The notes under the pieces were generated by a model. The model was not told where the DNA came from. It searched no databases and saw only the letters and a list, made by a program, of their open reading frames with translations. Shown here piece after piece: positions 1 through 33,684 of a stretch of DNA of 33,684 bases (position 1 is its first letter; the number at the start of each line of letters is the position of its first letter). The DNA is from Asterionella formosa (lineage: Eukaryota), in contig NKIB01000316.1 in NCBI GenBank assembly GCA_002256025.1, positions 1 to 33,684 on the forward strand. Reading direction: 5' to 3'. A program made the translations under genes and the position numbers.

Positions 1-1524
1 TCTTAGACAAGTCAAATGTAGACAGCAACGTTTTGCTTCCTTATTTTATTGTGAGCTTATAAAACTAGAAATCGATTTACAATCGATTCAACTCCACTTA
101 TTTCAGATCAGTTGGATCTTGGAACTTTTGTCCAAACTTTCATACAGATAACCAAGAAGTAATGATAATGATCTGTTCCTGATCATTCAATCATTCTTTT
201 ACTTCATAACACATATAGAATATTGTTTTACTTACATTGTCGGCAGCTCCAATGGCGACGACATGCCTGTGAACAGTTCATTACATAGAACATGTAACTT
301 TCCAAATATTCCATCCCATCTTATTAACTGTATGTTCGTCTTCATTAACATTAGTTCAAATATTTCTTCACCGGAAACAGTTTCTCTGTATAATATTGAT
401 GACATGTACATTGATGGAATGCTGTTAACCCTAACTCAAATCATCCTAGATTTTGTCACCAGGGTACCAGGTACCAGTGGTACAAAATCTTGGTTAATGA
501 CGATGGATGATGAAACAACTACCGGTAGTACTTATTTTACCTACCATTTTAGCTGCTGGTACGTTGAGAACAGAAACATCGCGCTTCCGCTTTGGTAAGT
601 GAAAGATTGCAACATGATTCTGACCTGAGTTCTGATTTTAACAACCGGAAGATCCATATCGAGGCAGAGGAACTATTTATCTTCATAGCAATCACGCAAG
701 TCCAGGTACCGCCGGTACAGTACATCTTATACTTGTGGTTCAAGTATGGCTAGCGTAATTTTACAAGACCGAGATACTGCAGCCGATCTGGAGCAGGTGA
801 GTAAATTCAATTCAACCAATCAGAATATGTGTAGTGACATGGGAACTTACCCTGGAGTCTTTTCGGACAGAGAATTATTCAGCAAAACATACCTACGCAA
901 GACTCTAAGTCTACAAGAACGTCTTTGCATGTACTAATTCCGATTCCAATATTTTGGCGACTGTTGAAAAAGCCGATCGGGTCGACTTTTTGGAAGATGA
1001 TTGCTCTACATCTACGGGGTTTCATGACGATTAAAATAGATAGCTGTGTGTACCGTATAACGTCAGGAGTAAGCTTCTGGAGAGAAGTGGAAGTTATGCA
1101 TTGTAGATTTTTTGAAAAGCTTCGTAGCCCCTTTTTTGACTAGTTTTGCCGTAGTTACGAATCTATAATACATAACTGCCACTTCTCTCCAGAAATGGGG
1201 TCCTTACCATATCTGTATATAGATCATATCCCTAAGTCGAGCAATGACAGTATCTAAGTATGTGCAAAGTGGTCGTAATGGTGAAAGCTAATTTTACCTT
1301 TACCTATTATATTTACTTGTACGTGATGTGTGGATTGAGGTACATAATATTTATGCATACCGGTGTGTAGTTGGATTACAAGAAAGCAGAATCGCTCAAA
1401 TTGCGGGAAAAACTAACGAATTCCAAAATGGAAATCATAATATTTCATTTATAAAAGTAGTTTAATAGAAATATTTTACTCTTTTTATAATGTTTCTGTC
1501 ATCATGAATCAATCTTTGAGTCTT

Positions 1525-2990
1525 GTCATGAACATGAGTCGATTTACTCATTTATGACTTAGTTTTGTTTGGTTGGTTTGCTAAAAGTCAATTCTATAAG
1601 TTCACTTTATTTGGAAATACCAATAGAGTCAGATCTATCCTACAACATTCTCCTAAATTCAACGTGATCCTTCGATCCACTGCCTAGCACCTACATTGCT
1701 GAGTATATATATCGATATATTTATACTATTTTTCAATAAGTTGAACTCCTTTCAGGGTAATCTATGACTTCTCTTTCAAGTGGCTACAAGCCCAAAACGC
1801 TTTTACCTGCGCATTCTTCAGTTGGTTTCTCCTGCTACTTTGTTCCCAAAGCCATTTTCTAAAACCAGTTCATTTTCTTGTCCCAGTGACAGTGTCAAAC
1901 TTCTTTCAGAAAGCTTCATTGCATATTCTTTCATTGTTACCTGGTATTGCCCCTTGAGACAATCGCCCGGTCCTTTTTTCATTGCTCTTTCTTTTCTTTA
2001 TTTCCCAGTATTGCCCACTGAGACAATTGCCTGGCCTATCTTTTTTAAAGTTTTCTTCACTCTCTTCTTTTATCACTTCTTTCTTATCTTTCCCATACAC
2101 TCCCACTTCCTTGCAATGTCAGTATCCACTACTATTACAACTTTTCTACCTACCAAGTTTTGCCAAGTGACCACTGGTAATGTTGTCAATCGGTACTCTG
2201 CTGGGCAACTCAATGATGACTTTAATTTCACCAAGAAACCAATGTGGTCTCCTTTCCAGAACCGTTTAGATGATTCCAGGGACATCAAGACCACCGCATT
2301 TGAGTTTTTACTCAAAAACATGAAAGGTATACAATGGCCCCAATGGTGACCCTATCAACAATCTCATTCTTGCTCAGCTCTGCACTCTTATTTACAATGA
2401 TGCAGAGACTGGAGGTGTGGACAGTTTCCTCTATGCCCCTGACAGTTCTGGTAAAGTTTGGTTGCTTTATGACCAGACAACATATTAGACTTACTTTTGA
2501 AGAGACAAAGAAATATGTTGATCATTGTATTGGTCTTGGGACATTCACACCAGTCATTGACACTAAAACTGGAAATCCCACAGCTGATTCTCTCCCCAAG
2601 TCACATCAGATTTTTGATGATCAGGCATTGGAGGATTCTTCCCACCTCTGGCATCTGATTGTTTCCTACATTTCCCCAAACCTCCTAACAGGTCTTCTTG
2701 AACGTCTTGAAGAGTATGGGAATCGTGGTCCAGGTCTCCTCCTCTGGATGGCCTTTATTGATAAAGTCACCTCTAGTTCACCTCAGGCAATGGATAACAT
2801 CACATGCATGACAGGGGCAAAAACTTGCCACCAACATCAGATGTATCGATATCATCATTTGTCTAACCAAATATGAATGATGCGACTTCATGAATACCTC
2901 GAGAAGACAAGCAATCCAACAATAAACTGCATCTGTTAGACAACAAATCGCTCCTGGAGTCATCACTGAACTGATTTCGCTTCAAAGGGC
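1525..2990 (+). mobile_element. Decayed Ty1/Copia (CoDi-like) LTR retrotransposon 5' part: possible LTR (~1525-1778) plus frameshifted gag-like ORF remnants (~2116-2990)
   Basis: A TG...CA-bounded segment with a TATA-like run is followed by AG-TGG at 1779-1783, an LTR/PBS-like junction. Overlapping broken ORFs contain DDQALEDSSHLWHLIVSYISPNLL...GPGLLLWMAFIDKVTSSSPQA, which resembles the gag region of diatom Copia elements as I recall it. No pol is visible. Confidence 0.4.
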
Positions 2991-4319
2991 ATAGTGAAAG
3001 GTGAATTGCCGGAGTCCACTTTTCAGGAGACAAACATAAACAAGGTGAATTCTAGATATAAGTTATTAAAATCTGTAGAGTATATAAAATGGTTTCCTTA
3101 AGTAGACCCCTTGCTTGCCAATTTTGGCAATCCCAGGGCTGGAAAACCAAGGGGCAATTGGTACAAATTTTAATGCCAAAATGCGAACATAGGAAATGTT
3201 CAAAATATATTTTAATGATAGGCAATATCAGAACCATTGCAAATTTCGATGTGCGTGAAGATAGGATATAATCGAAATATATTTTATATGATGGGCTATA
3301 GTGAGCTAAAATTGACATTTAAACTCAATGAGTGGTCAGTAGCTAGGTAAGCAAATGGTGCAACAAATCACGTTGTTGTTGTGGTTGAGTTCATTCATGA
3401 TGAACTCGAAATCGAATTCCATTGCACAGCGATGGCTGTGAAAGCTTTCTTGTAGTAGCTTAATTGTAACACCCATAGGACCATATGTGATTCATTCCTA
3501 ATTATCAATCAATTCTTGTAGTACATAAAAGCTATCCAATAATCGCACTTGTGCCCAAATAAATGAATAAATGGACACAATTAGTACCGGTTTTATTCAT
3601 CTGTACAGTACAATGGGAACTGTCTTTTTGTCAGCTGCACCCCCCGGAACCGTAGGGACTACATGAAAAAGACAGGTGGAGAATACAGGAATCAAACCTG
3701 CCACCACAACATGTTTTAACCACTAAGCCATTCCCCATGTGTGATTCATTCCTGTACAGTTTCATCTCCAGATAGCCCACTGTCAAGCTCAAGAGCTTTT
3801 GTATGTGAATTGGTTGGTCATGTAGTAGGCATATATTTGCCATGCTCAACACAAACTAGGTCATACATGAACCAAATCGTGTTCTCCTGTGCCGCTTGAT
3901 GCGTTCACTGATAGCGCTTCTCTCATAAAGCTTATGTTGATAAATCAAGTGACACAGGAGTTTTGTAAAATTGTTGAGTAAATCAACAGAATAATACCGA
4001 CATGGTTAATGTATTTTTAGTATGGTTTTTTAGGCACAGAATGTTATATACAGTAGGGTCGGGGGTTTTGCCAATACTAGGCCTGTATGTACAGGGTCTT
4101 CCTTGTGGCCCCGCCCAAAAGTGCACCCAGGCATTCAGACTACCGGTACGCCGTACAGACTTAATATATATATTTAAAAGGTACCGGTCTTTCAAATGAT
4201 CCTAACTATTACCTGTTGGGTACCTGGTACCAGGTACCACCAGGGTACCGGGGGTACCTTGAATCCAGAACAAAGGATATGCGGTTTTTCACTTCAGCCA
4301 GAAAAGATTTATTTTGGAG

Positions 4320-4472
4320 ACTTCAGGAAATTCTTGAAAATTCCTGACGTTTCCTGAAGTTTCCGGACATTTCCTCAAATTTCCTGAAAGTCATAGTCAT
4401 TTCCTGAAATTCATAGGAATTTCCTGAAAGTCATAATGTTTTCCGGAAAGTCATAGTCGTAGTCATAGTCAT
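4320..4472. repeat. Short tandem array of TTCCTGA(AAG)/TCATAG units
   Basis: Repeated ttcctga/ttccgga and gtcatagtc motifs are visible. They resemble subterminal repeats of a non-autonomous DNA element. Confidence 0.7.
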
Positions 4473-4589
4473 ATGCTTTGTTTTCTCGTTTCGCTATTTA
4501 TTTCGCTGCATTGCTATGAATAGAAGATGTCCGTTAGTACTATTTGTGATGAATATGTCGCTGTATGGTAACACGTTGTCGGTTTCAGG

Positions 4590-4707
4590 AAAATGACCGC
4601 AGATTGCAGGTACAGCAACCTGATCCCGTCATTTGCTTAAATAAATAATTTAATATGGGATAAAGAAAGATAAATCCTTAGTTCAACAAAATTACCGCAA
4701 CTTGCAG
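4590..4707 (+). repeat. Two copies of the MITE terminal motif AAAAT(G/T)ACCGCAACTTGCAG(GTAC)
   Basis: 4590-4614 and 4687-4707 match the right TIR of the element at 22769-22870. Confidence 0.7.
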
Positions 4708-4793
4708 ATTCTTGTATCCATATTTATGTTGAAACTGGGAGTTCACGGAAACTTCGAAATACGAAAAGTCACATACAAAAACTGTGTTTTATT

Positions 4794-5128
4794 AAAAATG
4801 GCCCTGGCATCACGTTTTCTTAAAGACCACCAAAGAACGCGATGTTCGCAAAAGACCGCTGAACAACGTCGCTAATATCGGGTTTCCCCGTTCATTAGCG
4901 GTCTTGTAAGGTCTTTTCGTTCGAATCTCTCAGGGTGATACTCCTAGGTATACCTGTATATGATATCTCGCCGAGTATTGGAACCGATTTTCATATTGCC
5001 CCTGGATGTTTACTGCAATGTCAGAGCTAAAACTCACCGTTACGAAATGATGGTCGCGCGTACTTTTCAAGTAGTACGCGAACTTCGCAGAACAATGCGC
5101 GTCTAGAATTTCCTGTTCCTCCCCGTGC
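4794..5128 (-). ncRNA. Candidate structured non-coding RNA, family unassigned
   Basis: The minus strand has several helices: cgcgtact/agtacgcg, cggg-GAAA-cccg, cgctaat/attagcg, aagaccgct/agcggtctt, catcgcgtt/aacgtgatg (with a G-U pair) and an enclosing ccctg/caggg. It ends in TTTTT. The 5' end is uncertain. Confidence 0.4.
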
Positions 5129-5543
5129 AAACTATGTATGTATACACTTACAACCGATACAAGGTGTGTCGAAATAAAGTATACACAATATATCATAAAA
5201 GTGAATTCACTTTGGGTACCCGGTATGCTCCTACATACTGTACTGCATATTTTTTTTGTACGGTGATTACATTGTTTGATTGTATACACCCTTGGACATT
5301 CCCTACGGTACCCAATTAAGGAACACTTCGAAACTGCCTCAAAAACAGCATGAATTATTATGTGGAATGTTAGAATGTAAGCATGATTGGTGGGTAGGCA
5401 CAAAAGCAAGACACGAATACCGGTTGCGAAAATTCATAGCTCCTTTACAGCCTTTTTCTAACTCGCTCAGCAGGCCTCCCAACCACAAACACAAGTCAGC
5501 ACTGCGTCGACGAGACCTAGCCATCCACTCATACGTGTGTGTC

Positions 5544-8500
5544 ATGGAGGCTTCAAGAAGGATCAGCAAGGAAGGAGGGCAAGGCCGCGGATTTCTTCCC
5601 AAAAACGTGAAACGTTCCAGCGCGGTTCAGCTCAACTTTGCCAATCGCGAGTTGTATGGACGAACACAAGAGATCCAAGTTCTTCAAAATGCCTTGGATT
5701 ATTGTCTCCTCTCCAAAGAACCTTTCATTGTATTTGTGAATGGTCCATCTGGGGTGGGCAAGTCATCGCTGATCGCAAAGATGAAAGAATTGGTTCCAGA
5801 TGCTGGTCACTACGTATCTGGAAAGTTCGAACAGCGGGCCGAAGCGCTGCCCTTTTCGGCCATAGCTAATGCCTGCACGGAGCTGTGCCATTCAATCGAG
5901 GAAAGCCAGATAGAGGGAATACGGCAGAAAATGAATGAAGGCGCGCAAGATCCCACCATATTCATGCACTTGGCTAACTTAGTACCTGAATTCCAGCATC
6001 GTATTTTGGGCGATGCCGGCGATTCCGGTTCGCTGATTGAAAGGAGCGCCGAACTAAACACTTCATTCGAGCAGCTCAAAGTGTCATTCAGACAATTTCT
6101 TAGAGCAGTGTGCATGTTTGCAGCTCCAGTTGTTTTTGCAATCGATGATCTTCACTGGGCTGATTCGGAGTCGATGGCCCTGATCACCTGTCTAGCGATA
6201 GACGACGACATCTCTGGCTTGCTAATTGTTGGAACCTACCGCTCAGAAAATACCAAAGAGACATACCCTTTGATGGTGCAGATGAAACAAGTTGTTGCTA
6301 AACACAAGGACCCTGACGCCTTCAATAGCATTGAACTCGGCAATCTGAGCCTCAATCATTTGAACGAATTCATTATGAAATTAACTTCCAGGAGTCGAGA
6401 AGACTGCATGGAGCTTGCCAAGACAGTTTTCGCCAAAACGAATGGTAAGTTTATTTATTTTACTACTTCGCCCAGCCCCTCCTTCTAACTTTCGTTCGTT
6501 AGGCAATCCATTTTTTGCTGTTCAGTTCCTTCAAATGTTGCAGAATGACCGTTTTCTTTATTTCTCGCGAGACACTTTTGTATGGACTTGGGATACTGAA
6601 ACCATACAGTCGGAAACCTCTATTACCGACAATGTGGTCGATCTAATTGCAAACTCCCTTCGCATGCTCCCCCTCAAGACTCAGAACTTTCTTATGGTTG
6701 CTAGTTGTCTTGGCACTCGATTCGATGTCTCCACTGTTTGGACAGTGTTCCTGTGCTTGAAGGAAGACTACACATCCGAAGACAACGAAAGCGGCGTAAC
6801 TGAAAACGTCTCTGATATCTTGCAACCTGCGATTAAAGAAGGGCTGATCATACAGTGTGATGATACTCTGTATCGATTCTCGCACGACAAGATTTGCGAA
6901 GGCGCTTATTCTCTTTTCGCAAACGACAACGAAAGGAGGAAGGTGCATTGGAGCTTGGGAACTGCGATGATGAAAATATCCACCCGGAAACGGATGCCTT
7001 CGTCCACGCCGATTGCGGTTCGCCAACTCAATCGTGGAGTAGGCGCGATTGAAAATCCTGAAACAAGGTTGATGCTTGCAACATTGAACCTGACGGCAGC
7101 TAAACTTCTTATTGAAAAATCTGCTTTTTTGTACTCATCAAATTTTTTGATAACAGGAATTGCTTTGTTGAGCTCAGGCCAAGAAATGTGGAGTCAGCAT
7201 TATGACCTTGCTTTGGACCTGCACTCGACGCTTGCGGAGATGCAATTCAATCTGGGAGATTTTACAAGGTGCTTCGAAACAATTGATCAAGTTCTCCGTT
7301 TCGCTAGGTCAGTTAAGGATACCCAAAGAGTAACAGTGGCGAAACTGGATGCACTCTCTTCTAAGGGAGATTCTCTGGAAGGAATTAATTTTGGACTGCG
7401 AGCATTGAAGCAGTTGAAGATACGCATTTCAAAGCATCCTTCGCCGTTAGCGGTTGCTCTTGAATTCCTAAAAGTGCGAAGTATGTTTAATAAGTTTTCC
7501 TTTGAGGCCTTGCTGGATCAAGAGATGATGGCAGACAATGACAATCTCATGGCTACCAAGATTCTGAACATCCTTAATGATTTGGCCTTCTTCACCCAGA
7601 ATCACAACTTACACGGTATGATATGTCTACAAATGACCAAACTGACTCTTCTCCATGGCTCGACAGAATACAGCGCCTTCGCGTTCGTACTTTACTCGTT
7701 CATCCTAGGAAAGACTGGGGACCTAGCTGCAGCGCACAGGACTGGGTGTATGGCCCTGGATTTGGCCAAGGGACATAAATCAAAGAAAATTGAAGCTCGA
7801 GTTTCGATGGTGATGCAAAGCTTTATCAATCACATTCGACGTCCAATCGTTGAGAGTCTGGATTCATGCTTAAAATCGTACTATGTCGGGATGCAGGTTG
7901 GCGACATCACTTATGCCGCTTTCAATGCTTATAATTGTACGTGTCAATCAAGACCCACTTTGTCGATCCAACCGTTCTAGCCTGCCTTTTCAAATACTCA
8001 CCGTACAAGACTCTCTTCCTATCTCATTCCAGATTGTTTACTCTATACTTTTACAGGTTTGCCCCTCGCTCCACTTTCTGTGGATATGCAGTCATTTTTG
8101 GATCAACTGACAAAATATAACCAATGCATTGCACAAACTGGAATAGAGATGTACCATCGATTTATTCGTGGCATGATGGGAAATACCCCAAACCCATTAA
8201 AATTCACTGGTACAGGGCTGGCCTTCACAGAAGAAGAATATTTAGTTCAATGTCAAGTGAAAAGGGTCGAGCTCCATATTTTGACTTTTTATTTCCTGAA
8301 AATGTGGGCTGCTTACATCTTTCAGGACTACGACCTCGCACTGAAATGTACGAAAGTATTCTGGAAACGACCTGCAAATGCGGATGGGAGTGCAGCTTGG
8401 GCCCCCCTGGTGTGGTTTTTTACTGCTATGACATATCTCGAGTCTCAAAGGCAGGCTCATGGATCTGTCGCGAGGCGCCATTGGCGACGTCGGGGTTTGA

Positions 8501-9078
8501 AAACCATCAAGCTGCTTGAAAGGTGGGTTGAAGTGGACAAGGTATTGAATTGTCAGCACAAATTGTTGATAATCTATGCGGAGAAGGATCGTGTTGCAGG
8601 AAAGAAATCAGTGGACGAAATAAAGGCAGCATACGACCTGGCAATTTCTGCTTGTACAAGGAGCGGCTTCCTTCAAGACAACGCTCTGGCTAACGAAAGA
8701 GCTGCGAATTTTGCCATGGAACACCTTGATGAGGATTGGGCAGAACATTATCAGAAGCGATCGTTTGATTTGTATGTCCAATGGAACGCAACAGCAAAAG
8801 TCGAGCAAATGAAGAACACATTTCGTTACCTATCCGACAGGTCGATGCATGCGGGTTCTAGTCGCAGCTTCCGCGGACGTCAGCGCTTCTCAGCGACGAT
8901 CACTGATTTTCACTTTGCTGGATTAGATTCGATCTTGTCACTGTTTGAAGTTGAAGACGAAGACGAAGGATTGAAACCGGAGGATTCAGGACTGTCCTTT
9001 TCCGTCGAAGATACCCGATTACGTGAGAGGCCTCATTTGCCTTTGAATTCGCCTCCTCTTTGTCCTACAATCGTTTAG
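5544..9078 (+). CDS. COG3899-type predicted ATPase (STAND/AAA P-loop plus helical TPR-like region), ~1126 aa; exons 5544-6444, 6503-7936, 8033-9078
   Basis: Motifs LYGRTQE, Walker A GPSGVGKS, GKFEQ, Walker B FAIDDLHWAD, FSHDKI, ALANERAA and WNATAKV. Intron 6445-6502 (GTAAGT..CTAAC..TAG) restores KTNGNPFF. Intron 7937-8032 (GTACGT..CAG) joins in frame to the 8059 ORF. The start codon is inferred. Confidence 0.9.
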
Positions 9079-9752
9079 TGATGATACTGCTGATGATTTA
9101 ACCAGATCAGTCTACACCACATAACACAGCGTTCGCTAAGATGAAGGGTAGTTTTCGGCAATTTTGTCTCCCCGATAATCTTGTAAATCTAACGGAGAGG
9201 TGTTGCTGGCCAGTTTGACATCCTGAAATTGATGGTACAAGGGCAGATTCCGAGAATAGGACGAGATTAACGATTATCTCGTTCATGCATCAAGCAGCTA
9301 CTGTATTCCTGCTTTTTTAATTCAATTTCATAAATTATTTTTATTTAGCATTTCTATTATTTTCCAACTGCAGGTGTTATATTCACAAAGTGACGATGAA
9401 TATACCAATAAACCTCCCCCCATCATCATACACCATATTAATATCTTTCCTGTGATGCTGAAATGCAAGAACATCATCGCCCTGTTATCACAATGACCGA
9501 TAGACATGATGAGCGTGCCAAATTTTTGTCCTTCGCCAAGTCCTATTTTCGTCGTGATATCACAGCAAATATAAAGTAGTCAGCAATGGAGTGACAAACA
9601 ATGGGAAGGAATAGATCAAACGCTAAAGAAACTTTTATCCCAAGTGACAAGATCACAACCATGCCACAGGAAAGGAGAGATGGCGGTGGATCTATTCTAC
9701 ATTGCTCCTTTGAAGCTAGAATGGAACGAAATTCGTCATAATAAAATTTTTA

Positions 9753-11066
9753 CTATGTTTCTTTAAAGACAGATGCCAGAGGGTCCTCTGGTAGGACATA
9801 GTCTTCCTTTCGCTGTTTCCGTTTCTTTTCATTATCCTTCCGTCCAATGTAGGCATTGCCATGTTCGGCCTTTTCCTGAGACCGAATGTCATTGGGTGAT
9901 ACAAAGTCTGGATTCTTGTACAACGTTTGGCCACCAAACGATCCACGAAAAATGCGAATGGGGTTTAGTACAAAACGAGGACCAATTTCCACCAATGACG
10001 TGGCCTGAATTTGACCAGACTGCTTCTTGGCCAAGTGCGCCTCAAGAGCATTGTTGGCTTGTTGCTCGATTATCTGGTAGTTACGGACCCAAATCTGTAT
10101 AATTTCAAAACGAAAGGACGCAACTTGGTGAGCAACGCAAACGTGATAAGCAACTGTTGACACTCTCCGTAGATGCGACATGCCATGTGTCTCATTCCAT
10201 CGTAGTCTAATACAAAATTATGGTTGTTGCTCTCATACCGCTTTCACGGTCCGATATACGCTCATCATTGATTAATCATCGGCACAGTTTGGCATTTCTT
10301 AAAACTTTCTTCTACGCCTTGCAGTCTTTCTTACCTTTTTGTCAGCGTAATAAAATGCCATGACTCGATCCACAAATGGCTTGCTTTTTGGATGGCCCCG
10401 AGGGATTCCCCAAACATCAGTAAAGAGTTCTTTGAGGAGTTTCAAATGTCCCAATTTGGAAAAGCTAGAATCAAACGTCAAGATTGGCCGACTTCCTTTC
10501 ATGCAATTTCCGGTCAGACGTAATTCATCCATGGTATGAATGTTGGTGACATGAAAGCGCACCGAAGGGCCAACTGTGGCGCGACCCATCCACAGATACG
10601 CGTCTTGTCGTTTACGGCACTCCAGAAACAAGACCGTATTGCACGATCTCATTTCGGCAATGTCATTGACGGCCCGACCAGCCCCGTCCGCGCCGGGGTC
10701 TAACTTGGACTCCTTTTTGTGATGAGGCATCAATGTTCGAAGATCTTCCAACAAATGACGGTACCGGGCAGTCACTCCACGAGAGCACAGCACGAGGCAT
10801 CGTTGCTTGTTTCGATACCGACCATCACTAACGTGTGGAGTGATGGGCTCTTGCACGTCCTGATGGTTGTCGTCGTCATCATTCTCAGAAGCTTCTTGCT
10901 CATCGTCAACAACGGCGTCGTTCTCAGGAGCTTCTTGTTCGTCGTGTTCAACAACTTCGTCGTCTACTTCCATTTGCACTTCTTCGGCTACTTTGTTATT
11001 TTCATTAGGCTCGACCACCTTTTGGCGCTTATTTGTTGTTGTTGTTGTTCGCTTTGCTTTCGCCAT
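9753..11066 (-). CDS. BRX1: Ribosome biogenesis protein BRX1 (Brix domain), ~357 aa; exons 11066-10335, 10094-9753
   Basis: Motifs SRGVTARYRHL, PHHKKESKLD, NIHTMDELRLTGNCMKGSRPIL, KSKPFVDRV, IWVRNYQI and EIGPRFVLNPIRIFRGSFGG. A phase-0 GTAAG..CAG intron lies at 10334-10095. Confidence 0.96.
10181..10294 (-). ncRNA. Candidate intronic box C/D snoRNA (18S rRNA guide)
   Basis: Lies inside the 240-nt BRX1 intron. It has C-like boxes ATGATTA (10279-10273) and ATGATGA (10268-10262), D-like ATGA boxes (last at 10195-10192) and a terminal stem TGCCA..TGTG/CACATGGCA. The 12-mer AGACTACGATGG, complementary to 18S CCAUCGUAGUCU, lies one nt upstream of the last box. Confidence 0.6.
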
Positions 11067-11520
11067 GGTGCAGTAATGGTTTTTATGGGGAATCAAAGCA
11101 GAGGTGAATGTGTTTGTTTGTTTGGATGCTGTGGTGGATCTTTAGAGCATAACGCAGCCGTCATGATGTGCATTTTGCTTTGGTTGGTTAGTAGAAAAGG
11201 TTTTGAGCTCACTGGATATTACCGGTGCGTAGGTATCGTACTTTGCGAGCAGTCTACTGCCCAGTACATATAAAATGGGAAAAGGAAGAGCAGCTTCAGT
11301 ACAGAAAATACCTGTATGATATTCCAGTACCTGGTAGCGTGCAGCAGGTACATACCTCGTCCGTACCTGAGAATGGATACCGTACAGTAGGTAATGAAAA
11401 GCTACCGTTGTGCGGTGTTCAAATCAGCAACTGAAATTGAAGGTTGTGCAGATAAATACAATCTGGGGGTCAAATTTTGTTTGAGATTGTGAATTTTGAT
11501 GTAAGCGGTTTATTTACGGA

Positions 11521-11592
11521 TCCGACATAGTATAGTGGCTAGTATCCCCGCCTGTCACGCGGGAGACCGGGGTTCGATTCCCCGTGTCGGAG
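11521..11592 (+). tRNA. tRNA-Asp (anticodon GUC)
   Basis: Acceptor stem TCCGACA/TGTCGGA with discriminator G, D-loop AGTGG, anticodon arm CCCGC-CTGTCAC-GCGGG and T-arm CGGGG-TTCGATT-CCCCG. A T6 Pol III terminator lies at 11601-11606. Confidence 0.98.
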
Positions 11593-12030
11593 AGTGTTCC
11601 TTTTTTGCCCAAGCAAGTAATTCTTTCATTGATTGCTCGCTCTAACACTCCAGGTTCTCATGCCCAACTCATTTTGCTGTGCATATGCAGTGTACTGTCG
11701 ATTGTATAAATGCATCTATAAAGTATTCCTTGTCATATCTTACAGATGAATAGACTATTATTGCTATTACTAGACTTAGCCTACATTCTCATTATGGATT
11801 ATACACAACAACATGCAACACAAGTATAGTATTGCCATGCTGAATCGGAGATTTTGCTGGATTTTCTTTTCATCTTCTCGTTATTCATTGCAATATGAAA
11901 ACCGAGATTACATTCATGTGAATGTGCCTATTCTGAGGAGAAGGAGCCTCATATCATCTAAATTTAATTGGTTGTTGCACACGAAAATTGCTGTGTCTTG
12001 CTTGCTTGTATTTCTCCACTTCAGCTTGAT

Positions 12031-13390
12031 TTATTCCTTTGCTGTTGCTACTCGACTTCGCTTCTCTTCAGCTAGAAACATGCCTACAGATTTGAAAGAA
12101 ATTTTAATGCCTGAAGGATCCACAAGATCAGATGGTGGTTCGTCTTCAGGATTTGATGGTGCATAAACAAGATTCAACGATTGCAGCACAGGGTTCGGTG
12201 TGACCTTCTTTCTTTTGTTACCCTGTAAGAGGAGAACACCCATGGAATTTGGCGACGGTGCGAGATAGATTGAGTTTGGAGGTTGTGGGGGCTCAAATTG
12301 CCCCGCTCCCTTATTTGGTCGGCAAAAGGGATACTCCTAGGAATGATAGAAAGAGAATGGTGTTAGGTGCAGGTGGGAATGTACTTTAAATTTTGTGTTT
12401 ATTAAATATGGTCATGACACTCACTTGTTCCACAAAGCCCAATTGATTGTAAAATATTTTACTTGCTTGCACGTCTTGACAATTCAATGCAACAAACATA
12501 ATGGGATCCGGACTTATACCAACAATGCCCCGCATGGGCAGTCCACAAGGTGAAACCACATTGACAAGGCCATAGGCATCCAAAACGTTACCACCATTTT
12601 TCACCATTTGAGATATTCTGTATGTTGGAACGCCGACTGATGCGATCAATACACGACAAAAGGTGGTTAGAAACAAAAAAAAGAGGAAAAACTATACAGA
12701 TTGTCTCAACCACAAAAGAGAATAATGTCCGTACCTTGAAGGTAGGCAATGTTATCTCCTGGTGCATCTCCTCCTGTTCGATAATTCACAACAGACGTTT
12801 TGGTATCATACGAAACGTTGATGGATGCATGTCCACCATACGCCCCAAATGACGACACTGGAATTTCAAAATCTGAGGGAATACTAAGCTCTTCAGGTCC
12901 AAAACCGCACCACTGAAGTAGTGTATGACAGAACGAACAAGGGTTCAGTAATATTTTATTAGTAGAAGAGAGAAATAGTCTTTACCCAACAATCGCGCAC
13001 AGACGAAAGGCTTACCGTGTTTGTTACAGTCCCCTCTGTCACTTGGCGAAGTACTTTAAAATCAAACGAATTCAATAGAAAGGTAATCATATTCTCCAAT
13101 TGCGATTGATCTGCCACTGTGACAGTAAGTCCTTGAAGAATCACATTGGTGTCTTGCAACTCAGGGAGACTTCCGATAGCTGCATTGACACTCTCGGGTC
13201 GAATGAATGCCATGGATCCAACAATGGCAGCAGCTGCGCCATTTTCTACTAAGAATGACCGTCGCGTCGATGATTCAATCTTCTCGGCATTGAGTAAAAC
13301 ACACTCTCTCTTGGAGATGCCGCCATGGATCGAGAATGATGTAGCCCCCACTGCCAATACTATCAGGAGAAACGCCACCTGAAGATTCAT
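12031..13390 (-). CDS. Plastid-targeted (probably thylakoid lumen) glyoxalase/VOC-fold protein, ~356 aa; exons 13390-13016, 12912-12735, 12636-12425, 12336-12031
   Basis: Three GT-AG introns (GTAAGC, GTACGG, GTGAGT donors) give one continuous frame. The signal peptide ends at ATS|F and is followed by STRRSFL..hydrophobic..VNA. VOC-like segments are GLTVTVAD..ITFLLNSFDFKVLR and FVALNCQDVQASKIFYNQLGF. Confidence 0.8.
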
Positions 13391-14577
13391 TCTCACTCTA
13401 TTGTATAACAGCCCTGGCTTCTCGAAATCCCGTACGCGTCTTTGATTGACTTCCTCTGACAAACTTTCTAGGGAGTCTTGACGGGCTTTGAAATTTATGT
13501 GCTGGTGGTTTAAATCATAGCAGTTTTGATGGCGGATTTTTTGAATGGCCTGTCAATTATTTGCTGATGATCGAAGTACGCACACAGTCAGACTCAAAGT
13601 CCAAGAAGGCAGAAGCGAATTTTGTACAAGACAAATATTATTACCGGTATTAAACATGGATCCGCCAATCACAAAACATTGCCAGTCATGACGACCATGG
13701 TAGAATATACCTAGAGAACCTGGGACCTACCGTACCGGTAGGAGTCTGTTGGCTGCTGTTAACCATGTGCGTGTCCCGTAGTGGAACCTGGTACCAGGCA
13801 ACTGGTACAGGTGTAATTTAATTACGTGTATGAAGGAACTTTATCCGGAGTCAACTTCACCACATACAGTGTATGTTGCTGGGTAAAATGGAAGTTGAGG
13901 TAAACAAAGAAGGTGCCGGTCTTTTATGATACCAGGAAGACGAGCTATTTTCTCATTTACCGCAATCGCCATGTGTTTAATGCTACCTCGTACTGCGACC
14001 AACGCCAAGAATTAATAACGGTATCTACCAACTTGAGTTTATGCATATATACCGGTATGAGAATATGTACCGGTATTGATGTTACAACAATATCAATTCT
14101 AAAATGAAAGAGCAGTTTTCTATAAACATGAGATGTACCGCAAACCCAAGTTCCTCACAATTCTTCTTTAAATTTCAAACTGAAACTGAAATGGAAACTG
14201 AAACTTTGCAGGGTTTATATGAAATGAATGATCCTTCTAAGATTGGCAGGCCCAGCCACCCAGTAGGACAATTACTACCAAGGTGAGGTAGGGGTTCGAT
14301 ACTGCTGTCAAATGCCCTGAACTGTATCATGGACTCATAGGTAGGGATTAGGGCTGCAAAGGTAGCAGTCTCCTTCACTGCACCAAGTATGGCAGATCGG
14401 GATGTATAATGTCCCCCACCACCTAATGAAAATCCGGCATGTGACAACCAGGTAGTAGTAGAAAAAGGGACTGTCGGTACTACTACTAGAAACTGTGTAC
14501 TCCTTTATGGTATGTTCTGATGTTGTTGACATACCTTTCTTCGAAAGCAGCAGCAACTTCCTCCATCTTGATCAGAA

Positions 14578-14623
<46 letters not shown>

Positions 14624-14664
14624 GTGGGCGGGTGGGGGGNNNNNNNNNNCCCCCACCCCCCCCC
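14578..14664. other. Assembly gap (10 N at 14640-14649) flanked by poly-G and poly-C, probably a sequencing artefact
   Basis: A G45 run enters the gap from the left and C runs leave it on the right. This matches the no-signal G tails of two-colour sequencing reads. Confidence 0.85.
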
Positions 14665-15047
14665 ATGAACAGAAATGCATTCACTGAATGGTTCATTGCT
14701 AGCAACATTATCTAGTTGCAGATCAGAATTACAATTCTTTATCAGTAGTAGTACTAGAGCATCAACCAAGCCGTTGGCAGGAAGGACCGGTAGCGCATGT
14801 TTTCTGAGCACCTTTCATTTCGACACACTCCCAATGGATTGTCTCATGCTTGCCGGATGACATAGGCTGGCTATTCATTCCAAACCCTCTTAAGTAGCTT
14901 TCTTCAATGTTAAATTATAGTAATTCATTAAATCCAAGTCGTGTTCTGATCATCGAAATCTTGTTCACTACTAAAACTGGTAATGGTATTCAGCAACTGG
15001 ATGACGGTTTGCTAAGCAATGGAATTCACCAATCAACAAAATCAGTA

Positions 15048-15135
15048 ACTTCTAGTCATACTAGTCAGCACCTTCAAATCATAGTCAGCAGTTTCTAGTC
15101 ATAGTCAGCAAATTCTTGTTGCTGTCAGCAAATAC
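15048..15135. repeat. Array of TAGTCA(GCA) motifs
   Basis: Repeated ctagtca/tagtcagca/gtcagcaaat. It shares the TAGTCA core with the 4320-4472 array. Confidence 0.55.
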
Positions 15136-15347
15136 TAACTGGCTTCGAGTTTCATTCATAGGACTCCAAAACTGATAATGCAACTGCTGCAATTTACAAA
15201 AAGCTTTGATGTTCCGCTTCTATATCAAGATTGTCAATGACATCCCAACTGTCAGGTTCTTCCGGTCGATTTGTCATTGTGGTCGTTGCAATAATGATAA
15301 TGGTCAGACACATTGAATAAAATTGAAGCGCACATTTCAAATATTTT

Positions 15348-15815
15348 TGCTGAGTCTGATGCACATGTTTGCAGAGACATAAAGAAAACGGCGAACTGTT
15401 ATGCCGATACAGAGATATATTTGTTAAGGAAATACATTTGACCAGTTGTCTATGGTGGCAATCATGATGACAATGAGAAACCACAGTCATGTGGACTTTG
15501 CTTCGTAAATAAAGGCCCTCAGGGAGTATCGAGACGCTCCTTGACATCGATATCTGATCTTAAGATATGCTCGGAAAGGCAGAGACAGCATGAACACAGC
15601 CAAGCTCGTGCGAGAACTGGACCAGCTGGTGCCGCAGGACACAAACAAAAATCCCGAAAAGAACGTTTAATTGCTCACTTGGTTCCAATGAATCGAGATT
15701 TTAATGATATGCTACAGAAGCAAATTGATGTGAAATATATTTCTGTAAAGATTCATTTTTTTCTGAAGATACAAGAAAAAATAATTTGTATCTTTGTTAA
15801 GATTGGCCCTTATTC
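15348..15815 (+). repeat. Dispersed repeat, long copy (related to 32572-32732)
   Basis: 15348-15424 aligns with 32572-32645 (tgctgagtctg.tgcacatgtttgcagaga...). 15729-15815 aligns with 32644-32732 (tcatttttttctgaa...tgttaagat). Confidence 0.8.
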
Positions 15816-16426
15816 TGGCTTTCATATGAACAAAAGCAGGAATTTTTATGTCGAAAAATTCGATGTGCCCCCTATTGCCCTTAAATAATGATTACTTAAA
15901 GCCTAAAAATTACTTTAAAGTACCCGAGTAGCAAGACGACAGCTGGAGCGGGAATTACTACAAGGTACCGGTATTCCATTTACGCATCCCGCATGGGTAT
16001 ATTTTCCTGAACTGAACTTTTTGTTCCATGGAATTCCTCATGACTTTCGGTCGTGGTACTACTGCTGTTTGCTAACATTGCAATGATACATCGAAGGTTC
16101 GGCAATCGAGATATTTAGCTTTATCTTTTCTTCAGGAAAAACCATGTTTTACCGGACCTGCCTTGCTACCTGGTACCGTACCTACCGGGTAGTCGTTTAT
16201 CCTCAAAATGAATCTACAGAATGTACAATCCAGGATCAACATAATGATATCCAATAAAGCTTCAGCATTCATAAATTCATGGTGGCAACCCATTGCTACT
16301 ACATAACCCTCATAATCGGTTGTCTTGCTCGATCATCCATCTAACTACCATCAATCATCATACCTATACTCGCATTTTATCACTCTAGTAATACTCGTCG
16401 TCCTTGTTGTTACAATCCCCATTAGA

Positions 16427-18015
16427 ATGGCAAAGGAAACGGATCCACTTGTCCCTATCAAAACATCGAATGAATCAACAAATGTAGCGCCGCTTGCGAC
16501 TCGACTTCGTGATGTTGTTAGAATGTATTGGCATTTGGGACTGATTGCCTTTGGTGGTCCTTCCGCACATGTTGCTATCCTTCGAGATCATTTATGCATT
16601 CGGAATCATTGGATGGATGAAGATGCCTTTATGGAACTATTTGCTCTGTGTGTTGGATTGCCAGGACCTACATCCACTCAACTTGTCATTTCAACAGCTG
16701 TCACGCATGCAGGACCGTTGGGAGGGATGATTGCCTATGTATTTTGGAATTTACCAGGTGAGAGTTCTGTTGTTGTTTATATATGCATCAATCTTTCATG
16801 AGAACGGAACATGCGCTTCCCCTGTCACATTTCTAACACAACTACTACGACTACTACTACAATAGGATTCCTTGTTTTGACTCTATCTGGACTCTTTTTA
16901 TATTCCTTCATTGATCCTTCCAACCCACCCATTTGGTTGATTGGAGTTCCAGCTGCTGCCATTAGTTTGATTTTTAAAGCTTTTTATGGCTTTGGACAAA
17001 AATTAGATCATGTGGGAATTGGACTTGCCATGATCTCATGTACTGTGGCTATTATGATTAATGGAGATGAGCATATACCTAAAACATCCAGTCAATTTGT
17101 ATATCCCATACTATTGGTATTGGGTGGAACGAGTACGTTGTTGGATTTTTCACTTGGAAATGGCAAAAGTTTTGGAGACTATGTCAGATCAGGGGTTTGT
17201 GATCCAACGGTATGTTGTTGTTATTATTATCTTAAATTTATTGGTTCTCTTGACAATCAATGTTGAACGTTTTTGTCCAGCATTGTTCCATTATCAACTA
17301 ACCCATTTTCCCAACAACTACGGTTTCATGTTTTATTTACCAGGAAGCGGACCGCATACTTCAAGAAAAGATTGGCATGCCACTTTGGGTGGGAGGTATG
17401 ACCTTTTGCTTTTGGCTCTTCCTGTTTGTTGGTAGCATCACACTTGTCAATATCGGATACGACAATGAATACCTCAAAATCTTTGAAGTCATGTTTCGTA
17501 TTGGATCTCTCATTTTCGGTGGAGGCGAAGTGGCAGTTCCCATGCTTCAAACTGAAGTCGTGCCACTTGGATGGGTGACGGATGAACAATTCTTTCAAGG
17601 ACTTGGTTTGGCACAGTCCCTACCTGGACCATTGTTTAACTTTAGTTCCTTTTTGGGTGCCACCTACAAGGGCGTCCTTGGAGCCATTGTTGCAGAATTA
17701 GGGCTATTCGGACCTGGGTACATTCTCATCTTTGCCATGGTACCGTTTTGGGGTAAGGTTCGACATTCGGACAAATTCAAAGCCATTTTGAAGGGAGTCA
17801 ATGCAGCTGCGATTGGACTGATTGGGAGTGGATGTGTCTTTTTGTATGCTCGTGCCGTCAAGACAGCGGCCGATGCCATGGTGTTTGTTCTTGCTGGTGG
17901 ATTGGCATGTTTCTATTCGGCACCAGCACCATTGGTGATTTTCTTTGGTGCCGTCTTTGGAAGTCTCTTCTCTCCAGGCATGCTTAATGTTGGACAAGTC
18001 AAGTATCACAACTAG
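16427..18015 (+). CDS. chrA: Chromate ion transporter (CHR family, long-chain bidomain), ~448 aa; exons 16427-16757, 16866-17209, 17344-18015
   Basis: Duplicated CHR motifs GLIAFGGPSAH..LPGPTSTQ and GSLIFGGG..AQSLPGPLFNFSSFLG, plus GVNAAAIGLI. GT-AG introns 16758-16865 and 17210-17343 keep the frame. Confidence 0.93.
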
Positions 18016-18230
18016 CTTATAGAAAAATGGAAGGCGTTGATGGAAGTACCACCACATATTCTTGATCTCCTATAATTATAAGCCGACTACCGGTAGTAAA
18101 TAGATGGGCTGTAGCCATCAAGCAAAAGACAATTAAATGCAATTGTGACTTGTCCGCCATTTACATATTTTGTTGTGTTGATAATCATACTAGTCTTTTT
18201 GCACAATGTGTATAGCATTTATAAACAGAC

Positions 18231-19997
18231 CTAAAGAGAGGTGATTTTCTTCTTCTTTTCGAAAATAAGCACATAACTTTCCGAAATACCAATCAATTGT
18301 GGCATGGTTTCTTCCACATGCAAGTCTTGCATAACATACCATTGCCCTGTTCCTTTGTGTTGAACATGACATTTATAACTTCCTTCTTGAAGAGGGTCAA
18401 CCTTTCCCTCTCTACCCACGTCAGCTGGACTGTCATGAGTAATGTTCGCTACCAAATCATACTTATTTTCCAAAACGTCCGGTAGTGATGTGGTAATGAA
18501 GTCCAATATCACTCGAACCAAGTCAGATTTTTCTACAATGGATGTAGCCAAATCACTTTGTCCATAATTGTCAAGAACCGCCTTAAGTTCTTTGATTGAC
18601 ATAGCTTTGACTTGTTCTGCAGTGGGAGGCGGTTCCTTCTGGTACAAATATTTACTCAAATCCAGATTTTTGAGTGGAAAGGCAACAATGGTTGGGTTCT
18701 TCTCTTTCGAATATTGATTGGTAGTGAATCGATTCAAATGCAATATCAAGTATTGTGGAAGTTCCAACAATCGATATCGTTTTTGTTGATGCATTGTCGT
18801 ACTTTTATTCTTGGACAAGGCATCAGAAAATGAAATGCCGTCAAATTTTTTCAAGACATTCACCAATGGTTCTTGAGGTATGACAAGCCCCCCTTCGTCA
18901 TCACGGAATAATGGTTTTTCTGGAATGTCCAGTGTCAATTGAAGAAAGGTGGTGTCGATGGTTGTTTCTTCCATTTGAAATGTCGGTTGCTCTGCATGAT
19001 CATCCTTGTTGTTGAGTTCGTTTTCCTGTTCCTCCTCCTCCTCATCACTTCCAGCACGATCATCCCCCATGTTCATATTACTTTGATTCGTTTTGAGTTG
19101 CATCTTTTTTTGTCGTGTCGTCACTTGAACCTTGCCTTGAAAGATGGTATGAATGACACTGGTTGATTTATTAGCATGACGCCCCCGCTTCCGATGCCGA
19201 CCACCACCACAAAGTCCTATATGCAATTGATCCAACAACCAAACCATAAATTCTCCTGCTTCCGCTTGTTGTCCAATTTGGAACCGTTTGTTCGAAGCCA
19301 CAGAAATGGTTTGCATCAAGATATGTGGATCGACATGTGATTTGAAGCGTTGATCCGACCATAGCTTCCGTACCAATTCTCCAAAGGCCATGACCAATGG
19401 TGTTGTTGTTGTTGTACTACCGGTATAATTTCTTAAGAAATAATCCCGTAGAGGTGGTACATGAGCCAATGCTTGGACAGTGGCATTGATGCAGTCCGTT
19501 TTATTCAAATTGTTCAGCCCCACAAAGCCGGGTAGGTATCGACGTCCAAACAAATCTCTTGTCAAATCCCGTTTGATGTCCATGTCTCTGATATCGGCCT
19601 CTGTAAAGGTAGGATGCAACGCCGCTGAAATGTCTCGCAAGGACGGATCGTGGATCTCATAGTCATCTGGCAAGCAATGGAATGTTCCGTTTCGCAAATG
19701 AATGTAAATGTAATGCCCCTCTTGCACTGAATGTGTGTAGGCCGGAGTTGACGTCCCACGTCCTCGAAAGAACTTGCCGCATACCAAGCAGCCATACACG
19801 TGCGGACCTGATTCCATTGAAACAGAGCAAGAGGGTTCGAAATCAAAATCAAGGAAGGATCGATTGATGGTATCCAAATATGGACATGATTGTTGCTGCT
19901 GATGATCGTTTTCTGCCTTCCTCTTGTTGTTGTTGCTGCTGTTGCTGCTTCTATTGAAGTAGCTGTTGCTGGTGTTGTCGGCGCGAGTAGAGGGCAT
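18231..19997 (-). CDS. USP39: U4/U6.U5 tri-snRNP-associated protein 2 (USP39/Sad1 pseudo-deubiquitinase), ~588 aa, intronless
   Basis: ZnF-UBP motif CPYLDTINRSFLDFDFEPSCS..CLVCGKFFRGRG..HCLPDDYEI. Also YLPGFVGLNN with Asp at the catalytic Cys position, EKNPTIVAFP, YDLVANITH, GSY in place of GHY, and QDLHVEETMPQLI. Confidence 0.96.
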   Translation of the reverse strand: MPSTRADNTSNSYFNRSSNSSNNNKRKAENDHQQQQSCPYLDTINRSFLDFDFEPSCSVSMESGPHVYGCLVCGKFFRGRGTSTPAYTHSVQEGHYIYIHLRNGTFHCLPDDYEIHDPSLRDISAALHPTFTEADIRDMDIKRDLTRDLFGRRYLPGFVGLNNLNKTDCINATVQALAHVPPLRDYFLRNYTGSTTTTTPLVMAFGELVRKLWSDQRFKSHVDPHILMQTISVASNKRFQIGQQAEAGEFMVWLLDQLHIGLCGGGRHRKRGRHANKSTSVIHTIFQGKVQVTTRQKKMQLKTNQSNMNMGDDRAGSDEEEEEQENELNNKDDHAEQPTFQMEETTIDTTFLQLTLDIPEKPLFRDDEGGLVIPQEPLVNVLKKFDGISFSDALSKNKSTTMHQQKRYRLLELPQYLILHLNRFTTNQYSKEKNPTIVAFPLKNLDLSKYLYQKEPPPTAEQVKAMSIKELKAVLDNYGQSDLATSIVEKSDLVRVILDFITTSLPDVLENKYDLVANITHDSPADVGREGKVDPLQEGSYKCHVQHKGTGQWYVMQDLHVEETMPQLIGISESYVLIFEKKKKITSL

Positions 19998-20561
19998 GAT
20001 CAATTAAGTCGAGATGTTAGCTTTGTTGCCGGTTTTGTTAGATACAACTGGACTGAAATTAGGATCGTTGAACAGTCATCAGCATGTCATTAGAATAATA
20101 ATTCTAACAATTGAACGAATACCGGTAATCAGACAGTGCATTTCATAATGTTGTTGGAATTGATATACAGAATTTTTTTTTTTAATACCGGGGTCTACAT
20201 AACGGTATTCTACCAACCGGCATACTGATGATTTTAGAATGGAAAAAGGAATCCAGAATCCAGTCAACCTAACGAACGCACAGTGCGTGGTACCGGTATT
20301 TAATTGTCAAATACTGATGAATGACTGTGTGTCGGTAAACTATATTTGTTTGTATGATGCACGCTGAACAGAGTATCATTTCGTTGTGAAGTTACCTACC
20401 ACCAGTACTGTAACATATGTCTCAGTACCCTTTATACCAATAGTAAAAGTATGTGCCGGTGTACCGGTAGGTACCTGGTACAAATGATCCCACCGCCGTA
20501 CAACTACCGGTATATAGCATTCATTCACGACATATTTCCTATATCATTACATTTATGAGCG

Positions 20562-21773
20562 ATGTTAACGACTAATACTGGTACCGGTATTCATCGACCG
20601 GCATTGCTATTACCGGTAGGACAGATTCTTCTGCTATTCTTGGCACATAGTCATCATTCGTCGCACTTTCATGTACACGTTGAAGCATTGCCATTGAATC
20701 GACATGAACATCAGCATGATGGTATCCTTCCTTGTCAATGGGGCAAGAAAAGAACTACTGGATCAACTTTCTTGCCTTTTTCGAAAACAAACCCTAGCCA
20801 GGATGAGCCTTTGGAAGAAAAAGATTCGGAGATTCAAATCAAGTCCAAGATTCGAAGAACCATGATTCTTTCAACAGTACCGGTAACTGCGTCATCTATA
20901 GTAGCCGTGACTACCGGCAATAATCCCCATCCTTCCCAAGCAGTGACTACAACAACAATCACCGACACTCATCCTCCATTTCCCAACATTGATTGTTTAT
21001 TAGATTTGCCTCCACAATCCCCCAATTCAGTTCGTATTTACCTTTGTCGCCATGGACAAACAGAAAACAATCGTCTTCATTTAGTGCAAGGGGCACGTTT
21101 GGATCCACCCATGAATGGTGTGGGAGAACAAATGGCACTCCGAATGGGGATGGTATTGAATCAATTGCATGTAGTTCCAACTATTTGGGCACATTCGTCA
21201 TTGCAACGAGCCAAACAAACGGCAATGCTGGCAGCTAGTTGTTGTGTCAGTCCCAACAACAATGCAAACAAGATGCAACAACATCTTCCGACATTGCCAT
21301 CATTGGGAGAAATTGATTTTGGACCGCAAGTTGAAGGAAAGGCAGTGTCACCTGATATACTACAAACTTATGCTGCCTGGGCAGTAGGTTCGATGGACGC
21401 ACATTTGCCTGAAGGAGAATCGGCACAACAAGTATTGCAACGTGGTGCAATGGCATTGGAAGAACTCCTCCAATTGGCTCGACAATATCAATGTACTAGC
21501 CTCGTAGCAGTGTCGCATTCCATGTATTTGAGAATGCTATTGGCAATGGTAATGGACGTACCATTGGTGCAAGTCCCGCGGCATTTGGAAAATGGATGTA
21601 TCAATGTACTTGATTTGGATGGAACGTATCGTATCATGGGACCCAAAAGTATGGTATTGGGAGGACCAGCACTCTCCCAAGCTCCAGCCTCATTTCAATT
21701 GAAAATACCCACAGCAACTGTAGTGAGGATCAATGAGCATCGTCATTTGGAGGGACTCTTGGAGAATCAATGA
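20562..21773 (+). CDS. Histidine phosphatase / phosphoglycerate mutase family protein with an N-terminal targeting extension
   Basis: Motifs IYLCRHGQT, SSLQRAKQTA, LGEIDFG, PEGES and VAVSHS. An N-terminal hydrophobic stretch is followed by RRTMIL..SQA. The exact start is uncertain. Confidence 0.9.
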   Translation: MLTTNTGTGIHRPALLLPVGQILLLFLAHSHHSSHFHVHVEALPLNRHEHQHDGILPCQWGKKRTTGSTFLPFSKTNPSQDEPLEEKDSEIQIKSKIRRTMILSTVPVTASSIVAVTTGNNPHPSQAVTTTTITDTHPPFPNIDCLLDLPPQSPNSVRIYLCRHGQTENNRLHLVQGARLDPPMNGVGEQMALRMGMVLNQLHVVPTIWAHSSLQRAKQTAMLAASCCVSPNNNANKMQQHLPTLPSLGEIDFGPQVEGKAVSPDILQTYAAWAVGSMDAHLPEGESAQQVLQRGAMALEELLQLARQYQCTSLVAVSHSMYLRMLLAMVMDVPLVQVPRHLENGCINVLDLDGTYRIMGPKSMVLGGPALSQAPASFQLKIPTATVVRINEHRHLEGLLENQ

Positions 21774-21930
21774 ATAGTTGCCATTTATTTGGTCGGTTCC
21801 CTAAATTGTTACATCCTACCGGTTTATGCTTTGATGAATATCAAGTGTATCCAGAGTATAAGTAGTAGTATCCTTATTTTGATTGGGTCTACGGTATGAT
21901 ATATACAGCACAATTGTTGTATTTTGTTTA

Positions 21931-22683
21931 TTACAAAACAAGATTCGGAAATTCTTGTTGCAATAATTGATGAACCCACATGCCAACTATATTCTTCTCC
22001 GTGGACCGATAATGACCATAATGCGCATGTAGACATTTAATCGATGGAATAATGATGGACGAGGATGGAGTATTGTTTGGTAAAGTGCTCCTGACAAAAT
22101 TTGCACCAGCAATCCCTGACTCGCCTACCATGTGTCTCATGCGACCAATGGTAGAACATAATGTTGCATCATCAATGTCATTATTATTCAATAATAACCA
22201 ATCTTGGTCTGTTTTGGTTAAACTATCCCATCGATCATTTGCATAGTCAACATGATTGTTATAAAACTGTTGAGTATACTCCAGATTATTGTTCAATTGT
22301 TCTTCCAACAATGCAACATGCCCACGTCGTTCTAATTCTGCTATAGCTTTGGAAATATCTGGATGTGTCAACCAAAATAAGGTTGGAAATGGTTGTTTCT
22401 GAGTACTACAACCAATTTTTGTTGTTGTTGTGGACGATGATGATATCAGTGGATACGTTTGAATGGCAATTGGTTCTCCGTTTCTTGTTTTGGCAGATAT
22501 AGAATGAAAATTCAATGGTACATATCCAAGTTGTTGTTTAACCACTTGAGCGTCCTCTTGTGCAGTGAAATGATGTTGTTGTTGCTGTTGTTGTTTTGTC
22601 CATCCAAAGCTTGATGGTTGGAATAGGAGGAGAATGATGCTACCAAATATAAATGAAACCTGTAAACTCGACGGCTTCATCAT
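21931..22683 (-). CDS. DUF501 family protein with N-terminal signal peptide
   Basis: DUF501 hallmarks QLG, PFPTLFWLTHP, IAELE, GIAG and IKCLHAHYGHY. Confidence 0.85.
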   Translation of the reverse strand: MMKPSSLQVSFIFGSIILLLFQPSSFGWTKQQQQQQHHFTAQEDAQVVKQQLGYVPLNFHSISAKTRNGEPIAIQTYPLISSSSTTTTKIGCSTQKQPFPTLFWLTHPDISKAIAELERRGHVALLEEQLNNNLEYTQQFYNNHVDYANDRWDSLTKTDQDWLLLNNNDIDDATLCSTIGRMRHMVGESGIAGANFVRSTLPNNTPSSSIIIPSIKCLHAHYGHYRSTEKNIVGMWVHQLLQQEFPNLVL

Positions 22684-22768
22684 CTCTCGTTTCCTTGACT
22701 GACTTTGTTTTTATTTTTGTGATGAAAAGGAAGGATAAAATTCAAGACTAAGTCTAGTCTAGCATCTG

Positions 22769-22870
22769 GTACCAGCAAGTTGCGGTAATTTTGCTAAAAC
22801 TAAAACTTTAGCTATCTTCATCCCAGATTATAATGTTAGTCAAAGCAAAATGACCGCAACTTGCAGGTAC
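22769..22870. mobile_element. 102-bp MITE-like element with 27-bp terminal inverted repeats
   Basis: GTACCAGCAAGTTGCGGTAATTTTGCT (22769-22795) matches the reverse complement of 22844-22870 at 25/27 positions. Further copies of the terminus lie at 4590 and 4687. Confidence 0.75.
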
Positions 22871-23665
22871 AAGGGTACCTGGTAAAAGGAACTCTGAAGT
22901 ACCGTTACGACATACTATTACTGGTACGTACCCTGGTACCGGTACCTGGCCCTTGTAAGTTCAGGCCTACACATCACGGTGGAACAGTGAAAACACGTTT
23001 TTAAACTTAAGAAGATAATATAAAGCTAAATATCACGTTCACCGTACCCACTGGAGCACTGGTGTAGTCTACTGGAGTACTCCAACGTAATACCGGTATG
23101 CATCCATAGTTAAGTCTTTTCGAATTATCTACCGGTACGTACGTACAAACAGATACTGTGAGAACAAGAACAAAGAACAAGCAGAAAGAAATGAGCGATC
23201 ATGTCGTGGGAAGGCAGGAGGGACTAGACTACTGTACATAATATTGATCTGCCAGTATGTACACAGTGAGAACTGCTGTAGCTTAATGCTCCCTATTTAC
23301 TGGTACAATAATGATGATGATGATAAAATTTGAACTCTATTCCCAGAACAAGTGCTGGCGAAAGCAATTGACTGGGGATGGTACCAGGTACCAGTATGGT
23401 ATCTGGTAGCAGATACTTTGAGGGAACAACCGGCCGGTGAGCGGTGACCTGTCAATTTGGATGCCCAAGAATGAGGCGAGGTCGTCCTCACGACGATTTT
23501 TTGCTCCACCAGCCGTCGTCGAGGACACAGACATTCTGATGTCGCACAGAAACCTACTTACTACCAGGTACTCCGGTATACTTATTTTACCGGTAGAAGG
23601 TAGAATGTTTTTCTCATCGCTCATTTGCAATTACGATGTACACCACGACATGAATAACAACTGGA

Positions 23666-25531
23666 ATGAATCCTTTGGCAGCAGTAAGAAATCCTTCTGA
23701 TAGCCCTCAAGACTATGATTCTGACTCAAGCAATAATAGGAGTAGACGAGTCACATTCCATTCTACATTTACTTTAGAAGTGGGGCAACAGAAGGACCGA
23801 ATTCTCATCTTTCGATGTGACCATGATGGAGGAGCGATCTCCATTGCTAAGCTGATTTATTCCCCCTCGTCAGCAGCAGCAAATGCCAAAATCATTGCCC
23901 TACATGTCAAGGAACAATATCGTGGACATGATTTGGGGGGATTGTTGGTATCGGAAATGATGCTTCTATTGCAGAGCAAGTGCAAACGCAGTACTAATGA
24001 AGATTCGCCACAGCCGCCGCCGCCAATGATGATGATTACTTTGGAGGCGGAAGAAGATTGTACAAAACACAACAAATTGATTGCATTTTATAATCGTTTA
24101 GGCTTTACTGTCAAACCAAATGTTAAAATACAATTCCTCAACAACAATGATGGAGAAACATATCGAAAGATTCCAATGCAAAGGACCGTAATGGTGCCAA
24201 TGTTGCCAACATTGAAGACTTCACTGATTGGGACATTTTTTTGGCCAATTGAATGGTATACATCCAACTGGAGGAATGGGGTACCAATCAAACTACCAGT
24301 AGTGCAACCATCAAGCACGTCCACTAGTAGCTCTGGTGCTCGACACTGGTTGCTACTGATCCAACAAAACGACAAGATCCAGTTCCGAACAACACAAGGT
24401 CACTATCTACAAGCCAACAATAATGGTGCTTGCACCATGATAAACGAGGAGGCGAAACATGACCAATCTACCTTTTTTTCAATACACAACGTTACCGATA
24501 CTGCAAATATCACCAAAGGAACACACTTTGTCATCCTAGAATCGTCACATGGTACGTTCTTGTCTGTCACTGATACTAGAACTACCAGTGCTACACCCTT
24601 GCTCTGTTGTATCACGACACCAACGATTTGGCAAGTTACAGTTGTTGATGAACAAAGCATGGTCCGGCGTTTCACGTGCACTCTGCATGCACTAGCTTGG
24701 TGGAACCATTGCCACAGGGCTTGGATCCAACAGACTGTCGAATATGTGACTACCATGAGAGAACGATACCTTACATTTGAATTATCTCAAATGTCACTCA
24801 AAGAAGCATTGGATCAAGTGAAGATGATCCCTTTCAATGATTTTAATGCATGCTTACAGGAGGATGTTGTATCTGTACGGACAATTAGCTATTATACTGC
24901 TGAACATGCACGACAAGCTGGCCAACCGGACTGGGTTCAATTCGTTGCATTGGTTCATCAACTGGGAAGTGTCGTGAGGAGGATTGATAATGAATCGTCG
25001 TCATCAGCTACAACGACAACAACAAGAACAACAACAGAATCCGCAGCTGATGATGACTTTGACTGGACAATTACCTCGCCTTCTCGTGTTGTGGGATGTC
25101 TCGCTCCAGACTTGTTTCGTGAATTCTGTCATTGGAACGCTCATGGCGACGCAGATTGCAGTATCAATTATGACAGTACTCCACAAGGGATGTACCAACT
25201 CCATTGTGGTTTGGACCATGTCATGCTGGCATGGACAGGACCTGAATATATGTATCATATGTTTAAATACAATGGCATTGGGATTCCTGACGAAGGACTT
25301 GCCATGTTACGATACTTTGTTCTGGGAGACACAGTGAAGGAATATTCAAGTTTGACCACAGATGACGATTGGGATCGACAAGCCTTTGTTGCAGAATTTG
25401 ATTCCATTCGACGTTTGGCGCGAATGGAATGTACTGTCGACATGTCAGACCAAGAATGTGATGCCTTGTGGGACGATCACTACCAGTACATTGTTGCAAA
25501 ATATTGCGGTAATAGGACTTTGTGTTGGTGA
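23666..25531 (+). CDS. Fusion protein: GNAT acetyltransferase + fascin/beta-trefoil-like repeats + myo-inositol oxygenase (MIOX)-like domain, 621 aa
   Basis: GNAT motif A LHVKEQYRGHDLGGLL and LIAFYNRLGF. Fascin-like IQFRTTQGHYL and VILESSHGTFLSV. MIOX-like QTVEYV..MRERY, TAEHARQ..PDW..ALVHQLG, VVGC, GMY..CGLDHVMLAW..EYMY, YYQ-like HYQYIVAKY and terminal LCW. Confidence 0.85.
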   Translation: MNPLAAVRNPSDSPQDYDSDSSNNRSRRVTFHSTFTLEVGQQKDRILIFRCDHDGGAISIAKLIYSPSSAAANAKIIALHVKEQYRGHDLGGLLVSEMMLLLQSKCKRSTNEDSPQPPPPMMMITLEAEEDCTKHNKLIAFYNRLGFTVKPNVKIQFLNNNDGETYRKIPMQRTVMVPMLPTLKTSLIGTFFWPIEWYTSNWRNGVPIKLPVVQPSSTSTSSSGARHWLLLIQQNDKIQFRTTQGHYLQANNNGACTMINEEAKHDQSTFFSIHNVTDTANITKGTHFVILESSHGTFLSVTDTRTTSATPLLCCITTPTIWQVTVVDEQSMVRRFTCTLHALAWWNHCHRAWIQQTVEYVTTMRERYLTFELSQMSLKEALDQVKMIPFNDFNACLQEDVVSVRTISYYTAEHARQAGQPDWVQFVALVHQLGSVVRRIDNESSSSATTTTTRTTTESAADDDFDWTITSPSRVVGCLAPDLFREFCHWNAHGDADCSINYDSTPQGMYQLHCGLDHVMLAWTGPEYMYHMFKYNGIGIPDEGLAMLRYFVLGDTVKEYSSLTTDDDWDRQAFVAEFDSIRRLARMECTVDMSDQECDALWDDHYQYIVAKYCGNRTLCW

Positions 25532-26025
25532 AGTGTGAAAAGAATCCTGATTTGAACTATAAGGACCACCAGGGGTGAGATAGCAAAGGAATTTATTCTT
25601 CTTGGTATGTTGCTCACAGACTGTGCACTTTCCTCCTGGGCGGATTTTCAAAACACTGATCTTACCGCATTCTACCCCAAAGACAGTACCTGGTACTTCC
25701 CCTGGTCGAAAAGACAGTGAAAACAATGGCTTATTCACACAAAAAGTACGACAAGTCCGTCCATGAAACAAAATAATGTTCCACAGCAACACAACCATTG
25801 AGAATGACAACATTGTTGATAATCCATTACAATGAAAACGACAAAATTGCTTAATATTGATCGAAATGTGAATTTGAATTGTATGTGTATATTATAGCAT
25901 AGATGTTTCCATGAATATAAATTTTTTATTCTATACACTATTGTACCTGATGGTTGTTGTACCCCAATATGTGCGTAGAGGTTGGTCTTGCAAAAGTGCA
26001 AAGGCCATGGCAATACGTTTTATAA

Positions 26026-27564
26026 CTAGCTAGGAGGATATGTTAGCATAACTTGCCCAAGTCGATCGTACTCTTTCAATTCATTGTAAATGTGACATGA
26101 GAGTCTCACATATAGGATCCCATTGATGCATTTGATGGGCACTTCAATGTGATGGTCAAACAAAAAATCTTGAATCTGTTTGGCATCGGCTGATGTTTTC
26201 GGTGGGGCTTCCATCATCGTTGCCGTTACTCCTTTTCCACAAAGGCGAGATGGCAATTTGACCAATACCATGGGGGAATGCACTGACATGGGACCAAGTG
26301 TCACATGTCCTGGCCAAGACTCCATATCATCACCACAACCATGCCATGATTCTGCCAATATTGAAACAGCAGTAGTTAGTTGCGAATGTATCCATGATCG
26401 TACTAGTGGCGGATGTGCCTTTTCCCAAACGTCCAGTACAACAGGCAATGCCAGTTGTGCAGCATAATCTCGACATCCATCCCAAAGGAATCGACTCAAA
26501 TATCCATCATCAATCCCATGTGACACTACTGCTGGTCGTTTCAATATAGTATCACGTATCCATGCATGTGGACAATACATCATGGCCACACCACGTGGAC
26601 ATGACAACCACTTGTGTCCATTGGACACATACATGTCAACATTGGTCAACTTTGTAACATTAACATCTTGTGCGAGTAATCCATGTGCCCCATCCACCAA
26701 GACAATCATCCCAAGTTCTTTGGCACGTTTGGACAAGAGTTCAATGGGTACATTGATGGCTGTGTTGGACGTTGTGTGATCTAGAATTAGGAGAGTATTG
26801 TGCCAAGTAGTCGTTGGATCAATACTTGATGACATGAGTGTGTCATCAAGGGCCTGCAGGAAAATGTCATCAGTTCCATCCACTTCGGTCAAGTGTGATA
26901 GATAGTTGGATTGGAATGGTATTTCAATGACAGTATTGCAATATGCGTGTGCCATTTTCTTAACAGTCCCATAGGAAGTATCCCAAATAACAATTTTCGC
27001 GCTTTGCTGGTAGTGTTGCACATACCCAGAAATGGCTGCATTGAGTAGTGATGTAACATTTTGTGCCAATGCCATGCCCTGTTTGTTGTCTTGGGCATTG
27101 CAAAAGGTTGCCATTCGTCTTGCCGAATACACCAAATGCGGTAATAGGTCTCGATCAAAGAAGCGGAGTGGTTGTTCCTCTAAGTAGGCGCGCCATTGGT
27201 GTGCTCGATCGTACCCACATTGCAAGGCGCCTCCAAAGGCACCGTGATTTAAAAAAGTCCAGTTGGTTCGGTCCATCATGAACAACGGATGATGTGACGG
27301 ATTTTGGGTATTGCTGTGATCCGTTGTATTCCCGGTACTTCGGACAAGAGATTCTTGCGAGTCAAAGGGAAGACTAGGAGGAACGTACTCGTCGTCTGAG
27401 CGTGACATGAGGTCCTCGACATTTTCTGAATGGAAGGATCCAATCGATTGATACCCATACGCAGTGCTCATCTTTGTTGTTGTACTCGTCATCCTGTGAT
27501 GCAGTTGATGCATGAGCAATCGTCGGCTCTGGATGTGAGGGCGACCAGTGATGGCAGACAACAT
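26026..27564 (-). CDS. Class V PLP-dependent C-S lyase (hercynylcysteine sulfoxide lyase Egt2 / L-cysteine desulfhydrase / isopenicillin-N epimerase-like), 512 aa
   Basis: Motifs FLNHGAFG, EEQPLRFF, DHTTSNTA, VLVDGAHG, SNGHKW (PLP lysine), WDGCRDY and YVRLSCHIYN. The N-terminus is rich in Arg, Ser and Thr. Confidence 0.92.
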   Translation of the reverse strand: MLSAITGRPHIQSRRLLMHQLHHRMTSTTTKMSTAYGYQSIGSFHSENVEDLMSRSDDEYVPPSLPFDSQESLVRSTGNTTDHSNTQNPSHHPLFMMDRTNWTFLNHGAFGGALQCGYDRAHQWRAYLEEQPLRFFDRDLLPHLVYSARRMATFCNAQDNKQGMALAQNVTSLLNAAISGYVQHYQQSAKIVIWDTSYGTVKKMAHAYCNTVIEIPFQSNYLSHLTEVDGTDDIFLQALDDTLMSSSIDPTTTWHNTLLILDHTTSNTAINVPIELLSKRAKELGMIVLVDGAHGLLAQDVNVTKLTNVDMYVSNGHKWLSCPRGVAMMYCPHAWIRDTILKRPAVVSHGIDDGYLSRFLWDGCRDYAAQLALPVVLDVWEKAHPPLVRSWIHSQLTTAVSILAESWHGCGDDMESWPGHVTLGPMSVHSPMVLVKLPSRLCGKGVTATMMEAPPKTSADAKQIQDFLFDHHIEVPIKCINGILYVRLSCHIYNELKEYDRLGQVMLTYPPS

Positions 27565-29134
27565 TTTATTCCCTGTTTGGAGGTTCTTGCTATTTTTATT
27601 TCTCTATGTATGCGACTGCAACAACTACTGCGGCCGGTGACAAGGATGGCTGATGATTTTGCGGCAGGTCAATGTATAGACAATTACTGCTGAGATGGAG
27701 GGTTCGAGTAATAGTTCCAATATATCGGAATGCACCTTCAAGCGAATGCAAAACGTGATGGTCAAATAATGTGCGTAGGGAAAAATGAGCAAATTGATCA
27801 CCTTGATTAGCTAATATACCGTAGGCAATGAATGACAGGGTTCGGTTGAATGGTCTCTGCTGTCATGTATGCAGCCATCATTCCTGTTCACTTTTATCTC
27901 TCTATCATAAGACTCGATGTCATTATGCTAGTGGATTAGATAGACTTTGCTATTACCAATCTAAATCACGATAATTATTGATTCACTTATTGTGAACTCT
28001 AAAACAGATTATCCTATGATTTGATCCTATCCTAATTGACTAACAGTAAGTAACAGCTGCAGCAGAGCCCTAAAATCCAATGCTCCTCCAGGTATTGGTG
28101 ATTGCATACCGGTAGTAGGCTTTCTTGAATTCGAAACTGGTCGAATAATAATTTCAATCCTTCCAAAGTCAGCAGCACTTTTTGGAGAGAAACCCAGGTG
28201 AGTACGTTTTTCACCAACACCTGCCTTTGTATCAATAATTCTTCCTGCAGGGGAAACTTGTCAGCCCCAACCACCTGAACCTCCCACCATTGCACCATCC
28301 AACATAGATTTCCAGCTTCAGACTTGATTTGGCCAAAAAGAATATGCTCAGACGGTCGACTTGATCTTGTTAGCAGACTTTCCATACTACATACTTTGGC
28401 AAGAACAATATTTTTCTTCTGCCTGCTGGTGATGCAGAGATATTTCTTGGTTGTCATGCATGCTGATGATACCAGATTTGGCTAGTAGCTGACCTCAATT
28501 TTATCATGATTCCATCTGTAGAACCTACAAAAATTATTGCAATTGAAGAATTATGTACAAAAGTGTACACAATCTAGGAATTACTATTGAAGCAAGCCAT
28601 CATGAAGTCAGTTCAGGCATGCCAAGAATGCACCAATGGAAATTCAATTGATGATAAAAACCGTTTGAACCCAAAGCAATATCTATTTGAATGTTGTTAT
28701 TTATGTTTTGGAATATGGAGAAAATGCTGATGATGTTTGTTTGCTCATAATGTTTGGCAATCGAAAATAGCCAGGTGTCATGGACCTCGAAGTAGAATCA
28801 ATCGTTGCTGTGTACATGCTACTAACATTAGTGGCAAATCTTGTCTTCCTAGCGCCATCCAGTACTGCCCTGGACCAGTCAAGACTTTTCTCAGGCCTAC
28901 TTTCATTTGCAAGTACTTATTATTCTTCTGCCTGCTATTTGCAGAAATAATGTCTATTTCCATTTTGACATTCCTCAGTCTACATATCATTGCAGGACAC
29001 CTGGTGACATCAACAGCCTAGTAGTAACAGACACATTCTGACATGTACATTAAGGGGTACAGAGAACACTGGGTTTTTTGGTACCGGTACCCTGGTCACT
29101 AGTAAGAGATAACCATCAGCCACCTACATACCGC

Positions 29135-30415
29135 GCTGGAAAATAACTTGTAACTCAATTTTTCCCCGAAAACCGTTCTTGGCCGATCCTTGTGGCCGCG
29201 TCGGAAACTTGAGTTTTCCTGGTTTTGATTTCCCAAAACTCAAAATATTTTCAGTCACATCAGGAAAATCATCGATATTCCTGACACAGGAGATTAGTCA
29301 TGCTTGGTAAATTGATTTCACACCCAAAGCACTAGATGGAATAGCATTATTACTAGAATTTGACTAGACTGAATATTCATGAATATATAAAACCAGTATG
29401 ATTGCAATCAATAATCGCTCACTCATGGCCTCCTTGTCCTCCTTGCTGTCCTCCCAGAGGGATTCTACTGATAATCCTTGGCAAAATACTGTCTATGGTG
29501 TCATAGTCAATGAGTAGTTGGACTTGATTGCTGAGGATAGCTCGGAAGATGAAGAAAAAACATCGGCGCTGAATGATATTCGCTCCAAAGAAGAGGGAAA
29601 CAAGGCGTCATCTTGGTCCTGAATCATCACAGAGGTCATATTTCTACTCTTAATACATAGTCAAGGCCAACAAATGCATCGACAGGACATCTACGGTTAG
29701 CATATGGAACCCACTTTCACTTTGCAAAATGGAATTGAAACACCAGACTCGAAAATAATCATAAGATGAACTTCTTTTCTCTGTCTTTGAGAAGCTTGTT
29801 GCACGCTTCGATTTGACCTGCAAGCCTCACTTGATTAGCAAGGATAGTATCCATTGGTTCCTGGTTAGGCTGTTGATGATATCATGTGAGTAAATTATAA
29901 AAATGTACATGAAAATAACAGCAAATGTACAAATAATATCAGTGGCCAATAACCCCTACGCCATTGCCAGTATAGTAGCTGTGTCAGGATCCATGCCAGA
30001 CATGCCAGAATGTTAATAATCAAGAAGTCAGCATAGAAATGATCCAACAGGTTGGTTGTTGATGATACACATCCTCATTGTAGAAAAATTCATCAATAGC
30101 GAAAAAATGCTCAATATTCACCATTGTAAGTTTAGCCATCTGATGGAATTCTGGCATGGGAAGGAACGGCTTTTCCAAAAATTTCTAACAACTCTCACAA
30201 TGGAATTCCTTCACAAAAGGAAACAGCTTCTTTTTTGGCATCGGAGAATCACTTCCAGGTTCAAAAAACTTGGGAATTGAAAAATTTAGTAAATCTCCCG
30301 AAAGCGATTTCCCGACTGGTAAGCAAGGGCCAGCTCAATAGAGTAAATATGAAAATATCCATCTTTCCCAATTTCGTGTTGACAGCAACCTTTGGGCCAT
30401 AGCAAGTATTTACCA
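29135..30415. mobile_element. Possible decayed, internally deleted DNA transposon (PIF/Harbinger-like)
   Basis: The ends show weak collinear inverted similarity (tggaaaataacttg..ccttg..gtcgg..ttccca versus the reverse complement of 30270-30415). Two convergent, stop-interrupted ORF starts lie inside (29425 on +, ~29994 on -). Confidence 0.3.
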
Positions 30416-32571
30416 ACTTACACAAAGCAACAATACAAATACATAAGTAATTACTCGCTATATAAATCTGAACAACTCCTTTGTGAAAATAATTAACGTA
30501 TCTTGCAAACTAAGTTCAAACCCTGCATTTACTCCGTTTAGTGGTGGCTTACAGCAGTTCAAAAGTCGTCATAGCCTTGGCTTACAGTTTTCAACTGGTA
30601 CCTACTCCTACCTGATACAGATTATTACATGGCTGAAGGATATAGCAACCGAAACGACATCATCACATTTGTTGTATCTGGGAAATAGGGGATCCTGATG
30701 TATTATACATATATTATTTAAGAATCCTGTATATTAGCTTACCTGTACCTTTTGTTAGCACAATCTACAATCGAAATATACAGAAGCGTGAAAAATGGAG
30801 AATAAAACAGACTCTACTTCAGTTTTGGGTAGATATTCTCCCCATTTACCACTCTAACATTTGTTCTCCACTAGCTTGTAACGCGTACATTTTCTATGGC
30901 CCTGTCAGCAGGGGCTTTTGGGAATAATTGTCTCCCCAAAAGCATCTATAAACAGAGTTTGGAGAGCAAGGGGACAAGATGGCGCTGTTGCTTCAACAAG
31001 AAGTCAAACCAAGATACTACATAATATGGTTGTAAAAGAAGGCACTAAGTAGCTATTTAGGACACAATGATCTCGTAATAATATCATTAAAATGTTGTCA
31101 CTAACCGCGGTTCAGGACATCATGAAAAGGACCAATTCGAATTTCCGGCAAAGTTGGAATAATACAACCCTACAATTTTGTCAAAGAGTCAAATGTAAAC
31201 AAAAAGAACTACACTAATACTATCACAGTGATCCTACCAGCACTGGGAAGCACCTTCTCTCACCATGATGGAGGGAGATGTATATTTACAACAACAAAAT
31301 CGAATCATACTACTGTCCTTGCTACACAGTAATTATAGAGTATGCAACGTCTGCAAATAAAAAGTATTGTGCTTATAAGATCAGGGGTATTGTACAAGAC
31401 CTGACACAGAATTTTTCTGTGCATGATACACATTTTGCTATTTGTGTGATAGGTACGTAACATACATATGAATATTCAATCAGCATGTTTATAAGCTCTA
31501 CGGTTCTTATAAAGTTTGATCAAAATGTTCTTTATTCAATCATCAATTATTTTAAGTCTTCAAATAATAATCCTAATATTGATCAATATTGACTCATAAC
31601 TATAACCACAAGTAATCATACAAATACAGTAATTGAGTAAAAACAATTCAAGTCGAAATCATCACTTTTCTCTTTGAATTTCTCTCGCTCTTCTCATGAT
31701 CATGAATTACTAATTGTATTTACAAAACCATCATCGATTTACCTTAGCTAAATCCTTTGTTATGTATTTGTTCATCTTATACCCACATTAATACCATCAT
31801 ATTGGTAATGAAAGTATCTGTCCAAAATAAGTGGAAATGGATTTTAATTTAACTTCAAAATTTAGAATTGTTTCTATCTATCTATAATAGAGTTGTCACA
31901 CACTGTCTCACTGTTCACTCTCTTGTCTGCTTGCCTGCCATCCCGATTCTGACACAAATGTTACTGACCATTGTCAATGGCGCCCATCAGTGACTCTTTT
32001 GGAGCAGAAGGAACATTGGAATGGTTGCCTTTCATCGTCTTGGACGTGACTGTCACATGGGACAAAAGTGTTGATGTGAGCTTGTTCATCGCTAGGACTT
32101 AAATATTTGAACCCATTAATAGTGCACTCTCCAATAGTTTGGCATTTGTGACCTTTAAAACCATGATCCTGGTGAGCCCAGAAAGCTCAGTCTGGTAAAA
32201 TCTTAGCATGTACTGAATAATTCTTGGCTCACATGTGATTCTGTAACGCATCTTAATGCGGAAAATTTCTCTCTGCACAGTACTACTACTCAAGTGATAA
32301 GAGAGAATTTTTTTCAGTTTTTTCGAGCCGCCATGTACAGCCTTGGTATGGGATGTCCATGCTCAATCTTCCGAAAATACCTTACTACATTCATGGCAAG
32401 ACAAGGGTACCTGTTCCTATTGTTGTGCTCTTTTAAATGCAAGTGTTTCCAAGCCAAGGGAGGCAGGTTACATTGAGCATCAATGCTTCCACCTTTCTTG
32501 CAAAAGTCAGGGAAATAAGTCTTTATCATTTGTGGCATTTAATGCCAAGTAATAATAGTGACAAATTCGAA

Positions 32572-32732
32572 TGCTGAGTCTGGTGCACATGTTTGCAGAG
32601 AAACGAAAAAAGGCTAACTGTTTTGCTGTTGCTGAGGTATATTTGTGAAATTTATCTCAGTGAAGACTCATTTTTTTCTGAATATACAACTTCAAAAACT
32701 TAATTCTATCTCTGTTAAGATCGCCCTGATTC
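32572..32732 (+). repeat. Dispersed repeat, short copy of 15348-15815
   Basis: The two ends of the long copy are joined directly at a shared TGT. Confidence 0.8.
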
Positions 32733-32807
32733 ATGTTCACCCAACACAGAACATGAAGGAGCTCGACTATTGTCGCATTCAAATATTTAGTAATTTGTTG
32801 CATGGAT

Positions 32808-32925
32808 AGGAACGACCATACATGATGACAATACCGCTTCCCGTCTGCTCAGCGAAGTCAAGCATCATCGGGCCCGGTTAGTACTACGGTGGGGGACCAC
32901 GTTGGAATCCCGGGTGTTGTTCTTT
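32808..32925 (+). rRNA. 5S rRNA (single copy in window)
   Basis: AGGAACGACCATAC...CCCGTCTGCTC..GAAGTCAAGC..GGGCCCGGTTAGTACTACGGTGGGGGACCAC..GGAATCCCGGGTGTTGTTC followed by a T5 terminator; ~118 nt. Confidence 0.97.
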
Positions 32926-33684
32926 TTGTACTGGCGGGGGGCACTGGGGGCACTACACCTCCAATATTTTTGCACTACCGGGTACCTATATAATATGACT
33001 ACTGGTACTGTACTACGGTACCTGGTTACCAGTTAAGAACTAAACGCCACCATTATTTTACTCCACCTTCCGACTGAAAATATTTAAGTATTTTATCAAT
33101 CGAAACCTGATGCAAGTACAAAGAGTATGTTAGACAATGCAGCCATTCTACTCAACGAATAAGTAATCAATTTTGATTCAGAGTATAAAGCCATGAAGAT
33201 CTAATTTTTTCAAACTCATTAAGATTGTTGCATAGCACATCTAAGCCGCGTATTACGTGAAGTGACCATCACATAAATAAGCCTAGTTGATTTTGAATGC
33301 ATCACATGAATTAGTTGAATACATCAAAATACGTAGTTGAATATATCTATATATTATCTGAATACATCACGTTAAATATTTGATCTTAGTATCATGCATG
33401 CATTCCTGATCATCACTATATTATGTGATCACCTTCACATAATTATTTGAAATACTTCACGTAATTCTGTAATTTTGTTCACATAATTCTAGAATAAAGT
33501 TCACTTAATATGTAACATTTGTTTACGTAATTTTCTGGAGTTCATTCAACTAAATTAAAGAGTTTCATTAATGAAATAAAGCCTGCTCATTCGGAACGGC
33601 ATGCGAATGCTCCTGCACTGAAAGGGTTTGCTGCAATGTCATTTGAATGTAGAGGAAGATCAGTGTGAGTTATCAGTAGCGTTG

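Follow-up and report, generated by a model that had tools for sequence, protein, structure and literature searches.

A predicted U27-type box C/D snoRNA in a diatom BRX1 intron, with guides to 18S rRNA A28 and to a helix-24 uridine

Main finding

The 240-nt intron of the BRX1 gene in the window (the whole analyzed stretch of 33,684 nucleotides from Asterionella formosa) contains an element that is very probably a box C/D snoRNA guiding 2'-O-methylation of 18S rRNA at A28 and at a uridine of helix 24. To judge by its sequence, this predicted snoRNA is of the U27 type, with a D guide that would do the job of plant snoR20. It belongs to a known class, its mechanism would be the textbook one, and what is apparently new is the combination of guides in one, apparently undescribed, RNA. 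In the literature covered, we found no description of this RNA, of any BRX1-hosted snoRNA, of a diatom snoRNA catalog or of a diatom rRNA Nm map, the coverage of subscription journals being thin and annotations or supplements being places that could contain one. The two guides predict two precise methylation sites, one of which, the mark in helix 24, is on record for land plants only and is thereby predicted in diatoms.

Host gene and intron

The best protein hits to the window gene are named ribosome biogenesis protein BRX1, and its product carries domain PF04427. The reading frame, on the minus strand, is interrupted after ...YADKK by an intron at 10334..10095, the 240-nt interval proposed in the first-pass annotation. 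RNA contigs from two out of four runs (X1, X2) join 10335 exactly to 10094, hence the intron is spliced.

10335..11066, minus strand: first coding exon of BRX1, 244 codons, Brix domain (protein best hits, PF04427)
10095..10334, minus strand: BRX1 host intron, 240 nt, phase 0, GT..AG (joint in RNA contigs X1, X2)
9753..10094, minus strand: BRX1 coding exon 2 (homologous proteins and RNA contigs)

The RNA runs are assembled contigs of long-RNA libraries, a type of data unable to reveal a mature snoRNA. Contigs that cover the intron occur in X1 (10117-10304), X2 (10067-10364) and X6 (unspliced); their ends differ from those of the snoRNA, and they were excluded as expression evidence.

At four other frame breaks of the window, a rough search gave candidate introns of 45-197 nt (58 and 134 nt among them), three out of four being ambiguous. 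The one orthologous BRX1 intron that lacks the element has 86 nt (locus L020), as against 194-308 nt for complete single-copy introns, and the distance from the D box to the 3' splice site is 78-118 nt in most copies. In the proposed pathway, the BRX1 pre-mRNA would be spliced and the excised intron trimmed to a stable box C/D snoRNA of ~95-100 nt, which would then assemble with Snu13, Nop56, Nop58, and fibrillarin.

Structure of the element

10186..10286, minus strand: predicted box C/D snoRNA, ~95-100 nt (ends set by the inner stem; an outer stem extends to 10295/10180)
10281..10286, minus strand: terminal stem (k-turn stem I), 5' strand (two-sided changes at 6/6 pairs, 26 copies)
10273..10279, minus strand: box C, AUGAUUA, core UGAUU (TGATT in 26/26 copies)
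10256..10266, minus strand: D' guide GAUGAGCGUAU, pairing with host 18S nt 26-36 over 11 bp (one of them G-U), D'+5 = A28
10250..10253, minus strand: box D', CGGA in the window copy (CUGA in 12/26 copies, CNGA in 24/26)
10237..10250, minus strand: short hairpin separating D' from C' (predicted fold; sequence varies between copies)
10230..10236, minus strand: putative box C', AUGAGAG here, a GUGAAGA-type word in Thalassiosirales-like copies (placed by its position and conservation)
10197..10208, minus strand: D guide AGACUACGAUGG, pairing with host 18S over 12 bp, D+5 at the U of CCAUCG
10192..10195, minus strand: box D, AUGA (ATGA in 26/26 copies)
10186..10191, minus strand: terminal stem, 3' strand (covariation across copies)

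The same order of parts, namely, stem, NUGAUU(A), spacer, GAYGAGCGUAURU, CNGA, hairpin, C'-like word, spacer, AGACUACGAUGG, one base, AUGA, and stem, recurs in an alignment of 26 copies (the window copy and 25 copies from 24 loci; ten near-identical copies and L020 were dropped), and conservation in this alignment is limited to boxes, guides, and stem. The boxes, the guides and the covarying stem bear out the proposal, made from the window alone, that the intron holds a box C/D snoRNA. The copies were delimited by a script requiring TGATT and a stem with at least 4/6 pairs, with the first letter of the D box left free (L068 was added by hand), and therefore the box C count and the pair statistics lean towards the model.

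The UGAUU/AUGA pair is found in all 26 distinct copies and a terminal CUGA in none of them, so that the canonical consensus RUGAUGA/CUGA does not apply. The terminal boxes are capable of a k-turn, with tandem GA pairs, a U-U pair and one Watson–Crick pair. In k-turn geometry, the last U of UGAUU lies opposite the A of AUGA, a U-A pair replacing the usual G-C, and it is from these two boxes (NUGAUU and AUGA) that the terminal k-turn would form. AUGA had been suggested as the D box, and the invariance of ATGA agrees with this. Moreover, it is retained in three copies that lost the adjacent D guide (L030b, L036, L069), and thus is a box rather than a part of the guide.

The closing stem, also anticipated by the first-pass annotation, covaries: all six pairs beyond the boxes vary on both sides, and 89% of cells in the alignment are paired, compared with 74.9% after shuffling (none of 500 shuffles as high). 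Stem registers slid along the alignment pair at 25-67%, and the actual register is the best of seven. The fold as a whole has no unusual stability (z -1.55).

Other box assignments of the first-pass annotation held in part. The real box C is AUGAUUA at 10279-10273; the canonical-looking AUGAUGA at 10268-10262 overlaps the start of the D' guide, and its place is taken by GACGAG in Thalassiosirales-like copies, with no conservation of a box. Of its ATGA D-like boxes, the terminal one is the D box, but box D' is CNGA (CGGA here). A possible internal helix, in which the D' guide would pair through its 5' end with the segment that follows C', averages 5.5 bp, versus 4.4 bp after shuffling (22 copies); it is suggestive in several copies and at chance level in the window copy.

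Several prokaryote-style gene calls (P0041, P0111, P0114, P0120) run into the BRX1 intron and share a spurious conserved peptide, NDERMSDR, which is the misread D' guide of the snoRNA. Such spurious conserved tails in gene calls can flag intronic RNAs.

Guides and predicted targets

The D+5 rule is the established basis for assigning the methylated nucleotide. Both guides of the element have at least 10 nt, lie directly upstream of D or D', and pair at position +5 (12 bp and 11 bp, respectively).

The 12-mer AGACTACGATGG at 10208-10197 is followed by A and then by ATGA (10195-10192). Host 18S carries its exact complement, CCATCGTAGTCT (733-744 of L001), so the A-variant of diatom 18S given in the first-pass annotation is right, as are the match of the 12-mer next to the last box and the assignment of the U in CCAUCG by D+5. 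This U lies in helix 24 and corresponds to ~U1001 of the host (hand count) and U1013 of Arabidopsis. A 12-nt match to the 18S fragment arises in 283 out of 20000 dinucleotide shuffles of the intron, and one followed by NTGA, in 31 out of 20000. Since the whole window contains 14 matches of at least 12 nt to this fragment, the 12-mer alone is not significant, and the proof comes from conservation: at least 11 contiguous pairs with 18S are retained in 23 out of 26 copies, the reference for all guide comparisons being the 18S of the window host, not that of each organism. The spacing between guide and D box is exact in 23 out of 26 copies, and the register equals that of Arabidopsis snoR20. The D guide is deleted in L036 and L069, where boxes and D' guide remain. 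In the host assembly, which is possibly incomplete, the patterns of the D guide and of the D' guide occur once each. A second box-and-guide match, at window position 14953, sits in short repeats and was judged to be due to chance.

The D guide of Arabidopsis snoR20-1 pairs with this stretch of 18S in an identical register, and its target is given as Um1013 in the PMC8583080 supplement and the PMC8053127 table. In the PMC11542601 review, Um1013/Um1012 is an experimentally mapped site listed for three land plants only (Arabidopsis, tomato, and tobacco) and termed plant specific. The D guide of the diatom RNA would direct methylation to this snoR20/Um1013 site.

The first-pass annotation described a single guide; the one to CCAUCG stands, and the second, the D' guide, had been overlooked. 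This D' guide, with 18S A28 as its target, identifies the RNA as U27-type. The 5' end of host 18S was recovered from five loci, and the guide pairs with nt 26-36, its predicted target A28 being the universal U27/snR74 site. At least 10 contiguous pairs with host 18S are found in 24 out of 26 copies, and in these the D' guide is directed to A27/A28 as in U27. In the window copy, box D' (CGGA) is degenerate and guide positions +1 and +2 are unpaired. Where the guide varies between U and C, the opposite base in 18S is G34, hence both forms pair. According to the PMC11542601 review, Am28 has been mapped experimentally in plants, human, and yeast.

Among other rRNA sequences, the D' guide forms no contiguous duplex longer than 9 bp in L001 (18S from ~nt 266) or L084 (partial LSU) and none longer than 7 bp with the 5S rRNA and tRNA-Asp of the window. 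With L082, probably a bacterial or plastid 23S rRNA, the best duplex is 11 bp with several G-U pairs, and this target was rejected. Host 5.8S rRNA was sought and not found. In the L084 locus (G000:C14886), a partial LSU rRNA is joined to sequence that looks retrotransposon-like; across L084 and L087-L091, at least six contigs break ~260 nt into 18S, the rDNA being fragmented in the assembly.

Conservation across diatom loci

A metagenome scan with a diatom BRX1 alignment gave 80 loci, of which 73 were examined and seven excluded, as their matches end before the intron site. An intron is present at the same BRX1 position in 34 out of 73 loci (L022 and L027 among them have no recognized downstream exon); at 39 loci, which are spliced transcripts, intronless genes or distant relatives, there is no intron at the site. 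The check on orthologous diatom introns that the first-pass annotation had called for came out positive: 33 out of 34 intron-bearing loci carry the element, and it is missing from L020. A covariance model built from the 26 copies matches these 33 loci and the window and none among the other 47 of the 80 loci; for the training copies a match is built in, and the ten others that match are near-duplicates of training copies.

Among the carriers, L048 encodes a BRX1 protein 99% identical to that of Skeletonema marinoi and falls within a supported clade of 15 rows in the BRX1 tree, which is poorly resolved at its base and was used solely to note this clade. The named top hits of the window BRX1 protein are pennates. 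Thus, the element spans Thalassiosirales and, presumably, pennates.

Some loci carry tandem copies. The L030 intron contains two (3097-3184, 3238-3332), the first retaining the helix-24 guide and the second, the A28 guide; both keep the boxes, and the D' guide of the second is slightly imperfect. The 505-nt intron of L024 holds two complete copies (3086-3185, 3271-3370), a recent tandem duplication. The loss of a guide, as in L036 and L069, and the partition in L030 are natural examples of how guides move between snoRNAs. Since L036 and L069 lost the D guide and L020 lacks the whole element, some lineages can do without it at this locus. In the multi-kilobase BRX1 contigs L032, L044, L046, L051, and L052, which have no intron at the site, no relocated copy was found in the fetched flanks.

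Comparison with known snoRNAs

Rfam searches of the window at gathering thresholds yielded 5S rRNA and tRNA only and no snoRNA family, so that, as the first-pass annotation had warned, automated scans at curated cut-offs miss the snoRNA. In the E-value mode, the best snoRNA match in the window is snR79 (RF01184) with 17.9 bits and E 4 (cut-off 55), and no match to SNORD27 (RF00086) is listed there. SNORD27 is the best-scoring family on homologues searched alone (L030, E 0.0009; L041, E 0.011), its scores of 31.3 and 25.5 bits lying below the gathering threshold of 52; hence “U27-type” is a functional label and not formal Rfam membership. No model of snoR20 gave a match in the Rfam searches of the window and homologues. 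Searches for other diatom C/D snoRNAs with U14-, U59-, U43-, and U25-type guide patterns gave nothing snoRNA-like.

The diatom RNA shares with U27 (SNORD27, snR74, AtU27) the D' guide to 18S A28 (human Am27), placed just after box C; it differs from this family in the BRX1 intron host and the score below the RF00086 cut-off. The similarity to AtU27-1 and AtU27-2 extends to the AUGAUU/AUGA boxes listed in the PMC8583080 supplement, whereas AtU27 has U6 A43 as its second target according to PMC8053127, in place of the helix-24 D guide. Plant snoR20 (AtsnoR20-1, At3gCDbox99.1), as given in PMC8583080, resembles the diatom RNA in the D guide to the same segment, with the same register and target U, and, judged by eye, may also do so in the stretch from C' to the guide; unlike the diatom RNA, it lacks an Am28 guide in its listed sequence, and its boxes are the canonical GUGAUGA/CUGA. 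In yeast, snR79 (RF01184, 18S Cm1007) also has a D guide over this 18S segment, but with canonical CUGA, a +5 target two bases 5' of the diatom site, and no Am28 guide; in the diatom RNA, the D box register points not to the C equivalent to yeast C1007 but to the U two bases 3'.

The AUGA box is not a novelty but a published compensatory variant: AUGAUU/AUGA has been described as such in three cryptophyte nucleomorph snoRNAs, GtNM-R12 to R14 of Guillardia theta, in PMC6461891, which also cites work where the double substitution restored L7 binding. As presented there, these RNAs have different targets and seemingly are not intron-hosted U27-type RNAs. An AUGA D box is also reported for a small fraction of Dictyostelium snoRNAs (PMC8817022). 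Among 67 Arabidopsis entries of the PMC8583080 supplement, compared by eye, five end in AUGA, all five have AUGAUU, and two of them are U27; for AtsnoR8 and At4gCDbox3.3, the supplement gives mapped sites as targets of guides next to AUGA D boxes. Accepted members of the class, such as AtU27 and AtsnoR8, thus share the departure from the canonical consensus. In Plasmodium (PFS4) and Dictyostelium (CD18), the published RNAs that guide Am28 carry canonical boxes, unlike the diatom RNA, and in Ostreococcus the Am28 guide is reported in a differently built RNA (further comparison literature: PMC4247016, PMC3116282, PMC2656528, PMC3511168, PMC2780460, PMC7671301). As Plasmodium and Dictyostelium are canonical, the AUGA variant that U27 of Arabidopsis shares with the diatom RNA may be either an ancestral trait or the result of convergence.

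It seems rather unlikely that the diatom RNA preserves an ancestral U27 of plants and diatoms, with the U-A pair and the helix-24 guide, inherited vertically or via algal endosymbiosis, while land-plant U27 and snoR20 were derived by duplication and guide partition as in L030. If so, Um1013, for all its “plant-specific” label, would be an ancient mark found in plants and diatoms alike. Scans demanding CUGA would miss a whole conserved family, and the Rfam cut-offs miss the diatom RNA.

Alternative explanations

We consider it very unlikely that the element is a stable U27-type snoRNA methylating A28 only, with the D-side pairing serving as an rRNA-folding or docking element. The L036 and L069 copies, which lost the D guide and yet keep the boxes and the D' guide, would fit such a division of roles. 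The changed pair might also weaken catalysis, since assembly reportedly requires stem II of the C/D motif, to go by the title of Watkins 2002 as cited in PMC6461891. However, a mere docking sequence is hard to reconcile with the exact guide-to-D-box spacing in 23 out of 26 copies, in the register of Arabidopsis snoR20; besides, the PMC8583080 supplement assigns mapped sites to Arabidopsis guides with AUGA boxes, and the double substitution restored L7 binding (work cited in PMC6461891).

The same 18S segment could be read in the register of yeast Cm1007, making the D guide an snR79 orthologue that methylates the C two bases upstream, and snR79 is indeed the best-scoring snoRNA family in the window. 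This register, to which we assign a still smaller probability, needs a D box two bases further 3', where there is no box-like word; a stem slid by +2 drops the pairing from 89% to 54%; and AUGA is invariant even in guide-less copies. Finally, 12-nt matches to 18S are common at the scale of the window, and intron-covering contigs occur in the RNA runs, as might be expected if the element were a cis-acting signal of the BRX1 intron, e.g., in splicing control, or if the rRNA matches were due to chance and no snoRNA existed. This explanation is the least credible of all: two guides address two known Nm sites, each at exactly +5, covariation is seen in the k-turn geometry, and in tandem copies the guides have been divided between the copies.

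Neighborhood of BRX1 in the window

A tRNA gene with the GUC anticodon (Asp, as read from the sequence) is situated at 11521-11592 on the plus strand, ~450 nt upstream of BRX1 and divergent from it, and the single 5S rRNA match of the window, at 32808-32925, is also on the plus strand. The multi-exon gene at 5280-9078 (plus strand) encodes a P-loop (GPSGVGKS) ATPase-like N-terminal part, and we assume it to resemble AAA/TPR-type kinase-associated proteins.
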